Assembly (NCBI RefSeq): GCF_045037415.1 | Contig: NZ_CP173438.1 | Source of the DNA: Escherichia coli | GTDB lineage: Bacteria > Pseudomonadota > Gammaproteobacteria > Enterobacterales > Enterobacteriaceae | Direction: 5' to 3' (one strand) | Length of the DNA: 64,000 nucleotides | Part shown: in pieces, positions 1-64,000 of the stretch | Layout: the number at the start of each line of letters is the position of its first letter | Position numbering within the stretch: the stretch's first letter is position 1 | Translations under genes and position numbers: made by a program | The notes under the pieces: model-generated | What the model saw: the letters and a program-made list of their open reading frames with translations, nothing else | The model's database searches: none | What the model was told of the DNA's origin: nothing

Positions 1-123
1 GAAATGAAACTGATGCGCAATCCGGGGTGTGAGGTGTGCGGGCAGTAACTGCCACCTCCAGGCCAGATAAGACGCGGCACTCCGCCACGTCATCAGCAAT
101 TTATGAGGATGCAGAACGTCCGG

Positions 124-786
124 TTAAATCGACGTTCTGCCAAACGCTCCCTGCCAGTCCTGCTCAAACTTCGCCACAGCGGCATCAACCGCCGGATAGC
201 TAATCATCTGTTGTGCCACATCCAGTGGCAGAGTAATTGATTCACACCCTGCCAGTAAGCAGTCCAGCGCCTGACGCGGGGTTTTGAAACTCGCGGCTAA
301 CACTTTCGCCTGCGGCGCATGCATTTTCAATAACTGGTGTAAGTCGGTCACAGTCTGAATACCGCTACCGCCCTGAGCATCAATACGATTAACGTAAGGC
401 GCAACATATTCCGCACCTGCCAGCGCCGACAGTAGCCCTTGTGCTGCGCCATATACCGCGGTTCCCAGCGTCGGAATCCCTTCCGCTTTTAACATCTTAA
501 TAGCTGCCAGCCCCTCTGCGGTCACCGGAACTTTCACCACGATATCCGCAATAATAGAACGCAATTTACGTGCGTCATTCACCATCCCTTCAGCAGTGGT
601 AGCCATTACCTGGGCAAACAGACGCCCCTGACCGCCCATCGCCTCGTGAAGTTGCGGAAGCACAACCTCCAGCGGTTTTTTACCCACTGCGATAATGCTT
701 GGGTTAGTGGTTACACCCGCCAGCGGAAAAATACGTGACAGCGCCTTCACCGCAACAACGTCTGAAGTATCCAGATACAGTTCCAT
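124..786 (-). CDS. fsaA: fructose-6-phosphate aldolase 1
   Basis: 220-aa product starting at internal Met (MELYLDTSD...) of the 267-aa ORF; transaldolase-like TIM-barrel sequence; matches recalled FsaA. Confidence 0.9.
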
Positions 787-849
787 AACCATCCTCAAAA
801 TGTACTTTTTGTCTGAATGTAGACTATCACGGGAAAACTCTCTGAACAG

Positions 850-863
850 TTGACGCACATCAA
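850..863. promoter_or_regulatory. candidate FNR site in the fsaA/ybiY divergent promoter
   Basis: TTGAC-gcac-ATCAA, one mismatch from FNR consensus TTGAT-N4-ATCAA; centred about 60 nt upstream of the ybiY ATG. Confidence 0.4.
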
Positions 864-916
864 TCCAACTTTCATTCGAAAGTATTTTAATGTTTGAACG
901 AAACAGAGAGGCAACT

Positions 917-1816
917 ATGATTTTCAATATTCAACGCTACTCGACCCATGATGGCCCCGGTATCCGCACGGTCGTATTTCTTAAAGGCTGTTCGCTGGGC
1001 TGCCGCTGGTGTCAGAACCCGGAAAGCCGCGCCCGCACGCAGGATCTGCTGTATGACCCACGACTCTGTCTGGAAGGCTGTGAGCTGTGCGCTAAGACCG
1101 CACCGGAAGTGATTGAGCGCGCGTTGAATGGTTTGCTTATTCATCGGGAAAAGTTAACCCCGGAGCATTTTACGGCGCTAACCGACTGCTGCCCGACACA
1201 GGCGTTAACCGTGTGTGGTGAAGTGAAAAGCGTTGAGGAGATCATGGCAACCGTTTTGCGCGATAAACCGTTTTACGATCGCAGCGGCGGCGGCTTAACA
1301 CTTTCTGGCGGAGAACCCTTTATGCAGCCGGAAATGGCGACAGCGCTACTGCAAGCCAGCCACGAAGCCGGTATTCATACTGCGGTAGAAACCTGTCTGC
1401 ATGTGCCGTGGAAATATATCGCCCCTTCTCTGTCCTATATTGATCTGTTTCTTGCCGATTTAAAACACGTTGCCGACGCGCCGTTTAAACAGTGGACCGA
1501 CGGTAACGCCGCCAGGGTGCTGGATAATCTGAAAAAACTCGCCGCAGCGGGCAAAAAAATCATTATCCGCGTGCCACTGATTCAGGGCTTTAATGCCGAC
1601 GAAACCTCTGTGAAAGCCATTACCGATTTTGCCGCCGACGAGCTGCACGTTAGCGAAATTCATTTCCTGCCCTACCACACGCTGGGCATCAACAAATATC
1701 ACTTACTTAATCTGCCCTATGACGCCCCGGAAAAACCGCTTGATGCGCCAGAACTGCTCGACTTTGCCCAGCAGTATGCCTGCCAGAAAGGGTTAACCGC
1801 GACCTTACGAGGATAA
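917..1816 (+). CDS. ybiY: glycyl-radical enzyme activating protein (PflE-like radical SAM activase)
   Basis: radical-SAM CxxxCxxC motif ([11 protein letters not shown]) plus an extra Cys-rich ferredoxin-like segment (CLEGCELC...[11 protein letters not shown]); start at 917 preferred over 890 because of the agagagg RBS. Confidence 0.88.
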
Positions 1817-1821
1817 CAACC

Positions 1822-4254
1822 ATGACCACACTGAAACTGGACACGCTCAGCGATCGCATTAAAGCGCACAAAAATGCGCTGGTGCATATTGTGAAACCGC
1901 CGGTCTGTACCGAGCGCGCGCAGCACTATACCGAGATGTATCAACAACATCTCGATAAGCCGATCCCGGTACGTCGCGCGCTGGCACTGGCGCATCACCT
2001 GGCGAATCGCACCATCTGGATCAAACATGATGAATTGATCATTGGCAACCAGGCAAGCGAAGTTCGCGCCGCGCCGATCTTCCCGGAATATACCGTCTCC
2101 TGGATCGAAAAAGAGATTGATGATCTGGCAGATCGTCCCGGTGCTGGTTTTGCGGTGAGTGAAGAGAACAAACGCGTTCTGCATGAAGTGTGCCCGTGGT
2201 GGCGCGGTCAGACCGTACAGGATCGCTGCTACGGCATGTTTACCGATGAGCAAAAAGGTCTGCTGGCGACCGGCATCATTAAAGCGGAGGGCAATATGAC
2301 CTCCGGCGATGCGCACCTGGCGGTCAATTTCCCGCTACTGCTGGAAAAAGGTCTTGATGGTCTGCGTGAGAAAGTGGCGGAACGTCGCTCGCGCATCAAT
2401 CTGACGGTTCTGGAAGATCTGCACGGCGAGCAATTCCTGAAAGCGATTGATATCGTGCTGGTGGCAGTCAGTGAACACATTGAACGTTTCGCTGCCCTGG
2501 CGCGTGAAATGGCCGCGACCGAAACCCGCGAAAGCCGTCGCGATGAACTGCTGACGATAGCAGAAAACTGCGATCTTATCGCCCACCAGCCGCCGCAGAC
2601 TTTCTGGCAGGCGCTGCAACTGTGTTACTTCATCCAGTTGATTTTGCAGATTGAATCTAACGGTCACTCGGTATCGTTTGGTCGTATGGACCAGTATCTC
2701 TATCCATACTATCGCCGTGACGTTGAACTGAACCAGACACTGGATCGCGAACACGCCATCGAGATGCTGCATAGCTGCTGGTTGAAATTGCTGGAAGTGA
2801 ACAAAATCCGCTCCGGCTCACACTCAAAAGCCTCTGCGGGAAGTCCGCTGTATCAGAACGTCACCATTGGCGGGCAAAATCTGGTTGATGGTCAACCGAT
2901 GGACGCGGTAAATCCACTCTCTTATGCGATCCTCGAATCTTGCGGTCGCCTGCGTTCGACTCAGCCTAACCTCAGCGTGCGTTACCATGCGGGTATGAGT
3001 AACGATTTCCTCGACGCCTGTGTTCAGGTGATCCGCTGCGGCTTCGGGATGCCGGCGTTCAACAACGACGAAATCGTCATCCCGGAATTTATTAAACTCG
3101 GTATTGAACCGCAGGACGCTTACGACTACGCAGCAATTGGTTGTATCGAAACCGCCGTCGGTGGCAAATGGGGCTATCGCTGTACCGGCATGAGCTTTAT
3201 CAACTTCGCCCGCGTGATGCTGGCGGCGCTGGAAGGCGGTCGTGATGCCACCAGCGGCAAAGTGTTCCTGCCACAAGAAAAAGCGTTGTCAGCGGGTAAC
3301 TTCAACAACTTCGATGAAGTAATGGACGCATGGGATACGCAAATCCGTTACTACACGCGTAAATCAATCGAAATCGAATATGTCGTCGACACCATGCTGG
3401 AAGAGAACGTACACGATATTCTCTGCTCGGCGCTGGTCGATGACTGTATTGAGCGAGCGAAAAGTATTAAGCAAGGCGGCGCGAAATATGACTGGGTTTC
3501 TGGCCTGCAGGTCGGCATTGCTAACCTCGGCAACAGCCTGGCGGCAGTGAAGAAACTGGTATTTGAACAGGGCGCGATTGGTCAGCAACAGCTGGCTGCC
3601 GCACTGGCGGATGACTTCGACGGTCTGACTCACGAGCAGCTGCGTCAGCGGCTGATTAACGGTGCGCCTAAGTACGGCAACGACGATGATACTGTCGATA
3701 CGCTGCTGGCTCGCGCTTATCAGACCTATATCGACGAACTAAAACAGTACCATAACCCACGCTACGGTCGTGGTCCGGTTGGCGGCAACTATTACGCGGG
3801 TACGTCGTCTATCTCCGCTAACGTACCCTTTGGCGCGCAGACTATGGCAACACCGGACGGGCGTAAAGCGCATACCCCGCTGGCAGAAGGCGCTAGTCCG
3901 GCCTCCGGTACTGACCATCTCGGCCCAACGGCGGTCATTGGCTCAGTAGGTAAACTGCCTACGGCCGCGATTCTCGGCGGCGTGCTGCTCAACCAGAAAC
4001 TGAATCCAGCAACGCTGGAGAACGAATCTGACAAGCAGAAACTGATGATCCTGCTGCGCACCTTCTTTGAAGTGCATAAAGGCTGGCATATTCAGTACAA
4101 CATCGTTTCCCGCGAGACGCTGCTGGAGGCGAAAAAACATCCGGATCAGTATCGCGATCTGGTAGTGCGCGTCGCGGGCTATTCCGCCTTCTTCACCGCG
4201 CTCTCTCCAGACGCTCAGGACGATATCATCGCCCGTACTGAACATATGCTGTAA
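1822..4254 (+). CDS. ybiW: glycyl radical enzyme, PFL-like (PflF), substrate unknown
   Basis: 810 aa; C-terminal glycine-radical motif RVAGYSAFF; single active-site Cys in GCIET; immediately downstream of its activase. Confidence 0.92.
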   Translation: MTTLKLDTLSDRIKAHKNALVHIVKPPVCTERAQHYTEMYQQHLDKPIPVRRALALAHHLANRTIWIKHDELIIGNQASEVRAAPIFPEYTVSWIEKEIDDLADRPGAGFAVSEENKRVLHEVCPWWRGQTVQDRCYGMFTDEQKGLLATGIIKAEGNMTSGDAHLAVNFPLLLEKGLDGLREKVAERRSRINLTVLEDLHGEQFLKAIDIVLVAVSEHIERFAALAREMAATETRESRRDELLTIAENCDLIAHQPPQTFWQALQLCYFIQLILQIESNGHSVSFGRMDQYLYPYYRRDVELNQTLDREHAIEMLHSCWLKLLEVNKIRSGSHSKASAGSPLYQNVTIGGQNLVDGQPMDAVNPLSYAILESCGRLRSTQPNLSVRYHAGMSNDFLDACVQVIRCGFGMPAFNNDEIVIPEFIKLGIEPQDAYDYAAIGCIETAVGGKWGYRCTGMSFINFARVMLAALEGGRDATSGKVFLPQEKALSAGNFNNFDEVMDAWDTQIRYYTRKSIEIEYVVDTMLEENVHDILCSALVDDCIERAKSIKQGGAKYDWVSGLQVGIANLGNSLAAVKKLVFEQGAIGQQQLAAALADDFDGLTHEQLRQRLINGAPKYGNDDDTVDTLLARAYQTYIDELKQYHNPRYGRGPVGGNYYAGTSSISANVPFGAQTMATPDGRKAHTPLAEGASPASGTDHLGPTAVIGSVGKLPTAAILGGVLLNQKLNPATLENESDKQKLMILLRTFFEVHKGWHIQYNIVSRETLLEAKKHPDQYRDLVVRVAGYSAFFTALSPDAQDDIIARTEHML

Positions 4255-4399
4255 TCTTCTCAGCCCGGCGGCGGCGTCGCCGGGCTAAATCATTCACATC
4301 ATCAATTTCAGCCTCGCTTTCATTCGAAATATAATTTGTGCTCTGCGTCACATTGTTATTACACTGTTACGGTTTCATTTTCGAGCCAGGAGCACACCT

Positions 4400-5215
4400 A
4401 TGAGCGTAAAAGTTATCGTCACAGACATGGACGGTACTTTTCTTAACGACGCCAAAACGTACAACCAACCACGTTTTATGGCGCAATATCAGGAACTGAA
4501 AAAGCGCGGCATTGAGTTCGTTGTCGCCAGCGGTAATCAGTATTACCAGCTTATTTCGTTCTTTCCTGAGCTAAAGGATGAGATCTCTTTTGTCGCGGAA
4601 AACGGCGCACTGGTTTACGAACATGGCAAGCAGTTGTTCCACGGCGAACTGACCCGACATGAATCGCGGATTGTTATTGGCGAGTTGCTAAAAGATAAGC
4701 AACTCAATTTTGTCGCCTGCGGTCTGCAAAGTGCATATGTCAGCGAAAATGCCCCCGAAGCATTCGTCGCACTGATGGCAAAACACTACCATCGCCTGAA
4801 ACCTGTAAAAGATTATCAGGAGATTGACGACGTACTGTTCAAGTTTTCGCTCAACCTGCCGGATGAACAAATCCCGTTAGTGATCGACAAACTGCACATA
4901 ACGCTGGATGGCATTATGAAACCCGTCACCAGTGGTTTTGGCTTTATCGACTTGATTATTCCCGGTCTACATAAAGCAAACGGTATTTCGCGGTTACTGA
5001 AACGCTGGGATCTGTCACCGCAAAATGTGGTAGCGATTGGCGACAGCGGTAACGATGCGGAGATGCTGAAAATGGCGCGTTATTCCTTTGCGATGAGCAA
5101 TGCTGCGGAAAACATTAAACAAATCGCCCGTTACGCTACCGATGATAATAATCATGAAGGCGCGCTGAATGTGATTCAGGCGGTGCTGGAAAATAAACCG
5201 CCGTTTAATCTTTGA
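4400..5215 (+). CDS. ybiV: HAD-family sugar phosphatase
   Basis: 271 aa; N-terminal DxDGT motif ([11 protein letters not shown]); Cof-type HAD. Confidence 0.9.
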
Positions 5216-5257
5216 TTATCACCAATTCAGTTTATTGAGAAAGTGCATGTCATTATA

Positions 5258-5405
5258 CCGGATACGGCGTGACCGCCTTATTTGGCATACAAAATCATGA
5301 AAATTCAATATATTGCGATACACTACCAGGCCTGATAAGCGTAGCGCACCAGGCAATCTTGCGTTTGTCATCAGTTTCAGTAGCCCTGACCATATCAGGG
5401 CTACT
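5258..5405. repeat. REP/BIME-type composite extragenic palindrome (copy A)
   Basis: REP-like palindromes (gccggatacggcg...cgccttat; aggcctgataagcgtagcgcaccaggca) around a shared core caatatattgc...ttgtcatcagt; homologous to 30051-30194. Confidence 0.7.
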
Positions 5406-5414
5406 GATAATAAC

Positions 5415-7007
5415 TTACTCGATCCCTTTACTACGCAGGTAATCTTCGTAATTACCGCTAAAGTCGATCACGCGTTCCGGGGTGATTTCCAGAATACGGG
5501 TCGCCAGGGAGCTTACAAACTCACGGTCGTGAGAAACAAAGATCAGCGTGCCCTGATACAGTTCCAGCGCCATGTTCAGCGACTCAATGGATTCCATATC
5601 CAGGTGGTTGGTCGGTTCGTCCATGATCAGAATGTTCGGCTTCTGCATCATTAACTTACCAAACAGCATCCGCCCTTTTTCCCCACCGGAAAGCACTTTA
5701 GCTGGCTTTTTGATGTCGTCCTGGCTGAACAGCAAACGACCGAGAATACTGCGCACCGCCTGCTCGTCATCGCCTTCCTGCTTCCACTGACTCATCCATT
5801 CGAACACGGTCAGATCATTTTCAAACTCATATTCGTGGTCCTGAGCGTAGTAACCAATGCGCGCGTTTTCAGACCATTTTACGGTGCCGCTGTCCGGTTG
5901 CAGATCGCCCACCAGCGTTTTCAGCAGCGTTGATTTACCGACGCCGTTGGTACCCAGTACCGCCAGTTTTTCACCCACTTCCAGCAGCAGGTTGAGATTT
6001 TTAAACAGTGGACCGTTATCAAACCCTTTAGTCAGACCTTCCACTTCTAGCGCGTTACGGAACAGTTTCTTATCCTGTTCAAAACGGATGAACGGGTTCT
6101 GACGGCTGGAAGCTTTCACCTCTTCCAGTTTGATTTTATCAATCTGGCGCGCGCGCGAAGTTGCCTGGCGAGATTTCGAGGCGTTGGCGCTAAAGCGGCT
6201 AACGAAAGATTGCAACTCAGCAATCTGCGCTTTCTTCTTCGCGTTATCAGCCAGCAGACGTTCACGCGCCTGAGTCGCCGCCGTCATGTACTCATCGTAG
6301 TTGCCCGGATAAACGCGCAGCTCGCCGTAATCCAGATCCGCCATGTGGGTACAAACCATGTTAAGGAAGTGACGGTCGTGCGAGATGATGATCATGGTGC
6401 TGTCACGCTCGTTCAGCACCTGTTCCAGCCAGCGAATGGTGTCGATATCGAGGTTGTTGGTCGGTTCGTCGAGCAGGAGAATGTCGGGATCAGCAAACAG
6501 CGCCTGAGCCAGCAGCACACGCAGCTTCCAGCCAGGAGCAACTTCACTCATCGGGCCGTAGTGCTGTTCCACTGGAATTCCCACGCCAAGCAACAGTTCA
6601 CCAGCGCGAGCTTCCGCAGAGTAACCGTCCATTTCGCCGTATTTCACTTCCAGATCGGCCACTTTATAGCCGTCTTCTTCACTCATTTCCGGCAAAGCAT
6701 AGATGCGGTCACGCTCCTGCTTCACTTCCCACAACTCTTTATGCCCCATGATCACCGTATCCAGCACAGTGAACTCTTCAAAGGCAAACTGATCCTGACG
6801 CAGCTTACCAATGCGTTCGTTGGGATCGAGGGAAACGTTACCCAACGTCGGCTCTAAGTCGCCGCCGAGGATCTTCATAAAGGTGGATTTACCACTACCG
6901 TTCGCGCCAATCAGGCCGTAACGGTTGCCGCCGCCGAATTTGACGGAAATGTTTTCAAACAACGGCTTACTGCCGAACTGCATGGTGACGTTACTGGAAA
7001 CTAACAC
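5415..7007 (-). CDS. ybiT: ABC-F family ATPase (tandem ABC domains, no permease)
   Basis: 530 aa; two Walker A motifs GANGSGKST and GTNGVGKST. Confidence 0.92.
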
Positions 7008-7225
7008 AGGCGTATCCTGAAAAGAGATATGACAAACCGCGCATTATGCCATAAGTCTGAAAGAAGATCCTGCTCCTCGCTTAAGGTCTACACTCAAGCC
7101 AAAGGCAAAAAATGTGATTTCGTACACATCTGATTTCACTGTGAGCTGGAATGAACTTATAATGCGCTTCCAGTACTCTAATATTCTCAACCCAATGGCC
7201 TGCCAGGCACAAAATCTCGCTTAAC

Positions 7226-8146
7226 ATGAATATGAAATTGAAAACATTATTCGCAGCGGCCTTCGCTGTTGTCGGCTTTTGCAGTACCGCCTCTGCGGTA
7301 ACTTATCCTCTGCCAACCGACGGGAGTCGCCTGGTTGGTCAGAATCAGGTGATCACCATTCCTGAAGGTAACACTCAGCCGCTGGAGTATTTTGCCGCCG
7401 AGTACCAGATGGGACTTTCCAATATGATGGAAGCGAACCCGGGTGTGGATACCTTCCTGCCGAAAGGCGGTACTGTACTGAACATTCCGCAGCAGCTGAT
7501 CCTGCCGGATACCGTTCATGAAGGCATCGTCATTAACAGTGCAGAGATGCGTCTGTATTACTATCCGAAAGGGACCAACACCGTTATCGTGCTGCCGATC
7601 GGCATTGGTCAGTTAGGCAAAGACACGCCTATCAACTGGACCACCAAAGTTGAGCGTAAAAAAGCAGGCCCGACCTGGACGCCGACCGCTAAAATGCACG
7701 CAGAGTACCGCGCTGCGGGCGAACCGCTTCCGGCGGTCGTTCCGGCTGGTCCGGATAACCCGATGGGGCTGTATGCACTCTACATCGGTCGCCTGTACGC
7801 TATCCATGGCACCAACGCCAACTTCGGTATCGGCCTGCGTGTAAGTCATGGTTGTGTGCGTCTGCGTAACGAAGACATCAAATTCCTGTTCGAGAAAGTA
7901 CCGGTCGGTACCCGCGTACAGTTTATTGATGAGCCGGTAAAAGCGACCACCGAGCCAGACGGCAGCCGTTATATTGAAGTCCATAACCCGCTGTCTACCA
8001 CCGAAGCCCAGTTTGAAGGTCAGGAAATTGTGCCAATTACCCTGACGAAGAGCGTGCAGACAGTGACCGGTCAGCCAGATGTTGACCAGGTTGTTCTGGA
8101 TGAAGCGATCAAAAATCGTTCCGGGATGCCGGTTCGTCTGAATTAA
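7226..8146 (+). CDS. ldtB: L,D-transpeptidase (Lpp-to-peptidoglycan linkage)
   Basis: 306 aa; signal peptide; YkuD catalytic motif SHGCVRL. Confidence 0.92.
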
Positions 8147-8163
8147 TCTTCAAAACGTAAAGC

Positions 8164-8190
8164 AAAGGCGGACTCATAATCCGCCTTTTT
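8164..8190. terminator. bidirectional rho-independent terminator between ldtB and ybiR
   Basis: hairpin aaaggcggactcataatccgcc followed by T-run; A-run on the other side. Confidence 0.7.
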
Positions 8191-8203
8191 AATTTGACAG
8201 ACC

Positions 8204-9322
8204 TTATCCCGCCGGGATCATAACCAACAAAACATATCCCACCAGCGCCGCCCACAACAGCATCGGTATCGAATAAAGATGAAAACGCCACCAGATACGG
8301 CGATCGTTCGCCATCCGTAACGCAATCAAATTTGCCAGCGATCCGGGTAATAAACCAAAGCCACCTACGTTTACCGCCCATGCCAGTAATAAAGACGGTG
8401 GCACATAATTGAGCAGCAAAATGGTACTCGGCACGTTACTGATCACCTGCGATAAACCGATCGCCGTTAGCCATAATCCGGGTTCGGATAAATGACTCAC
8501 GTTACTTAACACCCCCTGCAAAACTGGCAGTTGGGTTAGTAAATGGACGTCGATAAACATCGCCATAAACACCAGCAGCAGCGTCCAGTCCACACTGAGC
8601 ACCACGCGACGCGCCAGCAGCGCAAAGCCCGCCGCCACAATCACCAGTCCCCACAGCTCTTGTTTTAACTCCAGCGCCGTCAGAAAGACGATATACAGCC
8701 CCAGACAACTCCACACCAGCCGCGGTTTCCACTCCGGCGTTTGCCCTCCTGTATGGTACTGCAGCGCCTTTCCAGGGAAACAACACCAGCACAACAGCAG
8801 GAGTGTCAGCATCATTGCGCCAGCCAGCGGTGCCATTTGGGCAATAAATCCGGCAAACGAAAGACCAGAACGTCCCCAGATAAGAATATTTTGCGGGTTG
8901 CCAATTGGCGTCAGTAGCGAACCAGCATTGACTGCCAGCGCCTCAAAAATAATCAGCCGATTAACCGGGATCTCACACAGTCTTTTTAGCGTGATAGTCA
9001 GCGGAACAACTATAAACAGCGCGACATCGTTGGTCAGAAAGGTAGAAAGCAGCGCCGCCGCCAGTACCATAAACATCGCCAGCCGACGCTCCGTAGCAAA
9101 ACGGCGCACCATTTTGCGCCCCAGCACATCAAAATAACCGCTTAACTCGACACCTTTAGTCAGCAGCATCAGGCCGCTTAAGGTGATGATGGTGTGCCAG
9201 TCGATAGCAGCAGGCCAGGATTTCGGTGCAAAGGGAACGAAAAAACTTAATCCGATGCCAACAAGAATTAATAACTGAAAAAAACGATCGCCTTGCAGCG
9301 TGCGTAAAAAAGGCAGGCTCAT
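8204..9322 (-). CDS. ybiR: inner-membrane transporter (ArsB/NhaD-like permease)
   Basis: 372 aa multi-pass hydrophobic protein; start overlaps the mntR stop (ATGA), so co-transcribed with mntR. Confidence 0.88.
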
Positions 9323-9786
9323 TTGGCACCGTGTTTCTGGGTAAACAAACGAAAGGCATCCAGCGTCTCTTCACTAACATGGTGCTCCATACCTTCCGCG
9401 TCGCGACGGGCGATTTCCGGACTGACGCCCAACACCAACAAGAAATTTTCGACTATCTGATGTCGCTCGCGGCTTTCCTGCGCCAGCTTCTCTCCTTCTG
9501 CCGTTAAAAACACGCCACGCCAGGGGATCATTTCAATCAGCCCCATGGTTGCCAGTCGCTTAAGCATTTTAGCCACCGTCGGTTGCGAAACCCCCAGACG
9601 AGCAGCCATGTCTACCTGACGAGCTTCCCCCACTTCCCTGATCAAGTCAGAAATCAGCTCAACATAATCATCAATAAGCTCGCGCCGATGCGCCTCTCTG
9701 ACCTGGCGGAACCCTTCAACGTGCTCTTCCACGTTCACTAACTGCGTCACTTTTTTTGCTGTTGGCGTACCTGCGCGACGACTCAT
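9319..9786 (-). CDS. mntR: manganese-responsive transcriptional regulator (DtxR family)
   Basis: 155 aa; DtxR-type HTH ([13 protein letters not shown]); matches recalled MntR. Confidence 0.92.
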
Positions 9787-9876
9787 TATGCTTCCTCATT
9801 ATGGTGACGCATACATAGCGTTCTCATTTCGTGCGCACATTGTAAACCAGAGTTGCGAAGGTACAAAAAATTAACG

Positions 9877-9913
9877 TTTTAGCAATAGCTATATAATATA
9901 GCCTGTGCTATAT
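9877..9913. promoter_or_regulatory. two candidate MntR operators in the mntS promoter
   Basis: perfect inverted repeat ATATAGC-ctgt-GCTATAT at 9896-9913 and an imperfect copy TTTTAGC-aata-GCTATAT at 9877-9894; resembles the recalled mntH MntR box CATAGC-N4-GCTATG. Confidence 0.6.
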
Positions 9914-9971
9914 CTGTATGTAATGCAATCATCCCTCAAGGATCGATGGGATTAGCAAGTCAGGAGGTCTT

Positions 9972-10100
9972 ATGAATGAGTTCAAGAGGTGTATGCGCGT
10001 GTTTAGTCATTCTCCCTTTAAAGTACGGTTAATGCTGCTCTCTATGTTGTGCGATATGGTCAACAACAAACCGCAGCAGGATAAACCTTCCGATAAATAG
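9972..10100 (+). CDS. mntS: small protein MntS (42 aa), manganese homeostasis
   Basis: ORF MNEFKRCMRVFSHSPFKVRLMLLSMLCDMVNNKPQQDKPSDK with AGGAGG RBS 6 nt upstream; below the ORF-track cutoff; matches recalled MntS; followed by a GC hairpin. Confidence 0.8.
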   Translation: MNEFKRCMRVFSHSPFKVRLMLLSMLCDMVNNKPQQDKPSDK

Positions 10101-10371
10101 CGGCGTCGCGGTACGCCGCTTCACTCCTGCTTTTATGCAGGCACAACGCGTTTTGGTCTGAAAAACCCCACTTTTTGTCGGATTTGCAATCCCCTTCGCA
10201 AAAGATTTGTTCGTCGGTAGTTGACCTGAACAGCAGCTCGCTCTATCTTCTTGCAGCCCTGCGTATATTGCGGCTCGCGGATGCGGACCCCTTTCCCCTC
10301 TTCACGCACTCTTGCAGGTATTGACCCTTGACGCCAGGGTAAGCACATGGCGTTTGTTACGATAGTGGCAT

Positions 10372-11955
10372 ATGAATTTAACCCTCAAAGAATCGCTTGT
10401 TACCCGTAGCCGGGTATTTAGCCCGTGGACTGCGTTCTACTTTTTACAGTCGCTATTAATTAACCTCGGCTTAGGTTACCCCTTCAGTTTGCTCTACACC
10501 GCTGCGTTTACGGCTATTTTGCTTTTGCTATGGCGAACATTGCCTCGCGTACAAAAAGTTCTGGTCGGTATCAGTTCGCTGGTGGCGGCTTGTTATTTCC
10601 CTTTTGCTCAGGCCTACGGCGCGCCTAACTTCAATACATTGCTGGCATTGCACTCCACCAATATGGAAGAGTCGACCGAAATCCTGACGATTTTTCCGTG
10701 GTACAGCTACCTGGTCGGCATATTTATTTTTGCGCTCGGCGTAATAGCAATCAGGCGAAAAAAAGAGAGTGAAAAAGCGCGCTGGAATACCTTCGACAGC
10801 CTGTGCCTGGTATTCAGTGTGGCGACATTTTTTGTTGCTCCCGTGCAAAACCTGGCCTGGGGCGGCGTATTTAAACTGAAAGATACTGGCTATCCGGTAT
10901 TTCGTTTTGCTAAGGATGTCATCGTCAATAATAACGAGGTGATTGAAGAGCAAGAACGGATGGCAAAACTTTCCGGAATGAAAGATACCTGGACGGTCAC
11001 TGCCGTTAAGCCGAAGTATCAGACCTATGTGGTGGTGATCGGAGAAAGCGCGCGTCGCGATGCCCTCGGTGCCTTTGGCGGTCACTGGGACAATACCCCG
11101 TTTGCCAGCAGCGTTAACGGTTTGATATTTGCTGACTACATTGCCGCCAGTGGCTCCACGCAGAAATCGCTTGGCTTAACGCTCAATCGCGTTGTCGATG
11201 GCAAACCACAGTTTCAGGATAACTTTGTCACCCTGGCAAATCGCGCGGGCTTCCAGACCTGGTGGTTTTCCAACCAGGGTCAAATCGGCGAATACGATAC
11301 CGCCATCGCCAGCATCGCCAAACGAGCAGATGAAGTGTACTTCCTGAAAGAAGGTAATTTTGAAGCAGATAAAAACACGAAAGACGAAGCGTTACTGGAT
11401 ATGACCGCTCAAGTGCTGGCGCAAGAGCACTCGCAACCGCAGCTGATTGTTCTACATCTGATGGGCTCGCATCCGCAGGCCTGCGACCGGACACAAGGAA
11501 AATACGAAACCTTTGTGCAATCGAAAGAAACGTCGTGCTATCTCTATACCATGACGCAAACAGACGATTTACTGCGCAAGCTGTACGATCAGTTACGCAA
11601 CAGCGGCAGCAGCTTCTCGCTGGTTTACTTTTCTGACCACGGTCTGGCCTTTAAAGAGCGCGGCAAAGACGTGCAATACCTTGCTCATGATGATAAGTAT
11701 CAGCAAAATTTCCAGGTGCCTTTTATGGTCATTTCCAGCGACGATAAAGCGCATCGGGTGATTAAAGCCCGCCGCTCGGCCAATGACTTCTTAGGCTTTT
11801 TCTCGCAGTGGACGGGAATTAAAGCGAAGGAAATAAATATCAAATACCCGTTTATATCTGAAAAGAAAGCCGGGCCGATATACATCACCAACTTCCAGTT
11901 ACAGAAGGTGGATTACAACCATCTCGGAACCGATATTTTCGACCCGAAACCTTAA
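10372..11955 (+). CDS. opgE: phosphoethanolamine transferase (OPG modification)
   Basis: 527 aa; N-terminal TM segments and C-terminal sulfatase-like domain. Confidence 0.9.
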   Translation: MNLTLKESLVTRSRVFSPWTAFYFLQSLLINLGLGYPFSLLYTAAFTAILLLLWRTLPRVQKVLVGISSLVAACYFPFAQAYGAPNFNTLLALHSTNMEESTEILTIFPWYSYLVGIFIFALGVIAIRRKKESEKARWNTFDSLCLVFSVATFFVAPVQNLAWGGVFKLKDTGYPVFRFAKDVIVNNNEVIEEQERMAKLSGMKDTWTVTAVKPKYQTYVVVIGESARRDALGAFGGHWDNTPFASSVNGLIFADYIAASGSTQKSLGLTLNRVVDGKPQFQDNFVTLANRAGFQTWWFSNQGQIGEYDTAIASIAKRADEVYFLKEGNFEADKNTKDEALLDMTAQVLAQEHSQPQLIVLHLMGSHPQACDRTQGKYETFVQSKETSCYLYTMTQTDDLLRKLYDQLRNSGSSFSLVYFSDHGLAFKERGKDVQYLAHDDKYQQNFQVPFMVISSDDKAHRVIKARRSANDFLGFFSQWTGIKAKEINIKYPFISEKKAGPIYITNFQLQKVDYNHLGTDIFDPKP

Positions 11956-11960
11956 AACAA

Positions 11961-11988
11961 AAAAATCCGCCCCGAGAGGCGGATTTTT
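11961..11988. terminator. bidirectional rho-independent terminator shared by opgE and ompX
   Basis: aaaaatccgccccgagaggcggattttt: GC hairpin flanked by A-run and T-run. Confidence 0.85.
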
Positions 11989-12003
11989 ATATCACCGAAG
12001 TGA

Positions 12004-12519
12004 TTAGAAGCGGTAACCAACACCGGCAATCCAGGTGCCTACGTCAACGCTACGAATACGGCTCTGCTCGTAAGAGAAGTCCAGAGCAACGTTTTCCATC
12101 GGGTTGAACTGCAGACCAGCACCGTAGGAGAAACCGTAGTCGCTGGTGTCGTGTTTGTAGGTCGGGTATTCAGTGGTCTGGAATTTACCATAACCCACAC
12201 CCACTACACCGTAGATGCTTGCCCAGTCGTTAATGCGGTAAGCCGGACCAGCAGTGATGCCGTAGTACTGGTTTTTGTTGTAGTCACCAGAGCTTGCAGT
12301 ACGGCTTTTCTCGGTGTAAGTGAAAGAACCGATCACACCCAGCGGGCTGTTGTCTTCTTCATAGCGGTATTTCAGGTTGAAACCGCCCATTTTGTTCATT
12401 TGGCCCTGAGCGTCGCTCTGTGCGTAACCGCCAGTTACAGTAGAAGTCGCAGCTACGGAAGTACCTGCGGTGAAAGCCAGAACTGCGGCCAGTGCTGAAA
12501 CACATGCAATTTTTTTCAT
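12004..12519 (-). CDS. ompX: outer membrane protein X (8-strand beta-barrel)
   Basis: 171 aa from MKKIAC...; signal peptide; C-terminal aromatic residue (…GVGYRF); matches recalled OmpX. Confidence 0.93.
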   Translation of the reverse strand: MKKIACVSALAAVLAFTAGTSVAATSTVTGGYAQSDAQGQMNKMGGFNLKYRYEEDNSPLGVIGSFTYTEKSRTASSGDYNKNQYYGITAGPAYRINDWASIYGVVGVGYGKFQTTEYPTYKHDTSDYGFSYGAGLQFNPMENVALDFSYEQSRIRSVDVGTWIAGVGYRF

Positions 12520-12871
12520 AACCACCTCAAATGTGATTCAAATAAGTCCTAAGTTTTAAATATATCAAAAATTAATGGGAAACTCTTCGCGATTTATGAT
12601 GTCTAACGGGCCATTTCATGTAACAGAACGTTTCCATACACCGCTATCCATCTAAATTTAAATCACTTTTTCAGAGAACTGCGTAAGTATTACGCATATT
12701 TTCCCTGTCATTCATCCAGATTATTCCTAATCACCAGACTAATGATTCCATCAATCCTGGCGCATTTTAGTCAAAACGGGGGAAAATTTTTTCAACAAAT
12801 GCTCAACCAGCATTGGGTATATCCAGTACACTCCACGCTTTACTTAGGTTTAGATATTTGTGGGAGAAAGG

Positions 12872-13759
12872 ATGCCTGGTTCATTACGTAAAATGCCGGT
12901 CTGGTTACCAATAGTCATATTGCTCGTTGCCATGGCGTCTATTCAGGGTGGAGCCTCGTTAGCTAAGTCACTTTTTCCTCTGGTGGGCGCACCGGGTGTC
13001 ACTGCGCTGCGTCTGGCATTAGGCACGCTGATCCTCATCGCGTTCTTTAAGCCATGGCGACTGCGCTTTGCCAAAGAGCAACGATTACCGCTGTTGTTTT
13101 ACGGCGTTTCGCTGGGTGGAATGAATTATCTTTTTTATCTTTCTATTCAGACGGTACCGCTGGGTATTGCGGTGGCGCTGGAGTTCACCGGACCACTGGC
13201 GGTGGCACTGTTCTCTTCTCGTCGCCCGGTAGATTTCGTCTGGGTTGTGCTGGCGGTTCTTGGTCTGTGGTTCCTGCTACCGCTGGGGCAAGACGTTTCC
13301 CATGTCGATTTAACCGGCTGTGCGCTGGCACTGGGGGCCGGGGCTTGTTGGGCTATTTACATTTTAAGTGGGCAACGCGCAGGAGCGGAACATGGCCCTG
13401 CGACGGTGGCAATTGGTTCGTTGATTGCAGCGTTAATTTTCGTCCCAATTGGAGCGCTTCAGGCTGGTGAAGCACTCTGGCACTGGTCGGTTATTCCATT
13501 GGGGCTGGCTGTCGCTATTCTCTCGACCGCTCTGCCTTATTCGCTGGAAATGATTGCCCTCACCCGTTTGCCAACACGCACATTTGGTACGCTAATGAGC
13601 ATGGAACCGGCTCTGGCTGCCGTTTCCGGGATGATTTTCCTCGGAGAAACACTGACCCCCATACAGCTGCTGGCGCTCGGCGCTATCATCGCCGCTTCAA
13701 TGGGTTCTACGCTGACAGTACGCAAAGAGAGCAAAATAAAAGAATTAGACATAAATTAA
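12872..13759 (+). CDS. rhtA: threonine/homoserine exporter (DMT family)
   Basis: 295 aa from MPGSLRKMPVWLP...; 10-TM EamA-like protein; RBS gagaaagg. Confidence 0.9.
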   Translation: MPGSLRKMPVWLPIVILLVAMASIQGGASLAKSLFPLVGAPGVTALRLALGTLILIAFFKPWRLRFAKEQRLPLLFYGVSLGGMNYLFYLSIQTVPLGIAVALEFTGPLAVALFSSRRPVDFVWVVLAVLGLWFLLPLGQDVSHVDLTGCALALGAGACWAIYILSGQRAGAEHGPATVAIGSLIAALIFVPIGALQAGEALWHWSVIPLGLAVAILSTALPYSLEMIALTRLPTRTFGTLMSMEPALAAVSGMIFLGETLTPIQLLALGAIIAASMGSTLTVRKESKIKELDIN

Positions 13760-13768
13760 ATTTACATT

Positions 13769-13801
13769 TCTGCATGGTTATGCATAACCATGCAGATTTT
13801 C
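13769..13801 (+). terminator. rho-independent terminator after rhtA
   Basis: hairpin tctgcatggttatgcataaccatgcaga followed by tttt. Confidence 0.8.
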
Positions 13802-13884
13802 TCGCTACTTTTCCTCTACACCGTCTTTATATATCGAATTATGCAAAAGCATATTTATTCCGAAAATTCCTGGCGAGCAAATAA

Positions 13885-14562
<678 letters not shown>

Positions 14563-14602
14563 ATCCATCGCTGATGGTGCAGAACTTTAGTACACGATAA
14601 AA

Positions 14603-14634
14603 GCGGCTTCCTGACAGGAGGCCGTTTTGTTTTG
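14603..14634 (+). terminator. rho-independent terminator after dps
   Basis: hairpin cggcttcctgacaggaggccg followed by ttttgtttt. Confidence 0.75.
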
Positions 14635-14778
14635 TAGCCCGCCTCAACGCACTTATTTAGTGCATCCATCTGCTATCCCCAGCTGGTTAAGTAAATTTTT
14701 TGTATCCACATCATCACACAATCGTTACATAAAGATTGTTTTTTCATCAGGTTTTACGCTAAATAATCACTGTGTTGA

Positions 14779-14808
14779 GTGCACAATTTTAGCGCACCAG
14801 TTTGGTGC
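14779..14808. promoter_or_regulatory. NtrC binding sites upstream of glnHp2
   Basis: overlapping TGCACCA-N3-TGGTGCA-like dyads (gtgcacaattttagcgcaccagtttggtgcc). Confidence 0.6.
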
Positions 14809-14894
14809 CCCAGAATGGTGCATCTTCAGGGTATTGCCCTATAAATCGTGCATCACGTTTTTGCCGCATCTCGAAAAATCAATGAGTTGCAAAA

Positions 14895-14910
14895 CTGGCA
14901 CGATTTTTTC
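14895..14910 (+). promoter_or_regulatory. sigma-54 promoter glnHp2
   Basis: TGGCAC-gattt-TTTCA matches the -24/-12 consensus TGGCAC-N5-TTGCW, about 55 nt upstream of glnH. Confidence 0.7.
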
Positions 14911-14950
14911 ATATATGTGAATGTCACGCAGGGGATCGTCCCGTGGATAG

Positions 14951-15712
<762 letters not shown>

Positions 15713-15745
15713 TAACGCTGCGCCTGTAAAGCGCACTGGCAGTTC

Positions 15746-15766
15746 CCTCTCCCCGCCGGGGAGAGG
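15746..15766 (+). terminator. intra-operon hairpin between glnH and glnP
   Basis: inverted repeat cctctccccgccggggagagg; no strong T-run, so probably a partial terminator or stabiliser. Confidence 0.45.
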
Positions 15767-15850
15767 ATTAGGGTGAAGGGCGCAAACCCGCTCCGGGGCC
15801 ATTAATTACCCTGAATTTGATTATTTACACCACGGTAACAGGAACAACAT

Positions 15851-16510
15851 ATGCAGTTTGACTGGAGTGCCATCTGGCCTGCCATTCCGCTTCTGATTGA
15901 AGGTGCCAAAATGACCCTGTGGATTTCGGTCCTCGGTCTGGCTGGCGGTCTGGTGATCGGATTGTTGGCAGGTTTTGCACGCACCTTCGGTGGTTGGATA
16001 GCCAACCACGTCGCGCTGGTCTTTATTGAAGTGATCCGCGGCACACCTATCGTCGTCCAGGTGATGTTTATCTATTTCGCCCTGCCGATGGCGTTTAACG
16101 ATTTACGCATCGACCCGTTTACTGCGGCGGTGGTCACCATCATGATCAACTCCGGCGCGTACATTGCGGAAATCACGCGTGGTGCGGTGCTGTCTATTCA
16201 CAAAGGTTTTCGTGAAGCAGGACTGGCGCTCGGTCTTTCACGTTGGGAAACCATTCGCTACGTCATTTTACCGCTGGCACTGCGTCGTATGCTGCCGCCG
16301 CTGGGTAACCAGTGGATCATCAGCATTAAAGACACTTCGCTGTTTATTGTTATCGGCGTGGCGGAACTGACCCGTCAGGGGCAAGAAATTATTGCCGGTA
16401 ACTTCCGCGCCCTTGAGATCTGGAGCGCCGTGGCGGTGTTCTATCTGATTATTACCCTGGTGCTGAGCTTTATTCTGCGTCGTCTGGAAAGAAGGATGAA
16501 AATCCTGTGA
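15851..16510 (+). CDS. glnP: glutamine ABC transporter permease
   Basis: 219 aa; ABC permease EAA-like loop; operon position. Confidence 0.95.
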
Positions 16511-17229
16511 TTGAATTTAAAAACGTCTCCAAGCATTTTGGTCCAACCCAGGTGCTGCACAATATCGATTTGAACATTGCTCAGGGCGAAGTCGTGGTGA
16601 TTATCGGGCCGTCCGGTTCCGGTAAATCGACCCTGCTGCGCTGCATCAACAAACTGGAAGAAATCACCTCCGGCGATCTGATTGTCGATGGCCTGAAGGT
16701 TAACGATCCGAAAGTTGATGAGCGCCTGATTCGCCAGGAAGCGGGTATGGTGTTCCAGCAGTTTTACCTCTTCCCGCATCTGACGGCGCTGGAAAACGTC
16801 ATGTTTGGCCCGCTACGCGTGCGTGGCGCGAATAAAGAAGAGGCGGAAAAACTGGCGCGTGAGCTGCTGGCGAAAGTCGGTCTGGCAGAGCGTGCACATC
16901 ACTACCCTTCCGAACTTTCTGGTGGTCAACAGCAGCGTGTGGCGATTGCCCGCGCGCTGGCGGTGAAGCCGAAAATGATGCTGTTTGATGAACCGACTTC
17001 CGCTCTTGACCCGGAACTGCGCCATGAAGTGCTGAAGGTTATGCAGGATCTGGCTGAAGAAGGGATGACGATGGTGATCGTGACCCACGAAATCGGTTTT
17101 GCCGAGAAAGTAGCTTCGCGCCTGATCTTTATCGACAAAGGCCGGATTGCAGAAGATGGCGATCCGCAGGTGTTGATCAAGAACCCGCCGAGCCAGCGCT
17201 TGCAGGAATTTTTGCAGCACGTCTCTTAA
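16507..17229 (+). CDS. glnQ: glutamine ABC transporter ATP-binding protein
   Basis: 240 aa; Walker [10 protein letters not shown] and signature LSGGQQQR; start overlaps glnP stop. Confidence 0.95.
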
Positions 17230-17345
17230 CTTCTCTGCCTCCCTTTCCCCCGAAAGGGAGGCACACCAGATTCCTCTCATTTAAAATTGCCTCTCCCCCA
17301 GCATCTATACTTATCTTTTTGCTCTGTTTTCTCACTGGAGGAGTC

Positions 17346-19571
17346 ATGCGGTGGATCCTGTTCATCCTCTTCTGCCTGCTGGGCGCACCTGCCCACGCGG
17401 TATCCATACCCGGCGTTACAACCACAACGACAACGGACTCAACGACTGAACCGGCCCCGGAACCGGATATCGAACAAAAAAAAGCGGCCTATGGCGCACT
17501 GGCGGATGTGCTGGATAATGACACCTCGCGTAAAGAGTTGATCGACCAGTTGCGCACCGTCGCCGCGACGCCCCCTGCGGAACCGGTACCGAAGATCGTG
17601 CCGCCGACGCTGGTTGAAGAGCAAACCGTGCTGCAAAAGGTCACCGAAGTCAGCCGCCATTATGGTGAAGCCCTTTCCGCCCGCTTCGGGCAACTTTATC
17701 GCAATATCACCGGCTCCCCGCATAAGCCGTTTAATCCACAAACCTTCAGCAATGCGCTGACCCACTTTTCAATGTTAGCGGTATTAGTGTTTGGTTTTTA
17801 CTGGCTGATTCGTCTGTGCGCACTGCCGCTGTATTGCAAAATGGGCCAGTGGGCGCGGCAAAAAAATCGTGAGCGCAGTAACTGGTTGCAGCTTCCGGCG
17901 ATGATCATCGGGGCGTTTATTATCGACCTGCTGTTACTGGCACTGACATTATTTGTCGGCCAGGTATTAAGCGACAACCTGAATGCGGGCAGTCGCACCA
18001 TCGCTTTCCAACAAAGTTTGTTTCTCAACGCCTTTGCCCTGATTGAATTTTTCAAAACCGTACTACGCCTGATTTTTTGCCCAAACGTAGCTGAACTGCG
18101 CCCGTTCACGATTCATGACGAGACCGCCCGTTACTGGAGTCGTCGCCTGAGCTGGTTAAGCAGCCTGATTGGCTATGGTCTGATTGTGGCTGTGCCGATT
18201 ATCTCTAATCAGGTGAATGTACAGATAGGTGCGCTGGCGAACGTCATCATTATGCTGTGCATGACCGTCTGGGCGTTGTACCTGATTTTTCGTAATAAAA
18301 AAGAGATCACCCAGCATTTGCTCAACTTTGCGGAGCATTCGCTGGCCTTTTTCAGCCTGTTTATCCGCGCCTTTGCACTGGTGTGGCACTGGCTGGCAAG
18401 CGCCTATTTTATCGTGCTGTTTTTCTTTTCGTTGTTCGATCCGGGCAACAGCCTGAAATTTATGATGGGTGCAACGGTGCGCAGCCTGGCGATTATTGGT
18501 ATCGCAGCATTTGTTTCCGGTATGTTTTCCCGCTGGCTGGCGAAAACCATCACCCTCTCGCCACATACTCAGCGAAATTATCCGGAGCTGCAAAAACGGC
18601 TGAATGGATGGCTTTCGGCGGCACTGAAAACAGCGCGTATTCTGACAGTCTGCGTGGCGGTAATGCTGCTGTTGAGCGCATGGGGATTGTTCGATTTCTG
18701 GAACTGGCTGCAAAACGGTGCGGGGCAGAAAACCGTAGATATCCTGATCCGTATCGCACTCATTCTTTTCTTCTCGGCGGTTGGCTGGACGGTGCTCGCC
18801 AGTTTGATAGAAAACCGGCTGGCTTCGGATATTCATGGCCGCCCGCTACCCAGCGCCCGTACGCGTACCCTGCTAACGCTGTTCCGTAACGCGCTGGCGG
18901 TGATTATCAGTACCATCACCATCATGATTGTGTTGTCGGAAATCGGCGTCAATATCGCGCCATTGCTGGCAGGTGCCGGTGCATTGGGACTGGCTATCTC
19001 TTTTGGTTCGCAAACGCTGGTGAAAGATATTATCACCGGGGTATTTATTCAGTTTGAAAACGGCATGAACACTGGAGATTTGGTGACTATCGGGCCGTTG
19101 ACCGGCACTGTGGAACGGATGTCAATTCGCTCCGTGGGCGTGCGCCAGGATACCGGGGCGTATCACATCATTCCGTGGTCTTCGATAACCACCTTTGCTA
19201 ACTTCGTCCGCGGTATTGGTTCGGTAGTGGCAAACTACGATGTTGATCGCCATGAAGATGCTGATAAAGCCAATCAGGCACTGAAAGATGCGGTAGCAGA
19301 ATTGATGGAAAACGAAGAAATTCGCGGGCTGGTTATTGGTGAACCGAATTTTGCCGGGATTGTCGGCTTAAGCAATACCGCGTTTACACTGCGTGTTTCG
19401 TTCACCACGCTGCCACTCAAACAGTGGACGGTACGCTTTGCCCTCGACAGCCAGGTGAAAAAACATTTCGACCTGGCGGGTGTTCGCGCGCCGGTGCAGA
19501 CTTATCAGGTGCTGCCAGCTCCGGGCGCGGCCCCGGCTGAACCGTTGCCGCCGGGGGAGCCAACGCTTTAA
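17346..19571 (+). CDS. ybiO: MscS-family mechanosensitive channel (MscK-like)
   Basis: 741 aa from MRWILFILF...; signal peptide, multiple TM segments, C-terminal MscS domain. Confidence 0.9.
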
Positions 19572-20494
19572 CGCTGGCGATTGACAAAACGGCGGCGCTG
19601 CTCGTCGTTCATAAAGGTCCAGGCTATAAAGCGGCTCTGCTTTTGCCCCTGGGCCATCTCTTTTTTTACCACCTTCACCGCACCTACGTCCGTCAAAGCA
19701 CGATACAACGGCGGTAAGTTTTCACCACGAGATACCAGCGAGGTAAACCACATCACCTGCTTCGCGAAGCCTTTGCTCTCTTCAATCATCTTTTTGATAA
19801 AAGCGACCTCACCGCCTTCACACCACAACTCCTGTTGCTGACCACCAAAGTTCAGTGCATCGTCTTTGTTCAGCCCCAGGTTACGGCGTTTACGTTCACT
19901 ACCTGCCCGTGCCGCAGCGGCGGAATCGTGGAATGGCGGGTTACACAAGGTCGCATCGTATTGCTCGTTTTTATGGATGATGCCGTTAAAAATCGCCCCA
20001 CTCTCTTTTTGCCGACGCAGACGAATGGCGCGGTTAAGCCCCGGATTAGCACTGATGATCGCCTGCGCACTGCTTAACGCCTGGCTGCTGGTTTCACTAC
20101 CGGTAAAACGCCAGCCATATTCATGTACGCCAATCAGCGGATAAATACAGTTCGCACCAACGCCGATATCCAGAATGCTGGCATTAGCTGGAATTGTTCC
20201 GCTTGCTTCGGCCAGTAAATCGGCAAGGTGATGAATATAATCCGCCCGGCCCGGTACTGGTGGGCAGAGAAAACCGTCCGGGATATCCCAGTTCGCTACG
20301 GCGTAAAAATGGGCCAGCAACGCCTTATTGAGCGCCTTCACCGCCAGCGGATTGGCAAAGTCTACGCTTTGCTCCCCGGCGGGTGTAAGCGTGAGGAATT
20401 GCCTGAGTTCAGGATTGACCTGACAAAGCGTGGCGAGATCGTAGCGGCTGTGATGACGGTTGCGCGGATGCAACCCCGGTTTCTGGGCGGACAT
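19568..20494 (-). CDS. rlmF: 23S rRNA m6A1618 methyltransferase
   Basis: 308 aa from [15 protein letters not shown]...; SAM-MTase with NPPF motif (CNPPFH); 3' end overlaps ybiO stop. Confidence 0.88.
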
Positions 20495-20769
20495 AGCATT
20501 CTCCTTTAAGCAGCGGCGTAAGATACCCGCATAACGCGACAGGGTAAATATCTGGCTGCGTTTATCATTTCTAAAAACCTTCACATGGCTATGGTTTATG
20601 GCAATTCACCATAAAAAACATCATCATGCATGTCATTGATTTGTCTTATTTTGTAAAAACACATCGTTCAAAAAATAAGCGCATCTCTGTCAATTTTTTG
20701 CGTCATTTTCATCGCGCAGGCGACCTACACTTATCTGGCACTACCCGTTGTATTTATGAGGATGTCATT

Positions 20770-21030
20770 ATGAAAAAGTGCCTCACACTACTGATTGCCA
20801 CCGTCCTGAGCGGAATCTCTCTCACGGCTTATGCCGCGCAACCGATGAGTAACCTGGACAGTGGTCAACTACGGCCCGCCGGTACCGTTTCGGCAACTGG
20901 CGCATCAAACCTAAGCGATCTGGAGGATAAACTGGCAGAAAAAGCGCGCGAACAAGGCGCGAAAGGTTATGTCATTAATTCCGCAGGCGGAAATGACCAG
21001 ATGTTCGGTACTGCAATCATCTACAAATAA
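20770..21030 (+). CDS. mcbA: DUF1471/YdgH-family periplasmic protein (biofilm-related)
   Basis: 86 aa from MKKCLTLLIA...; signal peptide; C-terminal GTAIIYK motif; paralogous to ybiJ. Confidence 0.85.
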   Translation: MKKCLTLLIATVLSGISLTAYAAQPMSNLDSGQLRPAGTVSATGASNLSDLEDKLAEKAREQGAKGYVINSAGGNDQMFGTAIIYK

Positions 21031-21165
21031 CCCCACCAACGTAACTGCATTCGCCTCTGGATGCAGTTTTCGTCCAATTTGTAAGCAAAAAACATCAAAT
21101 ATGAACGCAATGTAAATAAATGTATTTCTTTTTCGCGCAATGGGTGATAGAAAATCGCGCCAAGT

Positions 21166-21192
21166 GATAATGCTTATCAATATTATTATCAC
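21166..21192. promoter_or_regulatory. Fur box in the fiu promoter
   Basis: GATAATGCTTATCAATATTATTATC resembles Fur consensus GATAATGATAATCATTATC; about 100 nt upstream of fiu. Confidence 0.7.
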
Positions 21193-21294
21193 TTGCACGT
21201 ACGCTATCACGGGATTAACAGTGGCATCGCATCCGCAGAGATGCTTTCTCGTGACAGTGAAAATTTCACCATATAAGAAAAAGTCACCTGCAAA

Positions 21295-23577
21295 ATGGAA
21301 AACAATCGCAATTTCCCTGCCAGACAATTTCATTCGCTCACGTTCTTTGCCGGTCTTTGTATTGGTATTACGCCTGTGGCACAGGCACTCGCTGCCGAAG
21401 GGCAAGCTAACGCGGATGACACGCTGGTTGTCGAAGCATCAACGCCTTCGCTTTATGCGCCACAAAAATCTGCCGATCCGAAATTCTCGCGTCCGGTAGC
21501 GGATACTACCCGCACGATGACAGTGATTTCTGAACAAGTGATTAAAGATCAGGGTGCAACCAACCTTACCGACGCGCTCAAAAACGTCCCCGGCGTGGGT
21601 GCGTTTTTTGCGGGTGAGAACGGTAACTCCACCACTGGCGACGCCATTTATATGCGCGGTGCCGATACCTCTAACAGTATTTATATCGATGGCATTCGCG
21701 ATATCGGCAGCGTCTCGCGCGACACCTTCAATACCGAGCAGGTCGAAGTAATTAAAGGGCCGTCCGGCACCGACTACGGGCGCAGCGCACCGACAGGCTC
21801 GATCAATATGATCAGCAAACAGCCGCGCAATGATTCCGGCATTGACGCCTCCGCCAGTATTGGCAGCGCCTGGTTCCGCCGCGGCACGCTGGACGTCAAT
21901 CAGGTCATTGGTGATACCACTGCGGTGCGCCTGAATGTAATGGGCGAAAAAACGCACGATGCCGGACGCGACAAAGTCAAAAATGAGCGTTACGGCGTCG
22001 CCCCTTCTGTCGCTTTTGGCCTTGGTACAGCGAATCGTTTGTATCTTAATTATCTGCATGTCACCCAGCACAACACGCCAGACGGCGGCATTCCGACCAT
22101 CGGTTTACCGGGTTTTTCTGCCCCATCTGCGGGAACAGCGGCCCTGAATCATTCCGGAAAAGTTGATACGCATAACTTTTACGGCACGGATTCCGATTAC
22201 GACGATTCGACCACCGACACCGCTACCATGCGTTTTGAGCACGACATCAACGATAACACCACCATTCGCAACACTACGCGTTGGTCGCGCGTAAAGCAGG
22301 ATTACCTGATGACGGCGATTATGGGTGGAGCGTCGAATATTACCCAGCCCACCAGCGATGTGAATAGCTGGACGTGGTCACGCACGGCGAATACCAAAGA
22401 TGTGAGTAACAAAATTCTCACCAACCAGACCAACCTGACCTCGACGTTCTATACCGGCGCTATCGGTCATGATGTCAGTACCGGCGTGGAATTTACCCGC
22501 GAAACACAGACTAACTATGGCGTTAATCCGGTGACGTTACCGACGGTAAATATTTATCATCCTGACAGCAGCATTCATCCCGGCGGCCTGACGCGCAACG
22601 GCGCAAACGCCAATGGTCAGACGGATACCTTCGCAATTTATGCCTTCGATACGCTGCAAATCACCCGTGATTTTGAGCTGAACGGTGGGATCCGTCTGGA
22701 TAATTATCATACTGAATATGACAGTGCCACCGCCTGCGGCGGCAGCGGGCGCGGTGCCATCACCTGCCCTGCTGGCGTGGCAAAAGGTTCTCCGGTAACC
22801 ACCGTCGACACCGCCAAGTCGGGCAATCTGGTGAACTGGAAAGCCGGGGCGCTGTATCACCTGACGGAAAACGGCAATGTTTATATTAACTATGCCGTTT
22901 CCCAGCAGCCGCCGGGCGGCAACAACTTCGCCCTTGCGCAGTCTGGCAGCGGTAACAGTGCCAACCGCACCGATTTTAAACCGCAAAAAGCCAACACCAG
23001 CGAGATTGGCACCAAATGGCAGGTTCTGGATAAACGCCTGCTACTTACCGCCGCGCTGTTCCGTACTGATATTGAAAATGAAGTTGAGCAAAATGATGAT
23101 GGGACTTATTCGCAATATGGTAAGAAACGTGTCGAAGGCTATGAGATATCCGTGGCCGGGAATATCACCCCCGCGTGGCAGATGATTGGCGGCTATACCC
23201 AGCAAAAAGCAACTATCAAAAACGGCAAAGATGTTGCCCAGGATGGTTCCTCATCGCTGCCGTATACCCCGGAACACGCCTTCACCTTATGGAGCCAGTA
23301 TCAGGCAACCGATGATATTTCTGTTGGTGCGGGCGCACGGTATATCGGCAGTATGCATAAAGGTTCAGACGGCGCGGTGGGAACGCCAGCATTTACCGAA
23401 GGTTATTGGGTCGCCGACGCCAAACTGGGGTATCGGGTTAATCGCAATCTCGACTTCCAGCTAAACGTCTACAACCTGTTTGATACCGATTACGTCGCCT
23501 CAATCAATAAGAGCGGCTACCGTTATCACCCGGGCGAGCCAAGAACCTTCTTGCTCACAGCCAATATGCATTTCTGA
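21295..23577 (+). CDS. fiu: TonB-dependent catecholate siderophore receptor
   Basis: 760 aa; signal peptide; plug plus beta-barrel; C-terminal Phe. Confidence 0.93.
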
Positions 23578-23584
23578 TTCAGAT

Positions 23585-23607
23585 GTGGGGCGCAGGCCCC
23601 ACTTTTT
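23585..23607 (+). terminator. hairpin with T-run between fiu and ybiX (intra-operon attenuator)
   Basis: gtggggcgcaggccccac followed by ttttt, 12 nt before the ybiX start. Confidence 0.6.
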
Positions 23608-23618
23608 GGAGAACTTGT

Positions 23619-24296
23619 ATGATGTACCACATTCCCGGCGTGTTATCGCCACAGGACGTCGCCCGTTTTCGCGAACACCTGGAACAAGCCGAATGGGTGG
23701 ATGGACGCGTCACCACCGGCGCACAAGGTGCGCAAGTTAAGAACAATCAACAAGTAGACACCCGCAGCGCCCTGTACGCCGCCCTGCAAAATGAGGTGCT
23801 GAACGCGGTTAACCAACATGCTTTGTTCTTTGCCGCGGCCTTGCCGCGTACCCTTTCCACGCCGCTGTTTAATCGCTATCAGAACAATGAAACCTATGGT
23901 TTTCATGTGGATGGCGCAGTACGCAGCCATCCACAAAACGGCTGGATGCGCACTGACCTTTCTGCCACGCTGTTTTTAAGCGATCCAGAAAGCTACGACG
24001 GCGGCGAACTGGTCGTTAATGACACCTTCGGGCAACATCGGGTAAAACTCCCGGCAGGCGATCTGGTGTTGTATCCCTCCAGCAGCCTGCATTGCGTGAC
24101 ACCCGTAACCCGCGGCGTGCGAGTGGCATCATTTATGTGGATCCAGTCGATGATCCGCGATGATAAAAAGCGCGCCATGCTGTTTGAACTGGACAACAAT
24201 ATTCAGTCGCTGAAAAGCCACTACGGCGAAAGTGAAGAGATCCTGTCGCTGCTCAATCTTTATCATAATCTGCTGCGGGAATGGTCGGAGATCTGA
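23619..24296 (+). CDS. ybiX: PKHD-type Fe(II)/2-oxoglutarate-dependent hydroxylase
   Basis: 225 aa from [10 protein letters not shown]...; HxD...H iron-binding motif (FHVDG...SSSLHCV). Confidence 0.88.
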
Positions 24297-24369
24297 CGCT
24301 TGAACTGCCCGAGTTCGTCCCTATATTAGCTACACTTAACTGTACAAGCATTGATATGGGGAGGACGAT

Positions 24370-24636
24370 ATGGCATCCGGTTGGGCTAATGATGACGCCG
24401 TCAACGAACAGATCAACAGTACAATTGAAGATGCGATTGCCCGCGCTCGGGGTGAAATTCCGCGTGGCGAAAGCCTGTATGAATGTGAAGAGTGCGGTGC
24501 CCCTATCCCGCAGGCCCGTCGGGAAGCCATTCCTGGCGTGCGCTTATGCATTCATTGTCAGCAGGAGAAAGATTTACAAAAACCAGCTTATACAGGATAT
24601 AATCGCAGAGGTTCGAAAGACAGCCAGTTACGTTAA
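24370..24636 (+). CDS. ybiI: DksA/TraR-family C4 zinc-finger protein
   Basis: 88 aa; CxxC-N17-CxxC (CEECGAPIP...CIHCQQ). Confidence 0.88.
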   Translation: MASGWANDDAVNEQINSTIEDAIARARGEIPRGESLYECEECGAPIPQARREAIPGVRLCIHCQQEKDLQKPAYTGYNRRGSKDSQLR

Positions 24637-24900
24637 CTACAACTGGCGGGATGTATAGCGAATATAATTTGTATTTTGCGTGGCATTCCGTGCCTTTAAC
24701 GCTACCGTGACTGCCACGCGGTATAAAACAAGTCCATAAGTACAACAAATAAATGGTTTATCAGTATGTTAGATATCAATCAATTTATTTGAACAAGGTG
24801 GTCAATTCTCTTCGATTTTATCTCTCGTAAAAAAACGTGATACTCATCACATCGACGAAACAACGTCACTTATACAAAAATCACCTGCGAGAGATTAATT

Positions 24901-25161
24901 ATGAAAACTATCAATACTGTTGTTGCTGCTATGGCTCTTTCAACTCTGTCATTTGGCGTGTTCGCGGCGGAACCGGTAACGGCATCCCAGGCACAGAACA
25001 TGAATAAAATCGGCGTGGTTTCTGCCGATGGCGCATCCACCCTCGATGCCCTGGAAGCGAAACTGGCTGAGAAAGCCGCGGCGGCCGGTGCCAGTGGATA
25101 CAGCATCACTTCTGCCACCAACAACAATAAATTAAGCGGTACTGCGGTAATTTATAAGTAA
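24901..25161 (+). CDS. ybiJ: DUF1471/YdgH-family periplasmic protein
   Basis: 86 aa; signal peptide; C-terminal GTAVIYK; paralogous to mcbA. Confidence 0.88.
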   Translation: MKTINTVVAAMALSTLSFGVFAAEPVTASQAQNMNKIGVVSADGASTLDALEAKLAEKAAAAGASGYSITSATNNNKLSGTAVIYK

Positions 25162-25271
25162 TTCGTAAGCTGGATCAGGCGTTTACGCTACGTTCAGCAC
25201 AAGTATTTCCCTGTCTGTTTGCCGACAGACGCATATGCTCTAACCCTCATGATCCTATGTTACCCTTGTTT

Positions 25272-25298
25272 GCCCGTCCGCCACTGGACGGGCTTTTT

Positions 25299-25300
<2 letters not shown>
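25272..25300 (+). terminator. rho-independent terminator after ybiJ
   Basis: gcccgtccgccactggacgggc followed by ttttttt. Confidence 0.8.
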
Positions 25301-26384
<1,084 letters not shown>

Positions 26385-26416
26385 GGTTAACTCCTGTTTA
26401 TGTTATGTGTTTGTTG

Positions 26417-27486
<1,070 letters not shown>

Positions 27487-27513
27487 TTACGACTCCTTAC
27501 CTGACTCACATCA

Positions 27514-29664
27514 TTAACGCCGCCGACGGCGTGGGGATTTCGTTTTTTCTTTCTTTTTAACTATACCTTCAGGGACTTCCGGTTGCTCTATCGGAAATAC
27601 CGGTAATGCATCCAGTAGTCGCTTGCCATAATTTTTTGTCAGCAAGCGTTTGTCGTAGATAACCACTTCCCCCCAGCAACCGTGGCTTCGAATCAGTCGC
27701 CCAACCTGCTGAATCAGGTTAAACGAAGCGCTCGGCAGGCTTTGCACCTCAAACGGATAGCGGTTAAGGCTTTTCAGCCATTCACCTTCGGTGATCACCA
27801 CCGGACTGTCGATGGGCGGAAAAGCGATTTTGTGGATATGCACCTGGCTGAGCAGAGCGCCTTTCAGATCAAGACCTTCGGCAAAGGACTGTAAGCCCAC
27901 CAGCACGCTACGCTCACCGTTGGCAACGCGTTTGCGGTGCAGTTCAACTAAGCGATAACGTGGCTGATCGCCCTGCACCAGCAACATCAGGCGTAAATCC
28001 GTCACATAGTCGAGAAAGCGCTGCATCGCACGCCCGCTGGCAAACAGCACCAACATACCGAGATGTTTTTTGCTCTCCACCTGCTCACGGAAAAAGGCCG
28101 CCATTTCAGCAATGTGCTGTTCTTCGTTGTCGATGGAAGGCTCAACGCGCATCCGGGGAATAACAATTTTGCCCTGTTCGCAGTGGTTAAAGGGCGAATC
28201 CAGCGCCACAAAGCGGTCACCCGCTTTCTCTTTCAGCCCACTCATCTCCTGCAAACGCGAAAAACTGTTCAGCGAACGCAAGGTTGCGGAGGTAACAATA
28301 ATGTGCGGAATACTGCGCCACAGCAGCCTTTCCAGTTGGTCGCTAACACGAATACCCACACAGTGAAACCACAGATGTAGCTGCCCTTCGCGCTCTTCCC
28401 GCGTCGCCCATTTGGTCACCGGCGCACCGGAAGATTGCGCCAGAGACGCCAGCCGCCAGAGTTTGCTTTGCGCCTCGAACATCCCCAACGCGCGGTTCAT
28501 CTGCAAAATCAACCGATGCAGGCGTACAATGTCATGGCTGCCGGTTTTCTCACTTAAATCGTTAAGAAATAACTCCGCCAGACCACGCAGCATCTCGGTG
28601 AGTTTTGCCAGCCGCTGGCAGATCTCCAGCACTTCATCAGGCAGTTCGCCCATCGCAAAACGGTGCTCTGCCTCCTGCCCGGCAGGCATGTAGAGATTGA
28701 GAATGTTGTTTAACGAGGCGATAAGCTCATACAGCTCTTCACAATGCGCATTCAAACGTTCAGGGATCGCCAGCGGTGGGATGGTCTTCGGGCGAAACTG
28801 CTCCATGCAGGTGGCGACCAGTTTGGTGAACAGGTCCAGTTGGAGCCGGTACCAGGGCGCAGTGATTTCGGCGCTCATCTCCAGCGCATCCCGCGCCACA
28901 TCCGGCAGGTGATGACCTTCGTCCAGCACCAGCAGTAAATTTTTCGGGTCAGGCAATACCGCTTCGCTTTCCATTGCCGCCATCACCAGCGCATGGTTTG
29001 CCACCACCACTTCCGCTTCCTGAATTTCCCGACGAGCGACAAAAAACGGGCATTCGCGATAGTAGTAACAGTTGCGGTTGAGGCAGCTGGCTTTGTCGGT
29101 ACTCAAACGACGCCAGAGATCATCATCTATAGCGATATCAGTATGATCGCGCAGGCCATCCCATTTATAAGTGTCGAGATCGCCCTTCAGCTTCGCACAA
29201 CGTTTTTGCTCTTCCTGATTGTTCGGCGTCAGTTCGTCGTCAAGAAACGCCAGCAGATCCTGTTGCGTGGGCTCAGTGCTGGCGAGCGCTGTCAGATTAC
29301 GCGGGCAAACGTAGCGCCCACGCCCAAAAGCGGCAGTGAATTTAAGATCGGGAATGATCTTTTTCAGCAGCGGTAAATCTTTGCTGTAGATCTGATCCTG
29401 CAATGCCACGTTGGCGGTACTTACCACCAGCGTTTTTTGCTCTTCGCGGGCAATGGCGATGCCGGGGATCAAATAGGAGAGCGTTTTCCCAACGCCGGTA
29501 GGAGCTTCAATCGCCAGATGCCGCCCTTCTTCTCCGGCCAGCGTTTTGGCGACGTCCGCAATCATCTGCCGCTGCGGCGCACGGGGAATAAAGTCGGGGA
29601 TCTGTTCCTGAAGCGCCTTATACCAGGCGGCAATTTGCGCTTTAAGCGCGGCGGTTAATGCCAT
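27514..29664 (-). CDS. dinG: ATP-dependent DNA helicase DinG (SF2, Fe-S)
   Basis: 716 aa; Walker A APTGVGKT; DEAH-like box VLDEGHH; conserved Cys residues. Confidence 0.95.
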   Translation of the reverse strand: MALTAALKAQIAAWYKALQEQIPDFIPRAPQRQMIADVAKTLAGEEGRHLAIEAPTGVGKTLSYLIPGIAIAREEQKTLVVSTANVALQDQIYSKDLPLLKKIIPDLKFTAAFGRGRYVCPRNLTALASTEPTQQDLLAFLDDELTPNNQEEQKRCAKLKGDLDTYKWDGLRDHTDIAIDDDLWRRLSTDKASCLNRNCYYYRECPFFVARREIQEAEVVVANHALVMAAMESEAVLPDPKNLLLVLDEGHHLPDVARDALEMSAEITAPWYRLQLDLFTKLVATCMEQFRPKTIPPLAIPERLNAHCEELYELIASLNNILNLYMPAGQEAEHRFAMGELPDEVLEICQRLAKLTEMLRGLAELFLNDLSEKTGSHDIVRLHRLILQMNRALGMFEAQSKLWRLASLAQSSGAPVTKWATREEREGQLHLWFHCVGIRVSDQLERLLWRSIPHIIVTSATLRSLNSFSRLQEMSGLKEKAGDRFVALDSPFNHCEQGKIVIPRMRVEPSIDNEEQHIAEMAAFFREQVESKKHLGMLVLFASGRAMQRFLDYVTDLRLMLLVQGDQPRYRLVELHRKRVANGERSVLVGLQSFAEGLDLKGALLSQVHIHKIAFPPIDSPVVITEGEWLKSLNRYPFEVQSLPSASFNLIQQVGRLIRSHGCWGEVVIYDKRLLTKNYGKRLLDALPVFPIEQPEVPEGIVKKKEKTKSPRRRRR

Positions 29665-29678
29665 GAGAAAACCTGAAA

Positions 29679-29698
29679 TACTGTATAAACAGCCAATA
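29679..29698. promoter_or_regulatory. LexA (SOS) box of dinG
   Basis: tactgtataaacagccaata is the reverse complement of the recalled non-canonical dinG SOS box TATTGGCTGTTTATACAGTA; about 15 nt upstream of the dinG ATG. Confidence 0.8.
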
Positions 29699-29770
29699 TT
29701 GTGGCATTTTTCGGTTTTCAGGGGTAATGGTTTTTCTGTTTCTGGAAAGCGGCTCGCAATAACCAGCAGG

Positions 29771-29968
29771 ATGATGCGTAAAGCGCTTCGCGCTAAATTC
29801 GAACAACATGCAGAACTGCGTACACTCTTGCTGGCAACCGCGTCCGCAAAACTGGTTGAGCATACGCAAAATGATGCTTACTGGGGAGATGGCGGTAATG
29901 GTCAGGGCAAGAATCGCCTGGGGTACCTTTTAATGGCGTTGCGCGGACAATTGGCTGCGGAGAAGTAA
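29771..29968 (+). pseudogene. ybiA: C-terminal remnant of N-glycosidase YbiA (DUF1768)
   Basis: only the last ~65 codons (MRKALRAKFEQHAELR...WGDGG...NRLGYLL...) show YbiA/DUF1768 similarity; the upstream part of ORF 29663-29968 reads through the dinG promoter and LexA box, leaving no room for the ~95-aa N-terminal domain. Confidence 0.5.
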
Positions 29969-30050
29969 CGCATCGGGTGGCTTGTGGGCGTTAAAACAGA
30001 GAAATCTTTTTGCCGCGCTCGCAAATGGCTGACAAGTGCTTGTTGTGAAA

Positions 30051-30194
30051 TGCCGGATGCGGCGCGAGCGCCTTATCCGGCCTACAAAAACATGCACATT
30101 CAATATATTGCAGAGTTCACGTAGGCCTGATAAGCGTAGCGTATCAGGCAGTTTTGTGTTTGTCATCAGTCTCATGCCGGGCATAGCCCGGCAT
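30051..30194. repeat. REP/BIME-type composite extragenic palindrome (copy B)
   Basis: tgccggatgcggcgcgagcgccttatccggcctac ... aggcctgataagcgtagcgtatcaggca ... tgccgggcatagcccggca; same core as copy A. Confidence 0.75.
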
Positions 30195-30200
30195 AAAAGA

Positions 30201-31562
30201 TTACTGCGCAGCGGCAGGTTTACGCGGACGGCGGCGACGTTGTTGTTCGCCTGCCGGTTTGGCATCGCCGAGACGACGAGACGGTTTTTCTGCGGGCTTC
30301 GCGTTACCAGACTTCGCACCACTTTCCGCACGGCGTGGTTGCTGTTGACCGCGACCACCGCCCTGTCCACGACCGCCGCCACGTTGCTGGCGACCGTTTT
30401 GGATCGGTTCGGCTTTGATTGACGGGTCCGGCTCATAGCCCAGAATCGCAATGCGCGGGATCTCTTTTTTCAGCAGTTTTTCGATATCACGCAGCAGTTT
30501 GTGTTCATCAACACACACCAGCGACAATGCTTCGCCAGTTGCCGCCGCACGGCCAGTACGCCCGATACGGTGAACATAATCTTCCGGTACGTTTGGTAAC
30601 TCATAGTTGACGACGTGCGGCAACTCTTCGATATCCAGACCACGCGCAGCGATGTCAGTTGCCACCAGTACACGAATATCGCCCGATTTAAAATCGGCCA
30701 GCGCACGAGTACGCGCACCTTGCGATTTATTACCGTGGATCGCCGCACTACGGATGCCATCTTTATTAAGCTGTTCAGCCAGATGGTTAGCGCCATGTTT
30801 GGTACGGGTAAACACCAGCACCTGCTGCCAGTTCCCTTTCCCAATCATATGCGACAGCAATTCGCGTTTGCGTTTCTTATCGACAAAGTGAACGTGCTGG
30901 GTCACCTGATCAGACGCAGTATTGCGGCGTGCCACTTCGATTTCCAGCGGGTTGTGCAACAGTTTTTCCGCCAGGGCTTTAATATCGTCAGAGAAGGTCG
31001 CGGAGAACAACAGGTTCTGGCGCTTCGCTGGCAGTTTTGTTAACACGCGACGGATATCGTGGATAAAGCCCATGTCGAGCATGCGGTCAGCTTCATCAAG
31101 GACGAGGATTTCAACCTGATCCAGCTTCACTGCATTTTGATGTTCCAGGTCCAGCAGACGTCCCGGCGTTGCCACCAGCACATCAACGCCGCCGCGCAGC
31201 TTCATCATCTGCGGGTTAATGCTGACACCGCCAAACACCACCAGCGAACGAATGTTCAGGTATTTGCTGTAATCACGGACGTTTTCGCCAATCTGCGCCG
31301 CCAGTTCACGGGTCGGGGTAAGAATGAGCGCACGCACCGGACGACGCCCTTTGGCGTGCGGCTGGCGAGTGATCAGGTGTTGCAACAGCGGCAGCGTAAA
31401 GCCCGCTGTTTTACCTGTACCGGTCTGGGCGCTGGCCATCAGGTCGCGGCCTTCCAGCACCGCAGGGATCGCCTGCTGCTGAATAGGGGTGGGTTCACGG
31501 TAACCCTGCTCGGCAACGGCGCGCAGGATATCAGGGCTTAAACCCAAAGAATCGAAAGACAT
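30201..31562 (-). CDS. rhlE: ATP-dependent DEAD-box RNA helicase
   Basis: 453 aa; Q motif, Walker [13 protein letters not shown] box ([10 protein letters not shown]), SAT; Arg/Gly-rich C-terminal tail. Confidence 0.95.
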
Positions 31563-31790
31563 AACTACTCCGAACCGCCCCGACCGTTACCGGTGTAGTT
31601 TTCAGGGAGATACTGAAAAGGAAAATGACAAAAACCACAATGTCATGAGGGAGCGGAGTGTAGCAGTTTTTGTGACGCAGCGCATAAATTATCCCTGTGA
31701 CTGGCGTAGCTAAAATTCTTAGCCATACTGGACAACTCCCCTATGGAGTCATAATCTTAATCAATCATTTGATTAAGAATGGACTGTGCG

Positions 31791-35181
<3,391 letters not shown>

Positions 35182-35189
<8 letters not shown>

Positions 35190-36315
35190 TCCGATCCTGT
35201 CCTGGCGTCGCGTGCGGGCGCTGTGCGTCAAAGAGACGCGGCAGATCGTTCGCGATCCGAGTAGCTGGCTGATTGCAGTAGTGATCCCACTGCTACTGCT
35301 GTTTATTTTTGGATACGGCATTAACCTCGACTCCAGCAAGCTGCGCGTCGGGATTTTACTGGAACAACGTAGCGAAGCGGCGCTGGATTTCACCCACACC
35401 ATGACCGGTTCGCCCTACATCGACGCCACCATCAGCGATAACCGTCAGGAACTGATCGCCAAAATGCAGGCGGGGAAAATTCGCGGTCTGGTGGTTATTC
35501 CGGTGGATTTCGCCGAACAGATGGAGCGCGCCAACGCCATCGCACCGATTCAGGTGATTACCGACGGCAGTGAGCCGAATACCGCTAACTTTGTGCAGGG
35601 GTATGTCGAAGGGATCTGGCAGATCTGGCAAATGCAGCGAGCGGAGGATAACGGGCAGACTTTTGAACCGCTTATTGATGTACAAACCCGCTACTGGTTT
35701 AACCCGGCGGCGATAAGCCAGCACTTTATTATCCCCGGTGCGGTGACTATTATCATGACGGTCATCGGTGCGATTCTCACCTCGCTGGTGGTGGCGCGAG
35801 AATGGGAACGCGGCACCATGGAGGCTTTGCTCTCTACGGAGATTACCCGCACGGAGCTGCTGCTGTGTAAGCTGATCCCTTATTACTTTCTCGGGATGCT
35901 GGCGATGTTGCTGTGTATGCTGGTGTCGGTGTTTATTCTCGGCGTGCCGTATCGCGGGTCGCTGCTGATTCTGTTTTTTATCTCCAGCCTGTTTTTACTC
36001 AGTACCCTGGGGATGGGGCTGCTGATTTCCACGATTACCCGCAACCAGTTCAACGCCGCTCAGGTGGCCCTGAACGCGGCTTTTCTGCCGTCGATTATGC
36101 TTTCCGGCTTTATATTTCAGATAGACAGTATGCCCGCGGTGATCCGCGCGGTGACGTACATTATTCCCGCACGTTATTTCGTCAGCACTCTGCAAAGCCT
36201 GTTCCTCGCCGGGAATATTCCAGTGGTGCTGATAGTGAACGTGCTGTTTTTGATCGCTTCGGCGGTGATGTTTATCGGCCTGACGTGGCTGAAAACCAAA
36301 CGTCGGCTGGATTAG
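35182..36315 (+). CDS. ybhS: ABC-2 type permease
   Basis: 377 aa; multi-pass; start overlaps the ybhF stop. Confidence 0.9.
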
Positions 36316-36325
36316 GGAGAAGAGC

Positions 36326-37432
36326 ATGTTTCATCGCTTATGGACGTTAATCCGCAAAGAGTTGCAGTCGCTGCTGCGCGAACCGCAAACCCGCGCAATT
36401 CTGATTTTACCCGTGCTGATTCAGGTGATCCTGTTCCCGTTCGCCGCCACGCTGGAAGTGACCAACGCCACCATCGCCATCTACGATGAAGATAACGGCG
36501 AGCACTCAGTAGAACTTACTCAACGTTTTGCCCGCGCCAGCGCCTTTACCCATGTGCTGCTGCTGAAAAGCCCGCAGGAGATCCGCCCGACCATCGACAC
36601 ACAAAAGGCGTTACTACTGGTGCGTTTCCCGGCTGACTTCTCGCGCAAACTGGATACCTTCCAGACCGCGCCGTTGCAGTTGATCCTCGACGGGCGTAAC
36701 TCCAACAGTGCGCAAATTGCCGCCAACTACCTGCAACAGATCGTCAAAAATTATCAGCAGGAGCTGCTGGAAGGAAAACCGAAACCCAACAACAGCGAGC
36801 TGGTGGTACGCAACTGGTATAACCCGAATCTCGACTACAAATGGTTTGTGGTGCCGTCGCTGATCGCCATGATCACCACTATCGGCGTAATGATCGTCAC
36901 TTCACTTTCCGTCGCCCGCGAACGTGAACAAGGTACGCTCGATCAGTTGCTGGTTTCGCCCCTCACCACCTGGCAGATATTCATCGGCAAAGCCGTACCG
37001 GCATTAATTGTCGCCACCTTCCAGGCCACCATTGTGCTGGCGATTGGTATCTGGGCGTATCAAATCCCCTTCGCCGGATCGCTGGCGCTGTTCTACTTTA
37101 CGATGGTGATTTACGGTTTATCGCTGGTGGGATTCGGTCTGTTGATTTCATCACTCTGTTCAACACAACAGCAGGCGTTTATCGGCGTGTTTGTCTTTAT
37201 GATGCCCGCCATTCTCCTTTCCGGTTACGTTTCGCCGGTGGAAAACATGCCAGTGTGGCTGCAAAATCTGACGTGGATTAACCCTATTCGCCACTTTACG
37301 GACATTACCAAGCAGATTTATTTGAAGGATGCAAGTCTGGATATTGTGTGGAATAGTTTGTGGCCGCTACTGGTGATAACGGCCACGACAGGGTCAGCGG
37401 CGTACGCGATGTTTAGACGTAAGGTGATGTAA
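36326..37432 (+). CDS. ybhR: ABC-2 type permease
   Basis: 368 aa; paralogous to ybhS. Confidence 0.9.
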
Positions 37433-37804
37433 CTTCTTATCTTTCGCCAGCAAAGACACCACCGCCGGGCCGGCAAGGATTGCCAGCCCTGCAATTGCCA
37501 GCAAAAAGTTGTTTTCCAGTACGCGGGACAACAGCCACAGCACAATCAGCGCTGCACCAAAATACCAGGTCGTGGTCAGCTCTTCCAGCACGTCTGCCAC
37601 CTCACGCCAGCGTTGCTCTGGGTGGCGCTGAAACACCAGCATCATCACTACCGTGACACAATACAGTGCGCATAATCCTACGCCGACGTGAACCAGAGTT
37701 TTACTCATCCAACCCACCACCAGCAGCGCCACTACCAGTAAATGCAACATAATCTGCCAGCAACTTAGGCCAGTTGCGACACGAACACGTTGTTGCCACT
37801 TCAT
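37394..37804 (-). CDS. ybhQ: inner membrane protein (4 predicted TM helices)
   Basis: 136 aa hydrophobic protein; 3' end overlaps the ybhR 3' end by 39 bp (convergent). Confidence 0.85.
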
Positions 37805-37936
37805 GGCTTCTCTCCTGAAGAATTTATCTCTACTTATTCAGAGTACCGAACTTTACGGAAAATTCCGTAAGACCGCACCTTTTTGTGACGCCGACTACAC
37901 TATTTCAATGAGATAAGAGGCAAAGACAGGAAAATT

Positions 37937-38698
37937 ATGCCCGATCAAACACAACAATTTTCGTTCAAGGTGCTCACCATCAATATTCACAAAGGCTTTA
38001 CCGCGTTTAACCGACGCTTCATTTTACCGGAACTTCGCGACGCCGTGCGTACCGTCAGCGCCGATATTGTTTGCCTGCAGGAAGTGATGGGCGCGCACGA
38101 AGTTCATCCGCTGCATGTGGAAAACTGGCCCGATACCTCGCACTACGAGTTTCTCGCCGACACCATGTGGAGCGATTTCGCCTACGGTCGCAATGCCGTA
38201 TACCCGGAAGGACATCACGGTAACGCCGTTCTTTCACGTTATCCCATTGAACATTATGAGAATCGTGATGTTTCGGTCGATGGTGCGGAAAAGCGCGGCG
38301 TGCTCTACTGCCGCATTGTGCCGCCGATGACCGGGAAAGCGATTCATGTGATGTGCGTACATCTGGGCCTACGTGAGGCGCACCGTCAGGCGCAGCTTGC
38401 GATGCTCGCCGAATGGGTGAATGAGCTACCGGACGGCGAATCGGTATTGGTAGCGGGTGATTTCAACGACTGGCGGCAAAAAGCTAATCATCCGTTAAAA
38501 GTGCTGGCCGGGCTGGATGAGATTTTTACCCGCGCCCACGGACGTCCGGCGCGCACGTTTCCGGTGCAATTTCCTCTACTACGACTGGACAGGATCTACG
38601 TCAAAAATGCCAGCGCCAGCGCGCCAACCGCGTTGCCGCTGCGGACATGGCGACACCTTTCTGATCATGCCCCTTTAAGTGCGGAGATTCATTTATGA
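37937..38698 (+). CDS. ybhP: endonuclease/exonuclease/phosphatase-family protein
   Basis: 253 aa; EEP-family motifs (CLQEV..., GDFNDW, SDHAPL). Confidence 0.9.
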
Positions 38699-39936
38699 AA
38701 TGTAGCTGGCGCGAAGGCAATATGATCCAGTTGCTGGAAAACGGCGAGCAATATTATCCCGCGGTGTTTAAGGCGATTGGCGAGGCGCAAGAACGCATCA
38801 TTCTTGAAACGTTTATCTGGTTTGAGGATGACGTCGGCAAACAGCTGCATGCGGCGCTATTGGCAGCAGCGCAACGCGGGGTAAAAGCGGAAGTCTTGCT
38901 GGATGGCTACGGTTCGCCGGATCTCAGCGATGAATTTGTCAATGAACTGACGGCAGCTGGCGTGGTGTTCCGCTACTACGATCCCCGCCCTCGCCTTTTT
39001 GGTATGCGCACCAATGTGTTTCGCCGGATGCATCGCAAAATTGTGGTGATCGACGCGCGTATCGCCTTTATTGGCGGGCTGAATTACTCCGCCGAGCATA
39101 TGTCCAGCTACGGCCCGGAGGCCAAACAGGATTACGCGGTACGCCTCGAAGGGCCGATTGTCGAAGATATTCTCCAGTTTGAGCTGGAAAACCTGCCAGG
39201 ACAAAGCACGGCGCGACGCTGGTGGCGACGCCATCATAAAGCGGAAGAGAACCGCCAGCCGGGAGAAGCGCAGGTATTGCTGGTCTGGCGCGATAACGAA
39301 GAACATCGCGATGATATCGAACGTCACTATCTGAAAATGCTCACTCAGGCGCGGCGGGAAGTGATTATCGCCAACGCCTACTTCTTCCCCGGCTATCGTT
39401 TTTTACACGCCTTGCGTAAAGCGGCACGACGCGGGGTGCGGATCAAACTGATCATTCAGGGCGAACCGGATATGCCGATTGTCAGAGTCGGCGCGCGTTT
39501 GCTGTATAACTATCTGGTTAAAGGTGGCGTTCAGGTGTTTGAGTACCGCCGCCGCCCGCTCCACGGCAAAGTGGCATTGATGGACGATCACTGGGCGACA
39601 GTAGGGTCCAGTAATCTCGATCCGCTCAGTTTGTCACTGAATCTCGAAGCAAATGTCATCATCCACGATCGTAATTTTAACCAGACGCTGCGCGATAATC
39701 TGAACGGCATTATCGCCGCAGATTGTCAGCAGGTCGATGAGACCATGCTGCCGAAACGCACCTGGTGGAACCTGACTAAAAGCGTGCTGGCGTTCCACTT
39801 TCTACGCCACTTCCCGGCGCTGGTGGGCTGGCTTCCGGCGCACACGCCACGTCTGGCGCAGGTTGATCCCCCCGCACAACCGACAATGGAAACGCAGGAT
39901 CGGGTAGAAACTGAAAACACGGGGGTAAAACCCTGA
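38695..39936 (+). CDS. clsB: cardiolipin synthase B (phospholipase D family)
   Basis: 413 aa; two HxK(x4)D motifs ([17 protein letters not shown]); start overlaps the ybhP stop. Confidence 0.92.
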
Positions 39937-40892
39937 TGAGTAAATCACACCCGCGCTGGCGCTTAGCAAAGAAGATCCTCACCTGGCTGTTTTTTATCGC
40001 GGTGATTGTGTTGTTGGTGGTCTACGCCAAAAAAGTGGACTGGGAAGAGGTCTGGAAGGTCATCCGAGACTACAATCGCGTTGCACTGCTCAGTGCGGTC
40101 GGGCTGGTGGTCGTCAGCTATCTGATTTACGGTTGCTACGACCTGCTCGCCCGTTTCTACTGCGGTCACAAACTGGCGAAGCGCCAGGTGATGCTGGTGT
40201 CGTTTATCTGCTACGCCTTCAACCTGACACTCAGTACCTGGGTCGGCGGCATTGGTATGCGCTATCGTTTGTACTCCCGACTGGGGTTACCGGGCAGCAC
40301 TATTACGCGGATTTTTTCGCTCAGTATTACCACCAACTGGCTAGGCTATATTTTGCTAGCGGGGGTTATCTTTACCGCAGGCGTGGTGGAGTTGCCGGAT
40401 CACTGGTATGTCGATCAAACTACGCTGCGTATTCTCGGCATTGGCTTACTGATGATTATCGCGGTTTATTTGTGGTTTTGCGCTTTCGCGAAGCACCGCC
40501 ATATGACCATCAAAGGGCAAAAGCTGGTGCTGCCTTCGTGGAAATTCGCCCTCGCCCAGATGCTGATTTCCAGCGTTAACTGGATGGTAATGGGAGCGAT
40601 TATCTGGCTGTTACTTGGTCAAAGCGTAAGCTATTTCTTTGTACTGGGCGTGTTGCTGGTTAGTAGTATTGCTGGCGTCATCGTGCATATTCCGGCGGGA
40701 ATTGGTGTGCTGGAAGCGGTGTTTATCGCGCTACTGGCTGGGGAGCATACCTCCAAAGGCACAATTATCGCCGCCCTACTTGCTTACCGTGTGCTGTATT
40801 ACTTTATCCCACTGCTGCTGGCGCTGATCTGTTACCTGTTGCTGGAAAGCCAGGCGAAGAAGCTACGGGCGAAAAATGAAGCGGCGATGTGA
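39936..40892 (+). CDS. ybhN: inner membrane protein (LPG-synthase-like TM domain)
   Basis: 318 aa multi-pass; start overlaps the clsB stop. Confidence 0.88.
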   Translation: MSKSHPRWRLAKKILTWLFFIAVIVLLVVYAKKVDWEEVWKVIRDYNRVALLSAVGLVVVSYLIYGCYDLLARFYCGHKLAKRQVMLVSFICYAFNLTLSTWVGGIGMRYRLYSRLGLPGSTITRIFSLSITTNWLGYILLAGVIFTAGVVELPDHWYVDQTTLRILGIGLLMIIAVYLWFCAFAKHRHMTIKGQKLVLPSWKFALAQMLISSVNWMVMGAIIWLLLGQSVSYFFVLGVLLVSSIAGVIVHIPAGIGVLEAVFIALLAGEHTSKGTIIAALLAYRVLYYFIPLLLALICYLLLESQAKKLRAKNEAAM

Positions 40893-40927
40893 AGTATAGT
40901 TAAGTTCTTTAGTATGTGCATTTACGG

Positions 40928-41641
40928 CTAATGAAAAAACCGCGTATGCCTTTGCCAGACAAGCGTTATAGCTATAGCAGCAAGAATCCCAAAGAAACCG
41001 ATAAAATAGTAATAGAGTGTTAATGCACCTATAAAAGCACAACGAACCGGACTCCATAATTCTTCACTATGGCTTTTTCCTGTCAGTTCAAGGAGCTTAT
41101 TTCGTCCATGCGAGATAATGCCTGACCATAAGACAATCATTAAGCAACTTATTACCCAAATGGGTCGTTCACTCATTAATGTGGCATTCACGATGATTAC
41201 CAGGGCCAACCCTGTCAACGTCATCATAATGATAAAACGATGAGAACCAGGATCAAATTTAAACAATAGACCTGCCAGCATACTGATTAAAAACATCGAT
41301 CCCGCAGTGCTGAACACGACGATAATGGCAGATACAGGCGCTAAACTCGCAACGACAATCGCCACCAAAGAGATTAAAAACAAATATATTACGCCCGCGA
41401 TGGCGGTATTTATCTTGTTGATATCTTTACTTAAGCCATACATAGAAAGTAATAATAATCCTATAGCAACATACATTTGCGGTGAATCATATTTTGTTGC
41501 CGTAATTTCGAGATACTTAGCGCCCCAGGCCAGCCCTGCGGTTGCCACCAAACCCAAAGCGGTAATGAGCCATATGCCGTTTAATATCCTGGCTTCGTGC
41601 TGAAAATCTAATTTATTGCTATTTTGCGAGTATGATTCCAT
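40928..41641 (-). CDS. ybhM: inner membrane protein YbhM (7 predicted TM helices)
   Basis: 237 aa from MESYSQNSNK...; highly hydrophobic; visibly AT-rich relative to neighbours. Confidence 0.85.
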   Translation of the reverse strand: MESYSQNSNKLDFQHEARILNGIWLITALGLVATAGLAWGAKYLEITATKYDSPQMYVAIGLLLLSMYGLSKDINKINTAIAGVIYLFLISLVAIVVASLAPVSAIIVVFSTAGSMFLISMLAGLLFKFDPGSHRFIIMMTLTGLALVIIVNATLMSERPIWVISCLMIVLWSGIISHGRNKLLELTGKSHSEELWSPVRCAFIGALTLYYYFIGFFGILAAIAITLVWQRHTRFFH

Positions 41642-41798
41642 TCTTTTAGTTGTCCTTAGAAAAAACATTAATATTCACCATCAATAAATTTAAAACCACG
41701 CATACAAAATACTTTTGCATTTATGGATACAGAAAACGCTTCCGCTCGTCCATAAGGCATATTTTATACCTGGTACTTGTTAAGTGTCGTTTTTAATA

Positions 41799-41828
41799 AG
41801 AAAAAAAATCCCGACACATGGCCGGGAT
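41799..41828 (-). terminator. rho-independent terminator after ybhL
   Basis: minus-strand hairpin atcccggccatgtgtcgggat followed by uuuuuuuu. Confidence 0.85.
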
Positions 41829-41846
41829 ATTGATGATGAAAAAGAA

Positions 41847-42551
41847 TTAACGGCGGTTGCCGAAGATCCGCAGCAACATCAGGAACAGGTTGATGAAGTC
41901 CAGATACAAGGTTAACGCGCCAAGAATGGAATATTTGCGCAGGTTCGACGTGTCGCGAGTATCAATCTGCTCACCCATATTTTTCAGTTTCTGGGTGTCA
42001 TACGCCGTCAATCCGACAAAGACAATCACGCCGATGTAGGTGACTGCCCACATCAATGCTTCGCTTTTCAGCCAGAAGTTAACCAGCGATGCCAGCACAA
42101 TGCCGATTAACGCCATAAACAGCATATTGCCAAAGCCGCTTAGATCGCGCTTCGTGGTGTAACCGTACAGGCTCATTGCGCCGAACATCCCGGCAGTAAC
42201 GACGAAAGTACTGGCGATAGAAGCAGCGGTATAGACAATGAAAATACTGGAAAGCGTAAGACCCGTCAGCGCCGAATAAAGCATAAAGAGCATCGTCGTT
42301 ACACCTGCGCTCAGCTTTTGAATCATCGCTGATAACACAATAACCAATGCTAATTGCGCGATGATCAGACCGATTAAAAAGACACGGTTAGTAAACAACA
42401 GCTCCATCACGGCCGCGGAATTAGCCGCATACCAGGCAACAAATGCTGTCAGCAACAAGCCAACGGTCATCCAGCCATAGACTTGCGCCATATAAGTTTG
42501 CAAGCCAGCCCGGGGTTGTACGATTGAATCAGAACGTGGGAATCTGTCCAT
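41847..42551 (-). CDS. ybhL: Bax inhibitor-1/YccA-family inner membrane protein
   Basis: 234 aa; 7-TM BI-1 family. Confidence 0.88.
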   Translation of the reverse strand: MDRFPRSDSIVQPRAGLQTYMAQVYGWMTVGLLLTAFVAWYAANSAAVMELLFTNRVFLIGLIIAQLALVIVLSAMIQKLSAGVTTMLFMLYSALTGLTLSSIFIVYTAASIASTFVVTAGMFGAMSLYGYTTKRDLSGFGNMLFMALIGIVLASLVNFWLKSEALMWAVTYIGVIVFVGLTAYDTQKLKNMGEQIDTRDTSNLRKYSILGALTLYLDFINLFLMLLRIFGNRR

Positions 42552-42687
42552 GACTTTCTCCTGAAGATATAAGGAATATCTTAAGGATACTGCAAAATGA
42601 TGAGGCTGTGCATCGACGCAGCGTAAACGGATGTACTGAGCGGTGAAATTGCCGGACGCAGCGGTGCCTTATCCGGCTAACAATAAA

Positions 42688-43140
42688 CTACCAGCGTTTT
42701 GCCGCCTGCTGATCGCTCTCCCGAGCTTCGACCCAGCGGTCGCCTTCCGGCGTGGCTTCGCGCTTCCAGAACGGTGCGCGGGTTTTGAGATAATCCATAA
42801 TAAACTGCCCGGCTTCAAACGCACTGCTGCGATGCGCACTGGTAACACCGACAAAAACAATTTCATCGCCCGGCCATAATTCACCAATGCGGTGAATTAC
42901 CGTGACGCGCCCCAGCGGCCAGCGGTTACGCGCTTCATCAACGATTTCTGCCAGTGCTTTTTCTGTCATTCCCGGATAGTGTTCGAGGGTTAATGCTTTG
43001 ACGCTGTCGCCCAGGTTATGGTTGCGCACCTTACCGGTAAAGGTGACTACCGCACCGTCTTCGTCACGCTCAGCCAGCCACGGGTACTCTTCTCCTACGC
43101 TGAACGGCTGCGGGCCGACAACAATTTTGGTTTCTGCCAT
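42688..43140 (-). CDS. moaE: molybdopterin synthase catalytic subunit
   Basis: 150 aa; operon position. Confidence 0.93.
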   Translation of the reverse strand: MAETKIVVGPQPFSVGEEYPWLAERDEDGAVVTFTGKVRNHNLGDSVKALTLEHYPGMTEKALAEIVDEARNRWPLGRVTVIHRIGELWPGDEIVFVGVTSAHRSSAFEAGQFIMDYLKTRAPFWKREATPEGDRWVEARESDQQAAKRW

Positions 43141-43141
43141 C

Positions 43142-43387
43142 TTAACCTCCGGTTACCGGCGGGAAGAAAGCCACTTCGTCGCCGTCAGTCAGCGAATGGT
43201 CAAAACTCACCAGCGTCTGGTTGACAGCAGCCAGCAATTTGCCATCTTCCAGCGCCAGAGCCCAGCGATCGCTCTGCGCAGCCAGATGCTGGCGTAACGC
43301 TTCAACGGTTGGGAAATCCGCAGCCACTTCGGTTGCATCAGTTCCCACCAACTCGCGCACCTGGGCGAAAAAAAGAACGTTAATCAT
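43142..43387 (-). CDS. moaD: molybdopterin synthase sulfur-carrier subunit
   Basis: 81 aa from [13 protein letters not shown]...; C-terminal Gly-Gly. Confidence 0.9.
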
Positions 43388-43865
43388 CCGCTTCCACCTT
43401 AAAGTCACCCGACTTGCCGCCGCTCTTTGCCAGCAAACGTACCGGACCAATCACCATATCTTTTTGCACCGCTTTGCACATGTCATAAATGGTCAGCGCC
43501 GCCACGGAGGCCGCGGTTAACGCTTCCATTTCGACACCGGTTTTCCCGGTCAGGCGGCATAAGGTTTCTATACGTACCCGATTGTGCTCCGGCTCGGCCT
43601 GTAAATTGACTTCAACTTTGCTGAGCATCAGCGGGTGACACAGCGGGATCAGATCCCAGGTGCGTTTTGCCGCCTGAATACCGGCGATACGCGCAGTGGC
43701 AAATACGTCGCCTTTGTGGTGGCGACCATCAATAATCATCGCCAGCGTCTCGCTGCGCATGGTGACAAAGGCTTCGGCGCGCGCTTCACGCACGGTTTCC
43801 GCTTTGGCGGAGACATCGACCATGTGCGCTTCGCCAGCGGCGTTGATATGGGTCAGTTGCGACAT
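43380..43865 (-). CDS. moaC: cyclic pyranopterin monophosphate synthase
   Basis: 161 aa; operon position. Confidence 0.93.
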
Positions 43866-43867
43866 AC

Positions 43868-44380
43868 TTATTTCTTCAAATGTGGATGGAAATTACACGG
43901 ACGCGTACGGGCATCCAGCTGCGGCGCAATGATATTTTCCCATGCGGTACGGCACGCTTTGGTCGAACCCGGCATGGCGAAAATCAGCGTTTTGTTAGCG
44001 ACGCCCGCTACCGCACGAGATTGCAACGTGGAAGTGCCAATCTCTTCGAACGACAACATCCGGAACACTTCACCAAAACCTTCAACTTCACGGTCGAACA
44101 ACGGCAGCAGCGCTTCGGGAGCCTGATCTCCTTCCGTCAGGCCAGTACCACCCGTAATCAACACCACTTGTACATCGTCGCTGGCGATCCACGCAGAGAC
44201 CTGAGCGCGAATAGCGTAGCGGTTTTCTTTCACAATGGCTTTATCGACAACGTGATGGCCCGCTTCTTGCGCCGAGTCGCGAAGATAGTGACCGGAGGTA
44301 TCGTCTTCTTCACCGCGACGATTAGAAACCGTAAGAATAGCAATACGGGTCGGGATAAATTCAGTGCTTACCTGACTCAT
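43868..44380 (-). CDS. moaB: MoaB (MogA-like molybdopterin-binding protein)
   Basis: 170 aa; operon position. Confidence 0.93.
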
Positions 44381-44401
44381 CTGATCTCTCCTTTTGACGT
44401 T

Positions 44402-45391
44402 TTAGCCACCAATGTACGATAAGTTTTGCGTAATACCGGTGTTATTTTGATGCAGGAAATGGGTCTGTTTTTTCTCCCGCAGCGCCGCTGAAATACGCGC
44501 TTCCAGCGCCTGTTGCTGGGTATCGTTTTCCAGCAGATCGCGCAGGTTAACGCCGCCTTCACCAAACAGGCAGAGATGGAGTTTACCAATGGAGGAAACG
44601 CGCAGGCGGTTGCAAGTGGCGCAGAAATCTTTTTCATACGGCATGATAAGGCCAATCTCTCCGGCGTAATCCGGATGACAAAAGACTTGCGCGGGACCGT
44701 CGCTGCGTTGACGTAATTGGTGGATCCAGCCGCGACGCAGTAACTCGTCACGCAGAACCTGACCAGAGATGTGATGCTTACGGAAGAGCTCGCTGCCCTC
44801 GCCCGTTTCCATCAGTTCGATGAAACGCAGCTGGATGGGACGATGCTGGATCCAGTTCAGAAAGGTGTCGAGCTGGTGATGATTCACATCACGCATCAGC
44901 ACGGTATTGACTTTGACCTTCTCAAAACCGGCCTCAAATGCAGCATCGATTCCTGCCATGACCTGATTGAATTTATCCTGCCCGGTAATGGCATGAAACT
45001 GGCGAGCGTCAAGGCTATCAACGCTGACGTTGATGCCAGTAAGTCCAGCATCGCGCCAGTTCGCCACATCGCGCTCCAGACGGTAACCATTGGTGGTGAC
45101 CGCTATCTGGCGAATAGCGTCGTTTTCTCGCACAGCGGCGATGATATCGGTAAAGTCGCGGCGTAAAGATGGCTCACCACCTGTCAGACGGACTTTTTCG
45201 GTGCCCAGACTGGCGAAGGCGCGCGTAACCCGGCGAATTTCATCGACGGTCAGGAAGCCTTTATTGGTGACGCCGCTCGGCTTGTAACCATCCGGCAGGC
45301 AGTAGGTGCAACGAAAGTTACACACATCAGTAATCGACAGGCGCAAGTAGTAAAACTTACGCGCAAATGCATCAGTCAGTTGTGAAGCCAT
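44402..45391 (-). CDS. moaA: GTP 3',8-cyclase (radical SAM)
   Basis: 329 aa from [31 protein letters not shown]; radical-SAM CxxxCxxC. Confidence 0.93.
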
Positions 45392-45530
45392 GTACACCTT
45401 TCCAGATACGGGAGGCGAAGTCATTTCTTCCTTCGCCCTGGTGGCAATCTTTACGAGCATTGTCACGGCCAAAGCACCGTATCAGTTGACCCAGGTGCAG
45501 AGGCTAGAGTGTTTAGTGGTTAAGCCGATA
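45392..45530 (-). ncRNA. Moco riboswitch region in the moaA 5' leader
   Basis: structured leader directly upstream of moaA with hairpin ggcgaaggaagaaatgacttcgcc and RBS ggaaagg; assignment by position and recalled knowledge, not a covariance-model fit. Confidence 0.5.
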
Positions 45531-45566
45531 CTAGCGTGTAAATGAGATTTTTACCATCCACACTTT

Positions 45567-45590
45567 CGCTATGTAATCATGTATATAGCG
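45567..45590. promoter_or_regulatory. ModE-like palindromic operator upstream of moaA
   Basis: CGCTATGTA-atcatg-TATATAGCG inverted repeat containing TAYAT-type half sites. Confidence 0.4.
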
Positions 45591-45727
45591 TCATGATCGT
45601 GCTATTTCGCTACAGAATAAGGGAAAATGGCGGTTTTACTTTGATATACATCATCAGGGAGGCATAGCGTGCATCGTCCTTTAGAGGTAGAAGAAAATAG
45701 TTTGTATCCTCAATATTGGCAGGTTAA

Positions 45728-46696
<969 letters not shown>

Positions 46697-46697
46697 C

Positions 46698-46726
46698 ACG
46701 AAGCCGGAAGAATATTCCGGCTTCGT
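46698..46726. terminator. bidirectional terminator hairpin between ybhK and uvrB
   Basis: acgaagccggaagaatattccggcttcgt. Confidence 0.7.
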
Positions 46727-46733
46727 CATCTTG

Positions 46734-48755
46734 TCACGACGCGGCAATAAACAGCTCACGCAACTGATGCAACTGGTCACGAATTTGCGCCGCTTCTTCG
46801 AACTCCAGATTCTGCGCGTGTTGCATCATCAACCCTTCCAGTTCATGGATCTTCTGCTGTAACGCTTTAGGCGACATATCCATCGGCACATTATCCGGCT
46901 CAACAATCGGGCGCGATTTTCCTCTGCCCTTCGCTTTGGTTTTGGCAATGTTCTGCCCCAGCGCCAGGATATCGACCACTTTCTTGTTCAAGCCTTGCGG
47001 CGTAATGCCGTGTTCCTCGTTGTACTTCTGCTGTTTCTCGCGGCGACGTTCGGTTTCGCCAATCGCTTTCGCCATTGATGGGGTGATCTTATCGCCGTAG
47101 AGAATCGCTTTACCGTTAACGTTACGTGCCGCACGACCAATGGTCTGGATCAACGAACGTTCGGAACGCAGGAAGCCTTCTTTGTCAGCGTCGAGGATCG
47201 CCACCAGCGAAACCTCCGGCATATCCAGACCTTCGCGCAGTAAGTTGATCCCTACCAATACGTCGAACTCACCCAGACGCAAGTCGCGGATAATCTCCAT
47301 ACGTTCGACGGTATCGATATCTGAGTGAAGATAACGCACGCGCTCACCGTGTTCTTCGAGATATTCAGTGAGATCTTCCGCCATCCGCTTGGTCAGAGTT
47401 GTAACCAGTACGCGTTCGTTAATTGCCGCTCGCTGACGAATCTCCGATAGAAGATCATCCACCTGTGTCGCTACCGGACGCACTTCAATAATCGGGTCGA
47501 GTAAGCCTGTTGGACGCACAACCTGATCCACCACATCGCCACCGGATTTTTCCAGCTCGTAATTACCCGGCGTCGCCGAAACATAGATGGTTTGCGGCGC
47601 TAATGCTTCGAACTCTTCAAATTTCAGCGGGCGGTTATCCAGCGCTGATGGCAAGCGGAAGCCGTACTCCACCAGTGTCTCTTTACGCGCCCGGTCACCG
47701 CGATACATGCCGCCAATTTGTGGAATGGTGACGTGAGATTCATCGACCACCAGCAGCCCATCAGCAGGCAGGTAATCAAACAGCGTCGGCGGTGGCTCAC
47801 CCGGTCCACGACCGGAGAGGAAGCGCGAGTAGTTCTCAATCCCCGAACAGTAGCCTAGCTCGTTCATCATCTCCAGATCAAACTGGGTACGCTGGGTCAG
47901 CCGCTGCTCTTCCAGCAGTTTGTTGTTTTCCAATAGCACTTTACGTCTGGCGGCCAGCTCTTCTTTGATCTCCTCCATCGCCTGGACGATGCGCTCGCGT
48001 GGCGTGACGTAGTGCGTTTTCGGGTAGATGGTAAAACGTGGAATAGTGGAAACAATCTGCCCGGTCAGCGGGTCAAATAACGACAATCGTTCCACCTCCT
48101 CGTCAAACAGCTCCACGCGAAGTGCAATGTCATCCGATTCTGCCGGGAAGATATCAATCACCTCGCCACGAACACGGAAAGTACCACGCTGGAATGCTTG
48201 ATCATTACGGGCATATTGCAGCTCCGCCAGTCGGCGCAGGATCGCGCGCTGATCGATAATCATACCGACCGTGAGATGGAGCATCATCTTGAGATATAAA
48301 TCAGGATCGCCCAGACCATAAATCGCGGAAACAGACGCCACCACAACCACATCACGTCGCTCCAGCATCGCTTTGGTGGCGGATAAACGCATCTGTTCGA
48401 TATGTTCGTTTACCGAGGCATCTTTCTCAATAAAGGTGTCGGAACTCGGTACATAGGCCTCCGGCTGATAGTAGTCGTAGTAGGAGACGAAATATTCCAC
48501 CGCGTTTTCTGGGAAGAATTCTTTCATTTCGCCATACAGCTGGGCCGCCAGCGTTTTGTTGGGCGCAAGTACCATGGTTGGGCGCTGAAGGTCAGCAATG
48601 ACATTGGCAATGGTGAAGGTTTTCCCGGAGCCAGTCACGCCAAGTAACGTCTGGTGCGCCAGGCCATCTTCCAGCCCCTCTTCGAGACGTCGAATCGCCT
48701 CCGGCTGATCGCCAGAAGGTTTAAAAGCGGAATTCAGTTTGAACGGTTTACTCAT
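46734..48755 (-). CDS. uvrB: excinuclease ABC subunit B
   Basis: 673 aa; Walker [10 protein letters not shown]; helicase motifs; C-terminal UVR domain. Confidence 0.96.
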
Positions 48756-48831
48756 GAGTCGCTACCTGAAGGAGTTGGGCGGGCAGGTATGTAATTTTAC
48801 TCGTCGTACTTAATTATGCCAACAAATTATA

Positions 48832-48847
48832 CTGGATAAAAAAACAG
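48832..48847. promoter_or_regulatory. LexA (SOS) box of uvrB
   Basis: CTGGATAAAAAAACAG fits CTG-N10-CAG; about 77 nt upstream of the uvrB ATG. Confidence 0.8.
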
Positions 48848-49151
48848 TTCATCACCATAATATTTCTGTTACAGCGTAAACTCCGCTGTCAATCATGAAC
48901 AAGATTTACTCTGCGGCGAGATAAAACTCCGGCCTTACCGGGTTATCCCCAAAGCAACGGCTTTTTTAACATTTGTCAAGATGATTGATGACAGTTTTAT
49001 GGCAAGAGATGCCTGTTCAGTGACTGCCATTGCAATTATCTAACCTGTTAAAAAATAAAAGATATTTCTTTGAGCTGTCTTTAACGCCAATTCGCGTGCA
49101 AGCCGCGTATTCTCTCGCTTGCCTCGTGTTTTCTAACTCTAATACACATGG

Positions 49152-49174
49152 TTATCCACAGGAATAGTGGATAA
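49152..49174. promoter_or_regulatory. pair of inverted DnaA boxes upstream of uvrB
   Basis: TTATCCACA and the reverse complement of TTATCCACT, 4 nt apart. Confidence 0.65.
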
Positions 49175-49233
49175 CTGTCTGCAGCCCCTATCCCCCGCCG
49201 CCTGGGCAATTCCCACATTCACCGCATGATGCG

Positions 49234-49325
49234 GAGGTAAAATTTTTTTCGTGATTTTTTTAGAATTTAATTGGTTAAATTGCAGTCAATCGGAGACACG
49301 ATCTCGCTCGCAATTTAACCAATTA
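49234..49325 (-). terminator. bio operon terminator (after bioD)
   Basis: 16-17 bp inverted repeat ttaattggttaaattgc / gcaatttaaccaatta followed on the minus strand by U-rich tract. Confidence 0.7.
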
Positions 49326-49333
49326 CAGGATGA

Positions 49334-50011
49334 CTACATTAAGGCAAGATTGATGTACTTTCCGGTTGCCGCATTTTCTGGATTTTCTGCAAGCCAGGGA
49401 ATTTCGCCCAGCAGCGGCGCGGGAATCATGCGGGTGAGCGTGGTCATATATTCAGCGTGACGTTTTCCCGGAGGCGTGACATCGTTCGCCACCCACCCCG
49501 CCAGAGTCAGTCCGGCGTGTAGTATTGCCTGCGCAGTCAACATCGCGTGATTAATACAGCCGAGTTTCACGCCCACAACCAGTATCACTGGCAGTTGTTC
49601 CTGTGTTACCCAATCCGCAAAAGTGAAAGTGTCAGAAAGCGGCGTAAACCAGCCGCCAGCACCTTCCACTAACACCCAGTCAGCCTGTTGTTCAAGCGCG
49701 CGTAATCCGGCGCTCATTACCAATGCTTCTATCGGCCTGCCCTCTTGCGCGCTGATGATATGCGGCGAGGTGGGTTCTGCGAAGGTGTAAGGATTTACCG
49801 TTGCGTAATCCAGCTGCAGGCTACTGTTGCGCTGTAACGCCAGCGCGTCACTATTACGTAAGCCTTTCGGGGTCTTTTCGCTGCCAGAGGCCACCGGTTT
49901 GTAACCTGCCGTCCGGTAGCCTGCTGCCTTTGCGGCTTGTAAAAGCGCGCAGCTGGCGACAGTTTTCCCCACTTCGGTATCCGTTCCGGTGACAAAATAA
50001 CATTTACTCAC
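49334..50011 (-). CDS. bioD: dethiobiotin synthetase
   Basis: 225 aa from a GTG start ([17 protein letters not shown]...); P-loop GTDTEVGKT; overlaps the bioC stop. Confidence 0.9.
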
Positions 50012-50759
50012 GAGCAATCACTCCCAAAAAAAGATGATACGTCAGAGGATATCGCCCCTGTTGTTGCGGCCAGGCCAGTTGCAATCGCTGCAACTGCGAA
50101 CGCGTTAATATTCGCGGGTCACGCCCTTCATGAAGATGCGTGGCACCGATGCCTTTCAGCGAACGCATGGCACTGAGCGCATCATCAAACCACAGCGTGA
50201 TGGGCTGAATATAATGTTGATAATGCACGGCGTTTAGCGACTGTTCGATTTCATCTGGCGGTAAAAAGCGATTAGCATGCGGACGCTCGTCCACCGCCTG
50301 CCACGCCTGATGCAGTTCGGGTAACGATCCCTGCACCAGCGTGGTAAACGCGACCACGCCTCCGGGGCGCACCACCCGATACAGCTCGCGGAGTGCCGTG
50401 GATAAATTACCGCACCACTGCACCGCGAGATTGCTCCATGCAAGATCGAACGTCGCAGTCGCTAACGGCAGGGATTCGATATCTCCCGCCAGATAATGGT
50501 CTGCGGCATCCTTCTGGCGTGCCTGAACAAGCATTGGCGGAGAGAGATCTAACGCAGTCACCTGCGCGTGACGCTCTCGCCAGCGGCGGCTCATCCAGCC
50601 TGGTCCACAACCCGCATCCAGTACGCGGGTGTATTTACGCTGTGGGAGCATTGCCAGTAAGGCGTCAGCACTCTGGCGCTGTAGATCGGCGTGTTGCTCA
50701 TAGTGTGCGGCTGCCCGTCCAAATGCCGCAGCAATGGCTTGTTTATTAACCGTTGCCAT
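50004..50759 (-). CDS. bioC: malonyl-ACP O-methyltransferase
   Basis: 251 aa from [13 protein letters not shown]...; SAM-binding VLDAGCGPG. Confidence 0.92.
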
Positions 50760-51900
50760 GCAGCACCTCCAGCAGACGGTCGATATCCTGCATTTCATGC
50801 GCTGCGGTTAGCGTTAAGCGCAGTCGCGCAGTACCAGCGGGTACGGTTGGCGGGCGAATTGCCGTGACCCAACAGCCTTGCTGGCGCAGTTTTTCTGCCA
50901 GTTGTAACGCACGGCTGTTATCACCGACGATCAATGGCTGGATGGCGCTCCATGAATCAGCAAGCGTAAACGGCAAATCCTGCACTCCGGCACGAAAACG
51001 CGTTATGAGTGCCGCCAGTTTTTCGCGCCGTGCATCCCCCTCATCACTGCGAATGACTGCCAGCGACGCACGTAATGCCTGCGCCTGAGCGGGCGGCATA
51101 CTGGTGCTGTAGATAAGATGGCGAGCGAATTGCAGCAGATAATCCGCCACCGTATTGGAGCAAAGCACCGCTGCCCCGCTGACGCCAAATCCTTTGCCAA
51201 ACGTCACCACCAGCAATTCTGGTTTTACCTTTTGCAGCCAGCAGCTGCCACGCCCCTGCTCCCCGATAACGCCCGTGCCGTGGGCGTCATCGACCATCAA
51301 CCAGCCATCGTGCTGTTGCGTTACCTGCTGGATTTCCTCCAGTGGCGCACTATCGCCGTCCATGCTGAACACGCCTTCTGTCACTACCAGTTGCTGCCCC
51401 GGACAGGGGGAAGCAAGCAGTCGCGCCAGATGAGTGACATCGTTATGAGCAAAACGGCGAAGCGGCGACGGGCTTAAACTTGCAGCCTCCAGCAATGAGG
51501 CATGGCTAAGCCGGTCGGCAACAATACGGTCCTCTTTCGCCATCATCGCGGCAATGACTGCCTGATTAGCAGCAAAACCAGAGATAAACAGCAGTGCCCG
51601 CGAATAGCCCAGCCACTCGGCCAGTTCTTCTTCCAGCGCCTGATGCGCCACGCTATAACCGCTGACGTGACCGGAGCCGCCGCTACCGATGCCAAATTGC
51701 TCCGCACCCTGCTTCCAGGCACGGATAATTTGCGGATGATGGCTTAAACCTAAATAATCGTTACTGGAAAAGTTCAGATACTGGCGATCATCCACCACCA
51801 GCCAGCGTCCGGCTCCTTGCGCCACCGGATAACGGCGACGCAGGGCATCGGCAGCACGCCGCGCATCGAGCGCCGCGTTGATTTTCTCCTGCCAGCTCAT
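50746..51900 (-). CDS. bioF: 8-amino-7-oxononanoate synthase
   Basis: 384 aa; PLP-dependent class-II aminotransferase fold; operon position. Confidence 0.94.
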
Positions 51901-52937
51901 AGTGCTGCCGCGTTGTAATATTCGTCAGTGTCCGGGGTCATCAGCGCCTGCTCCAGACGCTGCTGTTGTTCGTTATCGCCCGCCAGCACGGCAGTTTGCT
52001 GCGGATTTAGCCCCAGTTTGCGGAACAGTTGCAGGTCTTTATCTTCTTCCGGATTCGGCGTGGTCAGCAGTTTGCAACCGTAGAAAATCGAGTTTGCGCC
52101 AGCCATAAAGCACATCGCCTGAGTCTGTTCGTTCATCTGCTCGCGTCCGGCAGAAAGGCGTACGTAAGAGGTCGGCATCATGATCCGCGCAACTGCAATG
52201 GTGCGAATAAAATCAAAGGCATCGACATCATCGTTATCCGCCAGCGGCGTGCCTTTCACCTTCACCAGCATGTTGATTGGTACGCTTTCCGGCGGCGTTG
52301 GCAGGTTTGCCAGTTGCAGCAATAATCCGGCGCGATCTTTTACTGTTTCGCCTAAGCCCACAATGCCGCCTGAACAGACTTTGATCCCGGCGTCGCGCAC
52401 TTTTTCCAGCGTATCGAGGCGTTCCTGATAGGTACGCGTGGTGATGATATTGCCGTAAAACTCCGGCGAGGTGTCGAGGTTGTGGTTGTAGTAATCCAGC
52501 CCGGCATTCGCCAGGCGCTGCGCCTGAGATTCACTCAACGTGCCCAGCGTCATACACGCCTCCAGCCCCATCGCTTTTACCCCCTGCACCATTTGTTCCA
52601 GGTACGGCATATCGCGTTCGTGGGGATTCTTCCACGCCGCGCCCATACAGAAACGCGTCGATCCCGCCGCTTTCGCTTTGCGCGCCGACTCCAGCACCTG
52701 TTCAACTTCCATCAACCGCTCGGCTTCCAGCCCGGTTTTGTAGCGCGAGCTTTGCGGGCAATATTTGCAATCTTCCGGACAAGCTCCGGTCTTAATCGAC
52801 AGCAAAGTGCTGACCTGCACCTGACGAGGATCGAAATGCTGACGATGCACCTGCTGCGCTTCAAACAGCAGATCCAGCAACGGTTTTTCAAATAATTCTG
52901 TGACTTGCGACAATGTCCAGCGTGGGCGGTGAGCCAT
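51897..52937 (-). CDS. bioB: biotin synthase (radical SAM)
   Basis: 346 aa; [11 protein letters not shown] radical-SAM motif. Confidence 0.95.
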
Positions 52938-52981
52938 GGGGCTTCTCCAAAACGTGTTTTTTGTTGTTAATTCGGTGTAGA

Positions 52982-53017
52982 CTCGTAAACCTAAATCTTT
53001 TCAATTTGGTTTACAAG
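52982..53017. promoter_or_regulatory. bio operator (BirA binding site) within divergent bioA/bioB promoters
   Basis: near-palindrome cgtaaacc-taaatcttttcaatttg-gtttacaag between the divergent bioB and bioA starts. Confidence 0.8.
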
Positions 53018-53023
53018 TCGATT

Positions 53024-54313
53024 ATGACAACGGACGATCTTGCCTTTGACCAACGCCATATCTGGCACCCATACACATCCATGACCTCCCCGCTGCCGGT
53101 TTATCCGGTGGCAAGCGCCGAAGGTTGCGAGCTAATTTTGTCTGACGGCAGACGCCTGGTTGACGGTATGTCGTCCTGGTGGGCGGCGATCCACGGTTAC
53201 AATCACCCGCAGCTTAATGCGGCGATGAAGTCGCAAATTGATGCTATGTCGCATGTGATGTTTGGCGGTATCACCCATGCGCCCGCCATTGAGCTGTGCC
53301 GCAAATTGGTGGCAATGACGCCGCAACCACTGGAGTGCGTTTTTCTCGCGGACTCCGGCTCCGTAGCGGTAGAAGTGGCGATGAAAATGGCGTTGCAGTA
53401 CTGGCAGGCCAAAGGCGAAGCGCGCCAGCGTTTTCTAACCTTCCGCAATGGTTATCATGGCGATACCTTTGGCGCGATGTCGGTGTGCGATCCGGACAAC
53501 TCAATGCACAACCTGTGGAAAGGCTATCTGCCAGAAAACCTGTTTGCTCCCGCCCCGCAAAGCCGCATGGATGGCGAATGGGATGAGCGCGATATGGTGG
53601 GCTTTGCCCGCCTGATGGCGGCGCATCGTCATGAAATCGCGGCGGTGATCATTGAACCGATTGTCCAGGGCGCAGGCGGGATGCGCATGTACCATCCGGA
53701 ATGGTTAAAACGAATCCGCAAAATGTGCGATCGCGAAGGTATCTTGCTGATTGCCGACGAGATCGCCACCGGATTTGGTCGTACCGGCAAACTGTTTGCC
53801 TGTGAACATGCAGAAATCGCGCCGGATATTTTGTGTCTCGGTAAAGCCTTAACCGGCGGCACAATGACCCTTTCCGCCACGCTCACCACGCGCGAGGTTG
53901 CGGAAACCATCAGTAACGGCGAAGCCGGCTGCTTTATGCATGGGCCAACTTTTATGGGCAATCCGCTGGCCTGCGCAGCAGCAAACGCCAGCCTGGCGAT
54001 TCTCGAATCTGGCGACTGGCAGCATCAGGTGGCGGCTATTGAAGCGCAGCTACGCGAGCAACTTGCCCCCGCCTGTGACGCCGAAATGGTTGCCGATGTG
54101 CGCGTACTGGGGGCAATCGGCGTGGTCGAAACCTCTCGTCCGGTGAATATGGCAGCGCTGCAAAAATTCTTTGTCGAACAGGGTGTCTGGATCCGGCCTT
54201 TTGGCAAACTGATTTACCTGATGCCGCCCTATATTATTCTCCCGCAACAGTTGCAGCGTCTGACCGCAGCGGTTAATCGTGCGGTGCAGGATGAAACATT
54301 TTTTTGCCAATAA
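53024..54313 (+). CDS. bioA: adenosylmethionine-8-amino-7-oxononanoate aminotransferase
   Basis: 429 aa from [20 protein letters not shown]...; PLP class-III aminotransferase. Confidence 0.94.
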
Positions 54314-54371
54314 CGGGAAGTCAGCGTGAGGGTTTCTGGCTACACTTTCTGCAAACAAGAAAGGAGGGCTC

Positions 54372-54848
54372 ATGAAACTCATCAGTAATGATTTACGCGA
54401 TGGCGATAAGCTGCCGCATCGTCATGTCTTTAACGGCATGGGTTACGATGGCGATAATATTTCACCGCATCTGGCGTGGGATGATGTTCCTGTGGGAACG
54501 AAAAGTTTTGTTGTCACCTGCTACGACCCGGATGCGCCAACTGGCTCCGGCTGGTGGCACTGGGTAGTTGTTAATTTACCCGCGGATACCCGCGTATTAC
54601 CGCAAGGGTTTGGATCTGGTCTGGTAGCAATGCCAGACGGCGTTTTGCAGACGCGTACCGACTTTGGTAAAACCGGATACGATGGCGCAGCGCCGCCGAA
54701 AGGCGAAACCCATCGCTACATTTTTACCGTTCACGCGCTGGATGTAGAACGTATTGATGTCGATGAAGGTGCCAGCGGCGCGATGGTCGGGTTTAACGTT
54801 CATTTTCACTCTCTGGCGAGTGCCTCGATTACTGCGATGTTTAGTTAA
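54372..54848 (+). CDS. ybhB: PEBP/YbhB-family (kinase-inhibitor-like) protein
   Basis: 158 aa; PEBP family sequence. Confidence 0.9.
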   Translation: MKLISNDLRDGDKLPHRHVFNGMGYDGDNISPHLAWDDVPVGTKSFVVTCYDPDAPTGSGWWHWVVVNLPADTRVLPQGFGSGLVAMPDGVLQTRTDFGKTGYDGAAPPKGETHRYIFTVHALDVERIDVDEGASGAMVGFNVHFHSLASASITAMFS

Positions 54849-54999
54849 TCACTCTGCCAGATGGCGCAATGCCATCTGGTATCACTTAAAGGTATTAAAA
54901 ACAACTTTTTGTCTTTTTACCTTCCCGTTTCGCTCAAGTTAGTATAAAAAAGCAGGCTTCAACGGATTCATTTTTCTATTTCATAGCCCGGAGCAACCT

Positions 55000-56283
55000 G
55001 TGAACACATTTTCAGTTTCCCGTCTGGCGCTGGCATTGGCTTTTGGCGTGACGCTGACCGCCTGTAGCTCAACACCGCCCGATCAACGTCCTTCTGATCA
55101 AACCGCGCCTGGTACCTCTTCTCGCCCGATTCTGTCGGCAAAAGAAGCGCAGAATTTCGATGCTCAACACTATTTTGCATCCCTGACACCAGGTGCGGCA
55201 GCGTGGAATCCTTCCCCGATTACCCTGCCTGCGCAACCTGACTTTGTTGTCGGCCCGGCGGGTACTCAAGGTGTAACGCATACCACGATTCAGGCGGCGG
55301 TAGATGCGGCAATTATCAAGCGTACCAACAAGCGCCAGTATATTGCCGTGATGCCTGGTGAGTATCAGGGAACGGTGTATGTCCCTGCCGCTCCGGGTGG
55401 AATTACTCTGTACGGTACAGGTGAAAAACCGATTGATGTGAAGATTGGGCTTTCCCTTGATGGTGGCATGAGCCCTGCCGACTGGCGTCACGACGTCAAC
55501 CCGCGCGGCAAATATATGCCAGGTAAACCGGCGTGGTATATGTACGATAGCTGCCAGAGTAAACGCAGCGACAGTATCGGTGTTCTCTGCTCTGCGGTCT
55601 TCTGGTCACAAAACAATGGCCTGCAACTGCAAAACCTGACCATCGAAAACACGCTGGGCGATAGCGTAGATGCGGGTAACCATCCGGCGGTGGCACTGCG
55701 TACTGATGGCGACAAAGTGCAGATCAATAACGTCAACATTCTCGGTCGTCAGAACACCTTCTTTGTCACCAACAGCGGTGTGCAGAACCGTCTGGAAACG
55801 AATCGCCAGCCGCGTACGCTGGTGACCAACAGCTATATTGAAGGGGATGTGGATATCGTTTCTGGTCGCGGCGCAGTGGTGTTCGATAACACCGAATTCC
55901 GCGTGGTGAACTCCCGTACCCAGCAAGAAGCGTATGTGTTTGCACCGGCTACGCTGTCCAACATTTACTACGGTTTCCTCGCCGTAAACAGCCGTTTCAA
56001 TGCTTCCGGTGATGGCGTGGCGCAACTGGGCCGCTCGCTGGATGTTGATGCCAATACCAACGGTCAGGTAGTGATCCGTGATAGCGCCATCAACGAAGGT
56101 TTTAACACAGCCAAACCGTGGGCTGATGCGGTGATCTCTAATCGCCCGTTTGCGGGTAACACCGGCAGCGTTGATGATAACGACGAAGTACAACGCAATC
56201 TGAATGACACTAACTACAACCGCATGTGGGAATACAATAACCGCGGCGTGGGTAGCAAAGTGGTTGCAGAGGCGAAGAAGTAG
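55000..56283 (+). CDS. ybhC: outer-membrane lipoprotein, pectinesterase-like (carboxylesterase)
   Basis: 427 aa; GTG start; lipoprotein signal with lipobox LTAC; parallel beta-helix-like repeats. Confidence 0.9.
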   Translation: MNTFSVSRLALALAFGVTLTACSSTPPDQRPSDQTAPGTSSRPILSAKEAQNFDAQHYFASLTPGAAAWNPSPITLPAQPDFVVGPAGTQGVTHTTIQAAVDAAIIKRTNKRQYIAVMPGEYQGTVYVPAAPGGITLYGTGEKPIDVKIGLSLDGGMSPADWRHDVNPRGKYMPGKPAWYMYDSCQSKRSDSIGVLCSAVFWSQNNGLQLQNLTIENTLGDSVDAGNHPAVALRTDGDKVQINNVNILGRQNTFFVTNSGVQNRLETNRQPRTLVTNSYIEGDVDIVSGRGAVVFDNTEFRVVNSRTQQEAYVFAPATLSNIYYGFLAVNSRFNASGDGVAQLGRSLDVDANTNGQVVIRDSAINEGFNTAKPWADAVISNRPFAGNTGSVDDNDEVQRNLNDTNYNRMWEYNNRGVGSKVVAEAKK

Positions 56284-56298
56284 GAGCTGTTAACTATG

Positions 56299-56414
<116 letters not shown>

Positions 56415-56423
56415 TGGCGCTTT

Positions 56424-58685
56424 TTACATCTGACGGTTTTTATTGAAGTTAATCAAACTACCCGCCTTGATAATCTCGCGTTCTTCGGCAGTCAGACTTT
56501 CCATATAGAGCGTGATTTCCGTTACCGGTGCATCTTCATGGATCACATAACCTTTAAACGTCGTTCCAGGATTATCCAGCGCCGCTTTAATGCCAGGGAT
56601 GTAAATGTAATCCCCCACTTCAAAGGTTGGCGCTTCCGCCATCTGCAGCGGTAACATCCCCCAGTTGATGACGTTAGAACGATAGCGTTTAGTCGCGTAC
56701 TCCTCGGCAATATTCGCCAGACCGCCAATCACACGCTGACAACTCGCCGCCTGTTCACGCGCAGAACCATCGCCTGGTTTCACCGCATAGACCATGCTGC
56801 CAATTTCAGTTTGCAGCGGATCAACATGTTCCTGACCAGCAATCTGCTTAATGCGCGCAAACACCTCTGCCATCTCGCTGACATTCCCCGCCAGACGCTG
56901 ATTTTCCAGCTCAGCAGTCGCTTTACTTCTGCCAACATAACCTGGATCGCGGCGTGACAGGGTAAACTCCGCCAGACCAATCGGATTTGAACGATAAGAA
57001 GAGGTTTCACCGGAAGGAATCAGTTCGTCGGTGGTGGTCACTTCGTCGAGGATCTTCGAGCACACTTTGAGGACGATATTGTCAGTCAGCGCACCCAATT
57101 CCGGCCAGTCTTTAATGTTCGGTCCGTAAATCAGCGGTTGCTGGGTCGCCCCTTTCACAAAGCCTTGATAGACGCGATTTTTATACGGCGTTACATCGAA
57201 GGCGTACTCCGGCACGTTGTCCCAGCAATCGAGTTCGCTGGCAGAGGTTAAATAGCCACCGTTTGCCGCAGTCGCAGCGATAGAACGAGCGTCCATCAAC
57301 GCCACCGCTGACATCTGCCCATTAGCTGGCTTAGAGCCTTCGCGGTTCGGGAAGTTACGCGTGGTGTGGCGAATACTCAAACCGTTGTTGATTGGCGTAT
57401 CGCCCGCGCCAAAGCATGGGCCGCAGAACGCGGTTCTGATGATTGCGCCTGCGCCAATCAAATCTGCGACCACACCTTTTTTGGCGAGATCCATAAACAC
57501 CGGCTGTGATGACGGGTAAACCGCTAACGAGAAGGTGTCATTGCCGCAGGATTGACCGCGCAGCGCATTCGCCGCCGCGATGACGTTTTCATAGTTACCG
57601 CCAGAACAGCCCGCGATAATCCCCTGCTGCACTTTCAGGCGACCATTTTCCACTTTATCCAGCAGCGAGAGTTTGGCTTTACCGTGCGCCACGCGTTCGG
57701 ACTCAATTTCAATCTCACGCAGAATGTCGGTCAGGTTCTGGTTCAGCGTGTCGATTTCATACACGTTGCTCGGGTGGAATGGCAGCGCAATCATTGGTTT
57801 GATGGCGCTTAAATCAACGCTGATGCAGCCATCGTAGTACGCCATTGGTTGAGGGTTAAGTTGGCAGTAATCCTGGCCGCGACCGTGCAGCGCCAGCCAG
57901 TTATGGACTTCTTCATCGGTTTGCCAGACAGAACTTAAACAGGTCGTTTCAGTGGTCATCACGTCAACGCTGTTACGGAAATCGGTAGAGAGCGCTGCAA
58001 CACCGGGACCTACGAACTCCATCACTTTGTTTTTGACGTAACCGTTTTTGAACACGGCACCGATGATAGCCAGCGCCACATCCTGCGGCCCCACATACGG
58101 CGCAGGTTTTCCGGTCAGATGCACCGCAACCACGCCCGGATAGTCGATATCCCAGGTGTCATTAAGCAGTTGTTTTACCAGCTCGCCGCCGCCCTCACCG
58201 ACTGCCATTGTCCCTAATGCGCCGTAACGGGTGTGGCTGTCTGATCCGAGGATCATTTTGCCGCCGCCAGCCATCATTTCACGCATATATTGATGGATGA
58301 CCGCAATATGCGGTGGCACAAAAATACCGCCATAACGCTGGGCCGCCGATAAACCAAAAACATGGTCATCACCGTTAATGGTGCCGCCGACGGCGCAGAG
58401 TGAGTTATGGCAGTTGGTCAGCACATACGGCAGCGGGAAACGTTCCATACCGGACGCTTTAGCGGTCTGTACAATACCAACAAAGGTAATATCGTGAGAG
58501 GCTAATGAATCAAACTTAATTTTAAGTTTATCCATATTTCCGGACGTATTATGAGAAGAGAGAATAGACCAGGCAATAGTGCCTTTTTTGGCTTCTTCTT
58601 TTTTAATTTCGCCGGTGAAATGTTCTTCGGCAATTATTTCGTTATTACTGGCGAGAAACACGCCTTTTTCAGATAACTTGATCAT
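56424..58685 (-). CDS. ybhJ: aconitase-family protein (putative hydratase/dehydratase)
   Basis: 753 aa from [10 protein letters not shown]...; aconitase-family catalytic and swivel-domain similarity. Confidence 0.88.
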
Positions 58686-58786
58686 CAAATGCTCCAGATA
58701 TCTGCGCACCGGAAAGTGCGCAGAAAGATAATAAATGGATATACTCTAAATAATTCGAGTTGCAGGAAGGCGACAAGCGAGTGAAT

Positions 58787-58818
58787 CCCCAGTCACTTAC
58801 ATAAGTAAGTGACTGGGG
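58787..58818. other. perfect 14-bp palindrome between ybhI and ybhJ
   Basis: ccccagtcacttac-ataa-gtaagtgactgggg; no flanking U-tract. Confidence 0.5.
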
Positions 58819-58867
58819 TGAGCGAACGCAGACGCAGCACATGCAACTTGAAGTATGACGAGTATAT

Positions 58868-60301
58868 TTACAGCATGTTCCAGCCGATCAGCATATTCCA
58901 CCACCACACGCCGAGGGTGATATGCACCAGGAAGGTTAATATCGTCAGTACCGCACCGACCAACCACCAGGATTTAATATCGTTGTAACCCACGCCAAAG
59001 ATGACCGGACCTGCCGCGCCGCCATAGTGAGTAACCATGCCGCCATAGGAGTTAGAGAACAACAGTGCCAGCGCGGTTAACATTAACGGTGCGCCGGAGA
59101 CATTCGCCAGCATGGCAAATACCGGTAACATGGCAACGATATAGGCACTACCAGAAGCGAAGAAATAACGCACGATGATGCTGAGGAAAATAATAACGAA
59201 GAAAGCAACGTTCCCGTGACCATCAAATGCCAGGTTATTTTTAAAGACTTCAGCTAACCATTCGAAGAATTTAACTTTCGATAATAAGGAGCTTAAGCCG
59301 ATAATACCGCCGTACCAGATTAAGGTATTCCAGCCGCCTTTATTTTTAACCACGTCTTCCCAGGTAACGATACCCAGCAGCAGCATAGTTGCCATAACAA
59401 CGATTGCCACGGTGGATTCATCAACCCCCAGAGACTTACTGAAAATCCAGCCCAGCAGCGCCAGCACAAAGACACCGAGCAGCATTTTTTCGCGGATTTT
59501 CATCGGTCCCAGTTCGGCAAGGCCCGCTTTAGCGATGGTTTTGTTATCCACCTTCTTAATTTCTGGTGGATACATGGTGTAAATCACCAGCGGGGTGACC
59601 AGCAGCATAATGATGCCCGGCAATCCGGCGGCTAACGCCCATCCACCCCAGCTAATTTGCAGGTGCAGAATGTCGTTGATCATTTTCAGCGCCAGAATGT
59701 TCCCCGCCATTGCGGTAAAGAACATATAGCTGGTGGTTTTGGTGACCATGTAAATGGACATCATCAGGTAATGTCCAACACGACGCGGACTTTTTTCCGG
59801 TTCTGATCCCAAAGCCACTGCCACGCTGTTGATGATCGGTAACACGATGCCGCCCGCACGCGCGGTGTTAGACGGTGTTGCCGGAGCCAGTACCAGATCG
59901 AGAAATACCGTAACGTAACCCAGACCCAGGGTAGTGCTACCAATTTTACCAATCAGCAGATAGGCAATACGTTTACCTAAGCCTGTGGTTACAAACGCGG
60001 CGCTTAAAGTAAACGCAGAAAACACCAGCCAGGTGGTACCGGAAGAGTAACCGCTTAATACAGCGGTGGTTTTAAATTCCCCACCTGATAAGTTACCCAC
60101 CACTACCATCGATGCGGCGACGGCAATTAACAGTACGACAGGTTCCGGGAAAGGCTTGATAACCAGCCCCACAATGGCCGCCAGGTAAATACCAAAAAGC
60201 ACCCACGCCAGTTCGCTTAATCCTGCCGGAGCTGGCATAAAGCCAATAATACATGGGATTGCTAATATCAGAATTAGCTTCCATAACGATTTCTTATTCA
60301 T
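58868..60301 (-). CDS. ybhI: DASS-family (divalent anion:Na+ symporter) transporter
   Basis: 477 aa; multi-pass membrane protein of CitT/SLC13 type. Confidence 0.88.
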   Translation of the reverse strand: MNKKSLWKLILILAIPCIIGFMPAPAGLSELAWVLFGIYLAAIVGLVIKPFPEPVVLLIAVAASMVVVGNLSGGEFKTTAVLSGYSSGTTWLVFSAFTLSAAFVTTGLGKRIAYLLIGKIGSTTLGLGYVTVFLDLVLAPATPSNTARAGGIVLPIINSVAVALGSEPEKSPRRVGHYLMMSIYMVTKTTSYMFFTAMAGNILALKMINDILHLQISWGGWALAAGLPGIIMLLVTPLVIYTMYPPEIKKVDNKTIAKAGLAELGPMKIREKMLLGVFVLALLGWIFSKSLGVDESTVAIVVMATMLLLGIVTWEDVVKNKGGWNTLIWYGGIIGLSSLLSKVKFFEWLAEVFKNNLAFDGHGNVAFFVIIFLSIIVRYFFASGSAYIVAMLPVFAMLANVSGAPLMLTALALLFSNSYGGMVTHYGGAAGPVIFGVGYNDIKSWWLVGAVLTILTFLVHITLGVWWWNMLIGWNML

Positions 60302-60376
60302 TTAATATCCTGTTCTTTCTGTATGACTCATACAGAATTCCTTTATTGATTGTCATTATCACGACAACAAAATTTT

Positions 60377-61429
60377 TCAGGGAAGATAAACTTCACCGGA
60401 AAATATTTTTCTGGTCGTCCGAATAACAGATGCGCGTAACGTCGTGGCATCCTGACCTTCATTACTTAAATGAACGTCGAGCGCACCACTGGGGTGTTCA
60501 ATATTGATATTGCCGTATCCTACAGAAGGGACGATTTGTCGGGTGACGGTACCTTCCAATGCACAACTACTGGAAATAGCAATAGCACCGGTTATCGCCA
60601 AAGCGCGATGGCAAGAATGCGGCATAAAATAACGCACATTAATTGCCCCGCCTTTCTGCGCTGGAGAAATAAGTACAGGTTTAGGGATAACCATATTACT
60701 GACATCGCCTAAACCCATTGCTTTACCCGCTTGTAGACGGATAGATTCAATGCGGGCTAATAATGCGTTGTCGGCATCCAGCTCTGCCGGTAATTCATAG
60801 CCTGTTTTTCCCAGATATTCAGCAGGAATAATGACAACTGGCATCGCCATATCGATACAGGTCACCGGGACATCGTCAAAATAATCAATCTGATTATCCG
60901 TCGGGAAGACTTTTCCGGTTTTCGTTCCGGCGGCATTCAGGAAAGTGAGCGCAACCGGTGCGGCAGTACCCGGTACGCCGTCAATTCTGGCGCTACCCTC
61001 GTACTCGACAACACCATTTGGCGTTTGCACATCAGCTTCGATGAACGTACCCGTATTGACGTTGCGGATACGTACGCGGGTAACTGGCGAAGTCGCTGCA
61101 ATCAAACCATTTTCAATGGCGAATGCCCCAACGCCAGACAGCATATTGCCGCAGTTAGGCGTGGTATCGACACGTTGCTCATGGACGATAACTTGAGCAA
61201 ACAGATAATCGACATCTGCACGCGGATCGCTGGAGCGGCTAATAATGGCGACTTTACTGGTCAGCGGATTACCGCCGCCAATACCGTCAATTTCCAGATC
61301 GTTACCGGAACCCATAATTGCCATCAATATTTTATCGCGCTGCGTTTGATCTTCGGGTAGATGTTCCGCTAACAGGAACGCGCCCCTCGAGGTTCCACCT
61401 CGCATCATCACGCAGGGTATTTTTTTCAT
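60377..61429 (-). CDS. ybhH: PrpF/AcnD-accessory-like isomerase
   Basis: 350 aa; PrpF-family diaminopimelate-epimerase-like fold. Confidence 0.85.
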   Translation of the reverse strand: MKKIPCVMMRGGTSRGAFLLAEHLPEDQTQRDKILMAIMGSGNDLEIDGIGGGNPLTSKVAIISRSSDPRADVDYLFAQVIVHEQRVDTTPNCGNMLSGVGAFAIENGLIAATSPVTRVRIRNVNTGTFIEADVQTPNGVVEYEGSARIDGVPGTAAPVALTFLNAAGTKTGKVFPTDNQIDYFDDVPVTCIDMAMPVVIIPAEYLGKTGYELPAELDADNALLARIESIRLQAGKAMGLGDVSNMVIPKPVLISPAQKGGAINVRYFMPHSCHRALAITGAIAISSSCALEGTVTRQIVPSVGYGNINIEHPSGALDVHLSNEGQDATTLRASVIRTTRKIFSGEVYLP

Positions 61430-61612
61430 AATAATGCCCTCAATTTAAAAACATAACTTATTGCGATATGGTTACATTAAGGGCAAAGCATCTCTAATGA
61501 CTTTAGCTCAACGATTAATAACATTTTTTCATTAATTTAAGTTGGCTAAATGCAGTTAAAATTTTTAACTGCCAGTCACCCAAAATCGTCGCTTCCATTT
61601 TCCGGAGTAATA

Positions 61613-62566
61613 ATGAAGCATGAATTATCAAGTATGAAGGCATTTGTCATACTGGCAGAGTCCAGTTCATTTAACAATGCTGCTAAATTACTCAATATTA
61701 CGCAACCTGCATTAACGCGAAGAATAAAAAAGATGGAGGAAGATTTACACATTCAACTATTTGAGCGTACAACTCGCAAGGTTACGTTAACAAAAGCAGG
61801 AAAAAGGTTGCTCCCGGAGGCGCGGGAATTAATAAAAAAATTCGATGAAACGCTTTTTAGTATTCGCGACATGAATGCTTATCATCGAGGTATGGTGACG
61901 TTAGCGTGTATTCCGACCGCGGTATTTTATTTTTTACCATTGGCAATCGGTAAATTTAATGAGCTGTATCCCAATATTAAAGTGCGGATTCTGGAACAAG
62001 GCACGAATAATTGCATGGAATCGGTGCTGTGTAACGAATCAGACTTTGGCATAAACATGAACAACGTCACAAATTCATCCATTGATTTTACCCCACTGGT
62101 CAACGAGCCGTTCGTGCTGGCCTGTCGGCGTGACCATCCATTGGCCAAAAAGCAGCTTGTAGAATGGCAGGAGTTAGTGGGTTACAAAATGATTGGCGTA
62201 CGCTCCTCCAGCGGCAACCGACTGTTGATAGAACAACAGCTAGCCGACAAGCCCTGGAAGCTGGACTGGTTTTACGAAGTGCGTCATCTTTCGACGTCAT
62301 TAGGGCTGGTGGAGGCGGGACTGGGGATTTCGGCGCTTCCTGGTCTGGCAATGCCCCATGCGCCCTATTCTTCGATTATTGGTATCCCACTGGTGGAACC
62401 CGTTATACGTCGGACATTGGGGATTATTCGCCGCAAAGATGCCGTGCTTTCTCCGGCAGCTGAACGCTTTTTTGCCTTGCTGATTAATTTGTGGACTGAC
62501 GATAAAGACAATTTGTGGACCAATATCGTCGAACGCCAGAGACATGCGTTACAGGAGATAGGTTAA
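61613..62566 (+). CDS. ybhD: LysR-type transcriptional regulator
   Basis: 317 aa from MKHELSSMKAFVIL...; N-terminal LysR HTH; divergent from ybhH. Confidence 0.85.
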   Translation: MKHELSSMKAFVILAESSSFNNAAKLLNITQPALTRRIKKMEEDLHIQLFERTTRKVTLTKAGKRLLPEARELIKKFDETLFSIRDMNAYHRGMVTLACIPTAVFYFLPLAIGKFNELYPNIKVRILEQGTNNCMESVLCNESDFGINMNNVTNSSIDFTPLVNEPFVLACRRDHPLAKKQLVEWQELVGYKMIGVRSSSGNRLLIEQQLADKPWKLDWFYEVRHLSTSLGLVEAGLGISALPGLAMPHAPYSSIIGIPLVEPVIRRTLGIIRRKDAVLSPAAERFFALLINLWTDDKDNLWTNIVERQRHALQEIG

Positions 62567-62570
62567 TACA

Positions 62571-62594
62571 CCGGCGCAGGAGAGACTGCGCCGG
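62571..62594. terminator. bidirectional terminator hairpin between ybhD and pgl
   Basis: ccggcgcaggagagactgcgccgg. Confidence 0.7.
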
Positions 62595-62606
62595 TTAAAT
62601 CAGCGG

Positions 62607-63638
<1,032 letters not shown>

Positions 63639-63756
63639 CTAAAATTAGTCGCTTTTGGCGGTGAATGCTGAATTAAAACGCAGAATTTTGTCCGATAGTG
63701 GTATCGGTGTACCATTCGCGCAGACGAAAATTCTTAACCTTAATCTGGAATACGCC

Positions 63757-64000
63757 ATGACCACACGCGTGATTGCTCTCGACTTAGACGGCACCTTATT
63801 GACCCCGAAAAAGACCCTGCTTCCATCATCGATAGAAGCCCTGGCCCGCGCTCGCGAAGCAGGCTATCGATTAATCATCGTCACAGGTCGCCATCACGTC
63901 GCTATTCATCCTTTTTATCAGGCGCTGGCGCTGGATACACCTGCTATTTGCTGTAATGGCACCTATTTGTATGATTATCATGCAAAAACCGTGCTGGAAG
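63757..64000 (+). CDS. ybhA: HAD-family pyridoxal phosphate/sugar phosphatase (5' part, runs off window)
   Basis: N-terminal HAD motif ALDLDGTLL; partial ORF truncated by window end. Confidence 0.88.
   Translation, partial: MTTRVIALDLDGTLLTPKKTLLPSSIEALARAREAGYRLIIVTGRHHVAIHPFYQALALDTPAICCNGTYLYDYHAKTVLE

Follow-up and report, generated by a model that had tools for sequence, protein, structure and literature searches.

The convergent genes ybhR and ybhQ of Escherichia coli share a conserved 39-bp coding end

The stretch of Escherichia coli chromosome analysed here (the window, 64,000 nucleotides) carries the gene order cecR-ybhG-ybhF-ybhS-ybhR on the plus strand, ybhQ on the minus strand and ybhP-clsB-ybhN on the plus strand again. 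The efflux operon cecR-ybhGFSR ends with ybhR, which encodes an ABC-2 type permease (Pfam ABC2_membrane_3, residues 25-359, E = 4e-51). The product of the neighboring gene ybhQ is an inner-membrane protein of 136 aa that belongs to the YbhQ family (Pfam PF11076, E = 2e-73, 244.8 bits against a gathering cut-off of 27.4), matched over the full length of the profile (positions 1-132 of 132). The two genes converge, and their opposite-strand open reading frames have their 3'-terminal nucleotides in common (Table 1). The shared segment takes in ybhR codons 357-368 with the stop codon and, on the other strand, ybhQ codons 125-136 with the stop codon; the PF11076 profile, which spans residues 1-132 of the 136 in YbhQ, extends into it. 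Within the overlap the frames are exactly codon-opposed, with codon positions 1, 2 and 3 of ybhR lying opposite positions 3, 2 and 1 of ybhQ, and each stop is the complement of a codon of the partner: the ybhQ TGA complements the TCA of ybhR Ser357, and the ybhR TAA complements the TTA of ybhQ Leu125.

Table 1. Features of the ybhR-ybhQ convergent gene end, in window coordinates.
Feature	Position	Strand	Basis and remarks
ybhR coding sequence	36326..37432	+	ORF list; 368 aa; stop TAA at 37430-37432
ybhQ coding sequence	37394..37804	-	ORF list; 136 aa; stop TGA read 37396 to 37394
Dual-coding overlap of ybhR and ybhQ	37394..37432	both	39 bp, read directly from the sequence
Dominant ybhQ mRNA 3' end	37344	-	Term-seq; MG1655 825080 (+ there); PMC7815308 Supplementary file 1, two entries
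Rho-dependent termination region of ybhQ-strand transcripts, inside ybhR (approximate peak)	~37242	-	Bicyclomycin (BCM); MG1655 825182 (+); PMC7815308 Supplementary file 2
Rho-dependent termination region of ybhR-strand (ybhGFSR) transcripts, inside ybhQ (approximate peak)	~37495	+	BCM; MG1655 824929 (-); PMC7815308 Supplementary file 2
Stem-loop in the ybhQ 3' UTR, within ybhR codons 345-354	37360..37386	-	11-bp stem, 5-nt loop

In a 100%-identical E. coli chromosome, the RefSeq/PGAP annotation has both genes with an identical overlap (locus L001, ybhR 4427-5533 and ybhQ 5495-5905). A 1.1-kb query around the site matched strain SK1144 at 100% identity and was found in 5423 of 5426 complete E. 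coli genomes, with both genes annotated across the region among the matches listed. A 99-nt query centred on the overlap matched all 5423 genomes at 95% identity or more, and 3826 of them at 99% or more.

To follow the arrangement beyond the species, both stop codons were located in 80 species-representative Enterobacteriaceae loci, in which YbhR identity was 84-100%. The overlap is exactly 39 bp in 67 of these loci, with YbhQ identity of 67-98%, from Escherichia, Salmonella, Citrobacter, Enterobacter, Leclercia, Kluyvera, Yokenella, Atlantibacter, Siccibacter, Phytobacter and part of Kosakonia, among others. One further locus (Kosakonia cowanii, L052) has an overlap of 48 bp, one (L079) has a frameshifted ybhR, and the remaining 11 have no overlap, the genes standing 2-206 bp apart. 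The ybhQ stop is shifted in just one of 69 overlapping loci, that of K. cowanii. A search for YbhQ homologues found 817 proteins, and those among the matches listed (Citrobacter, Salmonella, Leclercia and Enterobacter) are nearly all 136 aa long. Homologues of several genera end in a conserved KHR(V/I)R(R/H), preceded by a proximal tail (residues 125-130) that is poorly conserved, and the C-terminus of YbhR is conserved up to its last residues in all loci compared. The earlier note on this DNA had read the 39-bp sharing of gene ends from the letters alone and had proposed aligning homologues, in case one of the genes should prove to end earlier. The ORF list, RefSeq and the homologues all confirm the sharing, and the overlap stays when the alignment is made.

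Convergent overlaps of this kind belong to a known class, of which E. coli has 75 (Huvet and Stumpf, 2014; PMC4161906). The members of that class are pairs of real opposite-strand genes with common 3' ends, they arise by stop-codon displacement, and their overlaps are more conserved than the adjoining sequence. We find no essential difference between this description and ybhR-ybhQ, where both genes are real, both stops are backed by homologues and selection appears to act on both frames, the last point being indicative only given the non-independence of the taxa.

The length of the overlap is by itself unremarkable. At 39 bp it exceeds the very short overlaps that form most of the convergent class, but such a length is easy to reach in the codon-opposed phase, where the antisense frame is closed solely by sense TTA, CTA or TCA codons. 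With the codon usage of ybhR and ybhQ, the frame stays open for at least 12 codons by chance with a probability of 0.63-0.70. What exceeds chance is that the exact arrangement has been kept across genera.

We compared column entropies (H) among 68 distinct sequences with the 39-bp overlap. By ybhR codon position, entropy in the overlap is 0.36/0.26/0.81, and in the upstream sequence that codes for ybhR only it is 0.34/0.14/0.90. At third positions of ybhQ, entropy falls from 1.30 in ybhQ-only sequence to 0.36 in the overlap. The likeness to ybhR-only sequence, together with the drop at ybhQ third positions, argues that ybhR dominates the constraint in the overlap and that variation tracks its frame. 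Consistent with this, the V/I alternation in the YbhQ tail corresponds to a synonymous TAC/TAT change at ybhR Tyr360, and the LHHLTS stretch, the proximal part of that tail, is free to vary as ybhR changes synonymously.

A second footprint is seen in the distal third of the overlap, at the end of YbhQ. At ybhR codons 357, 359 and 361 the four-fold degenerate sites show H of 0, 0.40 and 0.42, and codon 358 never varies at its third position among the overlap sequences. Across 145 four-fold sites elsewhere in ybhR the mean is 1.16, and 6.9% of the sites have H of 0.5 or less. In YbhQ these low-entropy sites serve as first codon positions, those of Arg133, Arg135 and Arg/His136 and of the stop codon, although the zero at codon 357 is partly built in, the choice of 39-bp loci having fixed the ybhQ stop there. 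The same sites are relaxed where the overlap is missing: the third positions of Ala358 and Ala359 are off consensus in 5 of 130 cells from overlap taxa and in 5 of 22 from non-overlap taxa (Fisher p = 0.006; like the entropies, this comparison is indicative only, the taxa being phylogenetically non-independent), and the complement of TGA is lost in 4 of 11 non-overlap taxa. Near-frozen synonymous sites of ybhR opposite the end of YbhQ, relaxed in taxa that lack the overlap, argue for constraint on both frames. The pattern is indicative of strong selection on ybhR throughout, and of selection on ybhQ for its terminal basic residues (KHR-V/I-R-R/H) and stop only.

The loci without overlap come from Raoultella, some Kosakonia and a few genomes labelled Enterobacter. 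Their YbhQ proteins are 142-145 aa long and end in an unrelated tail (FGLHQGGNAANPxKHR and stop), the C-terminus of YbhR is kept, and the additional DNA starts exactly after the ybhR stop. In two of them (L064 and L066) this insert is made up of two copies in tandem, of about 122 nt, and has internal inverted repeats. Searched with 131 nt from L064, E. coli genomes have a median of 4 and a maximum of 8 matches that are intergenic and unannotated, about 75% identical to the query. The insert carries GTGACCGGGGTGAGCG, a 16-nt match with one mismatch to the core of the ERIC2 primer. Against the full-length ERIC1R and ERIC2 primers, the inserted element gave no match within 3 mismatches. Given the 16-nt core and the multi-copy intergenic distribution in E. 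coli, we call the element an ERIC-like dispersed repeat, a label that falls short of proven ERIC. We read its insertion as the probable event that uncoupled ybhR from ybhQ and gave YbhQ a new tail. These lineages show that the tail sequence of YbhQ is replaceable, though the replacement too ends in basic residues, and that the C-terminus of YbhR is not. Rfam, searched at the gathering threshold, gave no hit in the overlap or its vicinity, and none in five of the non-overlap loci.

Published transcriptome data for MG1655 were placed on the window as window position = 37394 + (825030 - genome coordinate), a conversion verified via an identical 60-mer. The dominant 3' end of ybhQ mRNA, classed as primary for ybhQ and antisense for ybhR (Adams et al., 2021; PMC7815308), falls 50 nt beyond the ybhQ stop, inside ybhR, and the 60-nt sequence given with it matches window positions 37344-37403, reverse-complemented, at every base. 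The same study reports a BCM-sensitive region on each strand, with a Rho score of 3.95 (p = 5e-7) for ybhQ-strand transcripts and of 3.85 (p = 2e-7) for ybhR-strand transcripts, the latter peaking 63 nt beyond the ybhR stop. The RNA downstream of the stops has a C:G ratio of 1.33 for ybhQ and 1.54 for ybhR, a C-rich, G-poor make-up that fits Rho loading on RNA vacated by ribosomes. Both strands therefore show BCM read-through and the RNA composition of Rho-dependent termination.

Consensus scans of 36800-38100 and 32000-41500 found no intrinsic terminator at either gene end, with counts near those of shuffled sequence, and none on the plus strand between 37432 and 38003. The only nearby candidate, at 37476-37459 on the minus strand, was rejected for its position upstream of the ybhQ stop and its poor T-tract. 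A bidirectional intrinsic terminator is likewise ruled out: the stem-loop in the ybhQ 3' UTR is followed by AAACUAUUCC, with no U-tract.

Counted from the final base of the ybhQ stop codon, this hairpin begins 8 nt downstream, and 16 nt separate its end from the mapped 3' end of the RNA. Its predicted fold has a free energy of -19.2 kcal/mol (z = -3.55). Over 75 distinct sequences, 90% of the cells are paired, and 4 cells show compensatory changes from G-C to A-U. The two four-fold sites of ybhR in the core stem are near-frozen (P347, H = 0.12; A353, H = 0; against the background mean of 1.16). A comparison of the two strands over the eight core pairs gave 21 cells of the G-U type and 12 of the C-A type. 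Conservation of the hairpin is in part protein-driven, as its arms encode the conserved W-P and A-T residues of YbhR.

The earlier note had proposed that the transcripts of the two genes would be mutually antisense at their 3' ends, and had suggested strand-specific RNA data across the gene ends as a check. The published MG1655 data answer this, and the proposal is supported by the Term-seq 3' end, the two Rho regions, captured double-stranded RNA and a published listing: ybhQ-ybhR is one of 165 convergent excludons of MG1655 found by ExcludonFinder, on the criterion that transcripts overlap in 50% or more of 58 RNA-seq samples (Sanmartin et al., NAR 2025; PMC12288877). The RNA overlap is also longer than the 39 nt of the coding overlap. 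Each transcript runs on into its partner until Rho stops it, which makes the two mRNAs complementary over some 150 nt (37344-37495), and perhaps over about 250 nt.

Double-stranded RNA captured with p19 (PMC7373196) amounts to 293/205/281/342 RPM for ybhQ, 322/230/304/354 RPM for ybhR and 27/30/16/20 RPM for ybhS. The near-equal values for ybhQ and ybhR, which are gene-level counts, suggest the shared zone as the source of the reads. In total RNA over ybhR the antisense signal (24 RPM) exceeds the sense signal (14 RPM). Loss of RNase III in two mutants, under one growth condition, derepressed neither gene: going from the wild type to rnc-14 and rnc-38, sense RNA was 14.2, 11.6 and 6.2 RPM for ybhR and 111, 99 and 65 RPM for ybhQ. 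In the part of the supplementary text of PMC7373196 that was searched, ybhQ-ybhR is not among the named dsRNA clusters, and we found no experiment in the literature on a cis effect or cis interference for this pair. Of the suggestion in the earlier note that transcriptional interference or RNA duplexes might act between the efflux operon and ybhQ, the mutually antisense 3' ends on which it builds have support; interference, or regulation through a duplex, is a possibility only, neither RNA having risen in the rnc mutants.

The locus thus resembles two known kinds of system at the RNA level. It shares with convergent excludons the overlapping transcripts and the captured double-stranded reads, and is itself in the list (PMC12288877), but it differs from them in lacking, in the available data, exclusive expression dependent on RNase III or interference, with no derepression and no sign of opposing expression in the rnc strains under that one condition. 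In typical excludons it is long UTRs that overlap, whereas here the coding sequences do, so that the overlap of the transcripts is unavoidable rather than regulated. With Rho-terminated mRNAs that are trimmed back to a stem-loop (Dar and Sorek, 2018; PMC6061677; Adams et al., 2021), ybhQ has in common a BCM-sensitive region, C-rich and G-poor RNA, a hairpin without a U-tract and the lack of an intrinsic terminator. The differences are that the rut-like region and the hairpin of ybhQ lie within the coding sequence of the convergent gene, and that 16 nt separate its 3' end from the stem, more than simple trimming to the hairpin base would leave.

The end shared by ybhR and ybhQ is a true dual-coding tail-to-tail overlap, and we consider it likely that it is old and reflects tolerated genome compaction rather than a dedicated switch. 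The ybhQ frame would have run into the 3' end of ybhR by stop-codon displacement, in an antisense phase that is poor in stops. This direction, with ybhQ extended into ybhR, is suggested by the asymmetry of constraint rather than by a rooted phylogeny, and a non-overlapping ancestor is possible. Any later insertion or deletion would damage both YbhR and YbhQ, and the overlap would be held in place passively for that reason. The distal basic end of YbhQ and its stop would freeze the synonymous sites of ybhR opposite them, while the proximal half drifts. As no intergenic space is left, neither gene has an intrinsic terminator; in the published data each transcript enters the coding region of its partner and is stopped there by Rho. 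Once Rho had ended transcription and exonucleases had trimmed the RNA, the hairpin would protect the 3' end of ybhQ. Some duplex would form, with an antisense effect on regulation that is small or conditional and of little weight at steady state.

A functional convergent excludon, in which the overlap has been selected for mutual antagonism between a sigma-E-inducible ybhQ and the CecR-controlled ybhGFSR, via polymerase collision and/or RNase III, is in our judgement unlikely. It would fit the listing of the pair among convergent excludons, the conservation of the arrangement across genera, p19 reads in ybhQ and ybhR about ten times as many as in ybhS, an antisense signal over ybhR above the sense signal, and the reported induction of ybhQ in the sigma-E response (PMC2731931). 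Against it, the ExcludonFinder criterion is trivially satisfied by any pair with overlapping coding sequences, double coding constraint accounts for the conservation without regulation, and the p19 study found double-stranded RNA mostly at 5' (divergent) rather than 3' overlaps (PMC7373196). Removal of RNase III brought no derepression, and several lineages in which the genes are split, by 2-206 bp and in some through repeat insertion, have kept both genes. The rnc result comes from a single condition and may leave room for conditional regulation, for example when sigma-E induces ybhQ. One such conditional cis-antisense coupling would be the following: under envelope stress, sigma-E-driven transcription of ybhQ would extend about 150 nt or more into ybhR and lower YbhFSR output by collision or duplex-triggered decay, with the hairpin setting the stability of the ybhQ 3' UTR. 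We regard this as improbable, if conceivable.

Less probable still is that the RNA element is primary, the hairpin serving as 3'-end stabiliser or terminator of ybhQ and the coding overlap being secondary to it. The stability of the fold, its pairing across taxa with some compensatory change, the near-frozen synonymous sites of its core and the Term-seq 3' end just downstream would all agree with an RNA function. The hairpin lies outside the 39-bp overlap, however, lacks the U-tract of a canonical intrinsic terminator and has arms that encode conserved YbhR residues; its sequence is also kept in taxa without the overlap, which leaves the overlap itself unexplained. An annotation artefact, with one gene ending earlier or ybhQ not real, would be in keeping with how readily codon-opposed antisense frames open by chance and with the poor conservation of YbhQ residues 125-130, but it is rejected on the homologue evidence as very improbable, given the reach of PF11076 to residue 132, the hundreds of YbhQ homologues and their near-uniform length where listed, the stop retained in 67 of 80 species loci, the conserved C-terminus of YbhR and the ybhR synonymous sites that are near-frozen opposite the YbhQ end and stop and relaxed where the overlap is absent.

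The overlap itself is already known: it is in the reference annotation, and the overlap of the transcripts, their 3' ends and their dependence on Rho are in published genome-wide data. Our additions are small ones, namely the two-frame selection footprint, an RNA overlap several times the length of the coding overlap, and the ERIC-like uncoupling, which makes the repeat-insertion lineages a natural uncoupling experiment. We therefore take the ybhR-ybhQ overlap to be an ordinary, real and conserved feature that matters little beyond housekeeping. Should it prove to be a true stress-responsive cis-antisense switch on an efflux pump, it would be of moderate interest for work on excludons and on intrinsic antibiotic tolerance.

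RNA from the ybhQ strand (minus) contains a hairpin that lies within ybhR (see table), and the published 3' end of the ybhQ mRNA falls 16 nt downstream of the end of this hairpin. The structure is conserved and is kept also in taxa without the ybhR/ybhQ overlap, and across genera the synonymous sites of ybhR in its core stem are almost invariant. Another RNA 3' end was detected by Term-seq inside the ybhQ ORF, ~70 nt in (window about 37734, minus strand; MG1655 824690), with a Rho score that is not significant (Adams et al., 2021; PMC7815308).

The overlap itself is abolished where an ERIC-like palindromic repeat of ~122-125 nt is present immediately 3' of the ybhR stop, an arrangement found in Raoultella, in part of Kosakonia and in a few species labelled 'Enterobacter'. 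YbhQ then has a replacement C-terminus (...FGLHQGGNAANPxKHR*) that is coded by the repeat. E. coli genomes each carry a median of 4 intergenic, unannotated matches to this element. Among the loci that retain an overlap, the ybhQ stop of Kosakonia cowanii is displaced, resulting in an overlap of 48 bp (L052, 2873-2920), and ybhR of Lelliottia nimipressuralis is frameshifted ~22 codons ahead of its usual end (L079, about 2911-2926), which may reflect a pseudogene or a sequencing error.

Short same-strand overlaps of the usual kind crowd the operons around ybhR and ybhQ. Further along the window, Rfam family RF01055, the molybdenum cofactor (Moco) riboswitch, has a full-length match of 103 bits at 45379-45523 on the minus strand. 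This match is presumably upstream of the moa operon, which includes moaE, a gene annotated close to ybhL in RefSeq.

Coordinates of features in the window and in the Enterobacteriaceae loci (L numbers; positions local to each locus)
Feature	Position	Strand	Remarks
Hairpin, 11-bp stem	window 37360-37386	- (RNA)	ybhR codons 345-354; -19.2 kcal/mol, z = -3.55
ERIC-like repeat	L064 2884-3125		tandem duplicate
ERIC-like repeat	L066 2878-3146		tandem duplicate
ERIC-like repeat	L060 about 2930-3000		single copy
ERIC-like repeat	L068 about 2930-2990		single copy
ERIC-like repeat	L025 about 2888-2985		single copy
ybhG/ybhF overlap	window 33453-33460		8 bp, by RefSeq start
ybhF/ybhS overlap	window 35182-35189		8 bp
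ybhP/clsB overlap	window 38695-38698		4 bp
clsB/ybhN overlap	window 39936		1 bp
ybhN	window about 39936-40892

Double-stranded RNA captured by p19 reached 985-1255 RPM on ybhN in three of the four Illumina samples, far above its neighbours (PMC7373196), and a Rho termination region was mapped antisense to it (window about 40435, minus strand; MG1655 821989, plus strand there) (Adams et al., 2021; PMC7815308). Taken together, the dsRNA excess and the antisense Rho region suggest that a sizeable antisense transcript is produced within ybhN.

Follow-up and report, generated by a model that had tools for sequence, protein, structure and literature searches.

Why should one small gene of the Escherichia coli chromosome be so much richer in AT than its neighbours? 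The gene is ybhM, and it lies in a stretch of E. coli chromosome of 64 kb, here called the window, that around ybhM has only 4 mismatches to NZ_CP124324.1 over 40,954 positions. A first-pass annotation, made from the letters alone, described ybhM and its flanks as an AT-rich outlier and proposed older horizontal acquisition or H-NS-bound DNA as the cause.

The outlier is borne out. Over the span 40893-41846, the GC content is 38.6%, compared with an average of 51.9% for the window, and this is the lowest-GC 954-bp stretch of the whole window. Sliding windows of this size (sd 3.6) reach their minimum of 38.7% at the start position 40891, and all of them stay above the value of the span itself. 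The AT run quoted at first reading, taataataatcctatagcaacatacatttgc, is found at 41450-41480. The ybhM and ybhN genes converge as described, their stops lying exactly 35 bp apart, with ybhN ending at 40892 and the ybhM stop codon starting at 40928.

We explain the outlier best, with a probability of roughly three in four, by ybhM being the one-gene version of a small, variable and H-NS-silenced accessory islet that extends from the ybhL hairpin to the ybhN stop. The features of the locus are as follows.

39936..40892, plus strand: ybhN, a conserved gene convergent with ybhM that forms the hotspot's other border
40893..40927, no strand: ybhN-ybhM stop-to-stop spacer, 35 bp, 31% GC
40899..41805, no strand: AT-rich accessory islet, 907 bp, 38.6% GC, present here and absent from the empty-site genomes
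40928..41641, minus strand: ybhM CDS by the RefSeq annotation, 237 aa, a divergent inner-membrane protein of the Bax-inhibitor-1/YccA family
41642..41846, minus strand: ybhL-ybhM spacer, 205 bp, 32% GC, with the ybhM promoter and the published H-NS site
41763..41790, minus strand: ybhM sigma-70 promoter ACGACA-16-TATAAA, an RpoD-holoenzyme constitutive promoter in PMC3946193, located in the window
41798..41828, minus strand: ybhL intrinsic terminator ATCCCGGCC-ATGTG-TCGGGAT with a T run, a conserved hairpin after which the islet begins
41847..42551, minus strand: ybhL, a canonical, strongly conserved Bax-inhibitor-1 paralogue directly upstream that served as control gene (Pfam 212 bits)

Beyond ybhL lie moaEDCBA. 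The 35-bp spacer at 40893..40927 has no terminator-like hairpin of its own. Neither spacer of ybhM matches an Rfam non-coding RNA, the single sub-threshold hit being a chance match.

A discrete insert at the ybhL-ybhN junction

We compared 80 Enterobacterales loci around ybhL, in each of which ybhL, ybhM, ybhN, clsB and moaE were located. In most of the loci retaining ybhN, ybhL and ybhN are convergent and separated by 50–95 bp that include a hairpin. Citrobacter, Enterobacter, Trabulsiella, Lelliottia, Buttiauxella, Atlantibacter, Pantoea and Erwinia are among the genera with such an empty junction. The site is empty also in an Escherichia lineage labelled E. coli (L005), which is 92–93% identical to the window over 10 kb. 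This lineage has the window's hairpin (ATCCCGGCC...TCGGGAT), and its ybhN stop follows 7 nt later.

The blastn alignment of the L005 locus with the window breaks at 40898 and 41806. The 907-bp segment that these breaks enclose has a GC content of 0.386, and the adjoining 1-kb flanks have 0.518 and 0.495, so the compositional outlier and the indel are the same object. Bounded by the terminator hairpin of ybhL on one side and the stop codon of ybhN on the other, these 907 bp form a discrete AT-rich insert.

The islet has the patchy distribution, with an empty site in relatives, that is expected of xenogeneic DNA. A presence/absence survey had been proposed as a check, and it finds ybhM in E. coli, Shigella and E. 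albertii and the site empty in most of the 80 loci. The suggested horizontal acquisition gains support here, the AT-rich tract being exactly the segment missing from most Enterobacterales loci and from L005. That it should be an older one fits as well, because ybhM occurs in all three of E. coli, Shigella and E. albertii.

As to the vehicle, no integrase accompanies the islet, no tRNA is present in 30-52 kb of the window, and no flanking direct repeats are found at the islet borders. A 21-nt imperfect repeat around the ybhM CDS (at 40917 and 41716) looks like chance. Carriage by a mobile element was considered and rejected. The islet has no match among phages, and its matches in a plasmid collection are one 55.7-kb non-mobilizable record and records of 0.7–4.9 Mb resembling chromosome pieces. 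None of these is a true plasmid copy, and none is predicted to be mobilisable. The hallmarks of a classical genomic island (integrase, tRNA target, direct repeats, phage or plasmid carriage) are absent from the islet, and this lack of an identified transfer vehicle counts against the explanation that we prefer.

The content of the junction varies widely. E. coli strains have 0, 1, 2 or 3 YbhM-like copies there, and in 793 of 5426 complete E. coli genomes ybhL and ybhM are separated by a second YbhM-like gene of 30% identity. The one-gene form is not a simple deletion derivative of the two-gene form, their spacers sharing the terminator hairpin alone.

One E. coli version (L088) has three YbhM-like genes, a DUF3969 gene and a 73-aa ORF. 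Its ybhL has a dS of 0.52 against E. coli, whereas the surrounding moa, ybhN, clsB and ybhP genes have 0.1–0.2. This difference indicates an imported tract that carries ybhL together with the five-gene islet.

Other genera fill the same junction in their own ways. Salmonella has a YbhM-like gene and two paralogous membrane proteins there, and other strains have this three-gene module downstream of guaA as well. A single YbhM-like gene follows ybhL in Kluyvera georgiana, Pseudocitrobacter and Phytobacter, and the Superficieibacter copy is elsewhere in the genome. In one metagenomic contig, ybhL is followed by a row of 11 small genes on the same strand, of which at least four are YbhM-like. Unrelated cargo at the junction of other genera includes a DUF3969 module, a sulfatase-family gene, a pair sized as a toxin-antitoxin system and a catalase-sized ORF.

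Chromosomal integration hotspots between conserved core genes are a concept from E. coli comparative genomics. The ybhL-hairpin-ybhN junction resembles them in its lineage-varying cargo and in being empty in most lineages. It differs from them in having no integrase or tRNA, and exchange appears to go through flanking homology. The islet would have been acquired and would still be exchanged among Escherichia lineages by homologous recombination via the conserved flanks.

The YbhM subfamily, its origin and its role

YbhM matches the Pfam family PF01027 (Bax1-I) with 64.0 bits, which is above the cut-off of 34.1 but weak beside the 212 bits of YbhL. The alignment covers residues 28-231 of the 246-aa ORF, equal to 19-222 of the annotated 237-aa protein, and positions 3-205 of the 207 in the model. 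The AF2 model (pLDDT 87.3, pTM 0.83) has seven predicted helices at residues 5-43, 54-70, 79-100, 103-127, 134-154, 159-192 and 198-235, so YbhM is predicted to have the seven transmembrane helices typical of the Bax inhibitor-1 (BI-1) family. Near-whole PF01027 coverage, a length of about 235 aa and seven predicted helices are shared with the canonical TMBIM proteins, namely B. subtilis YetJ (PDB 4PGR) and E. coli YbhL and YccA. By BLASTP, YbhM and YbhL are 25% identical over 151 residues (E 2e-11).

The canonical members have one Asp in TM6 (AYDxxK) and another in TM7 (LYLDF), a pair that we take to be the pH-sensor and Ca2+-leak site of YetJ. Both Asp residues are present in all six canonical BI-1 sequences aligned. 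In YbhM, AYD is replaced by SHG and LYLDF by LYYYF, leaving Gly and Tyr at the two positions. Among 14 YbhM-like members aligned, each Asp survives in one only, and five have Glu at the TM6 position. YbhM is unlikely to be a YetJ-type pH-gated Ca2+ leak, judging from the loss of both motif Asp residues.

Among 5.8 billion proteins searched by word index, close homologues of YbhM occur only in Escherichia and Shigella. HMMER, run exhaustively against 1.84 billion representatives, gave one full-length YbhM cluster and nine related clusters at 25–35% identity. Source names are available for seven of the nine, which come from E. coli or cryptic Escherichia, Salmonella, Kluyvera georgiana, Pseudocitrobacter and Superficieibacter; the other two are from Logan/ENA assemblies. 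When the subfamily alignment was used as a profile against the 5.8-billion-protein set, the only additions were Phytobacter and E. coli variants, the Phytobacter relative being known also from the synteny loci. Where the sources are named, the YbhM-like subfamily is confined to Enterobacteriaceae. The polymorphic array of this Asp-pair-lacking BI-1 offshoot at the ybhL/ybhN hotspot appears to be undescribed.

Did the gene arrive at all, or did it arise in place? A native origin would make ybhM an ancient tandem copy of ybhL, grown AT-rich by drift under relaxed selection and lost from most lineages, with no transfer involved. The genes do lie as such duplicates would, directly downstream of ybhL and of the same Pfam family and strand in Escherichia, Salmonella, Kluyvera georgiana, Pseudocitrobacter and Phytobacter. 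E. coli YbhL scores the highest (107 bits) of six canonical BI-1 proteins against the YbhM-like profile, and it is the best of the six for 5 of the 14 members. The GC content of the YbhM-like gene is far below that of the flanks in Escherichia, Salmonella and Pseudocitrobacter; the Phytobacter copy (59.7% vs 58.2% in the flanks) and the Kluyvera copy (54.0% vs 57.3%) are host-like. Moreover, the GC content of ybhM stands at equilibrium, as described below, and is not being ameliorated.

However, such an origin requires many independent clean losses, each restoring the simple hairpin spacer and some of them within Escherichia. It does not account for the imported tract in L088, for the genes that move (the Salmonella module downstream of guaA and the Superficieibacter copy) or for the unrelated cargo at the same junction in other genera. 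We regard a history wholly without transfer as rather unlikely.

A separate matter is the ultimate source of the subfamily. The homologue next to ybhL in five genera, the profile favouring YbhL and the host-like GC of the Phytobacter and Kluyvera copies speak against a foreign donor. From these same three observations, local duplication may be the origin. The subfamily may have begun as a duplicated ybhL within Enterobacteriaceae, rather than in a remote AT-rich donor, and have spread later through flanking homology. Duplication as the ultimate origin of the subfamily is compatible with the accessory-islet explanation.

The arrays raise another question, that of a role in toxin immunity. YbhM could be an orphan membrane immunity or decoy gene against T6SS pore-formers, CDI toxins or bacteriocins, with the array diversity and the AT-rich accessory character arising from an arms race. 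YbhM and its relatives would then be an unrecognised membrane immunity or decoy class built on the BI-1 scaffold, its polymorphic orphan arrays resisting pore-forming or ionophoric toxins. Orphan immunity arrays of the T6SS and CDI systems, such as that with Sip4 of Serratia marcescens, likewise have tandem, same-strand, divergent small membrane proteins with presence/absence polymorphism. At one hotspot, divergent YbhM-like paralogues form variable tandem arrays of 0–3 copies in E. coli, besides the 11-gene array of the metagenomic contig, and the ybhM alleles of E. coli-labelled genomes are deeply divergent.

Some neighbours of other copies point the same way. In Salmonella, the YbhM-like gene is followed directly by the two paralogous membrane proteins, which match NCBIfam NF053812 'immunity protein Sip4' at E values of 3e-5 and 8e-8, although far below the model cut-off of 240 bits. 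Sip4 is an inner-membrane immunity protein that neutralises the pore-forming T6SS effector Ssp4 (PMC12669606). In one strain, the island that holds a second copy of the Salmonella module includes a TsiV-family gene, and in Superficieibacter a vgrG gene is 3 kb away from the YbhM-like copy. The Sip4-like, TsiV-family and vgrG genes near other copies hint at a possible orphan-immunity role.

Polymorphic-toxin immunity genes are recognised by an adjacent cognate toxin or by similarity to a catalogued family, and YbhM has neither. Neither in the window nor in the E. coli loci seen does a toxin gene adjoin ybhM, and YbhM has no match in PADLOC or NCBIfam. Homology between YbhM and the Sip4-like proteins was also considered and rejected, their profiles being unrelated with an hhalign probability of 0.4%. 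The 864-aa protein next to vgrG in Superficieibacter is not a candidate membrane toxin either, for it matches no family, lacks hydrophobic segments and differs in GC content. The ybhM omega is below 1 with no overall positive selection. Hence an immunity or decoy role seems improbable to us. If it were true, the copy-number variation, the deep alleles and the Sip4-like neighbours would be signatures of an arms race.

Silencing, alleles and disruption of ybhM

The proposal of H-NS-bound DNA is upheld by published K-12 data. Genomic SELEX places an H-NS site in the ybhL>ybhM spacer (Shimada et al. 2014, Table 3; PMC3946193). The same study lists this spacer among the RpoD-holoenzyme sites with the promoter ACGACA-16-TATAAA, which we find in the window at 41790-41763; a consensus promoter scan gives an overlapping variant at 41790-41761. 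In an analysis based on ChAP-seq of three E. coli strains, ybhL is scored as H-NS-bound, ybhM itself being absent from the ortholog table (Higashi et al. 2016, S2 Table; PMC4720273).

Expression data agree with the binding. Wild type relative to the hns-stpA mutant gives b0787 a logFC of -2.56 with P 2.8e-22 (Srinivasan et al. 2015, sheet hs-wt; PMC4288151), so ybhM expression is about 6-fold lower in wild type than in the mutant. In the same comparison, ybhL changes in the opposite way. All these H-NS data are taken from the papers' tables and belong to K-12 or reference strains rather than to the strain of the window. With this published K-12 evidence, ybhM is a small AT-rich H-NS-silenced accessory islet, a well-known kind of feature.

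The ybhM gene evolves fast. Against K-12, it has a dS of 0.258, a dN of 0.030 and an omega of 0.115. Its 15 neighbour genes have dS values of 0.07–0.19 and omega values of 0–0.04, except the 81-aa moaD (0.13). Thus, ybhM is faster than its neighbours by about 10-fold in dN and about 2-fold in dS. The YbhL protein is identical in K-12. Within E. coli, ybhM alleles differ by 6–9% and ybhL alleles by 0.1–3%.

Some of the ybhM region is held by 5404 of the 5426 complete E. coli genomes. Identity to the window's allele is at least 99% in 991 genomes and 90–95% in 4170, and these two groups make a deep allelic split of ybhM in E. coli. Among 13 allele clusters, 106 of the 237 YbhM residues vary. Most of the variation falls in the N-terminus and residues 121-160, and TM6-TM7 are conserved.

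Disrupted forms of the gene also occur. An in-frame deletion of 324 bp (108 codons) is present in 545 of the 5426 genomes (10%); it joins two GGxTGGCC repeats in ybhM and leaves 129 aa. Some genomes have an IS1 insertion in ybhM, in others IS1 stands in place of the gene, and in strain RR1 ybhM is interrupted by IS5.

Such damage could be read as decay of a pseudogene or a non-functional ORF, with AT-richness and fast evolution as marks of lost function. The 10% of genomes with the deletion, the IS1 and IS5 events, the omega of up to 0.25–0.5 in other allele pairs, the many variable residues and the loss of both canonical Asp residues can all be cited for it. The rest of the evidence opposes it. 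At least 80% of the query span is matched in 4040 of the 5426 genomes, and the full-coverage matches listed without IS insertion all annotate a ybhM gene. Most ybhM pairs have an omega of 0.12–0.3, well below 1. The Pfam match extends over 203 of 207 model positions, the seven-helix model is confident and TM6-TM7 are conserved. In addition, the ybhM transcript is induced on lettuce in O157, rising 4.6–5.1-fold at day 5 (PMC6891304). We therefore hold a pseudogene to be very unlikely.

Base composition and its meaning

Per-gene composition and the codon-adaptation calculation proposed at first reading place ybhM at the extreme of the 56 annotated genes of at least 80 aa in the window. Its GC content of 40.8% (z -4.6) ranks first from the low end, and its GC1 (41.9%, z -3.3) and GC3 (41.1%, z -3.3) are the lowest as well. 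Rare codons are the most frequent (8.5%), and an Nc of 57.5 means almost no codon bias. The CAI of 0.157 (Sharp-Li weights) is the lowest of the 56, a figure of which the ranking is trustworthy but the value is not.

Only GC2 is normal (39.4%, z -0.5). The amino acid sequence of YbhM combined with the window's synonymous usage predicts 49.3% GC, the 5th lowest of the 56. Similar values are expected for the neighbouring membrane proteins YbhL (50.5%) and YbhN (50.1%), whose genes have real GC contents of 48.9% and 52.1% and GC3 values of 61.4% and 66%, respectively. After this correction, ybhM keeps a residual of -8.5 points (z -3.9) in GC and of -19 points in GC3. About 8.5 of its 12 missing GC points are synonymous, since the amino acid sequence alone predicts a GC content like those of YbhL and YbhN, and amino acid composition accounts for only about one third of the deficit.

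The chance is negligible that the AT-richness is just an artefact of the many Phe, Ile and Leu codons of a hydrophobic membrane protein with no special history, because the expected GC, low as it is, leaves the large residuals, GC2 is normal, the YbhL and YbhN controls share the expectation yet have higher real GC and GC3, and the non-coding flanks of ybhM are AT-rich too (31% on the ybhN side and 32% on the ybhL side). Amino acid composition is ruled out as the cause. A GC content clearly below that of the genome, synonymous sites included, is what H-NS-silenced xenogeneic DNA has, and ybhM has it.

The low GC of ybhM is not the fading trace of an import. Polarised substitutions number 37 S>W and 36 W>S, 73 changes in all and small counts for an estimate, and they give an equilibrium GC of 0.41 that matches the actual 0.417. 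The flanks have an equilibrium of 0.517 against the actual 0.535. From these small counts, the low GC of ybhM is kept by a local substitution regime.

Taken with the accessory-islet explanation, these observations allow a chain of steps. H-NS and StpA bind the AT-rich islet DNA in the ybhL-ybhM spacer and silence its sigma-70 promoter, as the published K-12 data show. Low expression and dispensability may then leave selection weak on the codon usage and the protein of ybhM. Weak selection may in turn be why the synonymous sites are at an AT-biased equilibrium of about 41% GC, why dN and dS are elevated and why the gene collects deletions and IS insertions, the patterns themselves being observed. 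The product would be a seven-helix membrane protein of the BI-1 family, from a fast-diverging Enterobacteriaceae subfamily without the Asp pair.

The ybhM islet resembles the H-NS/StpA-silenced xenogeneic genes of E. coli and Salmonella in AT-richness, H-NS binding at the spacer, derepression in hns-stpA and patchiness. H-NS-bound genes in general show faster non-synonymous change than unbound ones (Higashi et al. 2016, PMC4720273), and ybhM shares this against its unbound neighbours. It differs from the typical cases in being very small (0.9 kb, one gene) with no mobility genes, and in having a GC content at equilibrium rather than ameliorating. Typical cargo has virulence or phage functions, whereas ybhM is a paralogue of the adjacent core gene.

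In summary, we show that the AT-rich tract at ybhM is a discrete insert of variable content at the ybhL-ybhN junction. The low GC standing at equilibrium bears on the use of amelioration arguments to date transfers. The roles of bacterial BI-1 paralogues remain poorly understood, and the array of ybhM relatives provides a lead on them and on what a y-gene does. The ybhM islet is a textbook small xenogeneic islet and a clean worked example of one, being AT-rich, H-NS-silenced, weakly constrained and often lost.

Transcription around the ybhN/ybhM spacer

In the genomes without an insert between ybhL and ybhN, a single hairpin is the terminator for both of these convergent genes. In the window, the AT-rich islet that carries ybhM stands between ybhN and the shared hairpin. 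A consensus scan found no terminator-like hairpin in the 35-bp ybhN/ybhM spacer (40893-40927). Since ybhN is thus cut off from the shared hairpin and the spacer has none of this kind, ybhN transcription could read through into ybhM in the antisense direction.

The strand opposite ybhM also holds an open reading frame:
41307-41603 (+), 98-aa ORF antisense to ybhM

This frame is open as well in at least two other alleles with about 8% divergence, at 6813-7109 of locus L086 and 5302-5598 of locus L088. It probably arises incidentally from the codon composition.

Other AT-rich stretches and features of the window

A second AT-rich patch covers the ybhI/ybhH/ybhD region at 60300-62566. In the sliding-window scan of the whole window, it contains the next-lowest 954-bp windows after ybhM, with a minimum of 40.7% GC. 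Its ybhI/ybhH and ybhH/ybhD spacers have 28–32% GC. By the per-gene composition, ybhH has a GC3 of 44.7%, and ybhD has 45.3% GC, a CAI of 0.19 and 8.2% rare codons. The rhtA-dps spacer (13760-14058) has 32.8% GC, and Shimada et al. 2014 (PMC3946193) also assign H-NS binding to its neighbour, the rhtA/ompX spacer.

Two small features lie elsewhere:
45379-45523 (-), molybdenum-cofactor riboswitch annotated upstream of moaA
29771-29968, NADAR-family pseudogene fragment missing its N-terminus, inside the 536-bp dinG-rhlE spacer

The moa genes b0781-b0785 are likewise raised 2.5–6-fold in the hns-stpA mutant table of Srinivasan 2015 (PMC4288151). K-12 C600 carries about 154 extra bp, annotated as a frameshifted hypothetical fragment, at 46601-46800 around the yvcK/uvrB spacer (46697-46733), and the window strain is without them.

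Cargo at the ybhL/ybhN junction

Cargo unrelated to YbhM occupies the same junction in other genera, and in one E. albertii strain an unrelated gene adjoins a ybhM remnant (coordinates of each locus):
L042 5821-6416, Siccibacter, 80-aa and 118-aa pair of toxin-antitoxin size
L034 5703-9105, Pluralibacter, about 3.4 kb with a 488-aa ORF inside it
L006 6063-7724, E. albertii NBRC 107761, 553-aa sulfatase-family membrane protein adjoining the ybhM remnant

In Salmonella (loci L089 6001-7908; L093-L095 7001-8900) a three-gene module of a YbhM-like gene and two paralogous Sip4-like membrane proteins sits at the junction, and a diverged copy of it is found downstream of guaA in other strains. This copy adjoins genes of the DUF1266 and DjlB-like kinds, and one strain has a TsiV-family gene there too.

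The E. coli locus L088 (3642-7302) has a five-gene islet of three YbhM-like genes, a DUF3969 gene and a 73-aa ORF. Because its ybhL has a dS of 0.52 from other E. coli, versus 0.1–0.2 for moa, ybhN, clsB and ybhP, the sequence comparison indicates a recombination tract that brought in ybhL along with the islet.

Follow-up and report, generated by a model that had tools for sequence, protein, structure and literature searches.

The stretch of DNA analysed here, referred to as the window, comprises 64,000 nucleotides of Escherichia coli and contains the control region of the molybdenum-cofactor operon moaABCDE in the form of a strain-level allele of K-12. The features of the region are collected in Table 1. 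moaA, the aptamer in its leader, and its promoters all lie on the minus strand, and position 45392 is the last base of the leader, which corrects the orientation of the region in the initial annotation. The divergent intergenic region between moaA and yvcK/ybhK measures 397 bp. In a comparison of positions 45800-45377 with K-12 MG1655, only 2 of 424 bases in the region upstream of moaA differed, namely those at 45739 and 45523, both of which are outside the DNA sites and promoter hexamers described below. The difference at 45523 affects the unpaired first model position of the aptamer, which is a T here and an A in K-12. Many complete E. coli genomes match the 501 bp surrounding the moaA start with 100% identity, the segment being present in 5424 of 5426, and the RefSeq annotation under this match names 'riboswitch', 'moaA', and 'yvcK'. 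Nothing at this moaA locus is therefore new: it is the K-12 control region already described in Anderson 2000 and Regulski 2008, with one base changed at the unpaired first aptamer position. An open reading frame that begins at 45472 in frame with moaA was rejected, as it is an upstream TTG extension of a gene whose annotated start is the ATG.

Table 1. Features of the moaA control region, with positions given in the numbering of the window.
Feature	Position	Strand	Remarks
moaA coding sequence	44402..45391	-	329 aa, GTP 3',8-cyclase; ATG at 45391-45389
moaB, moaC, moaD, moaE	after moaA, down to 42688	-	
Moco riboswitch aptamer (RF01055), P1-P5 including P3	45379..45523	-	Rfam covariance model
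Shine-Dalgarno region AAGGUGUA	45393..45400	-	structure line of the Rfam alignment
GGA motifs, candidate CsrA contacts (two)	45431-45429 (in P4); 45403-45401 (just 5' of the Shine-Dalgarno region)	-	motif listing
S1 -10 hexamer TAGTAT	45528..45533	-	-12 to -7; conserved GCTAnnAT block
Weak -35-like TGGTAA of S1	45556-45551	-	
Putative ModE operator CGCTATATA-CATGAT-TACATAGCG (moaA strand)	45567..45590	.	-69 to -46, centre -57.5 relative to S1
Distal promoter S2	45608..45619	-	predicted -10-like TATTCT at 45619-45614; start ~45608
FNR-like site TTGATatacATCAT	45641..45654	.	TTGAT-N4-ATCAT, 9/10 of TTGAT-N4-ATCAA
yvcK/ybhK	start 45789	+	divergent from moaA

On the basis of its position, the structured leader upstream of moaA had been expected to contain the Moco riboswitch, and a covariance-model search confirmed this expectation with a significant match inside the predicted leader. 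When the whole 64-kb window was searched against Rfam 15, RF01055 was the sole match above the gathering score; with 103.4 bits (gathering score 36, E 1.2e-24), it covered the model at its full length (positions 1-135 of 135), in agreement with a rescan of the sub-region. The interval that had originally been drawn around the regulatory elements, 45392-45620, does enclose the leader and the palindrome discussed below, but the aptamer runs past its lower bound to 45379, and its upper part, 45591-45620, corresponds to the -10 region and start of promoter S2 and not to the ModE site.

The first base of the aptamer precedes the S1 start by 2 nt, and its 3' end extends 13 nt into moaA. According to the Rfam alignment, the 3' strand of P1 (GGUGUA, 45398-45393) consists of the Shine-Dalgarno bases and pairs with 45513-45507, and the AUG of moaA sits in a small internal loop just after this strand. 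P3 is present (GUGAC...GCCAC), with an 11-nt loop insertion and one A-C mismatch flagged in the alignment, and P4 carries a GAAA tetraloop. The location, a leader 5' to a gene for Moco biosynthesis with the Shine-Dalgarno sequence within P1 as expression platform, is that expected of RF01055. No terminator-like element was found in the moaA leader, and the combination of a Shine-Dalgarno sequence inside P1 with a leader that lacks a terminator points to translational control.

The expression platform is thus sequestration of the Shine-Dalgarno sequence, in agreement with Regulski 2008 (PMC2408646), where the ribosome binding site was located within P1 and translational control was inferred from reporter and translational fusions, P1 mutants, and in-line probing of the K-12 sequence. 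For that sequence, it was also shown genetically that the 131-nt leader mediates repression by Moco (PMC2408646). The riboswitch studied there as '138 moaA' and '149 moaA' is the same locus, with an aptamer that is identical to ours except for 45523, and P1 with its embedded Shine-Dalgarno sequence, P3, and the GAAA tetraloop of P4 are all shared, so that there is no substantive difference between the two. When the leader alone was folded by minimum free energy, the result was unremarkable and not significant (z = -1.57), and the consensus structure was not reproduced, so that the structural assignment was based on the covariance model and on covariation. Such weak single-sequence folding is usual in multi-junction aptamers, which are stabilised by tertiary contacts and by their ligand.

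For comparison, we used 80 moaA loci, one genome per species, 60 of which were scanned for RF01055. The motif was found directly upstream of moaA in 58 of these 60 gammaproteobacterial loci, and the 3' end of the match usually lay 3-14 nt inside the moaA coding sequence as called by tblastn. Covariation was assessed with 27 loci, using a MAFFT alignment that was independent of the model and a structure calculated by RNAalifold. Double compensatory changes were present in 13 of the 19 RNAalifold pairs, which belong to P2, P4, and a short P5; neither P1 nor P3 emerged when RNAalifold was applied to this 27-sequence alignment.

Some lineage-specific aspects of the leader were seen in the same set of loci. 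At the gathering score, RF01055 was absent from the loci of Rosenbergiella gaditana (L058) and Candidatus Enterovibrio escacola (L079), and the Rosenbergiella locus was also without a ModE-like site. In P2 (45485-45494 / 45475-45480), E. coli has CCUGGG...UACGG, whereas most orthologues have the classic 11-nt tetraloop receptor CCUAAG...UAUGG; the tetraloop receptor in P2 thus exists as a variant form in Escherichia and Citrobacter. Insertions of 20-70 nt that separate the -10/start region of S1 from the aptamer's 5' end were found in Citrobacter (L004-L006, at ~1330-1370), and in Kosakonia cowanii (L010), about 200 nt are inserted between the S1 region and the aptamer. The S1 leaders of these insertion-bearing genera contain additional 5' sequence absent from E. 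coli, and the insert of C. youngae holds an inverted repeat, GTTGAGTAGCAGGAGG...CTCTGTAACTCAAC.

It could be argued that this conserved and structured leader RNA falls short of a true riboswitch, with repression mediated by a protein or by some other factor that senses Moco status indirectly. No experiment has yet demonstrated that Moco itself binds the RNA (Regulski 2008, PMC2408646; PMC10845959), as the instability of Moco stood in the way of such an assay (PMC2408646). A 2024 paper still called the exact metabolite that is sensed unidentified (PMC10845959), and few follow-up studies on the Moco riboswitch are noted in a 2023 review. Furthermore, a protein does bind within the aptamer: CsrA has two binding sites there and activates translation of moaA (review PMC7652899). 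We regard the two GGA motifs in the leader as candidates for these reported CsrA sites. However, the leader has a widely conserved architecture of the riboswitch kind, in which a GNRA tetraloop is combined with a receptor and a conserved junction, and the presence of P3 correlates with a response to Moco, its absence with the tungsten cofactor (Regulski 2008, PMC2408646). Repression moreover needs the late genes of Moco biosynthesis, no protein factor was found in that study (PMC2408646), and the motif occurs in distant phyla, which makes a common protein partner less likely. We therefore consider an indirect sensor quite unlikely and continue with the Moco riboswitch.

In the literature, the region is numbered from the proximal start S1 (+1), and an amplicon from +1 to +145 ends in the fifth codon of moaA (PMC2408646). 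From this numbering and the primers, it follows that S1 corresponds to 45521, with the moaA ATG at +131. The distal start S2 was placed at -87 relative to S1 (Regulski 2008, Fig. 2 legend, PMC2408646), and the part of that paper that cites Anderson 2000 describes S2 as FNR-dependent. The S2 block TATTCTGTAGCGAAA is conserved across 15 genera. A simple sigma-70 scan gave no promoter match, which was to be expected and is uninformative because the promoters are activator-dependent. Between the -10 of S2 and the ModE site, the initial transcribed region (45591-45613, sense GTAGCGAAATAGCACGATCATGA) is unusually conserved across genera, with an invariant GAAA and a near-invariant GCA in the alignment (A1), and this conservation exceeds what a start site alone would need.

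The FNR-like site has its centre ~39-41 bp upstream of S2. Sequences with one mismatch to TTGAT-N4-ATCAA occur 8 times in the window, compared to 2.3 expected, and the site at 45641-45654 is among them. This site is conserved, and the distance from its centre to that of the ModE site is 69 bp in the Enterobacteriaceae loci and 68 bp in locus L014; both its conservation and this constant spacing speak in favour of the candidate site. A TTGAT-N4-ATCAx dyad ~40 bp upstream of the start, at a spacing that is fixed in Enterobacteriaceae, is what the S2 promoter would share with FNR-dependent class II promoters; the moaA dyad deviates from these in that it agrees with the consensus at 9/10 positions and is centred, by literature numbering, at -39.5 instead of the canonical -41.5. 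The exact hexamers, the assignment of the FNR site, and the geometry of activation by ModE are what we infer from these data.

Between the FNR-like site and S1 lies the palindrome that the initial annotation had described as an element with 9-bp arms and TAYAT-like half-sites typical of ModE operators. Its position and the 6-nt gap between the arms, 45567-45575 (CGCTATGTA) and 45582-45590 (TATATAGCG), were correctly given, but the arms are imperfect and complementary at only 8 of 9 positions, with a G against an A at the seventh arm position. With the settings used, it is the sole inverted repeat in 45380-45800. One half-site is TATAT and the other is TACAT, and together they form TATAT-N7-TACAT; the pattern TATAT-N7-TAYAT occurs once in the 64 kb, compared to 0.05 expected, and was matched at least once in 5 of 100 shuffles.

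The similarity to ModE sites, which had been noticed as a pattern, was borne out by comparison with characterised sequences. The site matches 15/16 core positions of the E. coli ModE consensus atCGnTATATA-N6-TATATAnCGat, in the form in which PMC545781 presents it after Studholme & Pau 2003. With the K-12 modA operator (NC_000913, CGTTATATTGTCGCCTACATAACG), the moaA site shares the frame CGnTATAT-N7-TAYATAnCG, including all 15 specified positions. A long pattern, CGNTATAT-N7-TAYATANCG, which was derived from the moaA site and the modA operator themselves, matched only the moaA site in the 64-kb window. The two operators differ in their arrangement: the modA site lies 20-43 nt upstream of the modA ATG and is a reported repressor site, whereas the moaA site is centred at -57.5, upstream of the -35 region of a molybdate-induced promoter, and would be an activator site. 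Anderson et al. are said to have found in 2000 that ModE binds adjacent to the -35 region of the proximal promoter, in agreement with the assignment made here. Activation of S1 by ModE-molybdate is stated in the section of Regulski 2008 (PMC2408646) that summarises Anderson et al. 2000. The agreement of our site with the mapped ModE site is based on this secondary description, the consensus, the similarity to modA, conservation, and spacing. Taken at the sequence level, these aspects support the view that the palindrome at 45567-45590 is a ModE operator.

Conservation was analysed by searching the 700 nt upstream of moaA in all 80 loci (48 Enterobacterales and 32 others), using a score with a maximum of 15. 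A score of at least 13/15 was obtained in 44 of the 48 Enterobacterales, with 22 perfect sites, and in none of the 32 loci from Vibrionales, Aeromonadales, Pasteurellales, and Moritella, among which two Haemophilus loci reached 12. As controls, coding regions and shuffled upstream regions were scored; the best coding region reached 12 (1 of 96), and 13 was reached by 3 of 960 shuffled regions. Aligned across 15 enterobacterial genera, the sites showed near-invariant arms and six freely varying spacer columns. In the 32 loci in which the GCTAnnAT block was located, the centre of the site was 43-47 bp away from the -10 hexamer, with one exception of 54 bp. The distance from the site to the moaA ATG varied between 166 and 386 bp, owing to additional sequence inserted between the start site and P1.

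As transcription from S2 covers the palindrome, and as its arms can give 8 pairs with a 6-nt loop, it was in principle conceivable that the palindrome is not a DNA site but an RNA hairpin in the S2 transcripts (+19 to +42) that affects stability, pausing, or folding of the aptamer. The substitutions in the 38 distinct orthologous sites argue strongly against this possibility. Where arm positions varied, all changes were transitions on one side (TATAT to TGTAT or TACAT), and the pairs 5/20 and 7/18 included no compensatory G-C pair and 8 A-C mismatches. Many of the one-sided changes result in G/T combinations that would still permit a G-U wobble, but one-sided transitions without compensation are characteristic of a pair of protein half-sites that degenerate independently, and not of a hairpin in RNA. 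In addition, the sequence of the arms is itself conserved among these sites, the site fits a DNA-binding consensus as well as the modA operator, a repressor site that belongs to another promoter, its spacing is fixed to the -10 of S1 and not to the aptamer, and no T-run follows the palindrome. A function as RNA hairpin is thus very improbable.

The fixed distance of 43-47 bp to the -10 of S1 also bears on the question of which protein would bind to the palindrome. The palindrome is positioned within the shared divergent intergenic region, and a regulator other than ModE, such as one that serves yvcK/ybhK, could in theory use it. However, the site is ~200 bp away from the yvcK start, it has the frame of the modA operator with 15/16 positions of the ModE consensus core, and the literature assigns activation by molybdate-ModE to S1 (PMC2408646). 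We therefore regard binding of a non-ModE regulator as extremely improbable and keep to the assignment as a putative ModE operator.

Together, these data make it highly probable that moaABCDE is controlled by FNR at S2, by ModE at S1, and by one leader whose Moco aptamer sequesters the Shine-Dalgarno sequence. Two promoters would then feed a single moaA leader. S2 (~45608) would depend on FNR via the site at 45641-45654 and would respond to anaerobiosis, which represents the need for the cofactor. S1 (45521), which has a poor -35 region, would be activated by a molybdate-bound ModE dimer at 45567-45590, molybdate representing the means of making the cofactor. The S1 leader, with a length of ~130 nt, is nearly coextensive with the Moco aptamer. 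At high levels of Moco or of a closely related derivative, the aptamer would fold, P1 would hide the Shine-Dalgarno sequence GGUGU beside the AUG, and translation of moaA would be blocked, and the reported binding of CsrA inside the aptamer would counteract this block. In this sense, the moaA locus is a textbook example of layered control, with oxygen sensed via FNR, molybdate via ModE, and the end product via the RNA leader, and with CsrA as an additional input. The locus also serves as a positive control, as a riboswitch and an operator that had been placed from the raw sequence survived model-based and comparative tests.

As the ModE site occupies +19 to +42 in the S2 transcript, molybdate-ModE might not only activate S1 but also act as a roadblock to transcription from S2. 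We consider this unlikely; if it were true, the roadblock would make the tandem promoters a switch and not an additive pair. As S2 transcripts include 87 extra 5' nt with the palindrome, they might fold differently from S1 transcripts or differ in their response to Moco or CsrA. The fixed 69-bp spacing between the FNR and ModE centres would fit some coupling of the two sites but is no proof of it.

A further block upstream of the FNR-like site (45671-45690, minus sense CTACCTCTAAAGGACGATGC) is conserved across 15 enterobacterial genera, and its core AAAAGACGATGC can also be discerned in Serratia, Yersinia, and Budvicia, where it takes the form AAAAxGCGA. Counted from S2, the block is located at about -63 to -82, and it precedes the yvcK/ybhK start by ~100-118 nt. 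This block could be the yvcK promoter or the site of a further regulator. A NarL-like heptamer in it (TACCTCT, 45689-45683) was rejected as a candidate, as it was present in 15 of 45 orthologous regions with ~0.4 per region expected by chance, and as it is the non-conserved part of the block.

Two observations concern sequences outside the control region. In the Escherichia albertii locus (L003), positions 63-104 on the minus strand matched RF02751 (ES036/CssrF sRNA) at 43.1 bits, above the gathering score of 37.6. The equivalent position in the window is ~46788-46829, inside the 3' end of uvrB, and the E. coli window itself gave no RF02751 match at the gathering score and none at E<=1 in 45300-47000. 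About 9.5 kb from moaA, the window contains a single exact copy of GCTTTTTTATACTAA (54939-54953, minus strand), which we take to be the core of the phage lambda attB site, on the bio operon side of moaA. The presence of a single copy of this core suggests that the attachment site is unoccupied within the window.

Follow-up and report, generated by a model that had tools for sequence, protein, structure and literature searches.

The bioD-uvrB spacer of Escherichia coli carries the uvrB SOS box and, in its paired DnaA boxes, the replication-control element DARS1

The spacer between bioD and uvrB in Escherichia coli contains matches to the binding sites of two proteins, LexA and DnaA, which raises the question of whether these sites form one control region of uvrB or serve separate ends. 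We examined the spacer within a 64,000-nucleotide stretch of E. coli DNA, referred to throughout as the window. The original prediction combined an SOS box and two inverted DnaA boxes into a multi-promoter control region of uvrB, and closed the spacer with a long-stem bio operon terminator. The coordinates it gave for the LexA and DnaA boxes, and the 578-bp length of the spacer (48756-49333), were all found to be correct when read from the sequence. We consider it almost certain, taking the explanation as a whole, that the spacer is the known bioD-uvrB intergenic region with two separate protein-binding modules that have already been characterised, the LexA box and DARS1. The uvrB SOS box, the uvrB promoters P1 to P3 and DARS1 are all recorded in the literature and are unchanged in this window. 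For these sites the present analysis established their presence, exact sequence, geometry, non-randomness and deep conservation.

The spacer corresponds to positions 812,948-813,525 of MG1655, from which it differed by about 3% outside the DARS1 core. It was 100% identical to the same region of E. coli SK1144, in which RefSeq annotates uvrB and bioD at either end and no feature in between. The spacer was found in 5424 of 5426 complete E. coli genomes, at one place per genome and with 97-100% identity; the five lowest-ranked full-length matches sampled from this comparison had identities of 97.1-97.6%. No known RNA family was detected when positions 48600-49500 were scanned against Rfam at a permissive threshold, the sole match being a meaningless one to a eukaryotic scaRNA (E = 0.8). 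The features that were recovered are listed in Table 1.

Table 1. Features of the bioD-uvrB spacer and its flanking genes, in window coordinates. Mismatches of DnaA boxes are counted against TT(A/T)TNCACA.
Feature	Position	Strand	Remarks
uvrB CDS	46734..48755	-	ATG at 48755; 673-aa ORF; annotated as uvrB in the identical stretch of E. coli SK1144
uvrB promoter P1	48794..48822	-	-35 TTGGCA 48822..48817, 17-bp spacer, -10 TAAAAT 48799..48794; consensus scan 10/12
uvrB promoter P2, -10 (presumed P2)	48826..48831	-	perfect TATAAT; weak -35 TGATGA/GTGATG around 48850-48855
uvrB LexA (SOS) box	48849..48830	-	AACTGTTTTTTTATCCAGTA; core CTG-N10-CAG, CTGGATAAAAAAACAG, 48832-48847; identical to the published box
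Distal DnaA box	48943..48951	+	TTATCCCCA; 1 mismatch; oriented as boxes II and III
Putative IHF-consensus-like 13-mer, degenerate	49053..49041	-	TTTTAACAGGTTA; 2 mismatches to WATCAANNNNTTR
Conserved flank adjoining box III	49095..49139	-	conserved block in the 24- and 70-sequence alignments; invariant within Escherichia
uvrB promoter P3, approximate place	49139..49181	-	from the published P3 fragment; overlaps the DARS1 core
DARS1 DnaA box III	49140..49148	+	TAATACACA; 1 mismatch; head-to-tail with box II, 3-bp gap
DARS1 DnaA box II	49152..49160	+	TTATCCACA; complete consensus (0 mismatches)
DARS1 DnaA box I	49166..49174	-	TTATCCACT (AGTGGATAA on the plus strand); 1 mismatch; opposite box II, 5-bp gap
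AT-rich stem-loop	49268..49325	-	arms 49268-49283 and 49310-49325; begins 10 nt after the bioD stop
bioD CDS	49334..50017	-	stop TAG 49336..49334; from the ORF list and the RefSeq annotation of the identical E. coli stretch

The LexA site was scored with a symmetric matrix made from 18 E. coli SOS boxes, which did not include uvrB. At 23.4 bits it ranked first in the window, above the best of 200 shuffled windows (20.1 bits), and fell within the range of the training boxes (13.0-28.1 bits). The second-ranked match was the dinG box at 29679-29698, dinG being one of the training boxes. The core of the site reads CTG GATAAAAAAA CAG, with nine of its ten central bases A or T, and the whole 20-mer agrees letter for letter with the published uvrB box (PMC6015884). 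The predicted LexA box is thus the SOS box already described for uvrB (Sancar 1982; van den Berg 1985; Wurihan 2018). A LexA box of at least 14.5 bits preceded uvrB in 69 of 70 Enterobacterales loci.

The position of the box is close to both of the proximal promoters. It shares 2 nt with the TATAAT of P2, and its end lies 7 nt upstream of the P1 -35 hexamer; LexA-box1 has been described as sitting between the -35 and the -10 of uvrBp2 (PMC6015884). Footprinting has revealed tight protection of the uvrB box by LexA, and mutation of the box relieves the control of P1-2 (PMC6015884). Data from a lexA deletion have also been published for the identical box sequence. LexA dimers on a box that overlaps P2 and lies just upstream of P1 would keep uvrB transcription low, and this repression would end when DNA damage leads to RecA-stimulated cleavage of LexA.

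Both hexamers of P1 were kept across Enterobacterales in the alignments, and we infer from PMC6015884, and from where it lies with respect to the LexA box, that TTGGCA-17-TAAAAT is P1. P2 was not called by the consensus scan because its -35 is poor, and in the P3 region the sigma-70 consensus scan found no good promoter match. In the work of van den Berg et al. from 1985, P3 is said to start about 320 bp upstream of P2. The published uvrBp3 fragment spans -567 to -280, counted from the start of P1. Taking that start to be near 48787, the three DnaA boxes are found inside the fragment, at about -353 to -387. The window agrees with the published promoter arrangement (van den Berg 1985; Wurihan 2018) in having P1, the TATAAT of P2 and DnaA boxes within the P3 fragment. 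Wurihan et al. also propose weak additional LexA boxes 2-4 and DnaA boxes 1-4, and of these we placed the conserved TTATCCCCA of the window, which probably belongs to the “potential DnaA boxes 2-4” of PMC6015884. Since the DnaA boxes and the LexA box lie inside published promoter fragments, multi-promoter control of uvrB holds. The DnaA boxes are, however, known chiefly for a different function.

Single DnaA boxes were not enriched in the 64-kb window, where 3 exact matches to TTWTNCACA were observed and 5.1 were expected. Their arrangement in the spacer was nevertheless unusual. The inverted pair TTATCCACA ggaat AGTGGATAA (49152-49174) was unique in the window even when 3 mismatches were allowed, against a chance expectation of 0.17, and in only one place did three DnaA boxes of at most 1 mismatch fall within 40 bp. 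This group of boxes is situated about 300 bp upstream of the LexA box. Boxes III and II together read TAATACACA tgg TTATCCACA, which is the DARS1 double box of PMC11317965; in that DnaA ChIP-seq study of MG1655, cTAATACACAtggTTATCCACAg is listed as the DARS1 double DnaA box upstream of uvrB. A DARS core is defined by a box I opposite box II at a 5-bp space (PMC6868365), with box III oriented as box II. Box II is the only complete consensus box of DARS1, boxes I and III having one mismatch each (PMC6868365, PMC5742627, PMC11724364). As the box sequences, their orientations and the 5-bp and 3-bp gaps all match the published definition, the paired boxes are DARS1. The inverted pair had been placed correctly by the original prediction, which missed the third box, TAATACACA, and the identity of the element.

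The locus is that of DARS1 in E. coli K-12 (bioD-uvrB intergenic, 17.5 min), with an identical core and conserved flank. Core and flank were invariant among the window, MG1655, four other E. coli, a divergent lineage and E. albertii. The flank adjoining box III is probably the DARS1 “regulatory region” of about 50 bp, which enhances ADP release in vitro (PMC5742627). Release of ADP from DnaA, and not regulation of uvrB, is the best-documented job of DARS1 (PMC6868365, PMC5742627, PMC11724364). [quoted passage not shown] LexA and DnaA binding, ADP release and repression are taken here from the literature on MG1655, the sequence of which is identical over the core, and would be expected to apply to the window on that ground. 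In the mechanism proposed for DARS1, ADP-DnaA would bind the consensus box II first and then recruit partners to boxes I and III. The head-to-head DnaA pair on boxes I and II would lose ADP, and the empty DnaA would leave and rebind ATP, leaving more active initiator available for the following replication round. The geometry of the three-box core and the ADP-release mechanism are common to DARS1 and DARS2 (ygpD-mutH intergenic). Unlike DARS2, which has a mismatched box II and needs IHF and Fis on a long regulatory region, DARS1 of E. coli is reported to need no protein activator (PMC11724364).

Regions upstream of uvrB were taken from 80 species of Enterobacterales and Aeromonadales. The three-box core was present in the same orientation in 79 of the 80 loci, 330-553 bp upstream of the uvrB ATG, and was lacking only from that of an insect symbiont. 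TGTGGATAA was invariant in 79 of the 80. The core travels with uvrB and not with bioD: in Enterobacter and others the distance from bioD to uvrB is about 1,460 bp, as against about 590 bp, and in Enterobacter cloacae the extra space is occupied by an opposite-strand ORF of an ABC-type ATPase. The 250 bp nearest the uvrB ATG held no LexA box in Aeromonadales, where the DARS1 core and uvrB are separated by a tRNA-Asn gene encoded on the opposite strand. Retention of the core in the absence of a LexA box, and with a tRNA-Asn gene in between, suggests that the core has its own function, separable from the regulation of uvrB, as would be expected of DARS1.

Helical phasing between the core and the LexA box was considered as well. 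The distances between the two cluster at 324-327, 313-320 and 303-308 bp and looked periodic, but a Rayleigh test on unique distances was weak (uncorrected p = 0.18 at 10.5 bp and 0.02 at 11 bp), and phasing was rejected. The variation in these distances was wholly within the part between the distal DnaA box and the LexA box, which ranges from 39 to 196 bp.

Two other accounts of the LexA and DnaA sites were weighed against the identification given above. Sites of this kind might be chance matches without function in an AT-rich spacer, given that single DnaA-box matches were not above expectation and that CTG-N10-CAG alone is a loose pattern. However, the LexA site outscored every shuffle, the exact inverted DnaA pair was both unique and unexpected, and binding data have been published for both kinds of site. 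The DnaA core was kept across Enterobacterales and Aeromonadales and the LexA box across Enterobacterales. The conservation and the shuffle controls refute the chance reading, to which we assign a negligible probability. It is somewhat less far-fetched, yet still very improbable, that the paired DnaA boxes are solely an operator of uvrB, where DnaA would do nothing other than repress P3 alongside LexA. The boxes do overlap the P3 fragment; a TG-to-CA change in the consensus DnaA box derepresses P3 5.9-fold (PMC6015884), and uvrB expression is reported to be raised more than threefold in a dnaA(A345S) mutant. Yet these three boxes, spaced as they are here, constitute the core of DARS1, for which ADP release in vitro and a replication phenotype in vivo have been published. 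The head-to-head geometry with its 5-bp gap is common to DARS2, which is not a uvrB-type promoter, and in Aeromonadales the core persists despite an intervening tRNA gene between it and uvrB. Provided that the published DARS1 assays hold, an operator as the sole function is refuted. We therefore retain DARS1 as the identity of the paired boxes. These boxes also extend over P3, the weak upstream promoter, and DnaA occupying them would therefore repress this minor promoter of uvrB as well.

The stem-loop at the bioD end of the spacer had been predicted to be the long-stem terminator of the bio operon. The inverted repeat is real and is well placed after bioD, with arms of 16 nt that are 100% complementary. 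The 116-nt stretch around it folds stably on the bio-sense strand (-24.6 kcal/mol, z = -3.25). The stem-loop resembles canonical intrinsic terminators in being stable and in following closely on the last gene of an operon, but it differs from these in three ways. The stem is AT-rich, with G-C in 4 of its 16 pairs; the arms are 26 nt apart, enclosing a very large and partly paired loop; and the tail on the bio-sense strand is A-rich (AAAUUCUAAAAAAA / AAAUUCUAAAAAAAUCACG) and has no U-tract. On the other strand, T-runs occur before the stem and not after it. The terminator scan did not call this stem-loop at 49268-49325. Its distribution was restricted to E. coli lineages and E. albertii, among which it showed changes, and it was not conserved outside Escherichia, other genera having unrelated sequence after bioD. 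Since the stem-loop lacks the defining features of an intrinsic terminator, terminator function is unproven, and what stands of the prediction is a well-placed inverted repeat confined to Escherichia.

That the stem-loop is nonetheless a working Rho-independent terminator of the bioBFCD operon is possible, but we think it rather unlikely. In its favour, besides the position and the stable fold, 3 of 4 stem substitutions (in the divergent E. coli strain 23AR0151 and E. albertii) still pair, as G-U, but only on the bio-sense strand, and a hairpin with a T-run follows bioD in some other Enterobacterales (Edwardsiella, Morganella, Proteus and Xenorhabdus). The G-U-compatible changes hint at a role at the RNA level; against this, three are not enough to serve as evidence (p about 0.125 if transitions are equally likely to fit either strand), and the fourth substitution, in the divergent lineage L002, breaks a pair. 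A search for a hairpin and T-run after bioD in 57 related loci found at least 5 T in the tail in 4 of them, but this search is unreliable, as it takes the most stable hairpin and many genera have another gene after bioD. No bioD-proximal 3′ end was found in the Term-seq supplements of PMC7815308, which were searched for bioD and uvrB ends and for positions 813,00x-813,49x. This absence is weak evidence because the bio operon is repressed or poorly expressed in rich medium. A repeated mobile element was also considered as an origin of the stem-loop and was rejected, the spacer being found at one place per genome in the 5424 E. coli genomes. Most probably the bio operon mRNA has its 3′ end at this stem-loop, which might act as a non-canonical terminator or as a stabilising hairpin behind a factor-dependent end.

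On the uvrB side of the DARS1 core, conservation ran past the 101 bp of DARS1, and the core was included in a conserved module of about 235 bp in 80 related genomes. We aligned 70 Enterobacterales sequences, consisting of 69 loci and the window, and all nine columns of the distal DnaA box were at least 90% conserved. In 62 of these 70, an exact TGGGGATAA was located at +219..+228 (mode 223), counted from the first base of box I, and in Aeromonas AGTGGATAA was found at about +236. Between the core and the distal box, on the uvrB-sense strand, relatives had a putative IHF site at +118..+124 from box I. It matched WATCAANNNNTTR with at most 1 mismatch in 62 of 80 with the core and perfectly in 33 of 80. 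Control offsets gave 0-8 of 80, and a perfect site occurred anywhere in 1.6% of shuffled segments. On the 5′ side of the putative site, relatives had a tract of 87% A+T. In Escherichia and Citrobacter the putative site had 2-3 mismatches. No IHF site in DARS1 was described in the literature searched, a search that lay outside Fujimitsu 2009 and its supplements.

The DARS1 peak reported by DnaA ChIP-seq has its coordinate at 813,331 (PMC11317965), which coincides with the distal box. This point is 195 bp upstream of the uvrB ATG, and roughly 200 bp separate it from the DARS1 core (about 813,107-813,141). This offset may reflect peak-calling resolution only, or DnaA occupancy in vivo may not be centred on the core.

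From these alignments we suggest, tentatively and with more doubt than belief, that DARS1 might be the upstream end of an ancient module of about 235 bp, common to Enterobacterales and Aeromonadales and made up of the core, an IHF site at +121 and the distal box at about +223. Such a module would have been ancestrally IHF-dependent and looped, like DARS2 and datA, and the activator-independence of E. coli DARS1 would be derived. The fixed-offset IHF-consensus site of DARS1 in many other genera would then resemble the situation in DARS2, and a ChIP-seq peak on the distal box would fit a two-site complex. The extended module, with its fixed-offset IHF-like site and distal box, is possibly new and of moderate interest. 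It could give a testable lead on the regulation of DARS1, which reviews have called undetermined in vivo.

For the spacer itself, the useful correction is one of identity: its DnaA boxes are a replication-control element and not merely an operator of uvrB. Regulation of uvrB and control of replication occupy the same DNA, which matters wherever this spacer is annotated or deleted.

Comparison of the window with the uvrB upstream loci of 80 Enterobacterales and Aeromonadales species (L002-L081) places the DARS1 core at the upstream end of a module of about 235 bp (window 48943-49174) kept across both orders. A distal DnaA box, TGGGGATAA, recurs in these loci at an almost constant +219 to +236 from box I, the minus-strand DnaA box of the core, and its Aeromonas version is AGTGGATAA. 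The spacing from the distal box to the LexA box is variable (39-196 bp). The DnaA ChIP-seq peak labelled DARS1 lies at MG1655 position 813,331, and the double box cited for it is the core sequence (PMC11317965). This position corresponds to about 48950 in the window, placing the peak centre on the distal TTATCCCCA box, some 200 bp away from the three-box core.

A match to the IHF consensus was found within the module at a constant offset (see table). Among the 80 sequences with a core, the match was perfect in 33 and had at most one mismatch in 62, while controls gave 0-8 of 80. Its 5′ flank is A/T-rich. The match has decayed to 2-3 mismatches in Escherichia and Citrobacter. A literature search turned up no earlier report of an IHF site in DARS1.

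Features of the bioD-uvrB region and of one Aeromonadales locus
Feature	Sequence	Position	Strand	Location
IHF-consensus match (candidate site)	WATCAANNNNTTR (consensus; degenerate in the window)	window 49041-49053	minus	+118 to +124 from box I, constant across L002-L081
Small terminator-like hairpin	CCGGTAAGGCCGG, then AGTTTTATCT	window 48929-48941	minus (uvrB-sense)	between uvrB promoters P3 and P2
Two A7 runs	AAAAAAATCACGAAAAAAATTTT	window 49236-49262	uvrB-sense	between bioD hairpin and DARS1 core
tRNA-Asn gene (example)		L071 2293-2368	opposite	between DARS-like module and uvrB

In many genera bioD and uvrB lie about 1,460 bp apart, as against about 590 bp. Such long spacing was seen in Enterobacter cloacae (L008), L009-L011, L015, L021, L032 and others. 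ORFs between the two genes were listed for one of these loci, that of E. cloacae, where an opposite-strand ORF of 240 aa for an ABC-type ATPase (L008 1027-1749) takes up the extra space; thus, in this species, the core adjoins uvrB and not bioD.

The terminator-like hairpin directly follows the distal DnaA box. It is probably of no significance, since its stem is changed in O157:H7 and E. albertii. The A7 runs are partially conserved among Enterobacterales and may form either an intrinsic DNA bend or a protein-binding site. When E. coli genomes were searched with the spacer, the single-piece match in strain ZH063 (NZ_CP014522.1) was limited to spacer positions 233-578. As the spacer also matches at two places in this record, an insertion or rearrangement parting DARS1 from the uvrB promoters is suggested.

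The second-ranked match of the LexA matrix in the window was the established SOS box of dinG, TATTGGCTGTTTATACAGTA (29679-29698). As this box belonged to the training set, its rank gives no independent check.

In ten Aeromonadales loci (L071-L076 and L078-L081), an opposite-strand tRNA-Asn gene separates the DARS-like module from uvrB, and no LexA box was found in the 250 bp next to the uvrB start. In these species uvrB may lie outside the same SOS control, but the DARS-like core is retained.

Follow-up and report, generated by a model that had tools for sequence, protein, structure and literature searches.

The biotin operator is a well-known regulatory site of Escherichia coli, and the locus described here raises the question of what a single base in its outer arm, at which the present strain departs from K-12, represents. 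The window analysed, a stretch of 64,000 nucleotides of E. coli DNA, carries bioB (biotin synthase, the first gene of bioBFCD; an open reading frame at 51,897-52,937, minus strand, annotated in 100%-identical genomes) and bioA (an open reading frame at 53,024-54,313, plus strand, annotated in genomes identical to the window) in divergent orientation. The genes bioF, bioC and bioD, which form the remainder of the operon under the bioB promoter PB and the operator, occupy 49,334-51,900 on the minus strand according to the annotation of strain JJ1887, which is 100% identical over window positions 48,000-58,000. The intergenic region between bioB and bioA measures 86 bp (52,938-53,023) and contains a 40-bp imperfect palindrome, the BirA operator bioO, at 52,980-53,019, reading GACTCGTAAACCTAAATCTTTTCAATTTGGTTTACAAGTC. 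A repeat finder delimits two arms of 15 nt each, 87% complementary and separated by 10 nt: the bioB-proximal left arm GACTCGTAAACCTAA (52,980-52,994), which holds the variable outer positions 52,981-52,984, and the bioA-proximal right arm TTTGGTTTACAAGTC (53,005-53,019), which also adjoins the bioA start codon.

The core pattern GTAAACC-N16-GGTTTAC is found once in the 64-kb window, where 0.14 occurrences are expected even with two mismatches allowed; given this and its position exactly between bioB and bioA, the site is not a chance match. The repeat matches the BirA consensus, and a first-pass annotation made from the letters of the window had already placed a bio operator at 52,982-53,017, an assignment that the inverted repeat, the flanking genes and an identity of 39/40 bases with K-12 bioO bear out. 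The divergent bioA/bioBFCD intergenic setting, the 40-bp repeat with its GTAAACC and GGTTTAC cores and the overlap with promoters and transcription starts are all present; full identity with the K-12 reference operator is not, owing to a T to C difference at 52,984. Identity with K-12 defines the K-12 allele and not the bioO element, and the element at 52,980-53,019 is bioO, the textbook biotin operator of E. coli, already known.

Alignment with the K-12 derivative BW25113/JW5503 revealed two differences in the 201 bp compared, at 52,984 (C in the window, T in K-12) and at 53,092. The former is the sole difference between window and K-12 in the whole bioB-bioA intergenic region, while the latter falls inside bioA. 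The first-pass annotation had read ctCgtaaacc at 52,982-52,991 and ggtttacaag at 53,008-53,017, and had suggested cttgtaaacc as the K-12 left arm; the letters are correct, and the suggestion agrees with the alignment. Identity with the K-12 operator, which it had named as the outcome that would speak against it, was not seen in the alignment that it proposed as a check. Its description of the dyad as imperfect at the outer positions was right in so far as C52984 is unpaired, but the mispartner is A53015 and not the G53017 that it had capitalised, which pairs normally with C52982. The dyad thus read has two mispairs, C52984 against A53015 and T52992 against T53007, the second of which is also present in K-12, and the arms pair at 13/15 positions with C at 52,984 (window) and at 14/15 with T (K-12).

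The place of this base relative to the two promoters was derived from experimental K-12 start sites, published as 51-mers, each made up of the start base and the 50 nt preceding it (Kim et al. 2012 Table S1, PMC3415461): the bioA start lies at NC_000913.2 808513 on the minus strand, with a 33-nt leader and a 51-mer ending ...GGTGTAGACTTGTAAACC, and the bioB start at NC_000913.2 808524 on the plus strand, with a 43-nt leader and the 51-mer TTGTCATAATCGACTTGTAAACCAAATTGAAAAGATTTAGGTTTACAAGTC. These starts are from K-12 only, and their transfer to the window, which rests on identity of the flanking sequence, puts the bioB start at 52,980 (minus strand) and the bioA start at 52,991 (plus strand; 51-mer ending ...GTAGACTTGTAAACC). 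For PB, the K-12 bioB-start 51-mer ending ...GATTTAGGTTTACAAGTC gives a -10 hexamer TAGGTT at 52,988-52,993 on the minus strand with a discriminator of 7 nt, and a -35 hexamer TTGTAA, placed relative to the same start, at 53,011-53,016 on the minus strand, 17 nt from the -10 hexamer. For the bioA promoter PA, a -10 hexamer TAGACT occupies 52,978-52,983 on the plus strand, ending 8 nt upstream of the bioA start and likewise leaving a discriminator of 7 nt; no convincing -35 hexamer was found for PA. The pattern T-A-n-n-n-T at the PA -10 element is kept in 16/17 aligned sequences, as TAGACT, TAAACT, TATACT, TAGGAT or TATGAT, the exception being Rahnella bruchi with TAGTCC, whose sixth position lacks T.

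The two promoters interdigitate, each start adjoining the -10 element of the other promoter; both starts fall within the left arm of bioO, and the -35 and -10 hexamers of PB lie within the operator. The bio promoters have been described as face-to-face (PMC5640590), and bioO is stated to overlap the -35 and -10 elements of both (PMC5640590; PMC4462617). Position 52,984 corresponds to PB -4 and PA -7, in the 10-bp untranscribed gap between the starts. It is outside every hexamer and absent from both mRNAs, and would therefore act only via BirA affinity or via the open-complex behaviour of RNA polymerase. A change in a bioA -35 hexamer (TTGTAA to TCGTAA), guessed from the symmetry of the palindrome, was ruled out, since the K-12 starts put the base at PA -7. 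An alternative PA -10 frame, AGACT(T/C) at -12 to -7 with TG before it, in which 52,984 would be the critical last T, was also rejected, as its key second position is G and it would end in C in most species; the TAGACT frame is better kept. A consensus promoter scan of both alleles reported neither bio promoter, both being too far from consensus, and is uninformative on the allele difference.

The dyad partner of the polymorphic base, 53,015 by dyad geometry, is A on the plus strand and on the minus strand forms the second T of the PB -35 hexamer TTGTAA. This position is A in 14/15 of the outgroup species listed, and the outer AAGTC of the right arm is the same in 14/15 of them; because 53,015 belongs to the PB -35 hexamer, its conservation says little about what BirA needs. 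This is a confounding factor for anyone who models BirA specificity from conservation or works with a bioO other than that of K-12.

The distribution of the alleles was determined with a 57-mer centred on 52,984, searched in 5,426 complete E. coli genomes, with counts given per 5,419; searches with 40-mers overcount, since an alignment that loses the variable left edge to trimming still scores 100%. The C allele of the window was found exactly in 1,934 genomes (36%) and the T allele of K-12 in 3,246 (60%). A third allele, GAATTG (C to A at 52,982, with T at 52,984), was exact in 177 genomes out of 5,391 that gave a match, and about 62 genomes, by subtraction, have other alleles. Carriers of C include the type strain DSM 30083, Nissle 1917 and E2348/69, and carriers of T include K-12, B/BL21, HS and typical O157:H7. 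Many genomes match the window with 100% identity over 10 kb (48,000-58,000), among them one labelled O25b:H4, JJ1887, uk_P46212 and 81009, which we take to be ST131 strains. On the 57-mer counts and this identity, the C is neither an error nor a private mutation. The possible strain SNP of the first-pass annotation was thus not borne out: C at 52,984 is not a private strain SNP but occurs in about 36% of complete E. coli genomes and in outgroups, and is ancestral in the local tree described below. It is a common natural allele, already contained in thousands of public genomes, and of little import for biology at large.

Two features of the surroundings of the locus were recorded along with these searches. 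The 10-kb query matched a median of 22 places in each genome, which implies some short repeated element within 48,000-58,000. Just downstream of bioA, Nissle 1917 (L126:3469-4057) and E2348/69 (L130:3445-4040) carry a gene of the InsQ/TnpB family, where the window, like most other strains, has ybhB.

Variation in the control region as a whole is small. Among 20 diverse E. coli strains, in which those variant at 52,981 and 52,982 were picked because they are variant, the 86-bp intergenic region varies only at 52,981, 52,982 and 52,984, while in the same strains 87 of the 346 third codon positions of bioB and 92 of the 429 of bioA are segregating (21-25%). The right arm of bioO shows no variant in these strains, and all operator variation found in E. 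coli falls within the outermost 4 bp of the left arm, with none in the right. At this variable outer edge, bioO shares bases with the PA -10 hexamer and with the PB start. Position 52,984 is the only common polymorphism in the otherwise almost invariant control region, a pattern that fits a weakly constrained position and also fits a selected regulatory change. Over the 64 of 86 bp compared (52,960-53,023) the intergenic region is identical to that of E. albertii, and E. coli strains diverge locally by up to 3-4%.

The rarer alleles at the operator edge deserve a separate description. The third allele, GAATTGTAAACC in E. coli O111:NM 2010C-3053 (L127:1972-2028; window-equivalent 52,982), turns the PA -10 hexamer from TAGACT into TAGAAT, with 5/6 matches to TATAAT, and could, judged on this likeness, be a natural promoter-up change for bioA; the listed carriers of TAGAAT with a serogroup label are O26, O111 and O103. 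Two rare variants at the window-equivalent positions 52,981-52,982 read GATTCG and GGCTTG, in strains LCP30S3_I5 (L128) and YDMW_2 (L129).

The age of the alleles was assessed by comparison with other Enterobacterales. A collection with one genome per species, scanned for GTAAACC-N16-GGTTTAC, yielded at least 120 loci, with Salmonella, Klebsiella and E. fergusonii not among them; at least 15 loci from outside E. coli, with a BioB and/or BioA coding sequence adjoining the site, were oriented with bioB on the left and used as outgroups. The base preceding GTAAACC in the bioB-proximal arm is C in 12/15 of the species listed, comprising E. albertii, four Citrobacter, Superficieibacter, Pluralibacter, Pseudescherichia, Lelliottia, Enterobacter sp. 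Ag1, one metagenome bin and Rahnella, and T in the remaining three, all of them Enterobacter-like. Most of the listed enterobacterial operators thus have C at this position, with the rest of the operator almost unchanged. Since E. albertii and most of the enterobacterial species sampled carry C, C is taken to be the ancestral base.

In a neighbour-joining tree of 20 E. coli genomes, built on 3.3 kb with Citrobacter and E. albertii as the root, the C strains come out basal; a single derived cluster holds most T strains and also encloses two C strains. Positions 52,984 and 53,092 (G in the window, T in K-12), which are 108 bp apart, are mostly linked, and yet all four allele combinations occur: PV15-279 has T with G, and TR01 and UTAK-14 have C with T. 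The four combinations indicate recombination within the bio control region, which blurs the reading of T as having a single origin. TR01 and PV15-279, both labelled O157:H7, carry different alleles at 52,984, and recent recurrent mutation was suspected from this pair; the idea was dropped, since their bio regions differ at 58 of 4,043 sites and are different haplotypes, a divergence that suggests an imported segment or an atypical lineage. The simplest reading of the outgroups and the tree would be that C is ancestral, that T arose within E. coli, and that recombination has since moved T about. On the same comparisons, the more symmetric operator of K-12 appears to be the derived form and the asymmetric one the norm of the family, not an operator lesion; as K-12 carries the derived base, a difference from K-12 is not to be read as a mutant.

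Once charged with biotinoyl-5'-AMP, BirA forms a dimer whose cooperative binding to the two half-sites blocks both promoters, and derepression follows when biotin shortage or an excess of unbiotinylated AccB uses up the adenylate and frees bioO (PMC5640590; PMC4462617). Cooperative BirA binding and biotin-dependent repression are known for the K-12 allele (PMC5640590). The BirA consensus of Proteobacteria (Rodionov et al. 2002, as quoted in PMC545781) is TTGTAAACC-N14/15-GGTTTACAA, and some predicted BirA sites of other bacteria, such as acGTcAACC and GGTTgACgA, have C at the position that corresponds to 52,984 (PMC545781). Searches of the literature found no BirA binding or expression measurements on the C allele, and the open-text literature yielded neither base-level BirA contacts nor the operator mutants of 1981 in bioO. 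A sequence search of the PDB, the result table of which lists protein names only, returned no entry named as a BirA-DNA complex. To our knowledge, all quantitative biochemistry of BirA and bioO has been done on the K-12 operator.

We consider it very probable that the window carries the ancestral C at 52,984 in a functional bioO, that the polymorphism is nearly neutral, and that the T of K-12 is derived. In the mechanism proposed, bioO would serve as a single operator at which a BirA-biotinoyl-AMP dimer represses the interdigitated divergent promoters of bioA and bioBFCD; C52984, which occupies the outermost consensus position of the half-site next to bioB, would be the base ancestral among enterobacteria, and the T found in K-12 and in about 60% of sequenced E. 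coli a derived base that makes the dyad more symmetric. Because whole genera keep C, the C operator is most likely fully functional, with BirA tolerance of C deduced from conservation and any effect of the polymorphism at most small. The frequency of C within E. coli and its spread among the outgroups argue against a crippling operator-constitutive (Oc) change in bioO.

Among the alternatives, the change from C to T may have been selected as a regulatory change altering the biotin set-point or the ratio of bioA to bioBFCD. The T allele marks most lineages of the K-12, HS, O157 and O111 type, and B2 lineages such as ST131, Nissle 1917 and E2348/69 would then regulate biotin synthesis measurably differently from K-12; we hold this to be unlikely. 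A more specific proposal, which we regard as improbable, is that the alleles differ through BirA, the derived T completing TTGTAAACC in the left half-site and tightening cooperative binding. Position 52,984 does belong to the published BirA consensus (PMC545781), T raises the complementarity of the arms by one pair and has spread to the majority of E. coli genomes, and the T/C difference is the only common change in a control region that is otherwise invariant. However, C is kept in most of the other species listed, with operators that are otherwise near-identical; T and C have toggled more than once, as T occurs in three Enterobacter species and C strains branch within the T cluster; and the invariance of 53,015 is explained by the PB -35 hexamer and not by BirA. 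If the proposal were true, K-12-like lineages would repress biotin synthesis at lower biotin than lineages with C such as ST131 and other B2 strains, and a difference in repression between the alleles would offer a simple example of natural set-point tuning by a classic repressor.

It is very unlikely, in our view, that the base matters through RNA polymerase, as a discriminator base in PB (A to G at -4) and in PA (T to C at -7), where it could alter how stable the open complex is, which start site is chosen or how bioA and bioBFCD expression are balanced. Its position relative to the experimental starts, with PA -7 directly after TAGACT, speaks for such an effect, and variation at 52,981-52,982 also alters the PA -10 element (TAGAAT in 177 genomes), so that this stretch tolerates natural variation; against it, the SNP is outside every hexamer, and at precisely these positions a discriminator base usually has little effect. 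A sequencing or assembly error in the window, for which nothing speaks beyond the difference being a single base, is hardly credible and is refuted by the same 57-mer in 1,934 independent complete genomes and by the 100% identity of the surrounding 10 kb to many others.

The reading of an ancestral and functional C operator agrees with the comparison to known systems. The bioO of E. albertii has C at the position and shows no difference from the window in a 70-bp comparison that takes in most of the intergenic region together with the beginning of bioA; the Citrobacter operators differ from the window in one spacer base and also have C. Against the BirA consensus of Proteobacteria, the right half-site of the window is a full match, whereas the left matches at 8/9 positions, with C at consensus position 2, and 16 nt separate the two 9-mers as opposed to N14/15. 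The 40-bp biotin operator of K-12, reportedly described by Otsuka and Abelson in 1978, is said to be the one on which the Beckett and Cronan laboratories carried out their BirA binding studies. The operator of the window shares with it the locus, the length, the GTAAACC and GGTTTAC cores, the 16-bp spacer, the flanking promoters and genes, and 39/40 bases; it differs in operator base 5, which is C and not T, giving the left arm GACTCGTAAACC and two mispairs compared with one in K-12.

Follow-up and report, generated by a model that had tools for sequence, protein, structure and literature searches.

On balance, the ybhH, ybhI and ybhJ genes of Escherichia coli, together with the divergent LysR-type gene ybhD, probably form a substrate-inducible cassette for the use of trans-aconitate, which is an abundant plant acid. 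The genes occupy positions 56424-62566 of the window (the whole 64,000-nucleotide stretch of DNA analysed) and our ORF calls coincide with those of RefSeq. The earlier note had described three co-oriented genes for an aconitase-family protein, a DASS transporter and a PrpF-like isomerase beside a divergent LysR gene, and had read them as a module acting on an unsaturated tricarboxylate. The layout proved right, with a 183-bp spacer in front of ybhD. Profile matches bear out the families (Aconitase and Aconitase_C for YbhJ, DASS for YbhI, PrpF for YbhH and LysR for YbhD), and the families, catalytic residues and gene contexts together support the reading as importer, PrpF-type isomerase, aconitase-type hydratase and regulator. 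A search of the literature for an enzyme assay, a transport assay or an E. coli growth phenotype on trans-aconitate found none, and we infer the substrate from comparative genomics. The features of the locus are as follows:

56284..56423, no strand: spacer with a REP sequence between ybhJ and the convergent ybhC, the 3' boundary of the unit
56424..58685, minus strand: ybhJ, 753 aa from the ATG at 58685, aconitase-superfamily Fe-S hydro-lyase family
58739..58867, minus strand: ERIC/IRU repeat, which takes up the ybhI-ybhJ spacer right behind the ybhI stop codon
58868..60301, minus strand: ybhI, 477 aa, DASS-family anion transporter
60317..60337, no strand: perfect 21-bp palindrome in the ybhH-ybhI spacer
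60377..61429, minus strand: ybhH, 350 aa, PrpF-family allylic isomerase
61430..61612, no strand: divergent ybhH/ybhD control region, a 183-bp AT-rich spacer
61514..61536, no strand: candidate YbhD (LysR-type) box, ATTAAT-N11-ATTAAT
61613..62566, plus strand: ybhD, 317 aa, LysR-type regulator, start according to RefSeq

On the minus strand, neighbouring genes are separated by 75 and 182 bp, and we infer that ybhJ is co-transcribed with the rest of the unit. The longest ybhJ ORF begins at a GTG (58709); the ATG at 58685 is preceded by GGAG 7 nt away, and the ybhD start at 61613 by GGAG 6 nt upstream. Several E. coli chromosomes match the region at 100% identity, and ybhH was found at a coverage of at least 80% in 5322 of 5426 complete E. 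coli genomes (~98%). The four genes form one group in Escherichia, Citrobacter, Klebsiella and Edwardsiella, with at least three kinds of chromosomal surroundings, and this joint conservation means that the arrangement is not due to chance. The K. aerogenes cassette and the citrate-fermentation locus are ~2 kb apart. Comparison of neighbourhoods, which the earlier note had suggested as a check, showed the cassette to be conserved in enterobacteria and pointed to trans-aconitate as the most likely substrate. This acid is used by 88-100% of most K. pneumoniae clones, whereas itaconate and tricarballylate are always negative (PMC2656620). Enterobacter pasteurii also uses trans-aconitate, and YbhJ orthologues are carried by both Klebsiella and Enterobacter.

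In the proposed pathway, YbhI would take up the tricarboxylate, possibly in exchange for another carboxylate, and YbhH would move the double bond, with Lys and Cys as acid-base catalysts, so that trans-aconitate becomes cis-aconitate. YbhJ, a putative Fe-S aconitase whose type is otherwise known from gut anaerobes, would hydrate cis-aconitate to citrate or isocitrate, which would enter the TCA cycle or be cleaved by citrate lyase under anaerobiosis. YbhD would bind the divergent promoter region and repress ybhH for as long as an effector is absent, the likely effector being cis-aconitate or the substrate itself.

YbhH matches Pfam PrpF (PF04303) at 8e-168, and the structure PDB 6OTV is YbhH with one substitution. 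Its residues K59 and C93, conserved in all compared members, align with the catalytic Lys and Cys of LigU, which we take to be Lys66 and Cys100. YbhH is nearer to the proven 4-oxalomesaconate (OMA) isomerases LigU, FldA and GalD (45-47% identity) than to the Firmicute PrpF proteins that accompany YbhJ orthologues (36-41%), and it scores 515 bits against the NCBIfam OMA_tautomer equivalog NF033377 (cutoff 440). This model separates OMA and aconitate isomerases poorly, since the TbrA-like protein of Bacillus thuringiensis (encoded on a plasmid with a DMT protein; 41% identical to YbhH, both of the short form) scores 414. The closest relatives outside Enterobacterales, from Rhizobium (58%, beside a LysR gene and an ABC transporter) and Variovorax (54%, beside a LysR gene and a tripartite tricarboxylate binding protein), belong to cassettes of LysR, isomerase and importer and not to clusters for lignin or gallate. 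We regard the RefSeq name "4-oxalomesaconate tautomerase" as a probable over-annotation and propose that YbhH may be an aconitate delta-isomerase (trans- to cis-aconitate). Aconitate isomerase activity has been demonstrated for the PrpF-family proteins TarA and TbrA, and the LysR gene tarR is divergent (PMC11495376). The same 2024 survey of TarA homologues records enterobacterial carriers at 37-40% identity; as its table gives just species and identities, these can only be presumed to be YbhH orthologues. AI-79, a probable YbhH-like protein of Providencia rettgeri, had <1% aconitate-isomerase activity in a construct that apparently started at an internal Met and was thus N-terminally shortened.

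YbhJ matches Pfam Aconitase (7e-88) and Aconitase_C and scores 1540 bits against NF008503 (cutoff 641). The alignment showed that all three cluster cysteines (C360, C421 and C424) are kept, as are equivalents of the mitochondrial-aconitase residues H101, H147, D165, S166, H167, E262, R447, R452, S642 and R644, whereas five aligned positions depart (Q72H, D100C, N258V, N446T and S643A in the numbering of the mitochondrial enzyme). YbhJ thus shares the domain order, the cluster cysteines and the catalytic His, Asp, Ser and Arg residues with canonical aconitases (mitochondrial Acn, AcnA and PRK07229-type bacterial enzymes) but is ~100 residues longer in the stretch from domain 3 to the swivel domain. 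A PRK07229-type paralogue, only 27% identical, adjoins the YbhJ-like gene in some loci. Every orthologue that is at least 59% identical to YbhJ has the same residue at each of the 19 active-site-equivalent positions. We propose that YbhJ may be a dedicated aconitase (cis-aconitate <-> citrate/isocitrate), as suggested by orthologues whose genes are arranged as in an operon with citrate synthase and an isocitrate-dehydrogenase-family gene, or with citrate lyase. Since AcnA and AcnB are already present in E. coli, a need for a third such enzyme is itself a supposition. The ybhJ deletion strain is low in NADPH and peroxide-sensitive (PMC4054840), and the lowered NADPH is compatible with a contribution of YbhJ to isocitrate supply.

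YbhI scored 553 bits against TIGR00785 dass (cutoff 199) and was reported to be 35.7% identical to the spinach 2-oxoglutarate/malate translocator (PMC9068703). We propose it as the importer or exchanger of the substrate.

The earlier note called the module uncharacterised. This stands for the substrate, as no assignment for ybhHIJ was found in the accessible literature, but not for its regulation, since the repression of ybhH by YbhD was published in 2022 (PMC9068703). Deletion of ybhD strongly derepresses ybhH; one YbhD ChIP-exo site is listed, with ybhH and ybhI named as targets, and only a malate-linked growth phenotype of the deletion is reported (Rodionova et al. 2022; PMC9068703). The ChIP-exo site and the derepression point to the spacer 61430..61612 as the probable YbhD control region. 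This spacer contains conserved blocks in six Enterobacterales. Its candidate box ATTAAT-N11-ATTAAT, which includes the T-N11-A pattern, is unique in the window (0 expected by chance); across the six taxa the first half-site never varies, and the second reads ATTAAT, ACTAAT, ATCAAT or ATAAGT. YbhD matched only LysR-family profiles (HTH and LysR substrate domain), none above an equivalog cutoff. A divergent LysR gene beside the isomerase gene was also found in Klebsiella, Edwardsiella, Citrobacter, Rhizobium, Variovorax and Acidaminococcus.

We class the cassette as a probable variant of the known tarRAB-type trans-aconitate system. In tarR-tarAB of Bacillus velezensis (PMC11495376), the gene of a PrpF-superfamily isomerase likewise comes first beside a divergent LysR gene, the importer follows directly downstream, and the product enters central metabolism, as we propose for E. 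coli. In contrast, the E. coli importer belongs to DASS and TarB to MFS, so that YbhI would be a functional analogue and not a homologue; the YbhJ-type aconitase is additional; YbhD acts as a repressor in the published data, whereas TarR activates when trans-aconitate is present (PMC11495376); and the enterobacterial TarA homologues have only the low identity given above. LigU and GalD of the protocatechuate 4,5-cleavage and gallate pathways have the fold and catalytic Lys/Cys in common with YbhH and catalyse a 1,3-allylic shift on a trans-aconitate-like tricarboxylate, the chemistry proposed for YbhH. However, the partners of YbhH are a transporter and an Fe-S hydratase, while LigJ/GalB, LigK/GalC and a dioxygenase are absent. 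The AcnD-PrpF pair of the 2-methylcitrate cycle (Shewanella, Ralstonia) similarly joins an aconitase-family enzyme to a PrpF-family isomerase that corrects double-bond geometry, but the E. coli isomerase would act before the hydratase and not after a dehydratase. The E. coli genes do not match the AcnD/PrpF module itself (YbhH 187 bits against a cutoff of 441 for TIGR02334, YbhJ 64 against 1420 for TIGR02333; prpB and prpC absent, with the Ralstonia locus as comparison). For the GalD/LigU type, the NF033377 cutoff was passed but the genomic association was not found in the window or the enterobacterial cassettes.

The gene context of YbhJ was analysed in 53 non-enteric, non-Collinsella genome loci, with neighbours counted within four ORFs. 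Orthologues from gut anaerobes, 60-73% identical, adjoin citrate synthase and an isocitrate-dehydrogenase-family gene, or citrate lyase: citrate synthase and/or the dehydrogenase-family gene was found at 16/53 loci, citrate lyase genes at 7/53 and PrpF at 4/53. The absence of a PrpF neighbour for most anaerobe orthologues indicates that the YbhJ family does not depend on the isomerase. At one locus (L016), citrate synthase lies 30 bp downstream of the YbhJ-like gene and is followed by the dehydrogenase-family gene. Five anaerobe loci (L093, L094, L052, L082 and L084) contain a four-part LysR-PrpF-carrier-aconitase cassette with the gene order of E. coli; their aconitase-like proteins are 61-68% identical to YbhJ with 19/19 active-site positions the same. 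In Acidaminococcus (L093 and L094), a genus known for trans-aconitate fermentation via citrate, a divergent LysR gene is followed by PrpF, the carrier and the YbhJ-like gene, whose product is 66% identical to YbhJ. Oribacterium (L052) has a divergent LysR gene, then PrpF, a MatC-type carrier and the YbhJ-like gene followed by citD, citE and citF. The carriers in these gut/rumen cassettes are of the MatC/CitMHS type, in contrast to the DASS protein YbhI, and their PrpF proteins form a separate long-form clade, 37-41% identical to YbhH. With a different carrier type and a separate PrpF clade, the cassette of E. coli seems to be a mosaic that has arrived at the same design. We suggest tentatively, as one possible history, that YbhJ represents a distinct, horizontally mobile, gut-associated aconitase class which was joined in enterobacteria to a proteobacterial-type isomerase and a DASS carrier, re-creating the design of strict anaerobes. 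E. coli and its relatives could then use plant trans-aconitate from the diet under the anaerobic conditions of the gut, via citrate and citrate lyase, with an aconitase that tolerates an inhibitor of AcnA and AcnB.

OMA is trans-aconitate in which an oxalyl group replaces a carboxyl group. This chemical closeness, the equivalog score of YbhH, and its conserved catalytic pair and identity to LigU, FldA and GalD would fit a module for lignin- or tannin-derived OMA, in which YbhH is a true OMA delta-isomerase, YbhJ replaces the LigJ/GalB hydratase and an unlinked aldolase cleaves the product. RraA/LigK-family genes do occur at a few YbhJ-like loci (L018, L032 and L061) but may just as well be oxaloacetate decarboxylases downstream of citrate lyase. 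We consider this role quite unlikely: genuine OMA isomerases (Sphingobium FldA, Ralstonia GalD) adjoin an amidohydrolase-type hydratase, the LigK/GalC aldolase and a ring-cleavage dioxygenase, and LigJ/GalB, LigK/GalC and dioxygenase genes are absent from the window and all enterobacterial cassettes. In addition, the profile discriminates poorly, and YbhJ orthologues whose active sites are the same have citrate synthase, dehydrogenase and citrate lyase genes among their neighbours. Another aconitate-like or alkyl-substituted unsaturated acid (2-methylaconitate, homoaconitate, itaconate/citraconate/mesaconate, methylitaconate/dimethylmaleate) seems a fairly unlikely substrate. The AcnD-PrpF and Mii-DmdAB enzyme pairs are precedents, a PrpF-family isomerase being paired with an aconitase-family hydratase in the nicotinate pathway. 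The same pairing is found in the methylcitrate pathway (PMC5690661). YbhH matches the 3-methylitaconate isomerase 3G7K at 2e-67, one UniRef name of a YbhJ orthologue is '2,3-dimethylmalate dehydratase large subunit', and five active-site positions of YbhJ are substituted. However, the prpF and AcnD equivalog scores are far under their cutoffs, prpBC, dimethylmalate lyase and mutase genes were not found nearby, the neighbours of YbhJ orthologues are citrate enzymes, and the cassette-bearing Klebsiella are always itaconate-negative (PMC2656620).

Trans-aconitate inhibits aconitase (PMC11495376). The same chemistry might serve detoxification or metabolite repair, removing trans-aconitate of dietary origin or formed spontaneously from cis-aconitate, and so protect AcnA and AcnB and not support growth, with YbhI possibly exporting. 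The pairing of the B. thuringiensis PrpF-type isomerase with an exporter, the phenotype of the ybhJ deletion (PMC4054840) and the failure of our literature search to find E. coli growth on trans-aconitate agree with such a role. It is nevertheless unlikely, since relatives that are linked to importers (ABC and tripartite tricarboxylate binding proteins) suggest uptake, Klebsiella and Enterobacter with the cassette grow on trans-aconitate, and the citrate lyase links in anaerobes indicate catabolism. That YbhJ is a catalytically dead, sensing or regulatory paralogue and ybhHI alone the metabolic unit appears highly improbable. Inactivation of ybhJ reportedly left the residual aconitase activity of acnAB mutants unaltered (Blank et al. 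2002). Krisko et al. (2014), citing that work, termed YbhJ 'a catalytically inactive paralog' (PMC4054840), Rodionova et al. treat ybhHI as a cluster and ybhJ as a separate gene (PMC9068703), and an ERIC hairpin separates ybhI from ybhJ. In contrast, the Fe-S ligands and catalytic residues of YbhJ are intact and invariant across phyla at 60-97% identity, truly degenerate homologues without the cluster cysteines (P0148 and P0154) look different, the Fe-S segment is retained in 5371/5426 genomes, and the cited negative result probably came from conditions under which YbhD would be expected to repress the locus.

The ERIC/IRU repeat between ybhI and ybhJ folds into a long imperfect hairpin (-55.3 kcal/mol, z = -8.3), contains an exact match to what we take to be the ERIC2 primer sequence (58803-58824), and occurs in a median of 5 copies per E. 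coli genome at megablast stringency. The palindrome at 60317..60337, TTCTGTATGA-G-TCATACAGAA, lies 15 nt before the ybhI start, and its arms are kept only in E. albertii, with no conservation in other genera. The canonical REP sequence is matched exactly at 56300-56329, and this REP in the ybhJ-ybhC spacer accounts for the multi-copy BLAST matches of the region.

The region from 56424 to 62566 corresponds exactly to four E. coli genes, flanked in the window by ybhC (convergent) and pgl:

56424-58685, minus strand, ybhJ, 753 aa with the ATG at 58685 as start and GGAG 7 nt upstream of it
58868-60301, minus strand, ybhI, 477 aa
60377-61429, minus strand, ybhH, 350 aa
61613-62566, plus strand, ybhD, 317 aa

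Profile matches confirmed the domains named in the earlier note (Aconitase and Aconitase_C in YbhJ, DASS in YbhI, PrpF in YbhH and LysR in YbhD). Its statement that the substrate is not established was also borne out: none is given by Rodionova et al. 2022 (PMC9068703), and literature searches with gene names and b-numbers provided no further assignment of the cluster genes. The most economical reading, which we consider somewhat probable, is that the cluster is a trans-aconitate cassette. YbhI would take up the acid, YbhH would catalyse trans-to-cis isomerisation of aconitate, YbhJ would hydrate the product to citrate or isocitrate, with YbhD serving as sensor and repressor. If this is true, a concrete and cheaply testable function would fall to four neighbouring y-genes found in ~98% of E. 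coli strains, and the RefSeq name of YbhH would be corrected. Moreover, a plant acid abundant in grasses and herbivore diets would be tied to a cassette common to gut bacteria across phyla, with relevance to gut nutrient niches and to ruminant trans-aconitate/tricarballylate metabolism.

BLAST matched the 7-kb stretch at 100% identity on several E. coli chromosomes and found it at ≥80% coverage in 5316 of the 5426 complete E. coli genomes (ybhH alone in 5322/5426). Some strains carry an in-frame deletion of 119 codons in ybhJ (protein P0037, locus L098 3001-4905; window equivalent 57078-57434), which takes out C421, C424, R443 and R448 and presumably leaves the enzyme inactive. At most 55/5426 complete genomes lack the segment or have it incomplete. 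In a few strains, ybhH is split by IS1 insertions (BLAST matches H1, H59 and H60; E. coli AVS0155 and FCI17). The ybhJ(L54I) allele is present in the widely used MG1655-derived strain RL3000 and its derivatives (PMC13192712).

Deletion of ybhD was reported to up-regulate ybhH strongly, and a single ChIP-exo site was found for YbhD, with ybhH and ybhI given as targets; the deletion also had a growth phenotype with L-malate, and the role tentatively offered was "L-malate utilization related" (Rodionova et al. 2022, PMC9068703). Fold-changes of ybhI and ybhJ are absent from the supplements of that paper. The ybhH/ybhD spacer contains ATTAAT-N11-ATTAAT (61514-61536), which is unique in the window, none being expected by chance. 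In six Enterobacterales the first half-site is invariant and the second partly conserved, and the sequence fits the T-N11-A rule as a candidate LysR-type box. Promoter and terminator scans gave nothing above shuffled controls, and the Rfam search of 56000-63000 gave no match. No terminator-like site was seen on the coding strand of either intergenic gap, so that co-transcription of ybhJ with ybhHI is plausible but unproven. An ERIC/IRU repeat (58739-58867) lying directly 3' of the ybhI stop takes up the ybhI-ybhJ spacer. It has an exact match to the ERIC2 primer sequence at 58803-58824, folds into a hairpin of -55 kcal/mol and, at megablast stringency, is present in ~5 copies in an E. coli genome.

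A perfect 21-bp palindrome (TTCTGTATGAGTCATACAGAA, 60317-60337) is located 15 nt upstream of ybhI. Its conservation ends with Escherichia, which speaks against the operator role that was weighed for it: E. albertii has the arms, and Citrobacter, Edwardsiella and Klebsiella do not. The spacer between the convergent genes ybhJ and ybhC (56284-56423) carries REP/BIME elements, with an exact REP at 56300-56329, as does 30052-30081; these elements account for the dozens of additional BLAST matches in each genome.

The name "4-oxalomesaconate tautomerase" was given to YbhH in RefSeq due to its match to the NCBI OMA_tautomer equivalog model (515 bits, cutoff 440), and this score speaks for 4-oxalomesaconate (OMA) as the substrate of the cluster. 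We consider OMA the weaker candidate, since the proven-type OMA isomerases Sphingobium FldA, Ralstonia GalD and LigU (45-47% identity to YbhH) have an amidohydrolase-type hydratase, a LigK/GalC aldolase and a ring-cleavage dioxygenase as neighbours, whereas YbhH has none of these partners beside it. The RefSeq name is probably an over-annotation. OMA differs from trans-aconitate in having an oxalyl group instead of a carboxyl group, and both isomerisations are 1,3-allylic shifts; the likeness of YbhH to LigU is therefore no argument against aconitate. PDB entry 6OTV is YbhH itself, deposited under "putative isomerase"; no usable literature turned up on the LigU/6OTV work.

Two further findings speak against the RefSeq name, namely the nearest non-enteric relatives and a Bacillus homologue. 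The nearest non-enteric relatives of YbhH are found in cassettes of a LysR regulator, an isomerase and an importer in Rhizobium (58% identity, ABC transporter) and Variovorax (54%, tripartite tricarboxylate binding protein). The PrpF protein of a B. thuringiensis plasmid, which has a DMT partner, has 41% identity to YbhH and the same short form, and it reaches 414 bits on the OMA model. The pair is presumably tbrAB, and TbrA is a demonstrated aconitate isomerase. A neighbour-joining tree (without bootstrap values) places the proteins of enterobacteria, Rhizobium and Variovorax together in a clade that groups with both the TbrA-like protein and the OMA clade; the Firmicute cassette PrpF proteins form a separate long-form clade. 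The trans-aconitate assimilation system of Bacillus velezensis consists of TarA (PrpF superfamily), the divergent LysR regulator TarR and an MFS importer, and TarA homologues (37-40% identity) were recorded in a survey for Escherichia fergusonii, Shigella, Klebsiella, Citrobacter and Edwardsiella (ISME J 2024, PMC11495376). AI-79, a probable Providencia relative of YbhH, showed next to no aconitate isomerase activity. It came up as a direct test of YbhH-type activity, but its construct seems to begin at an internal Met and its orthology was judged from primers only. On a plasmid of Variovorax sp. SRS16 (locus L091 6995-9019), a YbhH-like protein beside a tripartite tricarboxylate binding protein is annotated with 675 aa, ~2x the normal length, and may be a fusion.

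YbhJ orthologues are present in Klebsiella and Enterobacter. In most K. pneumoniae clones, trans-aconitate is used by 88-100%, and tests for itaconate and tricarballylate are negative throughout (PMC2656620); the Ozaenae and CC82 clones are trans-aconitate-negative. Enterobacter pasteurii uses both cis- and trans-aconitate. An alkyl-aconitate or itaconate-type acid as the substrate is a weaker alternative, and itaconate itself was discarded because cassette-bearing Klebsiella are always itaconate-negative. A detoxification role is likewise the weaker explanation. In Escherichia and Citrobacter the cassette is found at the ybhC-pgl site, in Klebsiella and Edwardsiella at other sites, which indicates that it moved as a unit. 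The K. aerogenes cassette has a second DASS gene, and the citS-oadGAB-citAB locus for citrate fermentation is ~2 kb away. In Edwardsiella tarda (L004 8404-10001), ybhI is apparently broken (two tblastn pieces, no called gene), and ybhD, ybhH and ybhJ are intact.

Four-part cassettes also occur in anaerobes. In Oribacterium (L052), the LysR gene is divergent from genes for PrpF, a MatC/CitMHS-type di/tricarboxylate carrier and a YbhJ-like protein, followed by citD, citE and citF; L082 and L084 are arranged similarly. In Acidaminococcus (L093 and L094, reached via the carrier), the LysR gene is divergent from genes for PrpF, the carrier and an aconitase-like protein that shares 66% identity with E. 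coli YbhJ along the full length. A. fermentans is a classic gut/rumen trans-aconitate fermenter using a pathway via citrate, oxaloacetate and pyruvate, to which its genome paper assigned the adjacent MatC carrier Acfer_0630 and the "aconitate hydratase domain protein" Acfer_0631 (PMC3035267). YbhH lies outside the clade of the PrpF proteins from these anaerobes and is not orthologous to them. The MatC/CitMHS carriers of the anaerobe cassette (P0271-P0390) share 78-85% identity among Lachnospiraceae, Synergistaceae and Acidaminococcus, which suggests recent spread across phyla.

YbhJ was termed "a catalytically inactive paralog" of aconitase by Krisko et al. 2014, citing Blank et al. 2002, and the ybhJ deletion was found to be peroxide-sensitive and low in NADPH (Krisko et al. 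2014). A non-catalytic YbhJ, as this label has it, is the weaker explanation and was dropped owing to residue conservation: in the alignment to mitochondrial aconitase, the cluster cysteines C360, C421 and C424 are present and equivalents of H101, H147, D165, S166, H167, E262, R447, R452, S642 and R644 are kept, with five aligned substitutions (Q72H, D100C, N258V, N446T and S643A). YbhJ thus looks like an active enzyme; the degenerate homologues P0148 and P0154, which lack the cluster cysteines, have quite a different appearance. The inactivation of ybhJ by Blank and colleagues reportedly left the residual aconitase activity of acnAB mutants unchanged and showed nothing more; this negative was obtained where YbhD would be expected to hold the locus off. 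In the PDB search with the C-terminal part of YbhJ, the alignment stopped short of the R580 region of mitochondrial aconitase; an R in a 16-letter YbhJ stretch could be read as the R580 equivalent, but this reading was given no weight. If the trans-aconitate reading is true, E. coli would gain a third true aconitase, and the literature statement on its inactivity would be corrected. The reason for a third aconitase may be trans-aconitate tolerance or anaerobic expression.

Scanning YbhJ relatives in one genome per species gave 80 loci. Outside Escherichia, Citrobacter and Edwardsiella, these came from gut/rumen anaerobes (Lachnospiraceae, Collinsella, Megasphaera, Erysipelotrichaceae, Synergistales and Oscillospiraceae) with 60-73% identity, for which horizontal transfer across phyla is the simplest explanation. 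All 19/19 active-site-equivalent positions are identical in every orthologue at least 59% identical to YbhJ, and the orthologues should therefore share specificity. For the genome-neighbourhood comparison suggested in the earlier note, neighbouring ORFs were clustered and the clusters named with NCBIfam. Within four ORFs, citrate synthase and/or an isocitrate-dehydrogenase-family gene occurred at 16 of the 53 non-enteric, non-Collinsella loci, citrate lyase genes at 7, PrpF at 4 and any of these at 22. At L016, the YbhJ-like gene is followed 30 bp downstream by citrate synthase and then a dehydrogenase gene. Matches to citrate synthase, CitF and citrate-lyase ligase were above the NCBI curated cutoffs, those to CitE and the isocitrate-dehydrogenase-family dehydrogenase below. 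Such neighbourhoods suggest that the YbhJ family acts on citrate, cis-aconitate and isocitrate; a PrpF partner is missing beside most orthologues.

No report of E. coli growth on trans-aconitate was found in the literature. This, together with the non-orthology of YbhH to the anaerobe PrpF proteins, the near-inactivity of AI-79 (a shortened construct), the YbhJ substitutions at aconitase positions and the absence of PrpF beside most YbhJ orthologues, keeps our confidence in the trans-aconitate reading only a little above even.

A second YbhJ paralogue (41-49% identity; L009 7920-10202, L032 11234-13540, L044 6362-8698 and L007 8001-10241) has H64 replaced by Pro and, in 3/4 copies, A642 by Ser; the L007 copy also deviates at V242 and T442. 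It directly adjoins PrpF and an isocitrate-dehydrogenase-family gene at L009 and L032, is often accompanied by a YbhJ orthologue as well as a 650-aa aconitase of the canonical kind, and may have a different aconitate-like specificity. The contexts of the distant YbhJ homologues P0126 and P0133 and of P0121 (59% identical, on a 3.3-kb contig) added little beyond PrpF and a dehydrogenase gene beside a paralogue. RraA/LigK-family genes (cluster c29, annotated as CHA aldolase / oxaloacetate decarboxylase) adjoin some YbhJ-like and citrate-lyase genes (L018, L032 and L061) and could encode soluble oxaloacetate decarboxylases or hint at OMA-type chemistry.

Follow-up and report, generated by a model that had tools for sequence, protein, structure and literature searches.

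The perfect palindrome that lies between ybhI and ybhJ in a 64-kb stretch of Escherichia coli DNA (64,000 nucleotides, hereafter the window) is almost certainly the apex of one ancient copy of the ERIC element, fixed at a site 1 nt after the ybhI stop codon. The feature is already known in kind, an ERIC copy and not a new regulatory site, and its sole unusual points are a perfect core that is specific to one allele and the strong conservation of the copy. Taken together, the identification of the ERIC copy, the derived nature of its perfect allele and a mechanism based on a co-transcribed hairpin were assigned a probability of about 0.8. [quoted passage not shown] (1991), and ERICs are the basis of a routine typing PCR. 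They are MITE-like repeats of enteric bacteria that were described in 1990-91 (reviewed in PMC2229807, PMC3184786 and PMC10969869).

The palindrome and the 127-bp element around it

The sequence CCCCAGTCACTTAC-ATAA-GTAAGTGACTGGGG occupies positions 58787-58818 of the window and consists of two 14-nt arms, 100% complementary to each other, that are separated by a 4-nt spacer. Repeats with 14-nt arms are expected by chance about 0.0002 times per spacer length in 64 kb, and none of 100 shuffles of the sequence gave a palindrome match. The palindrome is real and stands far above chance expectation. A reading of the window made from its letters (the sequence-only reading) had reported a perfect 14-bp palindrome between the ybhI stop and the ybhJ start, and the letters, arms and spacer are as it described them. 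The intergenic gap measures 182 bp (58686-58867) and the two genes are co-oriented on the minus strand (Table 1). There is no T or U tract after the stem on either strand: the stem is flanked by GGGGTGAGCGAACG on the plus and by GGGGATTCACTCGC on the minus strand. When 58300-59300 was scanned for terminators and promoters, no terminator-like or promoter-like site was detected within 58686-58867. An intrinsic terminator was rejected on these two grounds, in agreement with the earlier judgment that the palindrome is not a canonical terminator. The K-12 RefSeq and PGAP annotations include no feature overlapping the element.

The palindrome is enclosed by a larger imperfect inverted repeat of 127 bp (58740-58866, TATACTC...GAGTATA) that the sequence-only reading had overlooked. 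Its outer arms, 58739-58764 and 58842-58867 in the inverted-repeat analysis, are 81% complementary. In a gapless alignment with the 127-nt E. coli ERIC/RU-1 consensus (Delihas 2007), 110 of its 127 positions are identical (86.6%), and in one with the 127-nt Salmonella enterica copy SeRU-1 116 of 127 are (91.3%). The unit also contains an exact match to the PCR primer ERIC-2, the sequence of which is quoted in PMC4046986. A blastn search of 5,426 complete E. coli genomes with the 127-bp unit as query gave 54,496 places; matches occurred in 5,425 of the genomes, and the median was 11 places per genome. The control, a 49-nt spacer next to the element, was single-copy (median of 1 place per genome). 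The primer match, the length of 127 bp, the alignments and the copy number together identify the unit as one copy of ERIC (enterobacterial repetitive intergenic consensus), also known as IRU or RU-1. When 36 distinct copies were combined into a profile, its sole match in the 64-kb window was at 58740-58866, with an E-value of 2e-37. Both termini of this copy are TA, an arrangement (TA...TA) also present in 33 of the 56 full-length copies sampled. Termini of 5'-TA-3', together with TIRs and a TA target duplication, are among the MITE characters of the family, and this copy has the TIRs as well.

A scan for the exact core pattern in one genome per species returned at least 120 stretches and, among the matches listed, the core was present in Citrobacter, Yersinia, Pectobacterium, Dickeya, Salmonella, Enterobacter, Buttiauxella, Serratia, Kosakonia and others. 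The sequence-only reading had treated the palindrome as a unique, locus-specific signal of 32 bp and had taken multiple copies in the genome as the mark of a repeat family. The search for copies that it suggested gave 54,496 places in 5,425 E. coli genomes as well as matches in many other genera. Its unique signal is therefore the core of a 127-bp multi-copy repeat. In many copies (L003, L006, L021, L023, L028, L045, L048-L050 and others) the core is attached to about 70 bp of different sequence (…GACAAATCCGCATGGAGCGGATTTGAACGCTGCTTGCAGCGGC…) that replaces one of the arms; these copies read as composite or insertion-bearing ERIC variants.

Table 1. Features of the ybhI-ybhJ intergenic region and their positions in the window
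Feature	Position	Strand	Remarks
Complete ERIC/IRU/RU-1 element	58740-58866	- (strand of the ybhI to ybhJ mRNA)	Identified by arms, alignments and profile
Core palindrome, apex of the ERIC hairpin	58787-58818		14-bp arms, 4-nt spacer; dG in text
Polymorphic triplet TCA	58793-58795	+	GAG in the family consensus
Match to PCR primer ERIC-2	58803-58824	+	Exact, 22/22; AAGTAAGTGACTGGGGTGAGCG
Reverse complement of primer ERIC-1R	58781-58802	+	19/22; the three mismatches are the TCA triplet
Left terminal inverted repeat (TIR)	58740-58764		Begins with TA; AU-rich 3' TIR on the mRNA (...CUCGAAUUAUUUAGAGUAUA)
Right TIR	58842-58866		Ends with TA; 5' TIR on the mRNA
ybhI stop codon TAA	58868-58870	-	1 nt from the end of the element
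9-bp perfect hairpin outside the ERIC	58701-58724	-	UCUGCGCAC-UUUCCG-GUGCGCAGA
ybhI	58868-60301	-	Stop TAA at 58870-58868
ybhJ	58685-58683 (annotated ATG)	-	From the gene annotation

On the mRNA that runs from ybhI to ybhJ, the element begins 1 nt past the ybhI stop codon and reads 5'-UAUACUCGUCAUAC...GAAUUAUUUAGAGUAUA-3', with the AU-rich TIR on its 3' side; 54 nt separate it from the ATG of ybhJ. The predicted fold of the mRNA strand is a single long hairpin (z = -8.7), and none of 200 shuffled sequences was as stable. The predicted dG of the core hairpin is -26.0 kcal/mol with the TCA triplet found here and -15.1 kcal/mol with the consensus GAG, and the corresponding values for the whole element on the mRNA strand are -54.1 and -43.2 kcal/mol. 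In silico, TCA thus adds about 11 kcal/mol of hairpin stability. The earlier expectation of a very stable hairpin was borne out by the value for the core. The hairpin is kept in the consensus fold of 36 distinct copies, and 14 of its 28 pairs show compensatory double changes. Pair 6-122, for example, is never broken: 25 copies have CG, eight have UA and three have AU. Compensatory changes of this kind may come from DNA-level processes in a palindromic mobile element and are no proof of RNA function.

The minus strand of the element (58866-58740) has one reading frame that is open for all 42 codons. An open frame through RU-1 was noted before (Delihas 2007). The frame in this copy is shifted by one base relative to that of ybhI and is therefore not an extension of the YbhI protein.

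A second, smaller hairpin is located in the same intercistronic region, between the ERIC and the ybhJ Shine-Dalgarno sequence GGAG (58695-58692). It is single-copy in E. coli (median of 1 place per genome), its stem is conserved and only its loop (58712-58713) differs among strains. This hairpin could act as a 5' stabilizer of a processed ybhJ transcript. E. coli ET650 (L124) has an IS1 inserted in it, at positions corresponding to 58702-58712 of the window, and about 11 bp (58702-58712, CTGCGCACCG..) flank the insertion sequence on either side. In this strain IS1 parts ybhI and the ERIC from ybhJ, and the ERIC is intact. Another of the sampled genomes (AH04, H41) likewise carries an IS1 within this 1-kb stretch.

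Conservation of the copy and origin of the perfect core

An empty site, representing the state before insertion, was sought in E. coli and none was found, because the element is fixed in Escherichia: it is present in 5,413 of 5,426 E. coli genomes and, at the same position, in E. albertii and E. whittamii. Comparisons with the window were carried out for the 600 nt at the 5' end of ybhJ, the 600 nt at the 3' end of ybhI and the ERIC. In E. albertii the two coding segments differ by 10.3% and 9.0%, respectively, and the ERIC has three differences, all of them in the triplet. The genome E69, deposited as 'E. coli', differs by 4.3% and 4.8%, again with three ERIC differences that are all in the triplet, and E. 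whittamii differs by 5.2% in both segments and at no position of the ERIC. In E. albertii, therefore, none of the 124 non-triplet positions of the element has changed, compared with 9-10% of those in the flanking coding DNA; the probability of 0/124 changes at a background divergence of about 9.7%, calculated from the divergence counts, is about 3e-6. The ERIC is far better conserved than the flanking genes and is therefore either constrained or homogenized by conversion with paralogues. Some paralogues, such as L042 and L100-L113, are nearly identical to the ybhI-ybhJ copy, and gene conversion among copies, rather than selection, could explain the high conservation. Conservation of this strength between species argues for constraint on at least some E. 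coli ERICs, and the ybhI-ybhJ locus offers natural alleles for testing ERIC function in this species.

The arms are perfect over 14 bp because the triplet TCA pairs exactly with the TGA that occupies 58810-58812 of the opposite arm. The triplet is GAG in 110 of the 121 copies sampled, TCA in seven and another sequence in four. GAG leaves a 3-nt internal loop in the core and TCA closes it to generate the perfect palindrome, while the effect of the other triplets varies. At this same locus, recognized by identical flanks, GAG was found in K-12 MG1655, in 'E. coli' E69 and in E. albertii, and TCA in E. whittamii and the window strain. GCG was found in strain S1bESBLb, which carries a 97.5%-identity allele. 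This strain had been presumed to have GAG on the haplotype of the window, and a picture with only two alleles was dropped when it turned out to have GCG. The frequency of TCA was estimated with a flank-anchored query at a threshold of at least 99% identity, which retrieved 566 of 5,456 E. coli records; the perfect form is thus a minority allele carried by about 10% of E. coli. Genomes with the TCA allele have 3-5 ERIC places detectable by blastn compared with 9-12 in K-12-like genomes, so that ERIC copy number differs markedly among E. coli lineages. The low count in the TCA genomes suggests that they belong to a particular lineage.

On comparison of these alleles, the perfect symmetry appears to be a derived state in which GAG was replaced by TCA. 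We consider it somewhat probable that the replacement occurred through a template switch at the quasipalindrome during replication. Template-switch mutation associated with quasipalindromes was reportedly described by Ripley in 1982. The process is established in E. coli through work of the Lovett laboratory (PMC7202029). An alternative source of TCA is conversion by another ERIC copy that already carries this triplet, which could yield the same product as template switching. Changes of the triplet in single steps occur as well, as the GCG allele shows. TCA is also present in unrelated copies, namely one in Dickeya undicola (L026), one in Enterobacter ludwigii (L052) and three in Escherichia sp. 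MOD1-EC7003. The perfect palindrome is a clear case, from nature, of a quasipalindrome made perfect by a change of several bases. This change is polymorphic in E. coli and recurs in independent copies, which makes it useful for the study of template-switch mutation in the wild.

Two of these other genomes have further peculiarities. In the E. ludwigii copy the perfect arms are lengthened to 23 bp (GTGTATTCACCCCAGTCACTTAC / GTAAGTGACTGGGGTGAATACAC, at about 3871-3902), another apparent arm homogenization. Escherichia sp. MOD1-EC7003 has at least 15 near-identical full-length ERICs at different loci (L100-L113), mostly with TA...TA termini. Such a set suggests that ERICs have recently multiplied in a burst within one Escherichia lineage, unlike the E. 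coli copies, which are few and fixed.

Possible roles of the element between ybhI and ybhJ

B-oriented ERICs that adjoin stop codons in Yersinia enterocolitica were reportedly studied by De Gregorio et al. (2005). In the sampled full-length copies, a small set from which orthologous duplicates were removed, the stop codon of a long ORF falls within ±2 nt of the element end at six independent loci in the orientation seen at ybhI and at none in the opposite orientation. According to the reviews, ERICs of Yersinia are co-transcribed with the flanking genes and their effect depends on orientation. When an element adjoins the 3' end of a gene in one of the two orientations, an RNase E site within its 3' TIR is reported to be unmasked in a ribosome-dependent manner, and the unmasking reduces the upstream transcript compared with that of the downstream gene (PMC2229807, PMC3184786, PMC10969869). 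The count of six versus zero, small as the sample is, agrees with the orientation bias reported for Yersinia. We infer the 'B' orientation of the ybhI-ybhJ copy from the reviews and this count.

Since the anatomy of the copy matches the Yersinia case, a comparable mechanism can be proposed tentatively as the most likely one, at somewhat less than even odds, in which an intercistronic hairpin uncouples the stability of the ybhI and ybhJ mRNAs. The ERIC would be co-transcribed on the ybhHIJ mRNA and would fold into the hairpin of about -54 kcal/mol. Ribosomes terminating at the ybhI stop codon would keep the long ERIC stem from closing, and with the stem open an RNase E site would be exposed within the 3' TIR, which is AU-rich. 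Cleavage at this site would lower the ybhI transcript relative to that of ybhJ, and the levels of the two mRNAs would become uncoupled. The TCA allele strengthens the predicted apical stem and could raise protection against 3' exonucleases. The earlier suggestion that the palindrome is an RNA stability or processing element survives to the extent that it agrees with what the reviews say of Yersinia ERICs, and it fails in treating the palindrome as a unique signal.

It is also conceivable, albeit unlikely, that the copy has been domesticated as an intercistronic regulator of ybhHIJ, with GAG, GCG and TCA as states of a recurrent quasipalindrome-correction switch that sets the ybhI:ybhJ ratio. 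If this were true, the triplet would tune the hairpin by about 11 kcal/mol, and hence the ybhI:ybhJ expression ratio, across E. coli lineages.

The Term-seq tables of Adams et al. (2021) for K-12 list no 3' end at ybhI or ybhH and a single antisense end inside ybhJ. The ybhHIJ operon is repressed by YbhD, and loss of ybhD de-represses ybhH (PMC9068703); the operon was probably silent in the conditions of the Term-seq study. Since the operon was probably silent and K-12 carries the GAG triplet, the absence of an end in these tables is uninformative with respect to the proposed mechanism.

The element could instead have no function at this site and be a tolerated selfish or relic insertion, with TCA as a neutral by-product of the quasipalindrome, a possibility that we consider serious even if it falls clearly below an even chance. 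ERICs occupy many unrelated intergenic contexts, no ERIC function has been demonstrated for E. coli in the literature surveyed, three alleles (GAG, GCG and TCA) coexist at the triplet, and some strains tolerate an IS1 at a distance of 30 nt. However, a dispensable insertion does not readily account for its fixation in 5,413 of 5,426 E. coli genomes and its occurrence at this position in E. albertii and E. whittamii as well, and the lack of any non-triplet change (0/124), where the flanks have diverged by 9-10%, would be unexpected under neutrality unless conversion homogenizes the copies.

Readings that assign a transcriptional role to the locus are considerably weaker. A hairpin of this stability, followed on the mRNA strand after the full element by the moderately U-rich UCCAUUUAUUAUCUUUC, might be thought to act as a partial terminator or pause site that generates polarity between ybhI and ybhJ. 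This is improbable in view of the GC-rich core with no U tract, the AU-rich base of the long stem and the empty scan of the intergenic region, to which the K-12 Term-seq tables, with no 3' end at ybhI, add weak evidence. The least probable proposal, of which we would expect very little, is that the palindrome serves as an operator for a dimeric regulator, such as the product of the nearby LysR-type gene ybhD, and controls ybhJ apart from ybhI. In its favour are the perfect 14-bp dyad symmetry and the proximity of ybhD. The core, however, lies beside unrelated genes, with about 10 loci per E. coli genome and further ones in many genera, and at this locus K-12 and about 90% of E. coli lack the perfect symmetry. 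In addition, the intergenic region has no promoter-like site, and the reported targets of YbhD are ybhH and ybhI, beside the divergent ybhD (PMC9068703). The earlier proposal of a YbhD binding site is not supported by these results.

Comparison with known repeats and mutational systems

REPs are GC-rich units of about 35-40 nt, and an E. coli genome contains hundreds of them. The element between ybhI and ybhJ shares with REP and BIME sequences an intergenic location and the nature of a palindromic, presumably co-transcribed repeat of a kind able to stabilize the upstream mRNA. It differs from them in its 127-bp length, AT-rich termini, about 11 detectable copies per genome and ERIC sequence. 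Membership in the REP family was rejected on length, composition and copy number, and the earlier statement that the palindrome is not REP-like holds for the 127-bp unit as well.

A search of Rfam at a permissive E-value returned no curated ERIC family, and the only matches were a weak one to isrH and one below threshold to RF02818 (V_AS5, Vibrio RNA AS5). The whole V_AS5 model (1-129) aligns at 58739-58862 on the plus strand with 44.1 bits and an E-value of 4e-8. This score is far under the gathering threshold of 96, and membership in the family was rejected. V_AS5 was probably built on a Vibrio sequence derived from ERIC.

As in the known cases of template switching at quasipalindromes, the difference between GAG and TCA is a multi-base change that perfects an inverted repeat, and the new bases are the complement of the other arm. 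The event is observed in that system, whereas here it is deduced from natural polymorphism. The B-oriented ERICs of Yersinia resemble the ybhI-ybhJ copy in that the element abuts the upstream stop codon, lies between co-oriented genes and would carry its AU-rich TIR on the 3' side when transcribed. They belong to another species and other genes.

The closest relationship is with the ERIC/IRU/RU-1 family itself. The copy has the 127-bp length, the conserved core, the ERIC-2 site and the TIRs with terminal TA that characterize the family, it is intergenic between co-oriented genes, the repeat is multi-copy in Enterobacterales, and its predicted fold is the long hairpin. The distinguishing feature is solely the triplet at 58793-58795, which is TCA in the window and GAG in the consensus.
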